Notes under the pieces: generated by a model | What the model was told of the DNA's origin: nothing | Database searches by the model: none | Seen by the model: the letters and a program-made list of their open reading frames with translations, nothing else | Made by a program: the position numbers and the translations under genes | Shown: positions 1 to 64,000 of the stretch, one piece after another | Layout of the letters: each line of letters begins with the position of its first letter | How positions within the stretch are numbered: position 1 is the stretch's first letter | Assembly: GCA_038087875.1 (NCBI GenBank) | Contig: CM075989.1 | Coordinates: forward strand, 12,402,001-12,466,000 | DNA from: Malacoraja senta | Taxonomy: Eukaryota | Reading direction: 5' to 3' | Length of the DNA: 64,000 nt

Positions 1-289
1 GTGATCATGGCTGATCATCCCCAATCAGTACCCCATTCCTGCCTTCTCCCCATATCCCCTGACTCCGCTATTTTTTAAGAGCCCTATCTAGCTCTCTCTA
101 GAAAGCATCCAGAGAACCTGCCTCCACCGCCCTCTGAGGCAGAGAATTCCACAGACTCACCACTCTCTGTGAGAAAAAGTGTTTCCTCATCTCCATTCTA
201 AATGGCTTACTCTTTATTCTTAAACTGTGGCCTCTGGTTCTGGACTCCCCCAACATCGGGAACATGTTTCCTGCCTCTAGCGTGTCCAA
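1..289 (-). mobile_element. CR1/HER1-type LINE 3' fragment
   Basis: ORF2 C-terminus (...FFSQRVVSLWNSLPQRAVEA) plus the conserved 3' UTR. Confidence 0.9.
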
Positions 290-1359
290 GCTGTCTGGAT
301 TTTGGCAATGGAGTTGAGGATGCTGTCCAGATGCTGTCTGGATTTTGGCAATGGAGTTGAGGATGCTGAGGGCCAGGAAATTAGGTTTGCTGTATCTGCC
401 TCGAGTAACAATGGCTGTATGTGGATTATTGGCACGTGAGCAGTAGGCCCAATTAGTATGAACTTACCCATGAAATACAACCATTGGTACAGTGCAAGGG
501 ATATCATTGATGCAGAAGAGAACATGTTGCATGGAAAGGGTAAAGAGCTAGAAGTTGTTACAGATTCATTGATATGCAGACAAAAACGGAGGTGCTTCTG
601 TCAGGGATTCTGAAGAAAGTTGAAAAGCAAGTTCCCAAAGTTGGTAAACTCTTGATTGCTCCCAAAGCCTCACTCATGAGAGTAGAATCACATTATGGTA
701 GATTAATGTAAGGCTCTGAAAGAACTGCAGCGGACATGATGGCCTGATGGCCTCTTGAGATGTTGTGATTCTATGATTCTGAGGGCTCTTTACTAAATAT
801 TCTGAACCTTTCAAATGTAACATGGAAAGGTTTTGGTGCCAACATTTTTGGAATACCAATTCAATAGTAATTATTTGTTCTCCGACTTTGCCTATACTTA
901 AATACAGGTTTGCTTATGTTGAAATTTCCCTGATGATAAGATCAGAATGGAAAGTTCACTTTATGATTAATAATGCTGTATCATCCCCCCCCCTACCCCT
1001 GGGAGACTTACCTCCTGGCATTTATACATGTTTTAGTTTAGTTTCTCTCCTTCAAGGCTAGTTCTTCTGTTTGCCTTTATTTGCTTCAGTTTTATTTAGT
1101 ATTATTTATCACGTTGTGGTTGTAGCTTTTGAATGATTTAAACGTATCGGATTTTTAAAATTCATATAAATTCATAGCGTTGCCTGAATCAGCTATACCT
1201 GCAACTAAAGCTAAGGGTGGATTAGTAAACCTTGAAGTGGCATTGTATGCATGTGGCAATTATGGCTCATGGAATTTTCTCCCACACTACTAGTTATATT
1301 CGTAACTACATATTTAAATACATGAAATGTTCGATCTTTCTCAACCCCTTAAAAAATGC

Positions 1360-1550
1360 CTGAAGAAGGGACCCGACCTTAAACATCGCCTAGCCATTCC
1401 TTCCATAGATAGACACAAAATGCTGGAGTAACTCAGCGGGTCAGGCAGCATCTCTGGAGAGAAGGAATAGGTGACGCTTTGGGTCAAGACCGTTCTTCAG
1501 ACCCTCCATAGATCCAGCCTGACCTGCTGAGTTCTCCAGCACTTTATGTT
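1360..1550. mobile_element. Nested Penelope pLTR-derived fragments
   Basis: A plus-strand copy is interrupted by a minus-strand copy (1411-1501) flanked by cc(t/c)tccatagat repeats. Confidence 0.75.
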
Positions 1551-1798
1551 TTGCTCTTAAAATAAATCCATGGTCCGTTGAAGAAACAACACGATAGACC
1601 TCTCTGGAAGTGCAAGTTTTGCTGTACACTTCGCACTGTAGAACACATCATAATACACCCTGAATGATTCAATGGGGTTAGATTATTTTTTTAATCTGTT
1701 GTCTAGAATTAACCGATACCTTATATCAGAATTAAATCGGAATTCCGATTTTTTTTGTTTTCCTCTTTGTTAGTTTTTTGTGCCCGATTATTTGGCGG

Positions 1799-1927
1799 CC
1801 AATCGCTGTCCCTAAGGGGGTTGCGTCCAATCACCGACCAGCTTCCTTTATAATTCCCGTCCAATCAACAAATCGGTCTCCTCCCGTCCAATCAGCCGCT
1901 GTCTCTACGGGCATTGTGTCCAATCAC
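1799..1927 (+). promoter_or_regulatory. Array of five CCAATC boxes at ~30 bp spacing
   Basis: CCAATC at 1799, 1827, 1861, 1888 and 1920 in a CpG-rich patch; function not shown. Confidence 0.4.
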
Positions 1928-2199
1928 ATAATACAGTTTTATGGTAATTAGCACCTATGGTAAAGGTTGGAAGCCAATGGAGGTACTGACCATCAGACGA
2001 GAGCAGGAGAGATTAAGACAGTGTATAATCCATAGCACCTTAGTGTACAATTTCATAATATATACTAAATAACAGGGCAGACAGACCTTGGCTGGGAACC
2101 TGGGGCTCACCAAAATTGTTCCCAATTGGGCCCCGCACCTCTTAAGGCCGGCCCTGTTCAGGGATTAACGATAATGCTATTAACCATTAAGGAAAAACT

Positions 2200-3130
2200 C
2201 TTGTTGAAAATGGTTATTGCCTAGCACTTGTGCTCTGCTATTCTTACTTGCAACTGACACTCCATGCCTGAATGTTGTCTAAGTTTTGCTCCATGCAGGC
2301 AACAACTGCTTTATTGACTCAGCATTTGTGAATTAAACTGACTAAGGAACATCCCTACTTCTGACATTATGGTGGCTGAGATAAAACTGCGAAAGTTCAT
2401 TGGGCTTAGGACACTTGCTGAGGAATTCCTGGATTCCTGATTTCTGTAACTGGGAAGAACAGTCAACAATCATATCCACCTTCTTTTCTGCAAGATAAGA
2501 CTCCAGCCACCATATTGCTTTCTCATTGATGCTAATTGATTTAAATTTTACCAGAGTTTTGTGATGCCATGCTTGTTTAAGGACAGTCACTTTTCATCAT
2601 GCTTGGACCAATACCATAATGATGGATGACTTTAAATGATTCACACAAAGATAAAATGAGCAGCAATGAGAAGACTTGTGGAGCAAGTCTTGAAGGCATT
2701 TTTGATTACACTGATTGAAGGAAACATAATGGGAAGCAATTAGATCGATTAGATTTGTTCTGCTTTATGTGAACAGACGTACCTGGATTAATATCTACAT
2801 TGATGGAAGATACTAGTGTTGCAACTGTACTGCAACAACTTGGCAAGAGATGTGGTTAATTTTGGAGTGTAGGTCTTCAGTGCTACTGTTGGAATGTTGC
2901 CAAGTCCCACAATGTGTGCTATATTCAGTGCCCTTAGCCGTTCATTAGTATCAAGTATAGTGAGTTGAATTGGCTGAAGACTGACTTCTGAGATGATGGA
3001 GACTTGAGGAGGAAGGCAAAATGGGTCATTCATTTGGTATTCTGGTCCCTGATTATGACATCTGCTTCACCTTCGTTTCTGGTATTCACATGTTGGGCCA
3101 CATAATCATTGAGGATTGAAATATTTTTGT
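2200..3130 (-). mobile_element. Old CR1-group LINE RT remnant
   Basis: NIPTVALKTYTPKLTTSLAKLLQYS and WHHKTLVKFKS..WLESYL fragments. Confidence 0.65.
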
Positions 3131-5439
3131 ACATGCCATACAGACCTCCTGTCTGATGTTAAGTTGTCCTCCAGCATGCTGTCATCAGTTGACAGAATAG
3201 CAGATTTGAGCTCCTCAGAGTAACTGCTTTTTGCCTGGGGTGCCTCAGAAATCGTAGTAATAATTTGAAGAACAGTGTGCTGGGTATTGTGGCACCCTAC
3301 AAACATTGCCTCAGTTATATCAACTCTGCTCATGGTTACATTCTTGTGCAGAATGTGGGCATGGAAAGAAAAGCTTCCCCCCCCCCCCCCCCAAACTGAA
3401 TTGTCCTTGAGAAGTGAAAGATCAACTGTGTTCTTGCACTGTTGTCTTCTGTATGCGAAAATACTCTTATTGTTCAATTATAAAGGGTGTTTTAGCATCT
3501 TGATTCAATAATGGAGTATGATGAGTACTGACCAATGGGGACAAATAACAAAACTGTCTGCGATTAGACGCATTTCATTCATGATGAGAGAGCGAATTAT
3601 GTTAGTAAATGTCATGCAGCCTATTTTCTATGTGCTTGTCCTGGTTCAGTCATGTTGTGCAAGTTGTAAGACATTGGTATGAGACTTGAAGCAGTACTAA
3701 TTATGTGAGGATGCCTTAAAACATAATGTTAAGTATGAGTTATGAATATTGAGTGACTGTTGAGTTGTGCTGAATAGTTTCAACGGTCAATGATACACTT
3801 TTTGGGATATTAATCTGAGATGCCATTTAACTATTTATGCAAGGCCATTGATTTATTTTTTATTTTTTAAGTGTTGCATTCAGAACCTGTGCCATTACTC
3901 TTGCCTCTCACCTATAGAGCTGTCTGCACCAAATGCCTTTTCAGTACCTATTTGGGAGATCTTTTTTGTGGATGAAGAACATCAGTCCCACTTGCTTATC
4001 CCTCTCTGAGGTCCCTGCAGCAACATAAGTTGACATGCACAAGTTAATTGTACATGCGATGCTGGCATCCATTTTCGGGAGCATTCTTGTTTGCCATGTC
4101 CCTGAGATAAGAAAGTGGATATGAAGGAGAAACAGAATTAATATTTTAAAGGTTAATAATCATTTATTAGAAATGAAATGTGGGTATCTGCACACTCAAA
4201 TCATTATCATTTGCTGAATGTATTGTTTTGGGAAAGACATTATGTTGTTCATGTCTCTGGGGTTATTGAACATTTCAAATTTAGGTAAATTAGGTTTCCA
4301 GTTTACGGACAAAAATGACTCGTGGATGTCTGTAAAATTGGAGCCCATTTATTACCCAGGAGTGGCCTGTATAAGGTTTCACAACACTGAATAACTGTGT
4401 AATACCTTGGAGGTGCTTTAGTATTTCCTTTAAAGCAAAACAAATTTTGCTTTCTGTGATGGTGAGCCATTAAAAGATGCTTTCTATGAAAAGGAAAAAT
4501 AGCAGGGATAACCCAAGCATCGCCAGAGGCTTTCCTATTCAAATGTGAAAGCCTTGAGTTTTATTTGGAGCTTTGTTCCTCAGCAGTGTTAAATCTGTGT
4601 TTGCTAGCCACAGGCACTCTAGGTTTGTATAGCACAAAAATAGACATAATAAGTTCGATAATCTTAATTGATCTTAATGGAGTTAGGTTCATAAAAGCAC
4701 ATGAAATCAACAGTGGTGCTTTCACTTAGATCTTAAACCCCATTAAAATTGTAAGTTGAATAGGGTTCAAATTGAACCGAAGGAAATGTTTTTTATTTTG
4801 GTAATGAAGTTTCTTTTATGAAGAAGTATATCATGAAAACATCTCAGAATTATGACCCTCAAGGAAATCAAACTAAGACTATTTCGTGCCCTCATAATAT
4901 GTGTGCAGGTGTACACCAGTTAGATTCAATAATCTAAAAGAGGATTAATCTGTCAAACTGTATTAGTGTTAGAGATTGAAAAATCCTGCAGAAAGTAGAA
5001 ACAAGATTTTCTAGATTTTGATTTTAACCTCGCCACATACTAAAAATTGATCCCGAATAAGAAGGCCTCTAGCAAATTTACCAGCTGGAAGAATGTTTTT
5101 AGTGGAAACTCTTTTCAAAATGTTTTTCTCTCTGCAACTGAATGCAAAACTACTCAGCAAATAGCACTTGGAATCTTTCTCTAGGTCAGGCAGCATCAAT
5201 GTAAAGAGAAACTAATGGAAAGAGAATAATAATGGCAAGGCCCTGGGAAACGTGAACCACTTGATATATCCTCGGAGCTACCACATGACAAAGGTAGATG
5301 TCAATAATGAGATTCAGATTGCTCTCAAGGAGCCAAAATGCCCAATGTTGAGGCCCTAATTACATTCAGTCACCTTTGTTGAGTAGTTCATGTTGTTCGC
5401 ATGACCAACAGCAGATTCCTGCATCGGACAGACAATTTC

Positions 5440-6100
5440 CAGACCTGTTATGGAAAGGAAAACACAGCAGTGCCTCCACTGCCTTAGAAAACTCAGGAAA
5501 TTCAGCAGGACCCAAATGAATATTACAAAATTCTATAGATGCACCATAGAAAGATCCTTTTGGGATTATCAGAACTTGGTTTGGCAACTGCTCTTCCCAA
5601 TGCTGCAAGAGATGTGTGGATGGAGCTCAGCACATCATGCCACCCAGCCTTCCCCAACATTTATTCTCTCTGCATTTTATTTTGCCTCTTTATGTGGCCA
5701 ACACAATCAAGGACCACTCACAGCTCAGTCATTCCCTCTTCTCCCCTCTTCCTCAGGCAGAAGAGCATGAATGCTTGAAAGCACGCTCTACCAAATCCAA
5801 GGATTGCTTCTCCCTCGCTGTATCACTCTTGAAAGGATCTCTCACAAGTTAAGGATATATTCCTGAACCCCTCCTTTCCCCCAATTTCTACCTCATTGTG
5901 GCTCTTGCACATTTTTTTAATGTGCATATTCTCTGTAGCTGTAACACGGTATTCTGCACTCTGTTTCCTTTCTCTTCACAGTACCTGTTGTACTGGTGTA
6001 TGATTTTGATTGTAACCATGTATGAATGTTTTCAACTGGGTAGCATGTGAAACAGAATTTCTCATAGTATCTTGGTACACATGACAATAATATACTGATA
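5440..6100 (+). mobile_element. Degenerate Rex1-type LINE 3' end
   Basis: KTQQCLHCLRKLRKF...FYRCTIE; 3' tail tgacaataat. Confidence 0.75.
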
Positions 6101-6715
6101 CCAGGGTACCTGGCAGACTAAAGAGGTTCACTGCCTACATCATCTCTCAAACTAACCACTCTCTTGACATACAACCTCCTGTTCCATGTTTGAGTGTCTG
6201 CAGTTCCCACATTGGCTTTATCAGCTATCTCAGAACCATCAAAACGGGTGGATTTCTTTTCAATCCCAAGAATCTGGGTACGATAAGGAGGAGTTGCTGT
6301 TATAATGTTTTTGTAAATATAATGCTCTTTTCAGTATGTAATTAATATGAAATAATAGATGTCTTTCTCCTGGTGAATTGTTGTAAAATTACACATCAGT
6401 GAACAAAGACAGTTTTAATTAAACTTCATTGGAGCCACAATTGAAACATTTTATTATTGTTTGTCATAGTCATAGAGTGATACAGTGTAGCAACAGGCCC
6501 TTCTGCCCAACTTGCACAAAATTGGCCAGCAATGTCCCTGCTACACTAGTCCCACTTGTCTGCTCTTGGTCCATATCCCTCCAAACGTGTCTTATCCATG
6601 TACTAGTCACAAGCCTCCAGTCCGGGAAGCAACCTTCTACCATCACCCTCTGCTTCCTTCCATGGAGCTAATTTGCTATCCATTCAGCTATCTCTCCTTG
6701 GATCCCATGTGATCT

Positions 6716-7478
6716 TGTAAATAGCTCATTCTAAGCTTCCCCCCAGTCTAGTTTCAGTCAAAAATCACTGAATCAAGCACTTGCGCATCTAAACTTAATT
6801 TTGACAAAACACAATTACAGTTCCAACTACTGTACCTAACCACCGCGGGTTCGATCCCCGTATCTGCCTGATCAAGCCCTCTTGGCCTCGCTCAAACAGA
6901 GGCACTCCAGAAGGTCACGCAGTCCGAAGCGCTCTCCCAGAAGATTGACACAGGACCTCGTGGCAGGGGACTTTTATAGGTCCCCGGACCTCGAGGGACT
7001 GAACCTCATGGGGATGGTCTCTTTACAATCCAATTACAGATATCGATTAACCCCATACATGGCAGACATTTCCCTAACCCAATAATACAGTGGCTAATAC
7101 ATTGTATTCAAACAGTGTTTCTCAGAGGAAACGAACGTCGCAACATGTCCCCTGATATGCAAGAAAACCAGACAAGGCTCAATTCTTAATCCAATCAACA
7201 TCCAGCAAAGTAAAGCTTTGCAACATTATTTACAATGTGTATGTCTGGTTTGCATTCATCCAATCCATTCTATGCATTTTGCACCTAATTGTCAGGGTCT
7301 GCAGATGATCCCATTCTCTTCCTGCAGCCCTGATCTAGGCTCTAGACAAACTGGCACCATTCTGCAGCTTGTCCCATTTCTACAGAAAGCACTTTTAAAT
7401 TGACCAAATGGCCTAGCAGCCCCGAAGCCTTTACTCAATTTTAGGGTCCTAGCCTCTCCAATTTAGCCAGGATTAATA
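6716..7478 (-). mobile_element. Solo LTR (ERV1- or Gypsy-type) inserted in a CR1/HER1 fragment
   Basis: Interrupts LINE sequence gatcccatgtgatct|aacc..ccagagcagcctacc. 4-bp TSD ATCT at 6712-6715 and 7479-7482. Termini TGTAAAT...ATTAATA (CA to TA). TATAAAA on the minus strand at 6978-6972, with several CCAAT words on the U3 side. Confidence 0.72.
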
Positions 7479-8167
7479 ATCTAACCATCCAGAGCAGCCT
7501 ACCATGCGGAACCTTGTTAAATGCCTTACTGAAATCCATGTACACAACGTCTACAGCTCTGCCCTCTGTCCATGAGTGAAATAGGTTGCAGAATAATTTA
7601 ATGTGCCCTCTAACATTAACAATAGGACCATTTCATATATTTTCTGAAAATTATTTAAAATTAGAATATGTCCATACATTTTTAACATTGAATTTTTGAT
7701 ATGCTTTTGGTACATAGAATGAATGCTAGAGAAATATTTGTATTAGATTAGCACAGAAAAAAAATCAGTAAATAGGATTACATACTTACTTGGTTAGAAA
7801 TAAATTCCAGTGCATCCTAAAGATGTTGATGTGATGAAACTGTATTGGCATTGTCCCACCATTTCTCTCCTCACCTCCCCCGCTCAACACTGAAAATATA
7901 TTTGTCTTCTCACTCTTCCAGTACCCGTGAAGCATTATGTTTCTCTCCAATAATGCTGTCTGATGCGCTGAGTGCTCTAACATTTTCTGTTTCTAAAAAC
8001 AAACAAAAATACATGCTAGTAGTCTGAAATTAAAACTGGAAACTCAGTAGGGTCAGACAACATATTTGGAAAGAGAAACTGAGTTATTGTTTGCATTTCA
8101 AGATTTGTGTCAGAATTGTTTCTATTTCTATTTTGCTCTCATGTTGGAAGAACTTGAAACGTTTCTT

Positions 8168-8336
8168 GTGTAGGAAAGAACTGCAGATGCTGGTTGAAAT
8201 CAAAGGTAGACACAAAATGCTGGAGTAACTCAGCGGGTCAGTCTGAAGAAGGGTCTCAACCCGAAACGTCACTCATGTCTTCTCTCCAGAGATGCTGCCT
8301 GACCTGCTGAGTTACTCCAGCATTTTGTGTCTACCT
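8168..8336. mobile_element. Short Penelope-derived inverted element with hammerhead-like core at 8243-8270
   Basis: Inverted arms gtagacacaaaatgctggagtaactcagc / gctgagttactccagcattttgtgtctac; 14-bp TSD TTGAAACGTTTCTT at 8154-8167 and 8337-8350. Confidence 0.85.
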
Positions 8337-8770
8337 TTGAAACGTTTCTTTCTCTATTGAAGTTGTATTCTAAAATATTTGTATTGAGGTACATATGAGG
8401 GGCTTACTGCTTTGGAATTCACAAGTGCAAACTAAACTCCCATGTAGGTGACCACCGTGTTACACGAGCTGCGTTCCTTGAAAACTGTCCGATTTTTCCA
8501 TAATTAAATGCAAAACCCTATTTTCTATTGCGCCCATTTGTAAGTGGAAGTCTGAAAGGTGATGGTGATAGATATATCAAATATAGGCAAGATGGTTTAA
8601 TGATATAACGCAGCAAATTACTTGTCATATCAAATATAGATAGTTTAATGTTATAACTCAACAAAATTAACCTGCAGCTCTCAAAAACACATCTGCACAT
8701 GTCAAGAAATGTGAGTTGAAAAATTGTATTTGTTTTACATCTTGTGTTTGTTTATTTAATCTCTCCTCCC

Positions 8771-8813
8771 AACACACACGCACGCACGCACGCACACACA
8801 CACACACACACAC
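8771..8813. repeat. (CA)n/(CACG)n microsatellite
   Basis: Seen directly. Confidence 0.9.
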
Positions 8814-9071
8814 GTAGTGATTTGCAAATTGTGTACGTGAATTTCCATGATCTGAAAGGCTGTAATGTGGCTCTTGTCTGTATTATGACACAGCATGTTG
8901 TTACTTCAATGCACTATTCTACTGTACCTCTCCAGAACATCTGCTATATATATATTCACTCAAAGTGCTATCTTGAAGTAAATATTAACCAGTTTTATTG
9001 TAAGATTGGAAATATGTGATGGTATGGGTGCTTTGGTAGTGCAAATTGCAGTTTGCTACAAAGCAGCTTTA

Positions 9072-9401
9072 AGGCCCTGTCCCACTTTCCCGAGTTACTC
9101 ATGAGCTCTCCCGAGTTTTCCCCTTGATTCGAACTCGGGGAATTACAGTAATAGCCATTCGTAGGTACTCGGGGCTATTTTTTAAAAGTCGTGGATATTT
9201 TTCAACATGTTGTCAAAACGTCCCGACTTACCTGATGCCCCGAGTTCCTATGGCTGGCATTACGAGCCGCTACGAAACATCTACGGACTCCTACGGCCTC
9301 CTATGAGCTCGCTACCGACATTCCCCGACATTCCCTGAGTTCGCATCGAGGGGAAAACTCGGGAGAGTTCATGAGTAACTTGGGAAAGTGGGACAGGGCC
9401 T
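9072..9401. mobile_element. PIF/Harbinger-type MITE
   Basis: ~70 bp imperfect TIRs starting AGGCCCTGTCCCACTTT; TTA TSD at 9069-9071 and 9402-9404. Confidence 0.85.
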
Positions 9402-9873
9402 TTAGAGTATTTAGATGTATTCTACAGCTTTGAATAAATCCAAGATGTACCTCAAAAACACCTATTATCAGGAACCATTGGCTGGATTTTTGGAATAATG
9501 CAGGGTGATCCAAACAATTGATATCTGCAGCCACTTACTTGGACATTTTACCTGGGGAGGGGGGGGAGATTAAAATTAAGATCTTTACAGTGAAAATAAA
9601 ATCTGAAATTTTGCTTCTTTTATGGAACTAGATCTTTAAGTTCATCTGATGATACTACTGTTGTTGGTTGTATCTACAACAATGAAATAGAGTACAGGCA
9701 CTCCCTGACTTACGTAATAGGAGACTTGCGAAAACCCGCACTCACCAAAGTAATTCTTTATTTCCTTTTTTACCATTGCTTTATTTCCGTAATGCGCTCC
9801 TAACATTATTTGCGGCTGTTTCTGCAAGCCAGTCAGCTGTTCTCGTGCTGTTCTCATCCACTGCACAAAAAAA

Positions 9874-10354
9874 CCAGACTGATTCCTGGGATGTCAGGAC
9901 TTTCATATGAAGAAAGACTGGATAGACTTGGCTTATACTCGCTAGAATTTAGGAGATTGAGAGGGGATCTTATAGAAACGTACAACATTCTTATGGGGTT
10001 GGACAGGCTAGATGCAGGAAGATTGTTCCCGATGTTGGGGAAGTCCAGGACAGGGGGTCACAGCTTAAGGATAAGGGGGAAATCCTTTAAGACCGAGATG
10101 AGGAAAAACTTTTTCACACAGAGAGTGGTGAATCTCTGGAACTCTCTGCCACAGAGGGTAGTTGAGGCCAGTTCATTGGCTATATTTAAGAGGGAGTTAG
10201 ATGTGGCCCTTGTGGCTAAAGGGATCAGGGGGTATGGAGAGAAGGCAGGTACGGGATACTGAGTTGGATGATCAGCCATGATCATATTGAATGGCGGTGC
10301 AGGCTCGAAGGGCCGAATGGCCTACTCCTGCACCTATTTTCTATGTATCTATGT
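9874..10354 (+). mobile_element. CR1/HER1-type LINE 3' fragment
   Basis: LSYEERLDRLGLYSLEFRRLRGDLIETY...RVVNLWNSLP; 3' UTR ggccgaatggcctactcctg and a short tandem tail. Confidence 0.93.
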
Positions 10355-10843
10355 AAAGAGTAAATTCAGGCGTGTGTGGTAGCACTTTTTACAACTTATG
10401 TAACATTTGACTTGCACAAGAGATTTTGAATCTTGTGCCATGGTGCCACAGCGACAATCTAGCCCTTAACATAATGGAGACAAAATAGTTGGTTGTCGAA
10501 CAAAGGAAGTGGGGTGGGTGGGGGGAGGGGGGGTAATGGGAGGGAGTTGGTGGCGTGAACACAATCTATCCTTATCAGTGGAGTTGCTGTTGAGATCGTT
10601 GACAGCTTTGAGTTCTGGAATTATTTTGGTCCATTCGTATTGATGTGGTGATCAAGTAATTCTACTTTTTGAGGACCATGCATGTCCATGGGGATTCTCT
10701 CAAACCTCGACAAATATGTTTATAGAAGGTATTCTGACGGGAAGCATCTCAGCCAGTTATGGCATTTGCTCTGCTCTTGACCTCCTCAACCTATAGCCCA
10801 GTCCATCATAGGCTCATCACATTCTTCTATCCAGTCCATCTTT

Positions 10844-11447
10844 AGTCGGTGTTCGTCACGGTGGACACTGGGAGTTCGATGAGCTGGTGGAGAAGATCTC
10901 CTCCGAGAAGGCCGTGAGCGTGAGTTACTGCAACGGTGGTGGTGGAGGGGATGGACCCAGGGGGACGGGTAGACGGGTCCGCCATTGCCGCTGCGGGCGG
11001 GGGAGAGGGGTGAGTGATGAGGGAGAGAGAGACGGGACCTGGGCCTCCACTGAACCCCCACCACGGCCGCTGCCAGTGGTGGGGGAGATGATATACAAGT
11101 TACTGTGAGAAGGGGAGAGAGGAGTTTGCGAGTGAGGTGGGACAGGCAGCCGCTGGAGGGGCAGGAGGTGGCATTGCCATCCCGGCCATGGCATTGGGAG
11201 AAGAGACCAATCTGCGTGGTGCTGACTGAAGGAATCTGCGCACGTGCGGTTTTTAAGACTTTTTAAATCTCGATACCTTTTACAATATACCACTGATCTG
11301 AACGAAACTTGTTGCACTCGCAGCACAAGAGAATGGTGAGTAACCTGACAGAAAAGTGTGGCGCTAAGGCGTACCGTTTTTGCGCAAATAGAAAAAACCC
11401 GCAAACCGGAAGAACACAAGATTAGACTTTTAGTTATGTATAAAAGA
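10844..11447 (-). mobile_element. Non-autonomous Helitron-like element, 3'-truncated, with ALG13-like cargo
   Basis: 11250-11447 is homologous to 43657-43854 (shared aatatacc, aatggtgagtaa, gtaccgtttttgcgcaa, caagat..ttttagt). Ends in GA|T followed by (AGAT)n, i.e. 5'-TC on the minus strand. No CTAG end was seen. Confidence 0.65.
10846..10919 (+). pseudogene. ALG13-like exon-1 fragment carried in a Helitron-like element
   Basis: Reads SVFVTVDTG(S)-[1-nt deletion]-FDELVEKISSEKAVS, then GTGAGT at 10920. Colinear with the ALG13 N-terminus (VFVTVGTTSFDDL...), with the donor after codon-equivalent 27. No ATG is present. Confidence 0.78.
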
Positions 11448-11571
11448 TAGATAGATAGATGTATTGATGTATAGACTAAAAAACAACAAAGAAGGAAGGG
11501 ACGAGACAGACTGTTGGTGAGGCGGCGATTGCGGGCGCCACCCGGTGGTCTGAGCAACATAACTGGGCATC

Positions 11572-12065
11572 ATATTTTGGGTACCATGTCTGAGGAAGGA
11601 TATGCAAGCCCTAGAGAGGAGGTTTACAAGAATGATCACAGGACTGAGTGGGTTAACATATGATGAGCTTTTGACAGCACTGGGCGTGTACTCACTGGAG
11701 CTTAGAAGAATGAGCGGGGACCTAATTGAAACGTACCGAATAGTGAAAGGCTTGGATAGAGTGGATGTGGAGAGGATGTTTCCACTAGTGGGAGAGTGTA
11801 GGACTAGAGGTCATAACCTCAGAATTAAAGGACGTTCCTTTAGGAAGGAGATGAGGAATCTGTGGAATTCTTTGCCACAGAAGGCTTTGGAGGCCAGGTC
11901 AATGGATATTTTTAAGGCATAGATTGATAGATTCTTGATTAGTATGGGTGTCGGGGGTTATGGGGAGAAGGCAGGTGAATGGGGTTAGGAGGGTGAGATG
12001 GATCAGCCATGATTGATGGAGTAGATCTGATGGGCCAAATGGTGTAATTTTTGCTCCTATCATAT
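11572..12065 (+). mobile_element. CR1/HER1-type LINE 3' fragment
   Basis: ALERRFTRMITG...GDLIETYRIVKGLDRVD. Confidence 0.9.
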
Positions 12066-13273
12066 GAATATACATCAATAATCTATTCTGAACTTGAAGC
12101 CGACAAGGAGCAACAACCAAACAAAATAAAACCCTCCAGGTGTTAATGTAGAGCCTTGATGCTGTGATTTAGCTCATTAATTTGTTTGAATGAAAACCTA
12201 CTTGCTGATGTAATTTTTGTGTTGACCAAATGAACAGGTCAATGTTGTTGTTCTTCAGGATTCATACAGCTGTAATCATGTTGCATGATGAATTGATTAG
12301 GAACAATTGCCTCTTCAGAGGACAACACACTAATTTAAAAAAAAGAAAATAGTAAAAGCAAGTTAGGCAATATCCATAGAGAGAGGCAGTTAATTTTTCA
12401 AGTCAGTCACCTTTAATTAGAACTAACATTTGTTGTTTTGTGAATTATGATGTTTCAATAGTTTATCCAGATCTCTCTTAAATGTGGTAAGAATCATTGT
12501 CTCCATCACACTATTAAGCAGAGTTTTAGTCACCATGAGTGAAAAATATTTCTCTCAACTGTTCTCCAATCTGCCCACCAATTAATTTACACTTCTAAGC
12601 CATCTGGATAAAGTTATATAGTATTGAGATGTCCTTTTGCCAACTTGTCCATGCTGACCAGGATGTCTACCTGAGATGGTCTCTTTTGCTTATGTTATAT
12701 TGTAATTGTTCTTGCCCTTTTTCTCTCTCTCTCTCTGGCATATTGTCCTGTATATCTACCACCCTCTGCAAGAAAATCGTGCCCCCTGGTTCCCCTTTAA
12801 ATCTTTCCCTTTTCACCTTAAACCTGTGCATAATGTCACATGATGTTGAGGCTAGGAGCTCATACCAAAATCATGGACAATTTTTATCTGTTATTTGTGG
12901 AATATAACAATCATTGCTGATTACAAATTCTGAACAATGGAGGCTTCTCTTTCAGGATTGTAGCCACAGTTGTTATGGTTTCAATGCACATTTGAAGTAT
13001 ACTATAATCTTTATACCAAAAAGAGAGAAATTTAATTTATTATATTGAGTGACCTTTACCTTGAGCATAGAAGTTCATCTTTCCTCCCTCTGAAAAATAT
13101 ATTTGAGTATTTACAGCCTTTAACCGTACTAGCAGCATACATGAAAACAAAGAGTGATTTAGTTACTATGAATTTTCATTTTTTCGTACACAATAAATCT
13201 CCACTTGTATTAGTAATTTTCTTATTATGGGAAATCAGAAGATTTAATGAATGCAAATATTTATTGTCACATG

Positions 13274-13369
13274 GTCTGAAGAAGGGTTTCGGCCCGAAAC
13301 GTTGCCTATTTCCTTCGCTCCATAGATGTTCCTGCACCCGCTGAGTTTCTCCAGCATTTTTGTGTACCT
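13274..13369 (+). mobile_element. Short Penelope pLTR-derived element with hammerhead-like core
   Basis: gtCTGAAGAAGGGT-TTCG-GCCCGAAACGTT; 14-bp TSD TTTATTGTCACATG at 13260-13273 and 13370-13383. Confidence 0.85.
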
Positions 13370-13449
13370 TTTATTGTCACATGTATGGACGTGCAGTTAA
13401 CTGGTTTGTTAACTGGTTACTTGATTGACTGAAAGATTTAAAGAGACTG

Positions 13450-13730
13450 CATAGAAACAAATCTTTGCCAAAATGAGTCCACGCTAACTATTGATCATCC
13501 GTTCACATCTGTTCTGTTTTCCCACTTTCGTATCCACTCCCTACACACAAGGAGCAATTTATAGCGGCCAATTAACCTACAAACCCGCATGCCTTTAGGA
13601 TGTGGGAGGAAACCGGAGCACCCGGAGGAATTCCATTGCGATCACAGGGAGAACATGCAAACTACACAGACAGCATCCAAGGTCATGATCAAATCCAGGT
13701 CTCTGGTGCTGTGAGTCAGCAGATCTACCA
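13450..13730 (-). mobile_element. V-SINE (HE1-like)
   Basis: tgtgggaggaaaccggagcacccggagga...gggagaacatgcaaact is the reverse-complement V-domain. Related copies at ~42150-42410 and ~47560-47760. Confidence 0.8.
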
Positions 13731-13784
13731 TTTTAGGAAGATAACAATGTGCTGAAGGCAGTGTGTCTGATGGAATCTACTTTG

Positions 13785-14540
13785 ATATTTGCAATGTTTT
13801 TGATGGCATAGTCAAAAAGGTTAAAAAAAGTAAACAAGGGAAAGTAATACAATCGATCCAAAATTGGCTCAGTGGCTAGAAGAATAGGGTATTGATTTTT
13901 TTTGTGACTGTACGACTGTTATCATTGGGATCATTACTTGGTCTATTGCTTGTTGTCACATATGTTATTGATTTTGTCTTAATTGTAGGGGCATGATATA
14001 GTTAGTACATAATACAAAATCTGACAGTTAAAAACGAAGAGGAAAGCTTTAGACTGCAGAAATATTTAGCTAATATGATTATTTGGGCAGAAAGGTTACA
14101 AATGACATTTATTCCAGAGGAATGTAAGGTAGTGAATTCGGAGAGGTGCAACAAGACAAGTGTACACATAATAAAGTAAATCATATTGATTGATATGGAG
14201 GAATAGATGGATTTCTGAGTGAATGTCCAAAATAGAAGGGAAGGACAAAAAGCTGGTTGTAAAATTTGATGGGATGCTTTTGTTTACTGATCAAGGTATT
14301 GGATATAAGAAGAGGGAGGTTATATTGGAACAATGTACAACACTAGTTTGACCATAGCATGCACCTACAGTAATCACATCAAAGGAAAGATGTATTTGCA
14401 CTGGGGAGACTAACGAGTATGTTGCCTGGATGAGAAAATGTTATCTATGAGGACAATTTGGATAGCTTGGGGGATAAAAATCTGGAATAAAGGTGGCAAA
14501 GAAAAATGTGATTGAAGTTTATAAAATTATGTGGAATAGA
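13785..14540 (+). mobile_element. Old CR1-type LINE remnant
   Basis: Degenerate WIQNWL and WAE..QM.F..E.CKV segments recognisable in the nucleotide sequence. Confidence 0.6.
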
Positions 14541-17442
14541 CTAAGAACTAAGTGAGCAGAAATTCATTTTTAAATACAAGAACAAAACGGGTACATGGTA
14601 TGGGCTGGCTTTGGCAATTCTTGACATTCAGTGACACCAATGGAAATGAAATTTGGAAGGCATGGGAGGGTGTGGTGGGGACAGAGGATTTCACGGCATC
14701 CATTTTGTAATAGTGATCAAAGATCTAACCCCACTACTTTCTTATTTTACATTTCCAAAGGAAAGAATTCTGGTTAATAAACAGTTGCCAATTAGAAATT
14801 TTGGTTTGTAAACATCTGTGGTGAAGCCAGTGTAAGCAACTGTCAAAAAGCTGTCATATTTTCAATTTCCACTAAATTAATATTTGTTAGTTGTAAGTAG
14901 TTAAGAATGGATATACTGCAAATATCTTTGTGACTTGATAGATCAGAAAGCAGTTTATTTATTCGTTATGGTTGGCATAAAGTTATCACAGAGGTTAGCA
15001 GCTTCTACTCAGCCTAAGCTGCCAATTTTGGAATCAATGAATGAGAGATAGGAATGTGAATTAAACACCACTTCACTAACAAACTAGGATATAACTCCTT
15101 ATAATTAAATACTCTAAGCTGCTTTGTTGTAAATAATTGAGCAGTTTGTGACTGGGCAGACATGTTCACATTGAGTACTCTAGTAAAAACTTCACCTAGG
15201 ACAGTAAACTTGTCTTAGAAAAATAGGGCATGAACAAAATTAGAAATTGCACACACTGGAATCACAGCATGGAGCTATTCCTGCCAGGTAAAGATACTGT
15301 AAAGATATTGTGTCTCAGACATCAGTATGGGGGTTGGCGATCAATCATCCTATCCCCAAGTGATCACAGTAGTGATGTAGGGCCTACACATTGTCAGCTT
15401 CAACAATGTTCATCCACTACAAGATCAAAAGTGAGTAGGCTGGGGGGGAGAGGAGGTTCCTTCTACCTACCCCCCGTCCTTCTGGTTCAACATTGCACAA
15501 CTCCTTCCTTTCTTATCATATTCCACCAATTGTACCTTTCTGGCATCTCCACATCACCTCCAGCCTTGGCTAATGTCTCTACTCTTCTCCCTAACAACCA
15601 GTGAATGCCCTTTACCTAGATCCACATCACTTGCCAGGCTCGATCTCCATCCTTTTCCTTCACTTCTAATTATCTCCCGTTCACTCCATCAGTCTGACCT
15701 GTTCCTCCACAGATGCTGGCTGACCTATCGAGTTCCTCCAGCAGTTTGTTTTGTCCTTCAATTACAAAGTTTGTTCCCTTTGTGAATACCGATGAAAGCT
15801 ATTCACTTACGTAGGAAATCACCTATACCTTCTGGCTCCTCACCCATGTTTTCTCATGCTGGTGCTAATGGACCCTACATTTTTTTTCCTGATTATTCCT
15901 TTTCCCTTATTATACTATTAGAACACTTTACATTTACCTTAATTCTACGTGGCTGTGGTTTTTGTTTATGTTGTTGAGGCCTCAGGTTGTTGATGGTGTG
16001 AGATTCCAGACTGAGAAATCTATTGTATACGAAGGGAAATATATAGGCTTTCCTATTGGAAATACAGATTTTCTGGCATAGGTATGGCTAGAGCCTTATG
16101 TTGCTTGTCAACCCAGTGGGAATGATGATCACTCTTGATGCTTGTGAGAATGGATTGCTTCTTACTCTGAACTTCATTGATGGTGCTCAGCCCCTTGGGT
16201 GGAGAGTGATTAATGAAGCCCTAACAGAAAGTCCAGAGGGGGGGGGGGCTCTCATTATCACCTTCTTGCTTGATCATCTCCTCTTCTTGCCAAGGACCAG
16301 ATTGTAAGGGCTCCATTCTTACAAAAGGGGAAACTATGCCAGGAAGCAACAACAAAGTGAAACAGTTTCTTAGGAGTTTATTGGAGAGACTCCATATCAG
16401 CCCGGGTATTGAAATCTCTCCTCAGCACTAAAATAGAGACCTGTGTTTTGTTTTGGGTGGTTCTGGCTAAAATTCAGAGGCAGGAATTTAGCAACAGTTA
16501 TTGTTGCCCAAGATCCATCCATTGATTTGGCACATTGGCATGAATATGGGCAGAATTAAGAAATTATGCAATATTGCTGGTGTTTTTTGTGTGTACATGA
16601 TTTGCAGACTATGCAGACTATGAAGCATTAAAGGAATGAAAATCTTTGAATTTTCTAATCAAAGAATTTGTTATGGAGCATATCTTTTCTTGAGCAAAGC
16701 ACCTCTGTCTTCCATATGCAACAATCTGCTCTAAATTGGGAGATGTCGCTGATTTGCATTGCAGTTGCCCCATTTGAGACCTGGGTAAGAAAATTAAGGG
16801 CTACTATAATCTTAACTGCCACACATGCACAGAAGTTCAGGCATGGTGAAACTCACTAAAACTCCTTAATGTTAGCTGTTGGTCATAATGCTGCTCAATC
16901 AAGTGCATGTGGATGCTAATATTCTTTGAATGCATCCTTTCTGGACAGAACTTCCTGCTATCTTTTTAACCCATGTTACCTATTTTCCTCTTTATGATAC
17001 GGGAGCCCTAAGTTGCCTCCTGCCTTTCTTCCACAGAAAGGGAATCACTTGCATCATCATCATCATACAGCAATGAATCTCATCATCATACGACAATGTT
17101 TAATATTGTTAAAACAATCTCTTCAATGCTTTTGGTTAATTATCAATAAACCTGCATTGAGGTAAACCTGCCACTGAGCATTCCTTTACATATTAATATG
17201 GCATTGGGAGTGGTTTTGTGCCGTTGCTGAGACAATGTATATTGAACGTGGTTCAATCAGTGGATCAGTTGGATCAATACTGTCTTATTAATCAGGGAAG
17301 TCACCAAACCAGTGTTAGGGAAGGATTAATGCTGCCAGCTGTCCACTGTTTTTACTTACAACTTGGCATAAGATTGACTTCAATTTGCTGAGTAACACAA
17401 GTCATGGCAAAGATGTGCATTGAATATTTGTGAAGGCAACGA

Positions 17443-17575
17443 GTCTGAAGAAGGGTCTTGACCCGAAACATTATCTATCCATGTTCTCCAGGGATGTTGC
17501 CTGACCCGCTGAATTACTCCAGCACTTTGTGTCCTTTTGTGCATAAACCAGCATCTGCAGTTCTTTGTTTCTACA
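17443..17575 (+). mobile_element. Penelope pLTR-derived element
   Basis: gtctgaagaagggtcttgacccgaaaca...ccagcatctgcagttc, homologous to 24711-24835. Confidence 0.8.
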
Positions 17576-18839
17576 AACAAATTAGTACCTGTAACTTTGT
17601 AAAAAAAAAAAAAAAAGGCCACCTGGGACAGCTTTGTGGTGATTTTTTTAATAAATTAAAATATTATTAAAGATTATTTCGGTTCTGATGCTAGCACAGA
17701 GTTACATTTTAAAGTCTTGCTGAAGTCAGCACTAAGCGCAATAAAATTTGGCTTGTTTGGTGTCCATGTAGAATCAAGATCAATTTGAAATATTTCCTTT
17801 AAGACATTAGCATTACTGGTGAAAGTTTGCATTAACCTTCATTAATTACATTAACATCAAGAGGATAAATATTTCCATTTGACTATTTTTATTGGAATCA
17901 GTTATAGAAAAATATAACTCCATTTCAAAAGAGCTAATCTTTTCCAACTTATTTCCTTGATTAAAACAAAACAAATCTGGTGAAAGTAAATTCTGGAATT
18001 GAAATTGACAAACCTGAAGTTAACTATGCTTGGGTAAATTCTGTAGTTATAAGACATCGCCCACATGAAGTATGGGCTAATAGTTTCTACCTTTTGGGTC
18101 ATACAGAGACATCGCCTATGCCTCGAATTATAATATGTGTTAATCTCTTTACCATTAATTAGGCTGTACACTATGGGCAAGGATTACATTATTTGGTATC
18201 TCTAAAGGATTGCTGGTTGTTCTTCTGGGGTAATTCATAATGAATAACAGCTGCAGAAAGGAGGCTAAACATTAGAGAAAACAGCTTTTGAAGTTTCTAC
18301 TATGAAGCTAGAACTTTTTTGGTGAACTGACATTCTCCTTGGAAGAAAAGTGCTGCGAATGTATGACTGCAAAAGTTAGTGCTGTCTCAGCTGCACATAG
18401 ATTTTGGGAGCAGGTGAGGAAGGAATTTCTGGTCTCAGGAGAGTTGCTCTGGGAACGATTTGTTTAGGTTTACAATATTGCTTTAGCAAGCATGGTGCAG
18501 GTCACACAGAACCAATATATATAGCAAGCTGACAGCCAGTCATGTACTTTTGCAAAAGGCAAGCATACCTGTTATACCAATGCATTTCACATTACCATCC
18601 TGACAATTCATCTGAGAAGTTTTGCATTAAGTGTGACTAGCAGCAATATTAAACATAGCTGCCAGTATAAGATGTATGCAGGTGCGCACCGTAGATATGT
18701 ATAGAGTGGTTAATGGGAGAGTACTTGGATCACAGTTTTTTTTAAAACATTCCTGCGGTGGTGTTGCCTGTAAATTTGTAAATGGGAATTTGGCTGCAAT
18801 TATTAGTGTATAGGGAGGCAGGGCATTGGCGTTGATAAT

Positions 18840-19860
18840 CATTGTGGAGGATGCTTTGTTGCCTTTCCTTACTGATTGTGTCCATGTGTCAGCAAGTTGA
18901 GAATCCAGAATGGGGTGCTCACTCCAAGGCCCAGGAGTATGGAGATGAGTTTGGCTGTGATTATGATGTTCAAGGTGGAGCTATAGTCAATAAACAGAAG
19001 TGTGACCTAGGTGACTGTCATCCAGATGTTCCAGCGATGAGTGAAGGGCCAGGGAGATGGTGTTTATCTACTCTGGATATTTTGCAGCTGTAGACGAATT
19101 GTAGTGGAACAAGACCATCTGGGAGGCTGGAGTTAATGTATACTTTGACCAGCCTCTCGAAACACTCCATGGTGGATGCCAGAGCCACCAGATGGACGTC
19201 ATTAAGGAACACAACCTTCCTTTTCATTGGCATTTGGTTGACAGTGGTCTTGTTAAATTAGGTGGGAACTTCAGAATGTTGACGGGGGAAGTTAAAGATG
19301 TCCCTGAATAATCCTGCCAGCTGGGCTGCACAGGTTTTGAGGTCACAGCCAGAGCTTCCATCCAGTCCAGTTTATTTCTGTGGGTTTACTGTCAGGAAGA
19401 CCGATCTAACATCTGAGACGTTTGCGGTTATTCCACTGACTTTCGGTTCAAAGCGAGTGTAGTATACATTGAGCTTGTTGGGAAGGGACACGATTCTAGT
19501 CTCTTGATGTTGCCTGACTTCACTTTGTCACCCATTGTGGCATTTATACCTTGCCACAATTAACGGAGGTGTGAGTGATCACCTTGGGTCTCGAACTTGG
19601 TCCGGACTTCCCTCTTGGCATCCTTATTGGCTTTGCAAGTTCATACATGGATTTGCGGTATCACTTAGGATCATTTAACATGAGCATTTCAGACGTCGAC
19701 TTAACATGGGAGTGGACCTCATGATTCAACTATGGTTTACTGGTTCGGGAGCACTTGTATTGTCTACTTTGGCATGCAGTCCTTAAACGTTTACTGATGA
19801 AGTTTGGGACAGCAGTGGCATTCTCATCTGGGTTTACTGTAGAGTTCTAGAAGGGTGTAG
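18840..19860 (-). mobile_element. Degenerate Rex1-type LINE
   Basis: VALASTMECFERLV...PLQFVY. Confidence 0.8.
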
Positions 19861-20574
19861 AATGCATGGCTGTGAGGATCAGGGAAGTAATTGTTCTATT
19901 TCAATGGCGGATTGGTGGACTCATGGGATCTTAATCTTTCATTAAAAAGGCATTCAGCACAGCAATGTATGCCACTTCGGTACGAGAAGGAACTGTGAGG
20001 ATATTATTTGAAATTGGATAATTCATTGTTCATGACATTGGATTGTAAGCTATGAGGTACTGCTCTTGGAGTTTGCATATATCCTTATTCTGGCAATGCA
20101 TGAGGCAAGTACCATTAAGAGATTTAAAATACACTTGTTTAGGTACATGGATATAGAAGGTCTGGAGGGATATGGGTAAGGTGCAGGCAATTGGGACCAG
20201 CTTGGATAAGCAACTTGGTTGACACAAACAAGTTGGGCTGAATGGCCTGTTCTTCGCTGTATAGCTATAACATGCAATGGAACTTCCAGTTTAGGAAGGC
20301 TCCAGGGTGCTGTGGAAGTGGATGTTTTCATTATATTATTTGTGCAGTTGATGACAGCTTGCATTCGTAGAAGTCAGTGGAAACTGCAAATCTGCACCAA
20401 TCCATGCGCCTACATAGACTCTTGCTAATTCATGTAATTTACAGCACTGGCCATATGAATTTGTGTGCCATTGTTTGTGAAATCCTAAAAATGTCTTCCT
20501 TGGAAGTGTGGAATGGTCCAGGCAAAGTAGTCGGTGGTGTTGGTGAATTTGGCAGCTGTTGGTAACTTCAGCGG

Positions 20575-22185
20575 CCTCACTAACTTCCTATACCACTGTA
20601 ACATAATGTCCCAACGGCTATATGATGAAGACCAGCAAGCCAGACGTCTTCTTCACCACCCTGTGCCTGCAATCCCGTTTTCATAGAATAATGTACTTGT
20701 ACTCCTGGATCCCTATGCTCTACAGCAGCCTCCAGCGCTCTACCATTCACTGTGAAGGCACAGCCTCTGGTTGGTCTTCCCAAAATGCAACACCTCACAC
20801 TTATCTGAATTAAATTCCTGTAGCTGAGCCTGGAACTCGGGTGAGTTCATGGCTCTGGTCGGTGGCGGAGATGCGGGGGTAAAGTCCTTTTCTAAAGCGA
20901 TGCTGCCTGACCCGCTGAGTTAAGGGCCTGTCCCACTTGGGCGTCATTTGCGTGTCATTTACGCGACAGGCCGGTAGTGACTGACACACGACAGTCTCGC
21001 GAAAATCGTCTAGCAGTACGACAGTCGCGCGCCAAGTGCTCTTGAGGGCCCTGCTTCTTTTGGGAGCCATTTGCGATGTCGATTGTACTTGGTCCGATCT
21101 CCGTGGCAAGGATTTTCCCAGTGTAAAATTTTGAAAACTTTGCGTGCTTTATACCCGGGTGGTCACGTGGTGCGGCGCTCAAATGACGCACAAATGGCGA
21201 GCCGACGGCGTACGGGCTGCGCATGGTTATGGACGTTGATGCACGGTGACGCATAATAAATTAGCATAGGCAATGTTCATGCATAACCATGCATCACCAC
21301 GCGCTACACGTACTCTGTCAGTACGTCAGCGTGCGCAAGGGATATGTCATGCAGGTGACACGCGAGGATTTTGAGCATTCCAAATTCCTGGGGACCCACG
21401 CGTTGCCGCATGTCACTGCATATGCCACCATGCCTCACCACACGCCATGCACGCGTCATGACACGCCAACCAATTTTTAGGATGTCGCGTAAATGATGCC
21501 CAAGTGGGACAGGCCCTTTACTCCAGCAATTTGTGTCTATCCATTTGCCATTCCTTGGCCCATGTGCCCAGTTGATCAAGATCCTGCTGTAATTCATGCG
21601 GTCTACAATACAACCTATTTTAGTATCATCAGCAAACTCTTTAATATTGTCTAGTGCATTTTCATCCAAATCATTATAGACGACAAACAACAATGGCTCC
21701 AGCAATAATCCTTGAGGCACATCATTAGTCACAGGCCTTTAGTCTGAAAAATTATCTTCCACCTCTACCCTCTGCTTCCTACCATGAAGCCAATTCGAAA
21801 TCCAGTTAGCTAGCTCTCCCTGGAGCCTCCGCGATTTACCCTTCCAGAGCAGCCTACCATGTGGAACATTATCAAACGTCTTGCTAAAGTCCATATCGAC
21901 TATGTCTGCAGCCCTGCTTCATTAACCTTCTTGGTTACTTCTTTAAAAAACTCAATAAAATTTGTGAAACACAATGCCCGTGCTAACTAACCCTAATCAG
22001 ACCTTGCCTTTCCAGATACATGTATATCTTATTCCTCACAATTCACCCCAATATCTTTCCTACCACAGATGTTATGCTTATTGGTTTCAAGTTCCCAGAT
22101 TATTATTTTTTTTGCAGCCCCTCTTGAATAGAGGCACAGCATTAGCCACCCTTCAGACTTCCGGCACCTCACCCGTGACTAACGA
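20575..22185 (-). mobile_element. CR1-type LINE RT region, interrupted by Penelope and MITE insertions
   Basis: VPQGLLLEPLLFVVYNDLDEN...FADDTKIG on the minus strand. Confidence 0.8.
20923..21517. mobile_element. PIF/Harbinger-type MITE inserted in a Penelope-derived fragment
   Basis: ~30 bp TIRs AGGGCCTGTCCCACTTGGGC. TTA TSD; removing the element restores gctgagTTActccagc. Confidence 0.88.
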
Positions 22186-24214
22186 TATAACTCAACCAAC
22201 GAAATTGATGGGGAACATCAATGCTTTTAGGAATATTCAGGAATATTAGACTAGTTAAACCCTCAAGGCTGCTGAACTATCCAAGAAGATCATGTCATAA
22301 TTCTTTCATTAAAAAGACATTGAGCACAGCAATGTATAATAATTCCACCATCACAGTTCCATCATCCCTTGATTTATTTATGACAAAATCTCATGGACAA
22401 ACATGTTTATTTCATAATTTGATGAACTTTTTTGTTTGCATTTGTTTCTGTTTCCTAAAATTTTAGTTGACATCCTCTTCCTTTTCCAAGCTGGCAGGTT
22501 AATATGAGACTGGATGTCCGGGTCAACTTGGACTGTTTTTTAATTAGCATATACAAGTGTGCAAGTTTTGCCTGCAGCCACTCCTCTTGATTTCTTCTGA
22601 TATTGCTTTAACCTGTTTCTTCCAGGATGTATTGACTGAATTAATAACTGATCCTCTGGAAAATCAAAGACATGAACTCGTGTTCAATTCTTGTTTGGGC
22701 AGTATATTGATCTTTCAATGTAGATCTCTTTTGAATGAGCAATGAATGGCTTGTTATCTGAAAATGTTCATATCTATAAACGATTGCCCAAAAATAACAC
22801 ATTTATCAGTTTGGGTTTAGGGTTGGATTTCCATGAGTGAAGTAAAGTTGATTTTTTGGATTCCTTTTAGATTAGCAGAATCAGCAGGATGGCACATCAA
22901 TTTTCTTTGTGTTCATGGGTAGAGACTTTTTTACAATCCATCTGCATGTGTACTGAGAAACAATGCTTGCCAATATTATTGACATGTACCTAGTATTTTA
23001 TTAGATCATGCACATATTGACACATCAGTCATTCTGCAGTGGACTGGTGGTTACCTGCCAAGGGGTTTATAAAGTTCAATATTGGAAATTGCACAGCGAT
23101 CTCAAAGGAATATGTGCACACTGCTACCTTGTTCTTGTTTACCATGTTCTTATTTCAATGTTTCTTTCCTATAATAGATAATTTTATTGATTAAATCAAC
23201 ACATAATTTTAGTAGATATTATGATATTATGATTGAAGCAATTAAATTGCTTCGAGGAGTCATTAGTTATGGTTCAGATTTGACAATATTGTACATTTAG
23301 AAAATTGGCAGTAGATGCAAAATACTATGAATGATGTAACATAATTGCAGGTGTAATTGACACGGTACAATAGCGTTGATATTTCCTGATCCATAATCCA
23401 AATATAAATCTCCAAATATTTTCAATAGGCATGCCATCATGATCTTTATAATCAATGTCAATATTTTTCTGCAACCACGCTAACAACGCCCTATCCATGG
23501 AACAAAGCCCCCTCATTCTATATGAGAACGGTCAGGATAATAACATGCAACACCTTCACCTTTCATCCTTTGCAATCTCTGAGGATATTATTTTAAACAC
23601 AGTTGATTTCACCTTGTATGTAAGCATTGACAGCTCATCAGTATCTGTTTCTGTTTGGCAGAAGTAGCCAACACACAATAAGAGAGAGATCTCTGTCAAT
23701 AGAGAGAGTCATGGTCATCAAAGTCAGCTATTTAAGTGTGTCCTTTAAATCAGGGAAGATAATTAGAGAAGGAGACAACATACTGATAAGCAGGAGGCCC
23801 AGGGCTGGTCACATTTTCATCCTACATTATATCCAGACACAGAGGATGTAATATAAGCAAACATGTACAACTACTGTTGAACACCCACATTTTTTAAAGT
23901 GAGAACACATTTTTGCATGCTCTTCTGCTTTGGTATTGTAAACAGTTCATCGATGCTACTAATTATATTATTTTTGGAGTGAAAATAAATTGAATATTTC
24001 CAGTTTGTTATTGTGTATTTTAAATAATCCCACCTTTTTTGTCTCAAATTAGCAGCAAAACAAAATCCATAACAAATTTCTACAACAAATTATTTTCCCA
24101 TTCAATTCTAACATTCCTGTTAATGTGAAATAATATATTTCCATTTACAGGTAATGATATTGATTGTATTGCTATGATTAAACTAAACTATTTTATATAA
24201 ACTAAACTAAACAT

Positions 24215-24838
24215 CCGCAGGAAATGCTACACTTGTCGATTTACCTCCCCCCTTGACTCCATTCAAGGACCCAAGCAATCTTTCCAGGTGCGGCAGAGGT
24301 TTACCTGCACCTCCTCCAACCTCATCTATTGCATCCGCTGCTCTAGGTGTCAGCTGCTCTACATCGGTGAGACCAAGCGTAGGCTTGGCGATCGCTTCAC
24401 CCAACACCTCCGCTCGGTTCTCAATAACCAACCTGATCTCCCGGTGGCTCAGCACTTCAACTCCCCCTCTCATTCCGAATCCGACCTTTCTGTCCTGGGC
24501 CTCCTCCATGGCCAGTGTGAGGCCCACCGTAAATTGGAGGAGCAGCAACTCATATTTCGCTTGGGCAGTTTACACCCCAGCGGTATGAACATTGACTTCT
24601 CCAATTTCAGGTAGTCCCTGCTTTCTCCTCCCCTTCCCAGCTCTCCCTCAGCCCACTGTCTCCGACTCTTCCTGTCTTCTTCCCGCCCCCCCACCCCCAC
24701 CCTCTCATTAGTCTGAAGAAGGGTCTCGACCAGAAACGTCGCCTATTTCCTTCGCTCCATAGATGCTGCCTCACCCGCTGAGTTTCTCCAGCATTTTTGT
24801 CTACCTTTGATTTTCCAGCATCTGCAGTTCCTTCTTAA
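24215..24838 (+). mobile_element. Penelope-like retroelement 3' end: GIY-YIG endonuclease remnant plus 3' pLTR
   Basis: ORF 24288-24614 (NLIYCIRCSRCQLLYIGETKRRLGDRFTQH...LHPSGMN) is a GIY-YIG domain. Followed by a C-rich tract and the CTGAAGA...GAAACGTC motif. Confidence 0.93.
24713..24740 (+). ncRNA. Minimal type-I hammerhead ribozyme-like core in the Penelope pLTR
   Basis: CUGAAGA-A-GGGUC-UC-GACCA-GAAA-CG-UC, with one stem-II mismatch in this copy. Penelope-like elements are known to carry minimal hammerhead motifs. Confidence 0.6.
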
Positions 24839-25699
24839 ACTATATTTTCTAATCAGTTGTTACTACTATTCATAAAGTTCCTTTTACTGAGGCTTTCACT
24901 AATCTTTTTCCCTTTTTGTTTTGACCTATTATTATACCTTGGGGATCGCCTTAAAGAAGCCAGCTGTGAAAATCTACCAAACACATGAATCAGTTGAAAT
25001 GCATTAAATGCACAGTAAAAACAAATTTGGTTTGAAACAAATCCAGGTGTCCAGCATAAGTCAGTGATTAAAATGTAAGCACAGCAATAATTCTGAAATT
25101 TAGACACAGGTGGTGGATTATATTAAATTTAAAGTTTTTAGATTAATCTTGCTGTGTTGCTTGCATAAAAGTGAAATGAATGAAAATCTATTGATAGCTC
25201 AATGGTAATATTTCATGACATTGCTCTGGAATTCATTCAAGTTACAGGAATAATGGGTACATAAGCCTGAATTTTTCTTCATATTTTTGTGAATCAGCTA
25301 TAGATCCTAGTGTTTTTCAAGCATCATCTATTTGATGAAATGAGAAGACAGTATTTAAAATATATTTTTGATTTTGTCACTTTGTTCTGTGGTCCAATCA
25401 CAGGTCGTAATTGTCCAACTTATGGGATATGTTTTTGTATATCAAGTTCACCGAATATCACCTCCTTGAATAAATATTTACAAATTCACCATTAGTTACC
25501 AAAGCAAAATCAGTCACTGTAAGGAGGACACAATTCTTCAGGAGCAGTATTGGTTGGTACATGCTTATTTGTTATATGTACCAGATATGAACTGGAACCA
25601 TGAAATTCTTATTTGCTTTATATGCATATTAGATGCAACAACAACATTTAATATACAATACATTATTAGTTTTTCTAAGTAAACAAGTAATCACAAGAT

Positions 25700-26160
25700 T
25701 ACAACCGTAGAGGTCCTGCTTTTTAACTTTCTACCTAACTCCATAGATTCTCTATGCAAGACTTCATCTCTTTTCTTGACTTTGTTATTGGTACTAATAT
25801 GGACCACAACCTCTGGTTGCTCTATCCTTCCCTTTCAGAATGTCCTGTACTCACTCAGAGACATCCTTGAGCCTGGCACAAGGGAATCAACACATTATCC
25901 TGGAGTCTCTCTCACAGCCACATAAGTGCTGATCAGTGCCCCCACTAGTCTATCTAAAGTCCCCAATCACTACTGTTCAACTAGACCTTTGTATTATCTG
26001 CTGTCCAACAGAGCTGGGTGTGGTCACACTGATTTAGCTAATGCTCCTATCCCCTAAGATGCCAAGTCTCCCAATAGATTCCAAAGTCTATACCTGTTAG
26101 GGCATAGCTACAGAGGATTACTGCACTACCTTCCTGTCTCTCCTGGCAGAAGTGTGACCA
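25700..26160 (-). mobile_element. CR1-type LINE ORF1 (SGNH esterase-like) remnant
   Basis: The minus strand gives degenerate ERDSR...KDVSE...QPEVVVHISTNN motifs. Confidence 0.6.
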
Positions 26161-27774
26161 CTTCCTGAAATTTATCTAGAACCAGAGAAAACAATCCAAA
26201 TAGGTCCAACTTCTACTTGTAGCTATTACCTCCTAATCCAGGCAGCATTCTGGTAAACCTATTCTGCACCTTCTCCAAAATCTCCACATCTTTCCTGTAA
26301 TAGGGTGTGCAGAAGTTCATGCAATACTCAAAATCAGCCTAACCAAAGTCTTATGGAGCTGTTTCATGATGTTCTGACTTATGTACTCAATGCTCTGACC
26401 AATGTGCCTTCTTTACCACACGATGTACTTGTATCGCCACACGAGCTATGAATTTAGACCCCAAGATACCTCTGTACATTAATGATATTGAGTTTTGACA
26501 TTCTTCCCAAAATGCCACACCTCACACTTGTGTGGATTAAATCCCATCTGCCATTACACTGCCTGTGGCTGATCTATATTCCACTACATACTTTGCCAGC
26601 CTTCCTCACTGTCCGCAAATCCAGCAACTTTGGTGTCATTTGTAAACATACTAACCCACCCATCTACATTTATATACAAGTTCTACATTTATGTCCAAGT
26701 TGTTTACATATATCACAGATCCCTGCAAAACTGCACAGGTCACAGACCTCCAGCCAGAATAGCATCCTTCAACTACAACCCTGTCTTCTATGAGAAAGCC
26801 AGTTTAAAATCCACTGTGAAAACTCTGCATTCTGGGCCAGCCTACCATAGGAGATGTTATCAAATGCCTTCCCAAAATGTATGCTACTTTCCTCAGTGAG
26901 TCCAGTGTATAAAACATCAAATAATGAATCCCTAAATCATTAATTGATGTGGCTTATTGCAACTACCTTCATTTGTTTTCAGCTTAATGGTGCCTAGTTC
27001 AACAAAGTGAAGCTGTGAATGAATCTATTCCTTGGTTTTTATTAACTGAGTTACCACATTGATGCCATGGCTAAGAAAGCACACCAATGCCTCTACTGCC
27101 CCAGGAGATTAAAGATATTTGTCATGACTCCAATGACTCTTACTAATTTCTATAGAAACAGCATAAAAAGAATCCGACAAAGCAACTTGGTCTGGCCATT
27201 GCTTTGCCCAATACTGCAAGACATTGCAGAGAAAATCGAACATTGGACAATACAGCATAGGAATCGGCCCTTCAGCCGACAATATTCTCACCAAATATTA
27301 TGCCAAAATAAAGTAATCTCTTCTGCCTGCTCGTGATCCAAATCCCTCCATTCAATGTGGAACTATGTGCCTATTCAAAGGCCTCTTAAATGACACGATC
27401 ATATCTGTCTGCACCACCATCCCTGGCAGCACGCTCTCGGCACTCGCCAATCAATGTGTAAAAAATCTTGTCCATGCTCATCTCCTTTATACTTTGCCAC
27501 TTTGATTTCCACCCTGGAAAAAAGGTTCTAACTGTTTACCCTATCTATGCCTCATAAACTTTTATCAGGTCTCATCTCAACCTCCCGAGTTGTGGATGCA
27601 GCCTAATCCATCGCACAAACCAGGCTCCTCGTTCCCCCCCCCCCCCCCCCATCCCCCCCAATTCACTCTTTCCACACTTCATGCTGCCTTGGAAAATCAG
27701 ATAGCATAAGTAAGGACACCTCGCTCATTCCTTTTTCTCCCCTCTCCCCTGCCCGGAAGGTTCAGTTCACCCGC

Positions 27775-28533
27775 CAGAGACCAGGGACTCGCCCGTTTGG
27801 CCCAACTTGGGGGGTGGGGGCGGGGGAAGGGGGAAACTGTATTTCTCAGTCCCTACCTGGTCGGAGATGTGGCTTTCCTCTGAGCCGCATCTTCGCCCCT
27901 TCCTCGCGGCCTACGAATGGGACTGGAGAGGCGTTTCCTGCTGGGACCGGCCAGAACCTCAGCTTTGGCGGCGGCACAGCACTGAAACACCATCGCGGAG
28001 TGGGCGATGCCTTATCCGGGTTGCCGTGTGGTAAGCTCCGGAGTGCTGAGACCGCCGACTCCTACATTGCGAAGCTGTGGTCGCAGAGCGTCCAGCTGCG
28101 GGCGGTGCTGGGTTTAAACACCGCGGAGACTGGGATCTTTCGCCGAGATCGCCAGTGTTGGAGCTCCGACCAGCGCGGCCTGTGGACTTCGGGAGTCGCG
28201 GTCTCCGGGGAGGAAGCGGCCGTTCCAGACACTCCAAGCCGCTGAGAGTGTTCTCCTGAAGCCGGAGCTCCATCATCCGACGAGAGGGCCTGTAACATCG
28301 GGCCGCCTTTGCCGCAACTGCGGAGGCCTCAATAGGCCCGACCATGGGTGAACAAGAGGAAGAGGACTGGACTTTGTTGCCTTCCCTCACAGTGGGAACC
28401 ATTGTGGGGTATGTTTTTATGTTCAGTGTTAAATTCTTTAATGTGTTTTAGTTTTATTGGTGTGCTGCAAATGGCAACTCAAATTTCACTACACCAATTG
28501 GTGTATGTGACAATAAATGTCCTTTGTCCTTTG
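27775..28533 (+). mobile_element. GC-rich non-autonomous retroelement with Rex1-like 3' tail
   Basis: Shares ordered blocks with 58310-59065; ends gtgacaataaa(tgtcctt)2. Confidence 0.6.
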
Positions 28534-29159
28534 ACATAGAATAAAATAAGAGCTGATATTTCTAACAGTGTGTCAATATGAATTGCATGTTGGTGTGAAG
28601 AGATGACGGCTTTGTATCTGAAATTGTTTTGAATAATTTTAATTCAGAAAAATTATGTCAGGAGATCTCAAAGGCCTGCTGTCAGTTTACAGAATGTGAT
28701 AAGAAAGAAATGGTTCCAGTGAGGGAGCACTGCTTCATTTGATAAAGCAGCTTTGGTGTTTCTCCTTCAGGATAAGTTCCAACACACTGAAAGCATCACT
28801 TTTTGTTTGCTGTGGAATTGATCTGAAATATATAAATGCTTAAGGCAAATTAATGTAGAAGGAAGATGATTGACATTCTTTTGGAAATGTGGTAGTGCAA
28901 CTCACTAATGATTGCGATCTCATCTGTGATGCTGATTCTACAAATTACTTTTAACTCATTATGAACCCTCTGATACAGGAAACATTACCTAGTCTTCTTT
29001 AATAATCTCCCATAGATTAAGTTTGCTGCAAGTGCGGCATGTTATTTGTTTTTTATTCTGTTTATATTCCTTGGAATGTTCAGGCACAGGACAAACTGAC
29101 TCCATTAAAATATTATGCAACAATAATAATTTCATTGTTGCATAATATTTCTATGCTTG

Positions 29160-30960
29160 CATCGAAAAGGAGAATAACAATGTACCTTCACGGGTCCGTA
29201 CAGCCTCGATGACTCTGTGGTCTTTTTTGCTCAGCCCAATGTCAGAAGATCCTTCTCAAGGGCAATCCCCTGGAAAGTGTTTGGCTCTGATGGTATATCT
29301 GGCCATGTAATCAAAAACTCTGTGGGCCAACTAGCAGGAGGTTTCATTGACATCTTCAACCTTTCACTACAATGGTCCTAGGTCCCCAACTGCTTTAAAA
29401 AGACATGCATAATATCCGAGTCCAAGAAGAGCAAGGTGACGTGCCTCAACCGGTGACACTCGTGTCTATTATGATGAATGATTCCAGGGATTGGTTATGA
29501 CACAAATCATATTCTGCCTCAGTAATGACCTGGAACCACTTCAATTCATTTACTGCCATAACAAATCAACAACGGATGTGAACTGCTGGCTCTCCACTCT
29601 GCGCTGGACCACTTGGATATCAGGCACACATACGTCGGACTGTTGTTCATTGACTACAGCTCGTTGATCAACATCATCATCCCTTCCAAACATGTTATCA
29701 AACTGAGGCAATTCGGTCTCTGCTCCTCCTTATGTAACTAGATCCTGGACTTCCTCATCGGTAGATGTCTATCAGTATAAATGAGCAACAATACCTCCTG
29801 ATCACTGTCTATCAAGATAGTCAAGAGTGTTTTATTGTCATATGTTCCAGATAGAACAATGAAATTCTAACTTGCTGCAGCACAACAGAATATGAAACAT
29901 AGTACATAAATGAGAGAAAAAAAGTTCAGTGTGTATATATATATATACACATACACACATACTCAAAACAAACAAACAATTATAATCATCGGGGCACCTT
30001 AGGGCTGCGTGCTTAGTTCCCTACTCTACTTTCTCTATATTGATGACAGTGTAGCCAGACATAGCTGCAGTGCCATCTTTAAATTAGCCAATTATACTCC
30101 CATCGTTGGAAGAATAATGGTTAAAATTGAGTCAGAGTACAGGTGGGCGATCACAGATCTGATTGAGTGGTGCCAGAATGGCAAGCTTGCTCTCAACATT
30201 AACAAGACCTAAGAGCAGATTGTTGTCCTCAAGAAGGGAAAGCCAAGAGATTATGCACCTGGCCTTTTTGGTTGGATGGTGGTGGATAGGGCCAAAAGCT
30301 TCAAGTTCCTAGGCAGACATATCTTTGATCCATTCTGGGCCCTACGCATTGATGCAATCACAAATAAATCTCACAAACACCTCTACTTATGCAAGAGTTT
30401 GGGGAGATTTGATATGTCGCTGAATACTCTATTGAACTTCTACACTTTCCACCGTATCCTCTCCACCGTATCCTCTCTTCAGTGCAGAGCATGCTAAGTG
30501 ATTTGCATTACAGGCTGGTTCAGAAATTCAAATGTTCAAGAACAGGCTGCAAAAAGTGGTGCACATTACACCATCTGTCACGGATACTGAACTCCCTACT
30601 GTTAAAGGCATCAATAGGAAGTGCTGCCTCAAGAAGGCAGCTAATATCATCAAAGACAATGCCAACTTTGCCATGCTCTCTTCTTGCTGCTTTCATTGGG
30701 AGGATTGTACAGGAGCCTGAGAATCATTACTTTTCAGGTTCAAGCACATGTTTTTTCCATCAAACATGTGGTTCTTGAACCACTCTGCATATTTTAAACA
30801 ACACTATCTTATTCCTGACTGAACTACTTTGGTTGCTCTACATACTTTGTTTTTTTCACTATCATGGCCAAGTTTACCAAGAAATACTGAAACGTTATTG
30901 TATATTTATTGTTGCATCTAATTTGCCAGTAAAACTACCGTAAGTAAGAATTTCATTGTT
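29160..30960 (+). mobile_element. Degenerate Rex1-type LINE with an inverted 3'-tail insertion at ~29815-29980
   Basis: LLFIDYSS..N.IIP and GAP.GCVLSSLLYFLY motifs. Confidence 0.82.
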
Positions 30961-31140
30961 CCTGTTCATATCCGATGCATATGACAAATAGTCACCGTTG
31001 ACTCTTATGTGCAAAATATGTAAATATCCTGTAATGATGGAAGTTGTTTTGATAAAACATGAACTTGCATGTGCACTAAAATTTAGCATTATAAGCACTG
31101 AATTTTTAATCAGTTTCTTGTTTTCTTTAGATTTGGGAGA

Positions 31141-31253
31141 ATGGTTTGTGCTGCCTCGCGTTGGTGCCAATGGGCGTTGTTAATTTGTTACCTTGAAAGA
31201 GTGGTATTGTGTCTAAATCCCGATGATCCTAATGTGTGCAGCCACTGGGAAAG
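31141..31253 (+). CDS. MEGF11: MEGF11 first coding exon (signal peptide and start of EMI domain); the exon begins at 31131
   Basis: Acceptor ttttctttAG ends at 31130. ATG at 31141 has a strong Kozak context (AGAATGG). Translates MVCAASRWCQWALLICYLERVVLCLNPDDPNVCSHWE(S), matching the MEGF10/11 motif LNxxDPNVCSHWES. Phase-2 donor AG|gtaaat at 31254. Confidence 0.93.
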
Positions 31254-33740
31254 GTAAATGCAATCTGTTTTTGTTTATTCCTGATTCTTTTCCTTCATGA
31301 ATTTTATGTGCAATGTTAAGTTTTAGTCATGAAATTGAGGAAATTTGGCAATAGGCATAACGCTGTATTCTTTTAATTTTTTCTTGTGTTTGTAGTAACT
31401 TTATTTTAATTTTGTTGCTTTATCATGCTCATCAGCAAGGGCTACAATAATTTCTTCTGTATTCTTTGTAATTCTATGAGGTTCCTAAATAAATTAAACT
31501 TAATATCAGTATAATTCATAAATTATGTTTTTTTGATGGATGAGCAGGTGTATTACTTAAATCAACTTAAAGGATAACTATTGTAAAAATGAAATAGTTA
31601 TAGGATTGATAAATATATCTGTACTTAATCTGTGTTTAAATAAAATCATATATAAAATAAGATTGTTGTGCAACAAGCAAAGATGGACCTCATTAAGAGG
31701 CAAATGTACATTGAACATAATGAACAATAATAATTTGGAGCTTGGTTTTTATAAAATTCAAAATAATAATCTACTATTAAGATGATAAATTCAATTTTCT
31801 ACCGTGGAAGATGAAAAACTTTCAATAAATGGAAGCAATATTTTACCTGATGTACCATTTCTTGTTACACAATATGATTATATTAGGTTAAAAAAAGTAT
31901 TAAGACAGAATTCAGTTTTGCTTATGTAGCTGGATTTTTACCATCAAACAAAATGTCAGTAATCAGTGTGGTTAAAACAGTTACTTGGAAAAACCAAAGG
32001 GGAAAAAAAGCAAAAGAATGGATATAATAAAATGCAGAGCATGAAGTACATACCATTAGAATTAAAAACAAAGCCGAGGTCATTTAAAACAAGCTTGTTA
32101 AAGTAACAACAAATTCATTAATAGAATGATTGAGGTTAATCAAGTGGCCAAACCTTCCTACATTTTTTTAAAATAAAGCATTTGCAAACCAAAAGCACAC
32201 CTCAAACTATTGATTGGGCAAATTGGTATGAGTGCAACATTCTAATCAAGAGAAAAGCTAGATTAAATACTTGTATTGATTTGCTGTATTTCACATGATG
32301 ACTTTGTCAAGTACACGTTAATAAATCACATTGCAGTGGAAGCCTGCAGTGAGTAGCCTTTATTGCCCTTTGGGATTAAATGTTGATTATTAAGCAGTTA
32401 CCAACAATGTGTCTGATTCTCTCAAAGAAACGTTTAATTTAATGTGCTTATATAATAGCATCTACAATATAACAAAATTGGAAATTCATCTGAAGATTTG
32501 GGTCTAAAGAAGGGTGCCGAGCCAACCCAAAACGTCACTAATCCATGTGGTCCAGGAATGCAGTAGGACTCGCTGAGTTACTCCAGCATTTTGTGTCTTT
32601 CCTTGGAATTTCATGATAGGAATCAAATGACTTATAGAAGTAGACAGTAGAATGCCCCAAATGAAAATGGCAAGCTTTACAATCATGATTCCTGATCTCA
32701 GCCATCGTTCTTAAAAAGTAGAGTAGAAACATGATTTTTCACCTTAAGATAGTGATAGACTTTGTATAACTTTGTTCAACGAATCATCAAATGTGTCAAA
32801 TTAAGGGATCTGATTTTGCTGGCCTACACTCTTTCTAGTAGTATATTTCTTAGGTAGTTCAGAATGCCTTTGAGATAGATGGTCTACTCAGCTTCCTGCA
32901 GTTAATTTTGGTGGAGCCATTAGCTGGTAGGGTCTGGCACTGAGAAATGAGTTAGAAACGGAAGCTTCTCAGATCCCACAGAACATGGCATACAACTATT
33001 TCGAACACTACTTCATCGTATAGTTGCAGAAAGAAGATATTGCCATGGGAAGACTCTTTGGCAGGTATTGAGTACTAAAGACAGGGCAGGCCCATCAAGA
33101 GTATCAAAAGTGTAGGGATGTGCTAAAAAAGGAAATTATGATGACAAATAGAATTATCACTAGTGGACAGGATTAAAATAAAACCAAAGACATTTTATGT
33201 ATATTACAGACAAAAATAGATAACAAGGAGAAGAGTTAAGCACATTAGGGACAAGAAGGACACCCGTTCCCTACCCGTAGCCCCCAATTGCACTTGCCCT
33301 GCATGTTGCAATAGCAATTCGCGCTCCCCCTCCTGTGAGGTAAAAAGTTCATTGTGTTCCTGTGTCGCAACATTGGATCGAAGTGTGTTGGAAGCTGGCA
33401 GGAATGATTTTAACAGTAAAAATCTTGTGAAAGTTGGCATTTTTAAAGCTTTAATAGCGAATAAGGTGAAATAAAGGATGAAATCTTCAATGAAGCTGAT
33501 GACTGCTAGCCGAGCCATTGTGACATCATCAGTAGAAGCTGGTCGTTTAAAATTCAAAGTACTTTGATTTTTTTTTCAACTTTGAGCCGTAATGTCGAGA
33601 AATAAAGCATAAAATGTTCAGTAAAGTTGCTCTCTGCCTAGAGGGGAATAATGTGAATCAGAATGTAAAAATCTTGTGAAAGTTGGCATTTTTAAAACTT
33701 TAATCACGAATAACGTGAAATATAGGATGATATAGGTAAA

Positions 33741-34406
33741 TACAGGCAGTGAAGAAAGCGAATGGCATGTTGGCCTTCATAACAAGAGGAGTTGAGTATA
33801 GGAGCAAAGAGGTCCTTCTGCAGTTGTATAGGGCCCTAGTGAGACCACACCTGGAGTATTGTGTGCAGTTTTGGTTCCCTAATTTGAGGAAGGACATTAT
33901 TGCTATTGAGGGAGTGCAGCGTAGGTTTACAAGTTTAATTCCCGGGAAGGCAGGACTGTCATATGCTGAGAGAATGGTGCGGCTGGGCTTGTATGCTCTG
34001 GAGTTTAGAAGGATGAGAGGGAATCTTATTGAAACATATAAGTTTATTAAGAGTTTGAACACGTTAGAGGCAGGAAACATGTTCCCGATGATGGGGGAGT
34101 CCAGAAACAGGGCCCACTGTTTAAGAATAAGGGGTAAGCCATTTAGAACAGAGATGAGGATACACCTTTTCACACAGAGAGTTGTGAGTCTGTGGAATTC
34201 TCTGCCTCAGAGGGCGGTGGAGGCCGGTTCTCTGGATACTTTCAAGAGAGAGCTAGATAGGGCTGTTAAAGATAGCGGAGTCAGGGGATATGGTGAGAAG
34301 GTAGGAACGGGGTACTGATTGGGGATGATTAGCCATGATCACATTGAATGGCGGTGCTGGCTCGAAGGGCCGAATGGCCTACTCCTGCACCTATTGCCTA
34401 TTGTCT
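33741..34406 (+). mobile_element. CR1/HER1-type LINE 3' fragment inserted in a Helitron-like element
   Basis: Intact 189-aa ORF2 C-terminus (LYRALVRPHLEYCVQFW). Host repeat sequence resumes at aaatcttca. Confidence 0.93.
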
Positions 34407-34633
34407 AAATCTTCAGAGAAGCTGATCACTGCTAGCCGAGCCATTGTGATGTCATCAGTGAAAGCTGGTTGTTTTAAATTCAAAGTCTTTTGATGTTTTT
34501 AAACTTCTGACTTGCTTTTAATCAGTAATAAGTTGAGAAATAAAGCATAAAATATTCAGTGTAGGTGCTCTCGGCCTCGAGGGGAAAAATGTCAATCAGA
34601 ATATGTAAAAATGTAATCGTTACCACGTAGTGT

Positions 34634-34833
34634 NNNNNNNNNNNNNNNNNNNNNNNNNNNNNNNNNNNNNNNNNNNNNNNNNNNNNNNNNNNNNNNNNNN
34701 NNNNNNNNNNNNNNNNNNNNNNNNNNNNNNNNNNNNNNNNNNNNNNNNNNNNNNNNNNNNNNNNNNNNNNNNNNNNNNNNNNNNNNNNNNNNNNNNNNNN
34801 NNNNNNNNNNNNNNNNNNNNNNNNNNNNNNNNN
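34634..34833. other. Assembly gap (200 N)
   Basis: Run of N. Confidence 1.
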
Positions 34834-35610
34834 GGGGAGAGAGAAGGGGCAGTGGGAGAGAGAAGGGGGAGTGGGAGAGAAGGGGGAGTGGGAGAAAGGC
34901 ATGGGGGTGGAAGGGAGGGGACGGATGGGGAGAAAAGAGATTAGAGGGGAGACGGAGAGATTAGAGGGGAGAGAGGGGGAGGTAGGGGGAGAGAGAGAGG
35001 AGGGGGTGAGTGAGGGGGTGAGAGGATAGGTGAGGGGGAGACTTGGAGGGGAAGAAGAGGAGGGGGAGAGTTGGAGGGTGGAGAGGGAGAGGTGGGGGAG
35101 AGAAGAGGAGGGGGAGAGGTGATGGGGAGGGGGGGAGGGGAGGGTGGAGAGTGGGGGTGGAGAGGGGGAGGAGAATACGATGTAGAGGGGGTGTAGAGGG
35201 GAGGGGATAAAATGGGGGAGGGGAGGGAGAAAGGTGAGGGGGGAGAGGGGGGAGGTGGAGAGAGATTGGATGTGAGAGAGAGAGGGAGAGAGAGGAGGGG
35301 GGAGCGAGAAGGGGGAGAGAGAAGGGGAGGGGGGAAGGCACGGGGAGGGAGGGGAAGACAGAGGGAGAGAGAGGGGAGAGGGGGGAGAGAGGGGAGAGAG
35401 GAGGGGGTGAGTGAGGGGGTTGGAGGAATGGGAGGGGGAGTTGGAGGGGAGAGAAGAGGAGGGGAGAGGAGGAGGGGAGAGGTGGAGGGGGGAGAGGTGG
35501 AGGGAGGTGGAGGGGGAGAACAGGAGGAGAGGAGGAGGGGAGGATAGGAGGGGTAGAGGTGGAGGGGGAGTGGAGGGCGGTAGAGAAGGGAGGGGGTAGA
35601 TAGGGAAGGT
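34834..35610. repeat. Complex G/A-rich purine tract, copy 1
   Basis: Almost entirely G/A on the + strand; shares ordered landmark words with 37040-37900. Confidence 0.9.
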
Positions 35611-36024
35611 GACAAAATAAGCCAGGCGCTTGAGCCAGCATGAGAGAGCCGGCCCGTTTGGGGGGGGGGGGGAAGTGGAGGAGAGCCGGGCAGCAGCTGC
35701 GAAAATCGCCAGCGAAAGAATAAAAATGTCGTGTTTTTGGAGTAGAGCCGGGCGGCAGCAGCCTTTATGGTGACAAAATGAGTGAGTGTGGGGTGGGGTG
35801 GGGGGGGGATGATTTTATTTTAAAACGTGTACATAAAAATGCCTAAATCTAATAAGGAGTGTGTTAGGGTATGTAAAAGTGTAATGTCTAGCGAAATGGA
35901 AAAAAATCTCGGAGTTTTCGCGTGTGGTTTTGGCGGACCAAGGAATCAAAGGCCAAATCTGACACCCACAAACACACACACACACACACTCCCACGCACA
36001 CACACACAGAGTTTTAATAGTATA

Positions 36025-38581
<2,557 letters not shown>

Positions 38582-38587
38582 TAATGA

Positions 38588-38764
<177 letters not shown>

Positions 38765-39003
38765 TGAAATGGGTAAACATTCATTATATAGAGCAAAAAT
38801 TAATTTCAGAGGGTTTACCAGTTCATTTCTTGTTATTCACAGCTACCTTGGTGACCGTTGTTGACATATATCATATTTAAATAGCACACCATGGCATACA
38901 ATTCTTAAAAATAAGAATGGCCCAGGTAATAATATCATCAATTGGTTTAGGTAATTGTTATAAATAGGGAGAAGAATGTCCTAATATCATCTATGACCTC
39001 ATG

Positions 39004-39915
39004 GATGATACGAAGATAGGTGGAGGGCAGGTAGTACCGAGGAAGCAGCGAGTCTGCAGAAGGGCTTGGACATGTTGGGAGAGTGGGCAAAGAAGTGGCA
39101 AATGGAATATTGCGTAGCAAAATGTATGGTCATGCACTTTGGTACAAGGAACAAAAGCGTAAATTATTTTGTAAATGAGGAGAGGATTCAGATATTGGAG
39201 CTGCAAATGGTTTTGGGAGTGCTGGTGCAGAATTCCCATAACATCAATTTGCAGGTCTAGTTGGTGGTAAGGAAGGCAAATGCAATGTTAGTATTCATTT
39301 CAAGAGGACTAGAATAAAACGATAATAGAATAAAAGCAAGGATGTAATGCTGAGGCTTTCCATGATGTTGGTCAGGCTACATTTCACATATGTTGGGCTC
39401 CATATCTGAGGCAGGATGTGCTGACGTTGGAGAAGGTCCAGAGGAGGTTTACAAAAATGTTCATGGGATGATTGTTTTAATGTACGAGGAGCATGCAATG
39501 GCACTGGGCTTGTAGTCGTTGGAGCTCAGATGGATGATGGGGGATCTCATTGAAATCTACCGAATAATGAAAGGCCTCGATAGAGTGGATGTGGAGAGGA
39601 TATTTCCAGGACTGATGGCACCGCCTCAGAATAAAAGGATGTATGTTTAGAATGGAGATGAGGAGGCATTTCTTTAGCCAGACGGTGGTGAATCTGTGGA
39701 ATTTATTGCCACAGATGGCAATAGAGGTCAGGTCATTGAGTATTTTTAAAACTGAGATTGATAGGTTCTTGATTAGTAAAGTCATCAATGGTTATGGGGA
39801 GAAGGAAGGAGAATTGGGTTGAGAGGGAAAAATAGATCAGCTTTGATCAAATGGTGGAGCAGATTCGATGGGCCAAATGGCCGAATTCTGCTATGTCTTA
39901 TGGTCTTATGGTCTC
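39004..39915 (+). mobile_element. CR1/HER1-type LINE fragment
   Basis: Runs from DDTKIGG and WAKKWQMEY to the 3' UTR with a (tcttatgg) tail; degenerate. Confidence 0.88.
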
Positions 39916-40552
39916 ATGATAAATTTACTTTAAAGTTTGAAGATAATTGTTGTTTTTAAAAGCTATCCCAAACTCTGGGCCAATTCCTGCATTATAGTCA
40001 TTAATTTTTTCAAAAAATGATATGCCGTATATACAAATATATACTCGTATACACATCCCAAAACAAAAGATGTTACTTAATTATTATTTGTTTATTAACT
40101 TGTTTCCCAGTAAACCTCTCTGAGGAAAAGTACAATATGATATTAACAGTTTAATGGCATCATAGAACTCAAAAGTGTTTTCTCCGTCAGGGACCTTTAA
40201 TTTGAGAACCTAAAGGCATTTTGGTCTGTGTAATCTAATTGTCTACCATTTGGACTCTTGGCAACTGTAAAATTTTGGAATCTTACAGGGGACTAAAAAA
40301 TGGTCAGGCCACCCCTGCACCTTATCCTTGTGTTAGAAATTGACTAATTTCTGTAATAACTTCAGCATGTAGATTTGATATTTCAAGATTATTTTGCCTA
40401 CGGGTACATTATTAATTATCTTAACTATTTTAATACCAATATGTTTCTATTAGATATATAAATAAAAGGATGTTAAACATGTGTGGTAAGATTGTTGTGT
40501 TGATTTGCATATCAGTAAAAATTTGTGAACTTTCTAGTTGCTAATTACATAA

Positions 40553-40729
<177 letters not shown>

Positions 40730-42149
40730 TGATTTTTAACTAAATGTACTTTGCTGGACTATCACTTTTCCTATACTTTGTTTCTTTCTCTTCTGAGAGG
40801 GTGTTACTGCTCATGTGAAGTCCAGATTTCACCAGTTGTGTAGTTCAGCAGTTTCAAACTATCAATCAATATTTTTGAAATTGTTCTAATAGTTTATTGA
40901 AACATTTTGCTTTGCTCAGTCTTTCTTAAAATATGAAACTGGACTTGCACACAGGAATTCAAGTGCAGCCTAACCAATGTATATCAACGCTTAGCATAAT
41001 CGTGTGTACTTATATCAGTCAGCTGCTCTGAGACACGTTGGAGTGTTAGGGTAGCCACAGAAAGATTTTGCAAGATAGTAACCACTACATGGAACAATCT
41101 CTATGGAAGAATCACTGGCGATATGCTGATGATGATCAGAAATACTTTGTATGTAAAGATCCCTCAGTAAACAAGGGAACACATGATTTACCCTGCAGTG
41201 ATAGTTTGGTTCCTTTGATCTTTGATTTAGACTGTTGAGAGTTAGAGATACCGTGTTGACATAATTCAGTACCAAACAATGCTGGAATATCATTCCTGAT
41301 ATAGGGTCTCGGACCAAAATATCAACAATTTATTTCTCTCAATGGATGCTATTCGACCGGCTGAGTTCCTCCATCAGTTTGTTTTATGATCCAGATTCCA
41401 GCATCTGTAGTCTCTTGTGTCTGCTGTGTTGTAATTTCTTATGGATACGACTTTCAGCTATAGAATTGCTTATTAAGGATGTTCTGGTGTCTTGCTGAAC
41501 ATTTATTATCTAATCACCATTATTTTTTGCTGTGAGAACGTAAAATGTAACCTATTGAATTTGGCATTATTTGAGGCTAGTAGATTAGTCTACAAGTTCG
41601 CCAATATTTTTGTAGTTTGGAATTTTGGTATTTTTGTTTCAAGCAGTAGAACTCATTATATGGGAGGAGATAGTTTGTGAATCACATGGGATCCTAACAT
41701 TTTATGTTAGAGCAGCATAGTGTAGGAATACTCCATTGACCACCCCACAATAATAATTGGGACCAGGCTGCTCCTCAACATTACCACCACACCCACCACC
41801 GATTCACCTGCAATACATTCTCCATAAATATGTTGAACATCTGGACTTGTTTGTAAACTTCTCCTCTAGCATGACTTTGATGGGCCTCATTAGACTATCA
41901 TGTATTTAAATATCATGACAAAGCTGAAATCATCTTGTACCTAATCATTGCCAGATTAGACTACAGCACTCTGTTGGTCAGATTTACATAAATTAAGATT
42001 AGTTGTTACTTCCTGTCTGTGCAACAACAGTGACTACAATATAGATGTAATTAGTTGGATGTAAAATATTTTTATACTTCTGAGCATATTATACAGTGGA
42101 GCTTTGATTAACAAGCAGTTGATTTACTGGTTTGCGGGCATAATCTTAG

Positions 42150-42410
42150 TTTAGAGATACAGGATGGAAATAGGCCCTTTGGCACACTGAGTCCACGCCG
42201 AACAGCGATCACCTGTACACTAGTTCTAGTCCTACACACTAGGGATGTAAATTAACGTACAAACCTGTATGTCTTTGGAATGTGGGAGAAAACCAGAGCA
42301 CCTGGGGAAAACCCACGCGGACACAGGCTGAACGTACAAACTTCTCATTGTCAGAATCGAAGCCGGGTCTCTGGCCCTATATGGCAGCAACTCTACCGCT
42401 GTGCCACTGT
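42150..42410 (-). mobile_element. V-SINE (HE1-like)
   Basis: V-domain plus tRNA-like head (ctctaccgctgtgccactgt) and a LINE-like tail. Confidence 0.8.
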
Positions 42411-42758
42411 AACATCCTTTGCAACCTCACGTCTGTGTGAGGTTTCAAAGGACAGTTATGTCAATTTAAAAAGCCTATGCTTCCAGGCTTGAAGCCTGCT
42501 TCCACAGAATACAATAGGAGTATATTCACTCCTGTAAGAGTAAACTGCAGTTAGAACAGTAATGGCATATTAATTACTGCCATACATTAAAGTACAATGA
42601 TGCATTAATTTTGAAGTGCAGCACTGTCCAGTAAATCTGTCTGCAAATGAAAATGAATGATTTTAAATATTGAGAAACGTGGTTTGCTTCTGATATTGGA
42701 AAAATATTCCACTAAAACACATTTTAAACAGAAACATACTGAGTACTTTTAAAAACAT

Positions 42759-43854
42759 ATAGACCAAGTCCCATTCCCCCAACGTAATATTCCAGCACTC
42801 ACCCATAGCCCCCAACTGCGCAGGCGCAGCTGAGGGGTTCCCGTTGTGATGCCAGAGATGCCCGTTGTGACGTGAGTCACGGCAACACTCCCCCAACTGC
42901 ACCTCGCCATCACGGCAACTCTCCACCAACTATGCATCGCCATCTCTCTTCCTACCGCTATCCTCCTCCATTCCCCCTCATCCCCAGGACTCACTCCCCT
43001 TCCTCTTCACCCTCCCTCTTTTTTCCCCTGTCTTCCTTCCCTCCCCCACTCCTTCCCACACCTCTCCCTTCCTCTCCTTTCCCCTACCCTCAGTCACTCC
43101 CTCCCTCCCTCCATAACCCCTCTCCCCTCCCTACCCCCTCCTCACCCTCTATCTCCCCCCCTCCCGCACTCTCCCTCCTCACCTCCCCCACTTTCCCCTC
43201 CCTCTCCCTCCCTACCCCCTCCTCTCCCATAATCCCATCAGCTTCCCTCCTCACCTCCTAAGGATCTCGATGTAAACCACCGCCGGCTCCATTTTCTCCA
43301 GCAGGGTGGCGATGAAGTTGTACTTGAGGCGGGGGTTGTCGAGGGAGGTGGCGAGCATCCTGGAGCCAGGGGAGGGCTTGAGGCGGGTGCTGTTGGGGGT
43401 GGTGGGGGAGAAGAGGGGCGAGTGTCTTGGAGCTGGAGGAGGGGAGGGAGAGACCGAGGGCACCCGGCGCAGCCTGTTCCAGCCCCCCGGTCCCCGGGGT
43501 GTGGGGGCAGAAAGTACAATGGAAGGGAACCTGCCCGTGGAGCCGTCGGGTCGCCATTGTGACGGGGGGGAAAAAGGTCTGAAATTGTGCATAGGCCGCG
43601 ATGAGAACCCGTGGGGTGTCCTTTGTGACGCCTGTCAAGTAAAGTGGGGGCACTGTTTTTAAAAAAAAGTTTAAAACGTCAATAACTTGTAAAATATACC
43701 ATCAATCGGAACAAAACTTTTAAAATTTACATCACAGGACAATGGTGAGTAAGGTGGGCCAAAAATTGTAGCGCTATCGTGTACCGTTTTTGCGCAATAC
43801 AAGCCGGGTAAACAAACGGACAATCAAACAAGATGGGAGTTTTAGTAATATAGA
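42759..43854 (-). mobile_element. Non-autonomous Helitron-like element with HTRA2-like cargo
   Basis: Left end tagaccaagtcccattcccccaac matches 36026 onward with the first hairpin deleted. Right end gagttttagtaatataga matches the family terminus and is followed by AGAT-like repeats. Confidence 0.72.
43255..43557 (-). pseudogene. HTRA2-like exon-1 fragment carried in a Helitron-like element
   Basis: 43340-43255 encodes [28 protein letters not shown](R), resembling HTRA2 [28 protein letters not shown], followed by a phase-2 donor AG|GTGAGG. An upstream Kozak ATG at 43557 (MATRRL...) is in another frame, implying a frameshift. No downstream HtrA exons were seen. Confidence 0.82.
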
Positions 43855-46800
43855 GAAAGAAGATAGATTGTGCAATACATTTGATAACTTTCAATGAGGT
43901 CTAAAATATTTTGCTTTATCAATATTTTTGAAATATTCTTGGTGACACTCCTTTCCATTACTTTGAATAATTGTGAATCAGCTGTAATGTTTTTTTTATT
44001 TTAAAGAAGAGTGTTTGCTGTACTGATCCAGAACTTCAATCCATTAATCTACTATAATGAGAAAACCTAATGACAAATTGGAAAATTTAGATGTCAGGAA
44101 AGAAATTGTCTCAGTCATTAAGAGAGGTAGAGAAAAGCTGATAGAATTAAGCCAATTTTAGGATGGTAAAATATAACTGTTGAAAATTACCATTATTAAA
44201 TTATTTGGTGCTAAAATGTATAACCAATGATGATTTGTCCTAGATTTTATCATTCTGAAACAAAATTCCTTTTAATGCAGTCTTTTCTGCAGGGATATTA
44301 ACACTGGAAATGCAGTTGCTTGACTAAACCATACGTGTGTCATAGAGATGCCACTTAATTATGTTTGCAGTTAAAAGAGATTGTTGATCAGAATACTCAA
44401 TACCTGTATTAACCTTTTGATCTCAATCACATCAACATGTTCAATAGCTTCTAGCTTTTCTCTTTGCTTTTCCATTTCATGATGCAACATGTTCGGTCAA
44501 GTGAAGTAAATATTTAAGCAGAGTGTTGGTTTAGCTCAATGTTTGTTTGAGACATATTTTCCTGTTGGCTTAATCCATGCTTTTTTTAAAGTAACAGTAT
44601 CTTATGAGGATTTACTTAGTGGAACTTTTCTGTGTTGCAGAGAATTCTGGGGCAGCTACCAATGCTATTGTTTCTTAATCTGTTCCTATATGGTCAAATG
44701 ATTTTATTGTAATTCAAACAAGAAGCAAAAGTTTCAGTATGAGGAATACTGAGAAGCTTTACATTTTATTCAAAACATCAGCAAGGCAAAATTTGCTCCC
44801 AATCCTGAATTTAGATGGTCTTGTGTTGTGACTAATCCTGCAATACAGAAATTATCCTACTTGTTTCCATTATAGAAAATGAAATGTTAAAATTTCAATG
44901 GTTTAATTTAAAGAATTGGATGAGTTTACCTAATTACCTAAAATGCAAAAACAAATTGCTGGAGAAGCTCAAAGGGTCAAGCAACATTTGTGGAGGCAAA
45001 GGGATAGTTTACATTTTGGGTCATGACTGAAATTGTAGAGAGAAGGTAACCAATATGAATAGGTGAGAGGGAGGGGTGAAATAGAGGTTGGTAGTTGGAA
45101 CCTTGGTGAAGTGGGAATTGTTGGGGGAGGGGCAGTGGGATTTTAGGGACGGAGGCTGATGGTGATAGGTGGAAATTGGTAAGAAGAAATTGCGGAGGGA
45201 TGATAGGCAGAAGGAATCAGATGGGGAAGGGATTAGGAAAGTTACAGTACTTTGAACAATATCTAACAGTATTAATGAAAACTGTAGATACTGGAATGTG
45301 GAGCAAAGAACAAGCAGCTCGAGCAACACTGTTAATAATGCTTTCATGACGTGATTGTTACATTTCTCAAGAACAATAAATTCAGATATATTGTGATTAA
45401 ACAGCTGGTCAGGCAGGGGTTAAAGCAAAATATGCGGTTGATGTTTGGTGACGTTCGTCATTAAAACTGGCTAATTTATTTATTTTGGACCCATATAATT
45501 TATAATTTACACAGTGTAATGGAAAACCCGTTATATAACTATACAGAAAAGAACTTTGGAAGCACTGATAAAGAAATCACACATTGACTGTTTTAGAAGG
45601 TTCATTTAAAGTTTAAAGAGTAGCAACCTAGAAACTATTCCTGTCACTAAAGGCATGTTAACTGCAACACAGGGTGAGCCAGCATTTCTTTTATATGTGG
45701 GCTCCAGAAGCAATACATGAGACCCATGAGGTCACACACACGGATTGGGATATGTTTGTACAAACACACAAAGGGAAGGGCAATATCATGATGCTTTCAT
45801 GCATTCTCTGCCTTAAAAAAAAGACTGTTCTTAATTTTTTTTTTGACTTTGACCAAAGTAGTAACACATATTGACGGGTCTCTTAATAAACTATAAGGTA
45901 TTTTAGGATTAGGATATATGTGAAGACAAAGGGTACAAGAGCAAGCAGTCATATTGTGCACATCTGCAACTGAAATATTGCATCCAATGCTGGGGACCAT
46001 ACCTTAGGAAGGATGTGAAGATCCTAGAAAGGTGGATAAAATATTTGCCACCTTGGTTCCAGGAAAGCTATGTGGTTGGTGAAGGTAGGGAGAGAATGAG
46101 TAATGCAGAGATCAACAAGACTTCAGAGAAGATGGAATCACTGAAGGGAACACCTAAAGAAATAGATATCAGGATGAAGACGGGTTCTTTAGGTTCCCTG
46201 GTAGCAATCCAGATGAAGTCATGCCTCTTCAAAATAATGTTGTGAGAGGCTTCAAACCTCCTGTAAAGATCATATTCAGTCTGTGGTGCCTGAGGCTTAT
46301 CAGTGCAGTGTAACACCACTGTGAAACCCTCATGGTCTCCATACACGTACAATATTCCAGGATAGGTACGCAATCATGTTTCGCTGTCACACTTTGAATG
46401 AAATCTGTTTCTTTTATCCAACCGATTTATATTAAAAATGTTGTGCTGCATGATAGAATTTTGTTGAAAAGTGGTGATGAAATAACTAGTTCAATTTCAG
46501 CTGGCATAGATGCTGTTGTGCCATAAGTTTATATGTCCCTATGACATGTAAATCTATGGTATTCAAGCATTTATATCTGTATAGCCCACTGGTAGGAGTA
46601 AAATGTTGTGTAATTTTTTCATGTCAGATACTTCAAGCTTCTGCACCAACAAAGTGATTACTTGAAGAATGAAAGGAGAAAGAGAATTCAGAAACACTTG
46701 AATATTTTAACATGACATTTCCGCTCTATAACTGTCTATAATACATTTGACCCTAATTGAAACAGAAAAGCTAAAGATTTATCAGTCACAGTTATTGTAC

Positions 46801-47833
46801 ATTTACTAGGTTTTCTTTATTTATCTGTGGACAGTGGCACAAAAAAAAGAATAAAAGCAAGCGCTGTTTAGACAGAATGCCTTAAGACAAATTATAGAAG
46901 TCCCTTTGTTGTCATTTCATTCCATCTGATGTGCATTTGGCACATCTACTCCTGATAATGAATTACTTCAAGATGCCACAGCAATTTCAAAGGTTTCAAA
47001 GCATTCTATTGAGCACATCGATTTACTTAGGATGTTGCAGCTGAAAGAAAATCAAGATATGCTTTTCAGAAAGATTACATATAAAAATCTCTAAAATGCA
47101 ATGACTATAATAGAAGAGTAATTTATAGACACAATACTTTAAGAAGTATACAGTTAAGTGAAGAATAATGTCTCTCTTTTGAATGAAATATTTAGTTTGC
47201 TTGTTTGATTATCTAGGACTTCCAATGCCCTACAATAAAGTGGATACACACAAATGATACAGTGGATTTTTACCCATGCTGCAGTGCCATTAGTCAGTAG
47301 ACGGTATGAGAGGAGGTGTAAATAACCTCTAAATCTAATCAGCATATTCATACTTCATTCAAGTATATATGTGTGAAATTTTACTCAGTAACTCTATAAT
47401 TGAACTGTAGATTAAAGCTTTGAAATGCCCTGCTGTTACATTATTTTCTGCACTAAGCTACATACAATGGAATTTTATTTCAGACCATTTTTGCCATGTT
47501 TCTTTACCATATTGAATGAAGCAAATATGGTTCATCAGAACAATCAGATTTTCTCATAAATTTTCCCTGTAACCAAATATCCCCACATTCCCATCAACTC
47601 TTTTTGGCCAGTTAATCTACCAACCTGCACATCTTTTGGAATGTGTGGAAATCCACATGGTCACCTGAGAATGTTCCAACTGCACATAAATGGCTCCCAA
47701 AGTCAGGATTGAACACAGATTGCTGGAATTGGGAGGCAGCAGCTCTACCAACTGCCCCACCCTACAACTGTTTAATAAGTAGGCAGTGATCTGATAAATG
47801 CAGTATTAATGCAGCAAACTACATGTATATCAC

Positions 47834-48888
47834 CGGGGTCCCACAGGGATGTGTGCTGAGCCCTCTGTTGTTCACGCTGATGACACATGACTGTTGTGCC
47901 AAACACAACTCGAACCACATCATCAAGTTCGCAGATGACACAACAGTGGTGGGCTTCATCAGCCACGATGACGACTCAGCCTACAGAGAGGAGGTACAAC
48001 AACTCATCAACTGGTGTGACATCAATAACCTTCAACAATGTCAATAAAACAAAATAAATAACTGTGGACTTCAGGAAGAAACAGGCAGCACACACCCCAC
48101 TCACCATAAATGGCAGTGCAGTGGAGTCTGTGAAAAGCACCAAGTTCCTAGGAGTACACATCACAGATGATCAGACATGGTCCACCAACACCATCTCCCT
48201 AGTCAAGAAAGCACAGCAACGCCTCCACTTCCTTCGACGGATGAGGAGAGCCGACTTCCCCCCTTCTGCCCTCACAACTTTTTACAGGGGTGCCATTGAG
48301 AGCATTCTTACCAGCAGTCTCTCAGTCTGGTATGGCAGTTGCTCTGCTGCTGACCAGAAGGCCCTACAGAGAGTGGTGCGGACAGCGGAGAAGATCACTA
48401 GATCACCCCAACTAGCAATCCAGGACTTATACCCATCTCGCTGTCGCAAGAGAGCAACCAATATCATCAAAGACACCACCCACCCAGCACACAAACTGTT
48501 CACCCTCCTACCATCCGGCAAGCGCTACCGCAGCATGCGGAGCAAAACCACCAGATTCAAAAACAGCTTTTTCCCTCAGGCCATCAGACTACTCAACACA
48601 CTCAAGAAAATACCATGCACATTACACAAACAAAGACCAACTGACTGTCAAATTAACTTTAACTCAATGTCTGCAGTATGCTATTTGCACTTTTCTATAT
48701 TGCACCTTTTATTAATGAATATTTTATATAATATATATGTCCATTGTCTATTTTTATTGGTATATTGTCTGTGTGTTATAAATATTACTTGCACATTGGA
48801 GTATGGGGAAACGCAATTTCAATCCTCTGTGTAACTACTTGTTGCATTATTTGAATTGACAATAAAGTTTACTATTACTATTATTATC
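47834..48888 (+). mobile_element. Rex1/Babar LINE 3' part
   Basis: GVPQGCVLSPLLFTLMTHDC...KFADDTTVVG, then a frameshift, then KAQQRLHFLRR...SFFPQAIRLLN; AATAAA plus tandem tail. Confidence 0.92.
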
Positions 48889-48889
48889 A

Positions 48890-49617
48890 TGAAACATAGA
48901 AAGTAGGTCATTCGGCCCTTCGAGCCAGCACCGCCATTCAATATGATCATGGCTGTTCATCCTGAATCAGTACCCCGTTCCTGCTTTCTCCCCATTTTCC
49001 TTGATTCCGTTATCCCTAAGATCTATATCTAACTCTCTTGAATACATCCAGTGAATTGGCCTCCACTGCCTTCTGTGGCAGAGAATTCCACAGATTCACA
49101 ACTCTCTGGGTGAAAAAGTTTTTCCTCATCTCAGTCCTAAATGGCCTAACCCTTATTCTTAAACTGTGACCCCTGGTTCTGGACTCGCCCAACATCGGGA
49201 ACATTTTTCCTGCATCTAGCCGGTCCAATCCCTTAATAATTTTATATGTTTCTATAAGATTCCCTCTTATCCTTTTAAATTCCAGTGAATATAAGCCCAG
49301 TCGATCCAATCTTTCATCATATGTCAGTCCAGCCATCCCAGGAATTAACCTGGTGAACCTATGCTGCACTCCCTCAATAGCAAAAATGTCCTTCCTCAAA
49401 CTAGGAGACCAAAACAGGACACAATACTCCAGGTGCGATCTCATCATGTACAATGCAGTAGGACCTCCTTGCTCAAACCCTCTCGCTATGAAGGCCAACA
49501 TGCCATTTGCTTTCTTCATTGCCTGCTGTATCTGCATGCTTACTTTCAGTGACTGATGTACAAGGTCAACTAGGCCTCATTGCACCCCCCCTTTTCCTAA
49601 TCTGACATCATTCAGAT
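48890..49617 (-). mobile_element. CR1/HER1-type LINE 3' fragment
   Basis: ORF 49016-49537 (KKANGMLAFIARG...RVVNLWNSLPQKAVEA). Confidence 0.93.
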
Positions 49618-50309
49618 ACTGGTAGTCACAAAATGCTGGAGTAATTCAGCAGGACAGGCAGCATCTCTGGAGAGAAGAAATGGGTACATAGATTTTCTTG
49701 ATCATTTAATAAAATGTAAGGTCCAGTGGCCCATGTCAAGTAATTGTCAACCATTCTGTAAAGATGCACAGTGGGAAATGGTATGAAACTATAAGCAAGA
49801 TGCATGATGATCAACTGCATCCTGATTAAGCAAAGCAGTATTTAATGCTATCAGCAAATACAAACCAAAGCAGAGAGAGGAGTGAGATTGGATTAGAAAG
49901 CAAATCATTATCACTGTTCTCTATTTTTTAAGAAAGCAGATACCTTTCACTTTGGACACATGTTTTAATTTTCTGCATTTTTTCAACTGGCAGCAGAATC
50001 AATGCCGGTGGAATATGTCAAAATAAAATTCTCACAAGGCTGTTCAACTGGGATTTCAAACTGCTAAAATGTTGAATTACAAAGAGGACAGAAAAGGTCA
50101 ACCCACTACACTTTAAATTAAACTGAGGCTATTGATCTAAGGGGTGGGGCTCAAACTATTTACTGCCCACTGCACCACAGGAAGGATGTGAAATCTGTGG
50201 AGTCTGTGCAGAAACCTTTAACAAAATAGTCCTGAGGATGAGGGAGATTAGTTAAATGGTTAGACTGCATTTGTTCTCCTAAAAGTAGAGATGGTTGAAA
50301 AATATATGA

Positions 50310-51120
50310 TAATAATAATAATAATACATTTTATTTATATAGCGCTTTTCAGGACTCAAAGTCGTTTTACATTGAGAGTCAAGAATAAACAATACAAAAT
50401 AGAGCAGTAAGACAGAGATGCAAATGGGAAGGGAACATGGGACTAAGGGTATGCAGAGGTGACGAGATGGGTCTTGAGGCGGGACTGGAAGATGGTGAGG
50501 GACTCAGAATTTCGGATCAGTTGTGGGAGGGAATTCCAGAGCCTGGGAGCTGCCCTGGAGAAGGCTCTGCCTCCAAAAGTGCAGAGGTTTGATTTTGGAG
50601 TGGAGAGGAGACCAGCTGATGTGGATCTGAGGGACCGTGAGGGTTGGTAGGGGGAGAGGAGGTCAATGAGATAAGGGGGGGCCAAGTTGTTGAGGGCTTT
50701 GTAGGTGAGGACCAGGATTTTGTAGATGATCCGGTGGGAAATGGGAAGCCAGTGAAGTTCTTTGAGAACTGGGGTGATGTGGTGCCAGGATTTGGTGTGG
50801 GTAATGAGTCGGGCGGCTGCATTCTGGACCAGTTGGAGTTGGTTGATGTTGCTGGAATTGATTCCAAAGAGAAAAGAGTTACAGTAGTCCAGTCGGGAGG
50901 AGATGAAGGCATGGATGAGTCTTTCAGCAGCGGGGGGTGTGAGAGAGGATCTGATTTTGGCAATGTTGCGGAGGTGAAAAAATGATGTTTTGACAACATG
51001 GCGGATGTAGGCTCAAGGGAGAGGGTTGAGTCAAAGATCACGCCAAGGTTGCGTGCCTGAGGAGATGGGGAGACAGTGGTGTCGTCAATAGTGAGAGTGG
51101 GGTTGTTAATTTTAGTGTCC
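50310..51120 (-). mobile_element. L2-clade LINE 3' fragment
   Basis: ARNLGVIFDSTLS; APPYL..LL.PY.PSRSLRS...RAFSRAAPRLWNSLP...KTHL; tail aaaagcgctatataaataaaatg(tat)n. Confidence 0.9.
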
Positions 51121-51352
51121 AAAATCATTAATGGTGTAGATAAAGTAAATAAATAGAAAATGCTTTCAATGATAAAAGACTGAAGACAGAGGACTGATTT
51201 AAGATAATTGACAAAAAAAAGGAGACTTTTAAGAACACAAGAATATAGAAACAGGATTAGGTCATGTGACCTATCAAGCCTGCCAAATCATTCAATATGA
51301 TCATGGCTGATAGACACTGACCTCATTTCTTCTTCTGTGCTATATCATATAA

Positions 51353-52386
51353 TAGGTATGTTACAAAACTTATCTTCAGCGGCGCTGCATTTCTGTCACT
51401 ACCCGTGTGCGCGACTTTGGCGCCTTTGAGAGTGGGGCGGTTTTAAAATGCGGTATTTCTCCAGCCTATTCAAATCGATTTTGAACAGGCTGTTTAGATG
51501 CTGAAGAAAAATCGCTTCGACATCGGTTTTATTAAATTTATTTTAAACTGCACTGGATAATTTAATTGCTGGAGTAAATTAAAAAGCATCTTCTAAAGCC
51601 GTCAACACCAACAACGGGGACGGATTTCACGCACGGGACAGGTAAAAGAAAGCCGTTTATTTTACATATAAACTTGCTTCTTAGGATGCCTTTAATCAAA
51701 ATTTCACGTTGCGAAAATGTGATTATGTAAATATACGAACCGGCAGTAGTTTTCCTGCCGATATGGGGTTTAAATTCACCGAAACCACGACGTTCCAAAC
51801 GATCACGTTCCACAAAATCCCACTCGTAAGATGATTTAAATGGCCATTAATTTACGAGAATTAAACACTAAATTCCTTCCATTTGGCCTATAAATTCATG
51901 ACAATGAGATTTAAAAATCATGTTATATTGTGAATTCTTGTGTGAATGTTATTTGGACACTTAGGCTATTTAAAAATGTTAATCTTTTCTTAAGAAATTG
52001 ATAGATGTTTAGATCTAGTAATTGAATTTTGTAAATTAGGTAACTAATTAATTATATGCTTTAATTTCAGGTCATCCAAGTAAGTTTGTTTCATATTTGT
52101 TTCAGAATGCTTCAATCTATAATAACTGAAAATTTCATTCAGTTCTCTTAATTTTTAAGAAGTTATGGGCTTTTGACTGTCCTCGATCACAGCTTTTGAG
52201 TTAAGTCAATAGAAAAGCAATAGGGAACAAGATGCTAATTTCTGAGTATGACAATGGCCATAACCTTTTTAATACTGAAGATATGAAAGTGAATTAGGTG
52301 TCAAATTAAACTTCTTTTTATGCTTTATCTGATGGGATAAATTGCAGACTTCATTTTTAAAATCTCAAAATTTTGTAACATTGCTA
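51353..52386. mobile_element. Non-autonomous TIR DNA transposon (hAT-like TAG...CTA ends)
   Basis: TIRs TAGGTATGTTACAAAA / TAGCAATGTTACAAAA; flanking 7-bp direct repeat CATATAA at 51346-51352 and 52387-52393. Confidence 0.7.
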
Positions 52387-53172
52387 CATATAACCATATA
52401 ACAATTACAGCACGGAAACAGGCCATCTCGGCCCTTCTAGTCCGTGCCGAACACTTATTCTCCCCTAGTCCCATCTACCTGCATATCCCCCCCCCCCCCC
52501 CCCCATAGCCTGCAATTCCTTGATTTTCAAAAATGTACCTGCCTCAACGTTAAATGCTTGGAATAATTTAGCCTCCACGATACTTTAGGATAGAGAATTC
52601 CAGATATTCACCAACCTCCACAAAAATAGAATCTGTGCTTTGAATAACTGGCCCCTTGTAATTATGTCCTATTATTTGAGATTCTCCACGTGAAACAGCA
52701 ACTGTTCATAACATATAATTCACCCTGTGAAATCCCCCCAGAATCTTGCTCATTTCAATTATATCATCACTTATTCTTTTGAATTCAGTTGAATGTAGAT
52801 CCAACTTTTCCTCATTTGACAAAACTTCCACACCAGGAATCAGTTTTCTCATAATTGCCTTCAATTTAAGTATGAGCCCCCTTAAATATAGAGAATGAAA
52901 CTGACCAGGTGACTTACCAAATAACCACTCAACCTGCATGTTGATTCTTTGTTTCATGAATGAAGATGCCCAGATCGTAGGGTAGTGCAGCATTATGTAG
53001 ACACCGTCCATTTAAATAATATTGTGCCTTTCAGCAATTCACATCAAAATTGGTAACCTCATAATGCAGTAAATTGTGATTCTTCTTGCAGAACCTTTGG
53101 TTCAAATCTAACCTCTGATGCTGTCTGTGTGGAGTTTGCATTTTCTCTCTATGACCATGTGGGTTTAGTTTT

Positions 53173-53425
53173 AAGGTAGACACAAAATGCTGGATTAATT
53201 CAGCGGGACAGGCAGCATAATGGGTGACGTTTTGGGTCGAGACCCTTCTTCAGACTGAAGAAGGGTCTCGACCAAAAACGTCACCCACTCCTTCTCTCCA
53301 GAGAATGGGTGACGTTTTGGGTCAAGATTACTCCTCTCCAGAGATGCTCCCTGTCCTGCTGAGTTACTCCAGGATTTTGTGTCTACCTTCGATTTAAACC
53401 AGCATCTGTAGTTCTTTCCTACACA
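53173..53425. mobile_element. Palindromic Penelope pLTR-derived element inserted in a V-SINE
   Basis: Inversion centre ttcag-a-ctgaa at 53254; flanked by V-SINE sequence (gtgtggagtttgca...cccacatgcaaaagac). Confidence 0.8.
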
Positions 53426-54454
53426 TGGGTTTTGTTTTATTCCCACATGCAAAAGACGCTGTCTGGTGGTTTTAATTGCCACTGTGCCAAGCCAAGTCCA
53501 GATGGATGAAAGGAGAATTAGGTTGTAGTTGATAGGCATGTGAGATTGGGGTACAGCATAATAACTGGTATGGGGAACGGGAGTGCACTGAGAGAGATCC
53601 AATATAGACAAATTGTTATAGAATATGGGGAAAAAAGTGTGAATTTCCCCAATTTAAGGCCCACTTAACATTTTTTTCTAGTTGTTTAATCTATCTATAT
53701 CCATTTTTAAGATTGAGTTCCTTATTGGTTGATTTCGGACCTAAAAAATAGCTAAACAGGTACAAGAAAAGGCAGTTGCAATTGGTGGATAAATTATCTG
53801 ATCCCACTGGGATAGTGGGGGTAGCAAGGGAGAAAATTGCAGAGACCCTGGCCATAATCTTCAAAACATCTACAGATTTAGGGGTAGTGCTTAAGGATTG
53901 CTAAATTGCAAATGTTACAGCCTTGTTCAAAATGTAAGTGTAGGGGTAAACCCATCAATTACTGACTGGCATGTGTAACAGTTTTGGGGTAAGTTTTAGA
54001 AACAGTAATAAAGGACAGAATTAGCAGTCAGATGCACAAGTGTGGATTGATTAGAAAATGGCAGAATGGGTTTGTTTAAGCATGCCATGTCCAGCTAACT
54101 TGATTAAGCTTTTTGATGAAGTAAGAGAGGGTTCATGAAAGAAATGCAGTTTGTGGCATATATATACTTTTAACAGGCACATCGTATGGTCCTGCAGATT
54201 GGGCATCATCAACATTGAAGACCATGAAATAAAAGGGAATGTGGATGCATGGAGGGGAAAATAACTATGTAACAAAACAGAAAGATGTTTATTTTAGGCT
54301 GGAGGCAAGTGCACAGTGGATTTCCTTAGTGATTAGTACATGAACACTGGTTTTCTTAATGTACATCCTTGTACAAATTAATTTAATCAAGCAGGCACTC
54401 GGATATCACAAGTCAATATACATGTCACAAGGCTACCTTTTATTCATTATCATT

Positions 54455-55400
54455 ATGTCTATAGTACATTATATGACCACCACAGTCCTTTATCAAGTCT
54501 TTGATACGATTTGGCATGGAATCAACAGATTCTGACAGTTTCAGAGGATTTTTTATTCTTGATACCACAGCTGGATTATGGCTTCGTTGAGCTTCTGTCT
54601 CGTGGTTCAGTCCTTTTCTTTTAGTCTCTCCTTGATAATTGACCACAAATTCTCAATCTGATTCAGGTTAGGTGAGTACCAGGCCAGTACAAGACATGTA
54701 TCCCCTTCTTTAGGAAAAATTGGGTCACCATCTTTGATGCAGAGCACAGTGCAAGATCTTGCTGGAATATCCTAGATCCATCTGCAAAAGTCTTTGCCAT
54801 CTCCAGCTCTTCTCCGTAATACATCAATATTTTGCGGTGATCTCATTATTCCATCAACTGAGTGCAACAGACCACCATAGTAGCTGAAACATCCTCAGAA
54901 CATCATCTGTTCAGGTCATTTTCTCACCGGCTCTGCGACTGATCTCCGAATATGTTGGCTATGTTGGCCCTGAACCAGGAAATGGCTTTTGTCTGTCCAC
55001 CCATTTACAATCTTTATATTTTCGGGCCTACTGGTATCATTCCTTCATCGCAACAATTAGATTTTTCTTTCACATGTCTTCTGGCAATACGATCAATTTC
55101 AATGAGGCATTGGGGCATAGTGCTTGAGCTTATTGAGACTCCTGCCTCCAAATCTTTCATCAGGGCATTGCTTCTCTTCCTCAGATCCTTCTCACTTTCC
55201 CAAATTAGCAAGGCCCCATCTCTTGGAGTCATCTTCCTTTTACGTTCACATTTGCCTGTTCTCTTGGGTGTTAGTGATCTTATTTTGGACCCTTGCTTGA
55301 CAAGCTTTGATGGAGAAGCTTGGTTCACCCCTACCAGCTTTACGATCTCTTGTTGTGACTTCCTCACCTCATTTCCATTTTGTGAACTGCTTGATGTCTG
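54455..55400 (-). pseudogene. Degenerate Tc1-like transposase
   Basis: N-terminal HTH-like segment (SQQEIVKLVGV...GKCERKRKMTPRD...LMKDLEAGVSISSST) and C-terminal SMPNRIKDLIKDCGGHIMY, resembling Tc1 SMPRRIxAVIxAKGGxTKY. Broken by stops and frameshifts. Confidence 0.82.
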
Positions 55401-56594
55401 TTTTGTGAATTGTTTGTCAAGTTTTTCTTAAATTATGATAAATCACTGGAAATGAATATCCGGAGAATGGAAAATGACCGGAGGAACATTTTGGAGAGAT
55501 TTATAGGGTTTCAGAAAATATATGAACAAATGGTGGACAGAAAAACTCATCATATGAAAAAATAGCAAAGTCAGCCCGTGATTCAATTTATTACCTCAAG
55601 GATGTATGTTAACAGCTTGCTTTTGGATGTATGGGGAGCCACTTCCAAATTTGCAGGTGACACAAAACTTGGAGAAATGGTGAACCATGAGGAGCCATGG
55701 TAGACCATAATAGACTTCAAAGAGATATAATCAAACTAGGAGAATGGGTAAATAAGTAGCAGAAGAATACAGAGAAAAATCTGAGGGTATGTGTTCAGAG
55801 ATGGTTGGAAGGCTCAAGACAGTTTGAGAAACAAACACATTCTTAAAGTGTCCGGATACAAGACAGCAGGGGAGCATTTATTCTTTTTTTTTTAAAGGGT
55901 TGTAAACAGGTGTGGTGACAGAGGACTGTTCAAGATCTATTTATAAAGGAGATGCAACATGACCAATAAAATGAAATCCTTGTCAAAGGAGAAATTAGAA
56001 ATGTACTGGTAAACAATAATATTTGTTAAAAGTCCACAAATGTGAAAATATCTCTTGGGCAAATTCTGAAATCTTTAAAAATGTGACAGAAAATGTGAGC
56101 AAGAAGTAGTAAATGTGCTTCACCGAGATTTTCAAACATCTCTGATAAGATCCCACTTAATAGTCTAATGAATAAGAACAGATTAAATCAAAGGACCTGT
56201 AGCAGAATGGCTGGCTAACCTGGTGCAAGTAAAAAAAAGTAGTCATTTGGACTAGCAGAATACAGTGTGAGATACCATGTTAATATGCAGGAACCATTAT
56301 TGATCATAATGATTGAAGGAAAGTAATGGCCATGCAGTTAGCATGATTGCTGCTGAACATACTGATATTAATATCTCTCAATTACATGTATTGTCATATT
56401 AAATCATTCTTCTGTTCTCCGGCAACTAATTTTAGTCTTTTGCTGATTCCAACAGCTTGTAAGATTGCAATGGATTTTATTGTGCAGCCTCCAGAAATGG
56501 TTAGCAGTAGTCAATTTTACCCATGTGCAATGATCCGAAAGAAAGGATCAAACAAATAATTTACCAGCTAATCTAAAATAGGAACTTTAAGAGG

Positions 56595-57911
56595 CGTCTT
56601 TAAATACAGGAGCGGTGCCGGAAGACTGGAGGGTGGTAAATGTTGTGCCTCTATTCAAGAAGGGCTGCAGGGAAAATGCTGGGATCTATAGGCCAGTGAG
56701 CTTAACATCTGTGGTTGGAAAGCTACTAGAGAGTATTTTGAAGGATAGGATATACAGGCATTTAGACGGACAAGGGCTAATTAGGGATAGTCAGCATGGG
56801 TTTGTACGTGCGAGGTCATGTCTCACAATTCTGATTGAGTTTTTTAAGACGTGACCAAAAAGGTCGATGAGGGCAGAGCTGTAGATGTTTTATACATGGA
56901 CTTCAGCAAAGCATTCAAAAAGGATCTGCACGGTAGGCTGCTCTGGAAGGTTAGATCGCATTGGATCCAAGGAGAGATACCTGAATGGATAGAAATGAAT
57001 GGATAGAAAATTGGCTTCGTGGAAGGAAGCAGAGGGTGATGGTGGAAGGTTGCTTCTCGGACTGGAAGCCTGCAACTCGTGGTGTACCTCAGGTTTTGTG
57101 CTGGGCCCGTTACTGTTTGTCATCTATATCAATGATTTGGATAAGAACATACATGGCAAGATTAGCAAGTTAGACACAAAATGCTGGAGTAACTCAGCGG
57201 GACAGGCAGCATCTCTGGAGAGAAGGAACGGGTGACGCAGGGAGATAGCGTGGTCAAAAAGGCGTTTAGCACATTGGCCTTCATAAGAGTATTGAGTATA
57301 GAAGTTGGGAGGTCATGTTGCAGTTGTATAAGACGTTGGTGAGACTGCATTTAGAGTATTGTGTTCAGTTCTGGGCACCGTGTTATAGGAAAGATGTCAA
57401 GCTGGAAAGTGTACAGAGAAGATTTATGAGGATGTTGCCAGGACTAGAGGGTCTGAGCTATAGGGAGAGGTTGAGTAGAGTAGGTCTCTATTTCCTGGAG
57501 GGCAGGAGGATGAGGGATGATCTTATAGAGGTGTATAAATTTGTGAGAGGAATAGATCGGGTAGATGCACAGAGTATCTTGCCCAGAGTAGGTGAATCGA
57601 GGACCAGAGGACATAGGTTTAAGGTGAAGGGGAAAAGATTTAATAGGAATCTGAGTGGTATCTTTTTCCACACAAAGGGTGGTGGATATATGGAACAAGC
57701 TGCCCGAGGAGGTAATTGAGGATGGGTCCTCTATTGAGGAGGTAATTGAGAATGTTTAAGAAACATTTGGACAGGTACATGGATAGGACAGGTTTGAAGG
57801 GATATGGACCAAACGCAGGTAGGTGGGACTAGTGTATCAGGGACATGTTCGCAGGTGTGGGAAAGTTGGGCCAAAGGGCCTGTTTCCACACTGCTTCACT
57901 CTATGACTCTA
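56595..57911 (+). mobile_element. CR1/HER1-type LINE (RT to 3' end), interrupted by a Penelope-derived piece at ~57171-57237
   Basis: PEDWRVVNVVPLFKKG...YRPVSLTSVVGKLLE...SQHGF; GPLLFVIYINDLD; tail ctctatgactct. Confidence 0.92.
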
Positions 57912-58309
57912 GGAACAAAGAGTTTTTGCCACACTTAATAAAAGAAAATAGAAAAGAACAATAGTTTATCATTTAAAATAAATGCACAACGTGCTATAGT
58001 AACTCAATGGGTCAGACAGCATCTATGGACAGGTGACATGTCAGGTCTGGCTCCCTCTTCAAATTGATTGTGGTGGGGGGGGACACCTTTTTGTCTTTTC
58101 ATCTGACCTTTGTCCAACCATCTGCCTATCAAAACCCCCGACCTGTATCCACCTATCACTCGACAGGCTTTGTCCTGCTCCCTACCTCTTCTAGTTTTCT
58201 CTTCTTCCTTCACAATCAGTCTGAAGAAGGGTCCTGACCCAAAATATCACCTACCGTTGTTTTTCTATGACAAATGGTGTTCATTGATACGTTTGGTTTT
58301 AAAATGGCT

Positions 58310-59065
58310 AATTTTACCACCAGGTGTGCCGAACGATTGGCAGCCTCGCCAACAGTCTGTTTTTTTGTCTTTTTTTTTGTTATTTTTAGTGTGTTTTGAA
58401 AGTTTGTATAAATGTTCTCTGGTTTGTTTTATGTGGTGGGTGGGGGAGGGGGTCAGGGAAAAAACTATTTTTCAGTCTCTTACCTTGCCGGAGATGCAAT
58501 TGTTTTCCTGATGGTGTTTCCAGTCGCTCTGCGGCCTAACATCTTGGAGCTGGAGGCCTCACTCGGGACTGACTTTGAGCCCCACCGAGGGGCGTGGAAT
58601 TACCATCGGAGCCGATCCCTTGCCTGGGATCGCTCCAACTGCGGACTTTACCATCGAGAGCTTGCAGTCTCGTGAGAGACCGAGTCGGCATGCTGCAACG
58701 ACGCAGAAGGTTCGACAAGCCCCGACCCGGGGTCAGGTCAGCGGGGGAGCTGAGATATCCCCCCCATTGCAAGAGCTGGATCGCCCCAATGCGGAGGGCC
58801 CGACCACCGGCTACGGGAGTAAGATCGTCCCATCAACGGAAGGCTTGCGGCCCCCGACCGTGGGAGAACAAAGAAGAGAAGAGATTGAACTTTTTTTCGC
58901 CTTCCATCACAGTGAGGATTGTGGAGGAGTCACTGTGGTGGATGTTTATGTTAAAATGTATTTTGTGTGTTCCGTTGCTTTTTATTTGTAAGACTGACTT
59001 GGCAAATGAAATTCCTCATATGTTGCAAAACATACTTGGCTAATAAAGTATTATTGTATTGTATT
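58310..59065 (+). mobile_element. GC-rich non-autonomous retroelement with Rex1-like 3' tail
   Basis: Shared blocks tcagtc..tacct..cggagatg, cggccta, gaacaa..gaagag, gccttcc.tcacagtg; ends aataaag(tattg)n. Confidence 0.6.
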
Positions 59066-59899
59066 ATATTAGTCTATTCAGTTATCAATCAGTGATATTG
59101 CTGAGATTTTTCAGTGGTTATCTGCACAAATAACTGAATGGTCCCAAAGGTCATCAGTTCTGAAGTGCCATCACATTGTCACAGTCACCAGTACAAAATT
59201 ATTTATTTAAAAATAGAAAAAATTACCACCCGCATGTGTAAAATAAGGAGGTAATTATTAGTGAACAGTAACATGAATATTAATGGTTACTGTATGCTAC
59301 TGTTTTATTTTGACAGCTTACATTTGTAAAGCAACATTATTATTTTAAGCTCCCAAAGGTGCATATTTTATGAGGCAATAACCCAAAATGTGGTGGTTCT
59401 GCATCTTTTGTCATGAAGCTAGATATACGGAGAAGGAATGAATAAATGATTTCAACCAGCAAGAAATGCACAATTTAGCAGATTAAGAGATCCTTCAACT
59501 GTCCTCCTTTAAAGAAACTAAATGGATGGTCGGATGAGCACTTGATAACAATTCTATACTTCAGTAATGTCTGGCAGCAGGCAAAAATATAGTTAACCTA
59601 AAAAAAATCAATAAAACAAACAATTCGATACAATAGCGTGAAAATATAACCAGTATTATCTTTGGCTACCTTAGGTATACTGCTTACAATTCATGGCAGG
59701 CAGACAGGGAAGTAGGGAGAAGTTGAAAGGTATGTTGACAGTGTTGTTCAGTAAGGTAGTAGGATGACAATCTGTACTTACTCTTCTACTCTTGTGTGGT
59801 TACCGAACCTCTGCCTACTGACAGGCCAAATATTTTTTGGCATGATGAAGTCCAGTGGTGGGGAGGAGGGTAGCTGGTGGGATGGGCATGTAGAAGTTA

Positions 59900-60295
59900 G
59901 ATAAAATTAGAGAATGTGACATTCTTACTGCTGAGTTGTAAGCTACCCAAGTGAAATTTGAGGTGCAGTTCCTTCAATTTCTATGTGGCCTCATTCTGGC
60001 AATGAATGAGGCCCAGGACAGAAGGGATAGTATGGGAATGGAAAGGTTAGTTAAAATAGCTAGCAACCGGGAGATCCAGTAGGCTTTGGCAAACCGAGCG
60101 TAAGTGTTCAGCGAAATGAACGCCGAGTCTATGCTTGGTCTTGCCAATGTACAGGAGCCAACATCGGGAACACTGGGAGCAGTAGATGAGGTTAGAGGAG
60201 GTGCATGTGAACCTTTGTCTCACCTGGAAGGGCAGTCAGGGTCTCTGGATGGAGTCAAGGGAGGAGGTATAAGGGCAGGTGTTACTTTTCCTGTG
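59900..60295 (-). mobile_element. Older Penelope-like GIY-YIG remnant
   Basis: Reverse complement aligns by eye to 24230-24610 (gaggcccaggacaga; gatgaggttagaggaggtgca). Confidence 0.8.
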
Positions 60296-61912
60296 GTAAA
60301 AGAATCAAGCCCACAAAAATAGGTAACACATACCTCATGCTCTGGGATTGTTCCTTCCTTGCTCATTTTATTCCTTAAAAGGTCATGCACCCATTTAATC
60401 TAGCACTATCAATTTCCACAGAAAGTTCATTTTGATGGGAAAAAGCTCTGACTTTAACAGCACTTTGAAAAGTTCCTGGTTTACTGAAATTCTGCAGACA
60501 GTTAGATTGTGGAGAAAAGAAGATACCATAAATTGTGTCCTTGGGTTAATCGTGTTGTGATTGGAAAAGACTTTTCCTTTAGGCTTTGCAATGTTGCATT
60601 TAGTTTTTATAAAGTTGCTTCCAACAAAGGCCGCATGGTCTCATAGCATGTTTGGTGGAATTTTAATTTATTTTTTATCATTGTCAGTCAATCAGGAGTT
60701 AAATACTCTCTCTTCCTGAATTTCTTCCTGAAGGAGCAGCTGACGCAATCACAGAAATGTGGTGTTTTTAAGACAATCTCAAAATAGTTTCTGAAGAGTA
60801 TGAAAGATAGATTGAGTCAATGTCGTTTTACTTTAAATTAAACAATGTTATTTATTTTAAAATAATTATTTAAAATATTTTTGAATAATTGAAAGTGCAC
60901 TCTGCTCACTCACCCCTGCTAGTAATGTCACAAGCATCATTATACTTTATCATAATTCACCATACATAGTAGTGGCGTTCTGAAGCATTATTTATGCTGA
61001 CAATATAAATCTAGTTTATTTTTCAAATTTCTTGCAATGTAGCTCAAATTTAAGAAAGCTTTTTTTTTAAAATTAGAAATTAGAGAAACCACTGCATTCT
61101 TTAAATTACTTTGATTTTGTCTAAAATAACCTTGGGAATTGCTGAATCTCCTCCCTTTGCAACTGACCACCAGATCTCTTATTGCCGTGATAGTCTGCTC
61201 TTGATTAATCAATGAATCTACAAATCCACAGGCAATATCTTAATCAGTATTCCCGGACTGTCTGACATTGGAGACCAGTTGTGATACTTGTCCTGTGTAA
61301 CCATCTACTTTGACTGTGTGAACTGAATGTTTTCTTTATTATGACGGCCAAAGATCTTTCTAACAATGAAATCATTTAAAAAGTGATTGTGTCGAGTGAT
61401 ACTATTGTCAGAAGGCTAATCTGCTTGAGAGCCTGGCTTTGCTCTGCACTCTTGAAGGTTAATTGATTATTACCATGATTTAAACTTGCATGGAAATGCT
61501 ATAAACAAAATAGCACATTTAATTCTTGGGAACTGATTAGCAGCTACTTCTCAGAAAAAAAATGTAAGTACTAGCTGAAGCACCCTTTTCTATGAATGGT
61601 GTACTGTGCTGGCTGAGACACAAAAACATTTCAGATTGGCTTGGAAGCTGAGGAACAGAATACACTTGTCTGTGGTGCAGGATTCTTGTTGGAGTGGGTG
61701 CAGGTCCCTTTCTAGCCACAAATGTCCCTACCTTGTTTTGATAAAGGTGTGGCTGGTGAAGGTGGCTTTCCGTTTTAATGAAGATGCTGTTTCAGAAATG
61801 TAGAAAAATTGTACCAACATCTTTGCGGAGATCCTGGTAGGAGAATTATTCCAGGAGACTGCAAACTTAAGAGAATACTTTCAGTACAACTTTAAACTTA
61901 AACTAAGTATAA

Positions 61913-62623
61913 AGGGCCTGTCCCACTTACGTGTCCTGGGCACGCAAATTACGCGACCTCGTGGTCGCGTTGAGGCGCACGGGCATCGTATGGCTGCGCG
62001 GGGCCGGTCCCACTGAGAAGCGCAGAGAGGTATGTAGTTGTGCGCGACAGCGCGCGGGGCTCCGAAATTTTTGTAGCGAACGAAATCTTCGCGTGCCAAC
62101 GGCCTGTCGCGGAACTGACGGCCAAGACCCAAGACCACTGACGGCCAAGGCCCAAGACCCTGGTACGACGCAACGTCTCACCTCTAACAGCAGCAGAAGC
62201 AGGCAAACGATCGCCGAACTCGGCCTGGGGTTCACGGCCGTTGCGGTCCGGATCCGCCCCCCACTTCTACTCCCAGAGCGGGGCCAAGAAAATTGAAGAT
62301 AGACACAAAATGCTGGAGTAACTCAGCGGGACCGGCAGCATCTCTGGAGAGAAGGAATGGATGATGTTCCGGGTCAAGACCCTTCTTTCAGACTGAAGAA
62401 GGGTCTCGACCCGAAACATCACCCATTGCTTCTCTCCAGAGATGCTGCCGGTCCCGCTGAGTTACTCCGGCATTTTGCGTCCACCTTCAAATGACGTCAC
62501 GCGCTCCAGACGGCTGTGCGCACGCATGAAATCGCGTGCGACCTTCGCGGGACCGTCGCGGCTCAACGCGACCACGAGGTCGCGTAATTTGCATGCTAAG
62601 GACACGTAAGTGGGACAGGCCCT
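61913..62623. mobile_element. PIF/Harbinger-type MITE containing a Penelope-derived palindrome
   Basis: ~62 bp TIRs AGGGCCTGTCCCACTTACGTGTCC...; TAA TSD at 61910-61912 and 62624-62626. Confidence 0.88.
62293..62490. mobile_element. Near-perfect ~200 bp Penelope pLTR-derived palindrome
   Basis: Arms are reverse complements around the centre at 62392; a hammerhead-like core lies on each strand. Confidence 0.85.
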
Positions 62624-62974
62624 TAACTTAAGAGTGTGGTGCTTGAGTTGACAGTGTTGGTCTCAATTTGGTGATTGAAGTCTTGGTGTGCCTGCTCTGC
62701 ACATTTCTAGTGGATGTATCTATTTTGGTGGTTGCAGTGGCTCTTAATAAATTGTCTGTGTTTTCATTGCAGATCTATGCAGACTCAAGTCAATGCCCAC
62801 ATTATCTAAGCAGTGGTGCAAATTTATGGCCTTATTTTTCTGAATTTATTTAAAGCTGAATTTACAAATGCCAACTGCAGTGGTTGGATTTTCATGGATT
62901 ATGATTAGCCAACAGAAAGAGAAATTTAGTAATTCAGCAGAGGGCAAAAGATTCCAGCATGATGTGAAATCATG

Positions 62975-63135
62975 ATGAGGAGCTCGGGCTCCTCCTCCGC
63001 CTTTTTTCCTTTTTCCTTTCTTCTCCCCACCCCCTATCAGTCTGAAGAAGGGTTTCGGCCTGAAACATTGCCTATATCCTTCGCTCCATAGATGCTGCTG
63101 CACCCGCTGAGTTTCTCCAGCATTTTTGTGTACCT
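62975..63135 (+). mobile_element. Penelope pLTR-derived element
   Basis: tcagtctgaagaagggtttcggcctgaaaca...; flanking direct repeat ATGATGTGAAA at 62959-62969 and 63136-63146. Confidence 0.8.
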
Positions 63136-64000
63136 ATGATGTGAAACATGTTTGATATATTAACAGCAATCGATAATACTATTGATGTAAGATTTGAGAA
63201 TTTACAGTGACACCAGTGAACAAGATGTTTTGTTCATTGTACTTGCAATTAGTCCTTGAATTTTATAATTGCATAATTATTTCTGTTCAAATGTCCTTAA
63301 TATTTAAGAAACATTTAGATAGGGTAGATAGGGTAGGTTTAGAGGGATATGGGTCAAATGCGGGCATGGGTGGGACTAGTATAGATGGGACAAATTGGTC
63401 GGTGTGGGCAAGTTGGGCCGAAGGCAGTATGACTCTATGACTTAATCTTTCCTAATATGAATGTTGCTTATTTTGAGTACAGAATTTAAATTTTTTTAAA
63501 TTGTAACCTCAATTTATCTAAGGTACAATACCATCAAAATCTTAGAGCCATATAATTTAGTTCTGTAGAACTTGAAAAGATGACAAGTTTTAAGTGAGTT
63601 GTTTTTAAATTCTTCATGTTGACTTTTTCTGTGAAATAGCTTAACTAGCTGTTTGACCTTGGAAAAGCTAGAATAATTCATGATAATCAAATTACTACCG
63701 AGCTGGCATGGTTACAGTTTGCTATGTAGGTCATTTTTATTGCTAGCTTGAATGGAACTAATTTTAGCATTCTGCCAAGAATGCAAATATTATCAGATCA
63801 ATGCATCTGAACATAATTGTTCAATTAAGTCAATCAAACAAAACTAGTCTGCTTAAAAAAAGTGGCACACATGTCCACAAAGCTTAGAATATCATTAACT
63901 TAAAACACACCTATGGAAAACACTTGTACGCTGCAAAAATCAGGTAGGTTACATTTATGCAGTAATGTCTTGTTTTTGACAACACATAAAATCTATAAAT

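Follow-up and report, generated by a model that had tools for sequence, protein, structure and literature searches.

The window (the whole stretch of DNA that was analysed, 64,000 nt from Malacoraja senta) contains the first coding exon of MEGF11 and two exons of its EMI domain (Table 1). The first coding exon begins with an acceptor, which indicates that a further MEGF11 exon lies upstream. A remnant resembling exon 1 of ALG13 is found upstream of the exon that carries the MEGF11 ATG. A sequence-only reading had placed it there in sense orientation, and this arrangement holds, as MEGF11 was confirmed and lies on the same strand. No report on the MEGF11 5' UTR was found in the literature searched. 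Several unrelated features were also seen in the window. At 1799-1925 (+) there are five CCAATC boxes spaced 28, 34, 27, and 32 nt apart in a mildly CpG-rich, promoter-like stretch, with donor-like sites beside them at 1944 and 1960. Three short MITE-like elements (~9071-9402, 20920-21520, and 61909-62626, the last containing a nested repeat) have long terminal inverted repeats starting GGGCCTGTCCCACT and TTAA-like flanks, and our guess is that they are Kolobok-type.

Table 1. Coordinates of the features discussed, numbered from the first letter of the window.
Feature	Position	Strand	Remarks
Fragment of a separate high-copy repeat	10660..10842	+	Cut at 10842; depth rises from 10723
ALG13 exon-1 remnant	10844..10919	+	Final 2 bases of codon 2, then codons 3-27; without ATG
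Splice donor GTGAGT	10920..10925	+	Conserved ALG13 intron-1 position; -1 base (10919) C here, G in the family
GC-rich segment (62%)	10920..11261	+	High-copy together with the exon
Helitron-like 5' terminal region	11262..11459	-	11262-11456 is 71% identical to 43670-43868 (203 nt; E=4e-18, z=35)
MEGF11 first coding exon	31131..31253	+	Acceptor 31130, ATG 31141
MEGF11 next coding exon, EMI domain	38656..38757	+	
MEGF11 following coding exon, EMI domain	40621..40721	+	
Sister element	42760..43867	-	Same 5' terminus, TC start preceded by A, CTTGGTCTA end followed by T; HTRA2-like exon 1 and purine-rich intron

A deletion of one nucleotide at 10874/10875 splits the remnant into two frames, 10846-10872 and 10875-10919, and GTGAGT follows directly behind the second, just as had been described from the sequence. 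The deletion is present in a contig of public run X1 that has 0 differences over 10345-10898. Only the last AG remains of ALG13 codons 1-2, and the conserved G-T-T motif carries substitutions. For comparison, 120 ALG13 proteins were collected, starting from one metagenome locus, and 110 were kept after 10 without the anchor motif were dropped. The remnant (25 positions, with X at the break) shares 9-16 identities with each of them, and the best match is gar ALG13 (P0193), with 16 of 24 positions identical across the deletion. With a frameshift-tolerant profile, the site at 10846 reaches 37.4 bits, compared to 6.5 for the next-best site in the window and 8.7±2.6 (maximum 19.3) in 60 local shuffles. 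The corresponding Gumbel p is ~4e-7 per window, uncorrected for the gene having been chosen freely beforehand. The proposed ALG13 identity is thus borne out.

Further support comes from the exon boundary. The GT of the remnant lies 71 nt past the V codon, which is 72 minus the deleted base. ALG13-type metagenome loci were gathered by motif (one of them, L081, matches PF04101 with E=1.6e-27); in 32 of 118 the ALG13 frame breaks off ahead of the Q-x-G motif, and 26 of these 32 have a GT at the boundary found in the window. The end of exon 1 after codon 27 in phase 0, which had been proposed for ALG13, therefore stands, and the agreement in intron position supports the identity independently of the protein profile. 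The ALG13 likeness and the conserved exon boundary are real. With exon 1 of ALG13 (a UDP-GlcNAc transferase subunit, PF04101) the remnant shares the N-terminal motif, the length to codon 27, and the phase-0 donor position; unlike the ALG13 gene, it has no ATG, is frameshifted, and is joined to no further exons, and it is not a gene.

The repeat family that carries the exon

Four public runs were compared with 10345-11600 at 80% likeness, with contig counts taken up to 128. X1, X3, and X5 are three large runs from organisms A, B, and D, and X1 may be the assembly's own sample. In all three the exon, the GC-rich middle, and the ~200-nt terminus are high-copy, and together they form one repeat spanning 10844-11459; the feature therefore does not end at 11230 as had been proposed, and its nature as cargo of a high-copy repeat had been overlooked. 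The repeat is carried by ~80 diverged contigs per run, and the copies are ~85% alike (~15% divergence). Paralogous contigs of that likeness tile the path from exon to terminus: in X5, records 24 (10875-11123), 25 (11028-11321), and 28 (11172-11406), and in X3, record 20 (11260-11442). The whole element is spanned by no single contig of the public runs. Behind 11442 the contigs run out in loose ends (61, 88, and 95 in X1, X3, and X5), passing first through a GATA tail and then into diverse flanks with an agreement of 0.42-0.44, as is found for an interspersed multicopy repeat. The summed X1 depth at 10891-10932 is 23,723 versus 32 for the contig of the locus itself, a rough sign of abundance rather than a copy number. 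Run X24, of unspecified kind, has no match on 10555-11478, and this has no bearing on expression. Beside the element, 11479-11549 is the end of another high-copy repeat whose left side is cut and behind which diverse AT-rich flanks follow.

Comparison with the family revealed how far the window copy has decayed. At 10919 a G is found in 83, 87, and 78 contigs of X1, X3, and X5 (97-98% of depth), in contrast to the C of the window copy. A T is inserted behind 10874 in 13, 17, and 19 contigs (42-61% of depth), which indicates that many copies of the family are in frame. The GC-rich segment behind the exon is presumably the start of ALG13 intron 1. It has a CpG observed/expected ratio of 0.69; within it, at ~10985, an ATG in good context was noted on the minus strand. 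Of the differences listed for the element (34), 15 are of the T>C or A>G type, and in 10 of these 15 a CpG has become TpG or CpA in the window copy (background 0.31, p=0.004), a count that rests on the 40 listed of 279 difference rows. The excess indicates that the CpG richness is inherited and decaying. The CpG-rich patch reported earlier is thus present, but its decay points to germline methylation rather than to a live CpG island. The insertion itself is old: record 21 of X5 (10563-10900, 14 differences, 27 gap positions), which has a single-copy depth of 4.6, bridges the left junction in organism D, and therefore both insertion and junction predate the split of organisms A and D.

Termini, relatives, and cargo

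On the minus strand, the element starts with TC preceded by A (11460/11459) and followed by TCTA repeats, although the exact start is blurred by this microsatellite. The sister element has the same start at 43868/43867 (-), so that it is found in 2/2 close copies. The window copy has CTAA followed by A at its left end (minus strand), and the 3' end motif of the family is absent near 10844; the sister ends in CTA followed by T, with the G missing, and a more distant relative at 36025 ends in CTAG followed by T. The end of this relative, CTTGGTCTAG, lies at a head-to-tail junction and is shared with the sister (5/1000 shuffles were as good). Neither terminal inverted repeats nor flanking duplications were found in the window copy or the sister, nor were subterminal inverted repeats found.

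Helitrons are described as having TC and CTAG ends, an AT target, and a hairpin 11 nt before the end (PMC4778049). TC starts preceded by A, CTAG-type ends in the two relatives, and the lack of inverted repeats and duplications all fit these hallmarks. A terminator hairpin was not found when three ends were folded: the left end of the window copy gave z +0.9/+1.2, the sister had none, and the 36025 relative has an imperfect palindrome of 17 nt that stops 12 nt short of its end and was not significant (z -0.14). For this reason the element is named Helitron-like, and membership of the Helitrons is likely but not established. Likeness to the units at 36-38 kb is weak (z 0.1 and 4.5). These more distant Helitron-like units form a head-to-tail tandem at 34834-38400 (-) with a junction at 36024/36025, a CTAG end, and the imperfect palindrome; they are swollen by purine/pyrimidine minisatellites and adjoin a 200-N gap at 34634.

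The sister differs in its cargo. It holds an HTRA2-like first exon (PDB E=4.5e-4; the top 13 of 24 rows are HTRA2), whose ATG lies at 43557 and whose donor lies at 43254. The open frame reaches the NFIA..EK..PAVVYIEIL region, and its boundary is presumably that of HTRA2 exon 1. HTRA2 is sense to the element, and ALG13 antisense. Between 10930-11110 and 43330-43530 there is a weak, parameter-dependent likeness (0 to 57 of 300 shuffles were as good), reflecting either composition or serial capture. Two first exons with their donors behind one type of terminus are what read-through capture is expected to produce.

The left edge of the window copy adjoins the fragment at 10660-10842, which we take to be LINE-like and for which Pfam gave no match. 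Behind 10842, loose ends in 66, 62, and 68 contigs of the three runs run on into a common but different sequence, and this neighbouring repeat does not resume on the right side of the element. Among the joints listed (15 of 131), none skips the element, so that no empty site is seen there; the left flank appears to have been deleted. Neither a native ALG13 locus nor a RepHel gene was seen in the sequences examined.

Origin of the window copy and alternative readings

Taken together, these observations make it probable that the decayed ALG13 exon 1 travels, with its donor, inside a repeat of high copy number. This repeat is likely a non-autonomous Helitron that took up the 5' end of ALG13 and spread through the genome, and the copy that it left ahead of the MEGF11 start codon is truncated and probably inert. 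Rolling-circle transposition that read through the terminator would have brought about the capture, and an autonomous RepHel partner would have driven amplification in trans. At 10842-10844 a subsequent deletion may have taken away the ALG13 ATG, the sequence upstream of it, the 3' end of the element, and the rest of the neighbouring repeat.

Other readings of the same sequence differ in how much they explain. That the remnant is an isolated ALG13 pseudogene, whether duplicated or processed, or that the likeness is due to chance, would agree with the single-frame searches, as PF04101 had no match in a Pfam search of the window and the best tblastn hit for ALG13 (E=0.059) did not rise above chance matches elsewhere in it. 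Motif scans of viral contigs gave 0 matches in one and 75 chance matches in others, and searches for paralogous ORFs with the read-through frame gave none in one case and two 27-28% matches in another, of which the one inspected was a repetitive protein. The frameshift-aware p and the donor at the conserved position speak against this reading, ALG13 exon 2 was found neither behind the remnant nor elsewhere in the window, and the diverged contigs in each run largely refute it, leaving it very improbable. It is unlikely, though less remote, that the carrier is a non-autonomous mobile element of a different kind, either Helentron/HINE-like or an unclassified DNA element, rather than a canonical Helitron. 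Such a carrier would account for the hairpin seen at 0 of 3 folded ends and for a left flank that ends in T, not A, and the microsatellites near the terminus are reminiscent of DINE-1-like elements. The shared TC starts, the CTAG or CTA ends before T in two relatives together with the head-to-tail junction, and the absence of subterminal inverted repeats argue for a Helitron instead. A variant that overlaps with the favoured explanation takes the left edge, 10842-10845, for a true 3' terminus that arose de novo (CTAA, minus strand) in a subfamily that captured ALG13, in which case the family never had the ALG13 ATG or promoter. Here X5 record 22 begins (10843/10844), X3 record 13 stops (10845), and X5 record 23 departs from the window sequence (10844); the CTAA tetrad fits CTRR, and such ends are documented (PMC4778049). 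Copies continuing into the ALG13 ATG, however, would likewise begin to match at 10844, and the tetrad is followed by A, not T. Because the neighbouring repeat breaks off at this very position, and there is neither a hairpin nor an AT target, a deletion is preferred and the de novo terminus is considered possible but doubtful. Under either reading of the left edge, the window copy is without a captured promoter or start codon.

It had further been suggested that the ALG13 piece was exonised, which would make 10846-10919 a putative 74-nt alternative 5' UTR exon of MEGF11 spliced to 31131. The piece is on the same strand as MEGF11, the insertion is shared with organism D, and donors of the bat element HelibatN3 are known to splice into host genes (PMC4778049; PMC4224331). 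The tttAG ending at 10845 is present as had been noted, but its pyrimidine tract is supplied by the 10660-10842 repeat, and the apparent acceptor arises incidentally where the element meets this unrelated sequence. Likewise, the donor described as intact is so at +1 to +6, but its -1 G has been replaced by C. Scored with an approximate matrix, the donor reaches 5.3 bits compared to 10.1 with the family G, the acceptor reaches 6.1 bits compared to 8.4 for the real MEGF11 acceptor, and 90 of the 1652 GT sites in 1-31130 score at least as high as the 10920 donor. The same region holds 65 AG-GT pairs (45 distinct donors) at least as good as the 10845/10920 pair; the donors at 11010 and 11336 are stronger, and the AG at 10834 is a competitor. 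The two sites are thus not above background, and the donor -1 position is not conserved relative to the family. With a promoter and ATG absent and CpG decay pointing to germline methylation, exonisation is quite improbable. Were the piece spliced, it would contribute an upstream ORF of 12 codons (ATG 10879) that stops 12 nt ahead of the MEGF11 ATG, and translation would probably be reduced. The remnant is best regarded, at this locus, as a probably inert, dead relic rather than a new MEGF11 exon.

Precedents and meaning

The closest precedent is HelibatN3 of vesper bats, which captured NUBPL (PMC4224331; PMC4778049). HelibatN3 functions as an exon trap and retains both a promoter and a start codon. 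Both are missing from the window copy, which also carries a frameshift and a donor that is weakened; the cargo (ALG13) and the non-mammalian host differ as well. In bats, Helitrons were found to carry pieces of 54 genes with a bias to promoters, first exons, and first introns, and NUBPL is present at about a thousand copies (PMC4224331). Captured donors are reported to splice into host genes (PMC4778049), and the bias of capture to gene 5' ends recurs across studies (PMC4224331; PMC4778049; PMC12001565). Among non-mammalian vertebrates, Heli1Xen1 of Xenopus laevis carries captured coding fragments, 17/19 of them from 5' ends, but it is a young family with <=17 copies per fragment (PMC12001565), unlike the diverged family described here, which is spread over three organisms. 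ALG13 and HTRA2 are absent from the four supplementary files of PMC4224331 that were examined, and nothing on gene capture in cartilaginous fish was found in PMC6817897. In the openly readable papers searched, neither ALG13 nor HTRA2 was described as captured cargo, nor was any such capture described for a cartilaginous fish.

The family is of more interest than the locus. Large-scale capture of gene 5' ends, known beforehand in bats and at low copy in Xenopus, is revealed here for a non-mammalian vertebrate, in which a Helitron-like family holds two different cargo genes within 64 kb. In practical terms, its copies can mislead the annotation of ALG13 and HTRA2 and the mapping of reads to them. 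As a tentative extension, for which we would claim no more than a minority chance, an undescribed Helitron superfamily in this lineage may have scattered hundreds of cassettes consisting of a housekeeping first exon and its donor (ALG13, HTRA2, and likely more). Intact copies bearing promoters would then act as mobile exon traps or alternative promoters, as in vesper bats. If true, this would constitute an independent vertebrate system for transposon-driven transcript innovation.

What the first reader, a model, noticed from the sequence alone, without database searches (positions are those of the whole stretch)
43249..43655. HTRA2-like exon 1 with its splice donor inside a MEGF11 intron
Seen: minus-strand [34 protein letters not shown], a frameshifted upstream Kozak ATG (MATRRL..., Arg-rich like a mitochondrial presequence) and a GA-rich tract after the donor. 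From memory, HTRA2 exon 1 ends in phase 2 within the Arg after VVYIEILD, the same position. A retained donor with no downstream exon argues for capture of genomic DNA rather than a processed pseudogene. The fragment is antisense to MEGF11.
Basis: partly seen in the sequence, partly recalled or inferred. Interest (0 to 1): 0.75.

Follow-up and report, generated by a model that had tools for sequence, protein, structure and literature searches.

The report
Skate Helitron carrying HTRA2 first exon
In a skate, a rolling-circle jumping gene picked up the end of the first exon of the mitochondrial protease gene HTRA2 with its splice signal and spread it to over 600 places; this copy, lying backwards in a MEGF11-like intron, is likely a decaying passenger, a kind of gene capture already known from bats and frogs.

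Summary
The HTRA2 exon-1 fragment and its donor are real. Spliced skate transcripts continue from exactly this base into HTRA2 exon 2. It is not a lone captured exon. It is cargo in a ~1.1 kb non-autonomous Helitron (43856-42760, minus strand) with A|TC...hairpin-CTAG|T ends and no target duplication.

641 genomic sites carry the exon end plus donor. Longer copies keep the transmembrane segment. The window's subfamily lost that segment and duplicated a ~55-bp unit. Four of 100 copies sit upstream of RepHel coding sequence, and intact RepHel frames with the same 3' end exist. Copies decay about neutrally, and this insertion is shared with two related species.

The 'Kozak ATG/presequence' is not HTRA2: the family reads ACG there, so the ATG is likely CpG decay. 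The native gene was not found in this assembly, so intron and promoter capture could not be compared directly.

Closest known: bat HelibatN3 (NUBPL). This scan already noted skate Helitron captures of other genes on other DNA. New member of a known kind.

The parts
43660..43867 (-). Helitron 5' arm. The family start TCTCTATATTACTAAAAC is at 43856. A short simple-repeat extension back to A|TC at 43867 may be the true end.
   Evidence: Aligns to the 5' ends of other copies; 1,999 genomic sites match a 24-nt 5' motif with at most 1 mismatch, control 0
43515..43659 (-). Internal module with hairpin-like remnants, the ATG at 43557 (family reads ACG) and a decayed donor-like site at 43534 (family GG|GTAAGT, here GG|GCAGGT). 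Origin not established.
   Evidence: GTAAGT in 21 of 29 copies; the 24 nt before it resemble the element's own 3' hairpin arm (at most 3 of 12 mismatches) in 22 of 29 copies, versus 2.9% of shuffles
43437..43510 (-). Degenerate upstream part of HTRA2 exon 1, with a deletion junction near 43461 that removed the transmembrane-coding segment kept in longer copies
   Evidence: Alignment with long copies L115, L084, L109; long copies translate to sequence resembling skate and shark HTRA2
43326..43436 (-). Two tandem ~55-60 bp units derived from the exon stretch coding RLQAARPVPPDSPRLK
   Evidence: 0-8 units per copy in this subfamily, mostly 1 in the ancestral type
43255..43334 (-). Core HTRA2 exon-1 end ([26 protein letters not shown]), derived 'AALLE' subfamily
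   Evidence: the window copy differs from its subfamily majority at 6.4% of 94 nt
43249..43254 (-). HTRA2 intron-1 splice donor GTGAGG (phase 2, within Arg)
   Evidence: Spliced contigs in 4 of 4 runs leave at this base; GTGAGG in 63 of 87 copies where the site was located
42950..43248 (-). GA-rich tract; only its first bases can be ascribed to HTRA2 intron 1
   Evidence: the native intron was not available
42760..42949 (-). Helitron 3' arm. In this copy 14 bp of the terminal hairpin are deleted and the end reads CTA|T instead of CTAG|T.
   Evidence: a related species has the 14 bp at this same site (run X7)
40621..40721 (+). Host gene exon (end of the EMI domain) preceding the ~30.5 kb intron that holds the element 2.0 kb downstream
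   Evidence: (EMI, E 2e-5)

Best explanation
This is one copy of a non-autonomous Helitron family that carries the 3' part of HTRA2 exon 1 with its real splice donor at over 600 genomic sites; the piece was likely captured once from genomic DNA by read-through past a weak 3' terminator, and this antisense intronic copy is likely an inert, decaying passenger.

Shown: Helitron-type ends, A|T insertion, copy number, exon border, RepHel-coding relatives, near-neutral decay, and the insertion shared with related species.

Inferred: (1) A Helitron next to or inside the 5' part of HTRA2 was copied past its own end and stopped at a later Helitron-type end, taking about 300 bp of exon 1 plus the start of intron 1. 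(2) RepHel supplied in trans amplified it. (3) A sub-lineage lost the transmembrane segment, changed ADVVE to AALLE and duplicated a ~55-bp unit; it gave rise to both short elements like this one and RepHel-coding ones. (4) Because it is antisense, its donor cannot be used by the host pre-mRNA.
For: Ends: of 100 copies analysed, 52 have the 3' motif within 1.3 kb, 50 of those 52 are followed by T, and 34 of 52 keep the hairpin. In 11 full copies with a canonical start the junction is A|TC, with no duplication longer than 2 bp. Head-to-tail junctions occur.
Copy number: 641 sites, control 0; 102 exact 16-mers, control 1.
Transposase: 112 Helitron_like_N matches. A 1727-aa open frame has Helitron_like_N and PIF1 domains. 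8 of 9 long-frame loci end with the same ...ACCCAACGGGT..CACTTGGTCTAG. The copy at C1:272.25 Mb has the window-type 5' arm and HTRA2 piece followed by a degraded RepHel; 4 of 100 copies have RepHel sequence downstream.
DNA-level capture.
Decay: non-CpG divergence is similar at the three codon positions; N/S ratios 0.74 and 0.83 do not differ from neutral (p 0.13, 0.60). The core has an indel or truncation in 14 of 62 and 17 of 31 copies.
Age: the insertion is present in runs of two other organisms whose flanks differ by about 3-4%.
Against: The native HTRA2 locus was not found in this assembly, so the capture site and the extent of captured intron are unverified. No empty site was seen in the listed joints (the list was cut). 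Only 44 of 100 copies have this family's 5' motif and 27 have both ends; others carry different upstream modules. The intact-RepHel elements have a different 5' end, so they are not proven partners. The hairpin's folding energy is no better than shuffles (z -0.5); its weight is conservation and position. The short-core tree does not prove one origin for the window's type (11 of 14 in one clade at 99/97; 3 changes needed). 80 of the copies were chosen by an exact 16-mer, which biases divergence downward.
Confidence: 0.9

Rival explanations
1. The family is not inert: sense-oriented copies would lend the HTRA2 donor (and GC-rich exon DNA) to host transcripts as new exons, or copies would yield antisense or small RNAs that regulate HTRA2.
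For: The donor is intact in 63 of 87 copies and there are 641 sites. Bat HelibatN3 does this (PMC4778049, passages). Some unspliced RNA-run contigs cover element sequence.
Against: In 4 runs the only listed departure at the donor was the native exon 2, one contig per run, and none was listed at the upstream donor-like site (107 further loose ends not shown; contigs drop rare forms). No native start or promoter was found in 100 copies. The window copy is antisense.
Confidence: 0.12
2. HTRA2 DNA entered an existing Helitron by repair or recombination (filler DNA, perhaps via GA-rich or GC-rich similarity) rather than by read-through.
For: The cargo is flanked on both sides by sequence common to far larger families, and it occurs behind several different upstream modules.
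Against: A hairpin-like remnant lies just upstream of the cargo in 22 of 29 copies with that module, and the cargo has the same orientation as the element, both as read-through predicts. The remnant count is not independent of how those copies were selected.
Confidence: 0.25
3. A processed pseudogene or a nested, working HtrA gene.
For: The core frame is open in this copy.
Against: Intronic donor sequence follows the exon, and spliced mRNA differs from that base on. Searches with HTRA2 exons 2 onward hit only two other HtrA loci, on C1 and C15, and nothing on C13. There are hundreds of copies with transposon ends.
Confidence: 0.01

Closest known systems
HelibatN3 of Myotis bats (NUBPL capture; PMC4778049 and PMC4224331, passages read; section 15 of the latter read whole)
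   Same: Non-autonomous Helitron with TC/CTAG ends and a hairpin about 11 nt from the end, carrying a host first exon, donor and partial first intron, amplified to about a thousand copies.
   Different: HelibatN3 carries the promoter and 5' UTR and drives transcripts. Here no native start or promoter was found, the cargo is the coding 3' part of exon 1, no chimeric splicing was seen, and the host is a cartilaginous fish.
Heli1Xen1 of Xenopus laevis (PMC12001565, passages read)
   Same: Captured coding fragments, mostly from 5' ends of genes (17 of 19), in non-autonomous Helitrons, with tandem repeats forming inside elements.
   Different: Frog captures are young and low-copy (up to 17). This one is old, has 641 or more sites, has split into subfamilies and also occurs in RepHel-coding copies.
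HelibatN217/N539-type stepwise and composite captures (PMC4224331)
   Same: Modular elements in which cargo is joined to different arms, fitting the end-bypass model.
   Different: The parental locus could not be inspected here.

Membership tests
Helitron (canonical, non-autonomous) | 5' end TC | tested here: met
   TC start in 17 of 44 located 5' ends; most others are AT-repeat runs or follow another copy's 3' end. The window copy starts TC at 43856 or 43867.
Helitron (canonical, non-autonomous) | 3' end CTRR | tested here: met
   CTAG-type end in 52 of 100 copies; degraded to CTA|T in the window copy
Helitron (canonical, non-autonomous) | Short hairpin about 11 nt before the 3' end | tested here: met
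   7-bp stem, 3-nt loop (energy not above shuffles); kept in 34 of 52 ends; deleted in the window copy but present at this site in run X7
Helitron (canonical, non-autonomous) | Insertion between A and T without target duplication | tested here: met
   T follows in 50 of 52; 11 of 11 canonical full copies have a 5' A and no duplication over 2 bp
Helitron (canonical, non-autonomous) | Empty orthologous site | tested here: inconclusive
   All four runs laid have the insertion; no empty-site joint listed
Helitron (canonical, non-autonomous) | Related RepHel-coding partner | tested here: met
   Degraded RepHel behind the same 5' arm and cargo; intact frames share the 3' end but not the 5' end
HTRA2 exon 1 | Best similarity to HTRA2 rather than HTRA1/3/4 | tested here: met
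   ancestral-type majority peptide [29 protein letters not shown]
HTRA2 exon 1 | Ends at the native exon 1/intron 1 border | tested here: met
   4 of 4 runs
HTRA2 exon 1 | Native start codon, presequence, promoter | tested here: not met
   MAAP-type start in 0 of 100 copies within 900 bp; promoter not testable without the native locus
HTRA2 exon 1 | Similarity continues into native intron 1 | not testable with these tools
Processed pseudogene | Joined exons, no intron, poly(A), target duplication | tested here: not met

The most novel reading that the evidence does not exclude
Skates have undergone bat-scale Helitron gene shuffling, and this family has been an active source of new exons: hundreds of intact HTRA2 donors are used in host transcripts, and the captured GC-rich exon served as the leader or promoter platform of a transposase-coding Helitron lineage. 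The ancestral copies also preserve an older skate HTRA2 (shark-like TGPAVV, no skate-specific insertion).
Probability: 0.12. Interest if true: 0.65.

Novelty: new member of a known kind. Interest (0 to 1): 0.38.

Why it matters
High-copy Helitron capture of host first exons is documented in vertebrates mainly for vesper bats and Xenopus. My searches found no paper on it in skates and none on HTRA2 (listings only). This case adds a well-resolved example with an mRNA-verified exon border, a subfamily history and cargo inside transposase-coding copies. It makes the end-bypass model testable once a native skate HTRA2 locus is aligned. In practice, over 600 decoy exons can mislead annotation and read mapping of HTRA2, whose real gene was not found in this assembly. 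No function is shown for this copy.

Tried and rejected
Pfam scan of the fragment: no family. The first protein search with the window peptide found nothing at E<=0.1; a profile of copies worked.

Native HTRA2 in G000: not found by PF13365, by a paralogue exon or by shark HTRA2 exons 2 onward; only HTRA3-like and HTRA4/1-like loci appeared. A weak hit on C2 was chance. The PDZ scan was uninformative. The tool that fetches DNA around a database protein was closed, so the little skate locus was not seen.

The look-up of sequencing runs: no RNA holder listed on record. The five 'RNA?' runs had small shares; four were laid, and their spliced contig shows they contain RNA.

Rejected: a reading frame giving an AVPS-like motif (longer copies show another frame); the ATG as a start codon; the GA tract as proven intron 1; the upstream GTAAGT as a proven second captured donor (no departure listed there, and it resembles a decayed terminator).

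Rows dropped: L019 (same place as L004) and 9 of 109 loci lacking the anchor 15-mer. Some remaining pairs look like assembly duplicates (L023/L024, L065/L066, L093/L094, L064/L095). The tree used 62 of 100 copies (those without core indels), and its bootstrap had not settled.

PMC4224331 supplements: 4 files searched, no HTRA2; 1 file not searchable.

Full report
Observation. The minus strand at 43334-43255 codes [26 protein letters not shown], followed by AG|GTGAGG. The best solved-structure matches are HTRA2 (E 3e-5; 13 HTRA2 chains rank above HTRA3 and HTRA1). A profile from seven genomic copies retrieved 25 proteins, 22 named HTRA2 and none named HTRA1/3/4, led by sharks and the little skate. 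The organism is a skate: an HtrA paralogue exon of this genome is 97% identical to Amblyraja radiata. The host gene has EMI exons at 38656-38757 and 40621-40721 and a PEAR1/MEGF-type EGF exon at about window position 71,275, all on the plus strand. The fragment is therefore antisense, in a ~30.5 kb intron. The name MEGF11 is from my recall.

It is a repeat. A search of the own genome with the 451-bp region gave 438 candidates, of which 40 were scored, yielding 92 matches. An exact 16-mer of the exon occurs 102 times (control 1). A 25-mer spanning the exon end and donor occurs 641 times within 3 mismatches (control 0). Similarity among copies ends sharply near window 43856 and 42768. I analysed 100 of 109 distinct loci fetched (9 lacked the anchor). 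Of these, 44 have the family's 5' motif, 52 the 3' motif and 27 both; T follows the end in 50 of 52. The hairpin is kept in 34 of 52. Eleven full copies with a canonical start show A|TC...CTAG|T-type junctions with no duplication over 2 bp. Some copies are head-to-tail. These are the hallmarks given for Helitrons in PMC4778049 (passages). The hairpin folds as a 7-bp stem but no better than shuffles. The window copy lacks 14 bp of it, which a related species retains at this site.

Transposase link. The genome has 112 matches to Helitron_like_N, including open frames of 1,500-1,770 aa; one tested has Rep and PIF1 domains. Eight of nine such loci end with the same hairpin loop and last 12 bases as our family, although their 5' ends differ. 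At C1:272.25 Mb the window-type 5' arm, module and HTRA2 piece lie directly before a degraded RepHel 66-69% identical to the intact one. Four of 100 copies have RepHel sequence downstream.

The donor is the native one. I laid contigs of four RNA-like runs (two organisms, two studies) on a long copy. In each run one contig follows the exon to the donor and then continues with codons for HPLSGREVAI, the start of HTRA2 exon 2 in the little skate protein. So the cargo is genomic DNA, not mRNA. The same border exists in both other HtrA genes of this genome, so position alone was not diagnostic. No other partner for this donor was listed, but contigs hide rare forms and 107 loose ends were not shown. 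The native gene was not found in G000, so intron 1 and the promoter could not be compared. The GA-rich tract is mostly shared with much larger families.

History of the cargo. 62 copies read ADVVE like the real protein, many with the transmembrane segment. 31 copies, including the window's, read AALLE, mostly lack that segment and have tandem copies of a ~55-bp unit; 7 are unclear. The deletion junction is near 43461. Eleven of 14 indel-free AALLE copies, with the window copy, form one clade (99/97); the tree does not prove a single origin. The ancestral copies read TGPAVV and lack an insertion, as in sharks, whereas the little skate protein and the native contigs of both organisms read TAPAVV. 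This suggests an old capture (inferred; the window species' own gene is unknown). Non-CpG divergence is about 6% (biased low) and similar at all codon positions. N/S ratios of 0.74 and 0.83 do not differ from neutral. The insertion is present in two other organisms whose flanks differ by 3-4%: both junctions in X7, and the 5' junction plus 10 bp of the 3' end in X8 and X10.

It lies in a module upstream of the HTRA2 DNA. The family reads ACG there (15 of 29; ATG 5, ACA 4, other 5), the pattern of CpG decay on either strand. Its frame stops at the donor, and the true start MAAP was found in 0 of 100 copies. The module has a second donor-like GTAAGT in 21 of 29 copies, decayed in the window. It is preceded by sequence like the element's own hairpin arm (22 of 29, not independent of selection), which fits a bypassed old terminator but is unproven.

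Mechanism. Most likely there was one read-through capture, amplification by RepHel in trans, internal deletion and duplication, and insertion of this copy antisense into the host intron, where it decays (0.9 for a Helitron passenger; read-through is favoured over filler capture at about 3 to 1).

Comparison. It works like, and meets the tested features of, a non-autonomous Helitron with a captured first exon, as HelibatN3 in bats (PMC4778049 passages; PMC4224331 passages, section 15 and 4 of 5 supplements searched) and Heli1Xen1 in Xenopus (PMC12001565 passages). Searches for Helitron with HTRA2 and for Helitron capture in skates found nothing relevant (listings only; subscription papers and repeat databases were not covered). 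Earlier notes of this scan describe skate captures of ALG13, dysbindin, TDP2 and ZFP36 on other DNA (unchecked, seen after my reading was formed). Verdict: new member of a known kind, interest 0.38.

Noticed in passing
window 34834-38400 (minus strand; assembly gap 34634-34833): Two head-to-tail copies of another Helitron-like family with a related 3' end (junction ...CTAG|T ATACTATTAAAAC at 36024-36036), long purine-rich tracts and a (GATA)n run at the outer 5' end, ending about 70 bp (end of the GATA run) to 260 bp before the host exon at 38656.
   Followed up: partly
L155:1472-7000 (G000:C1:272.25 Mb); also L073, L059, L060: RepHel-coding Helitrons whose leader holds the HTRA2 remnant; in L155 it is expanded into about 1.1 kb of tandem units and cut by a stop shortly before the RepHel start.
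   Followed up: partly
L069, L070, L078, L099, L105, L063 (upstream of the HTRA2 piece): A different shared upstream module (GC-rich ~300 bp plus a common skate palindromic repeat) in 8 of 100 copies; possibly another captured host fragment.
   Followed up: no
G000, whole assembly: Only two HtrA genes were found; HTRA2 and a fourth paralogue were not. The HTRA3-like gene at C1:273.15 Mb shows an apparent 1-bp frameshift in the exon matching our fragment, possibly an assembly error.
   Followed up: partly
P0121 (Rhincodon typus database protein): A gene model named HSPA12B-like ends in HTRA2 exon-1 sequence, probably a fusion of neighbouring genes by the annotation.
   Followed up: no
window 43292-43305 (+): The antisense HTRA2 piece offers an acceptor-like TTTTCTCCAGCAG|G on the host's sense strand; use untested.
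   Followed up: no
G000:C2570, C3619, C4719, C6177: Young Helitrons with long intact RepHel frames in tandem arrays on unplaced contigs, suggesting recent activity.
   Followed up: partly
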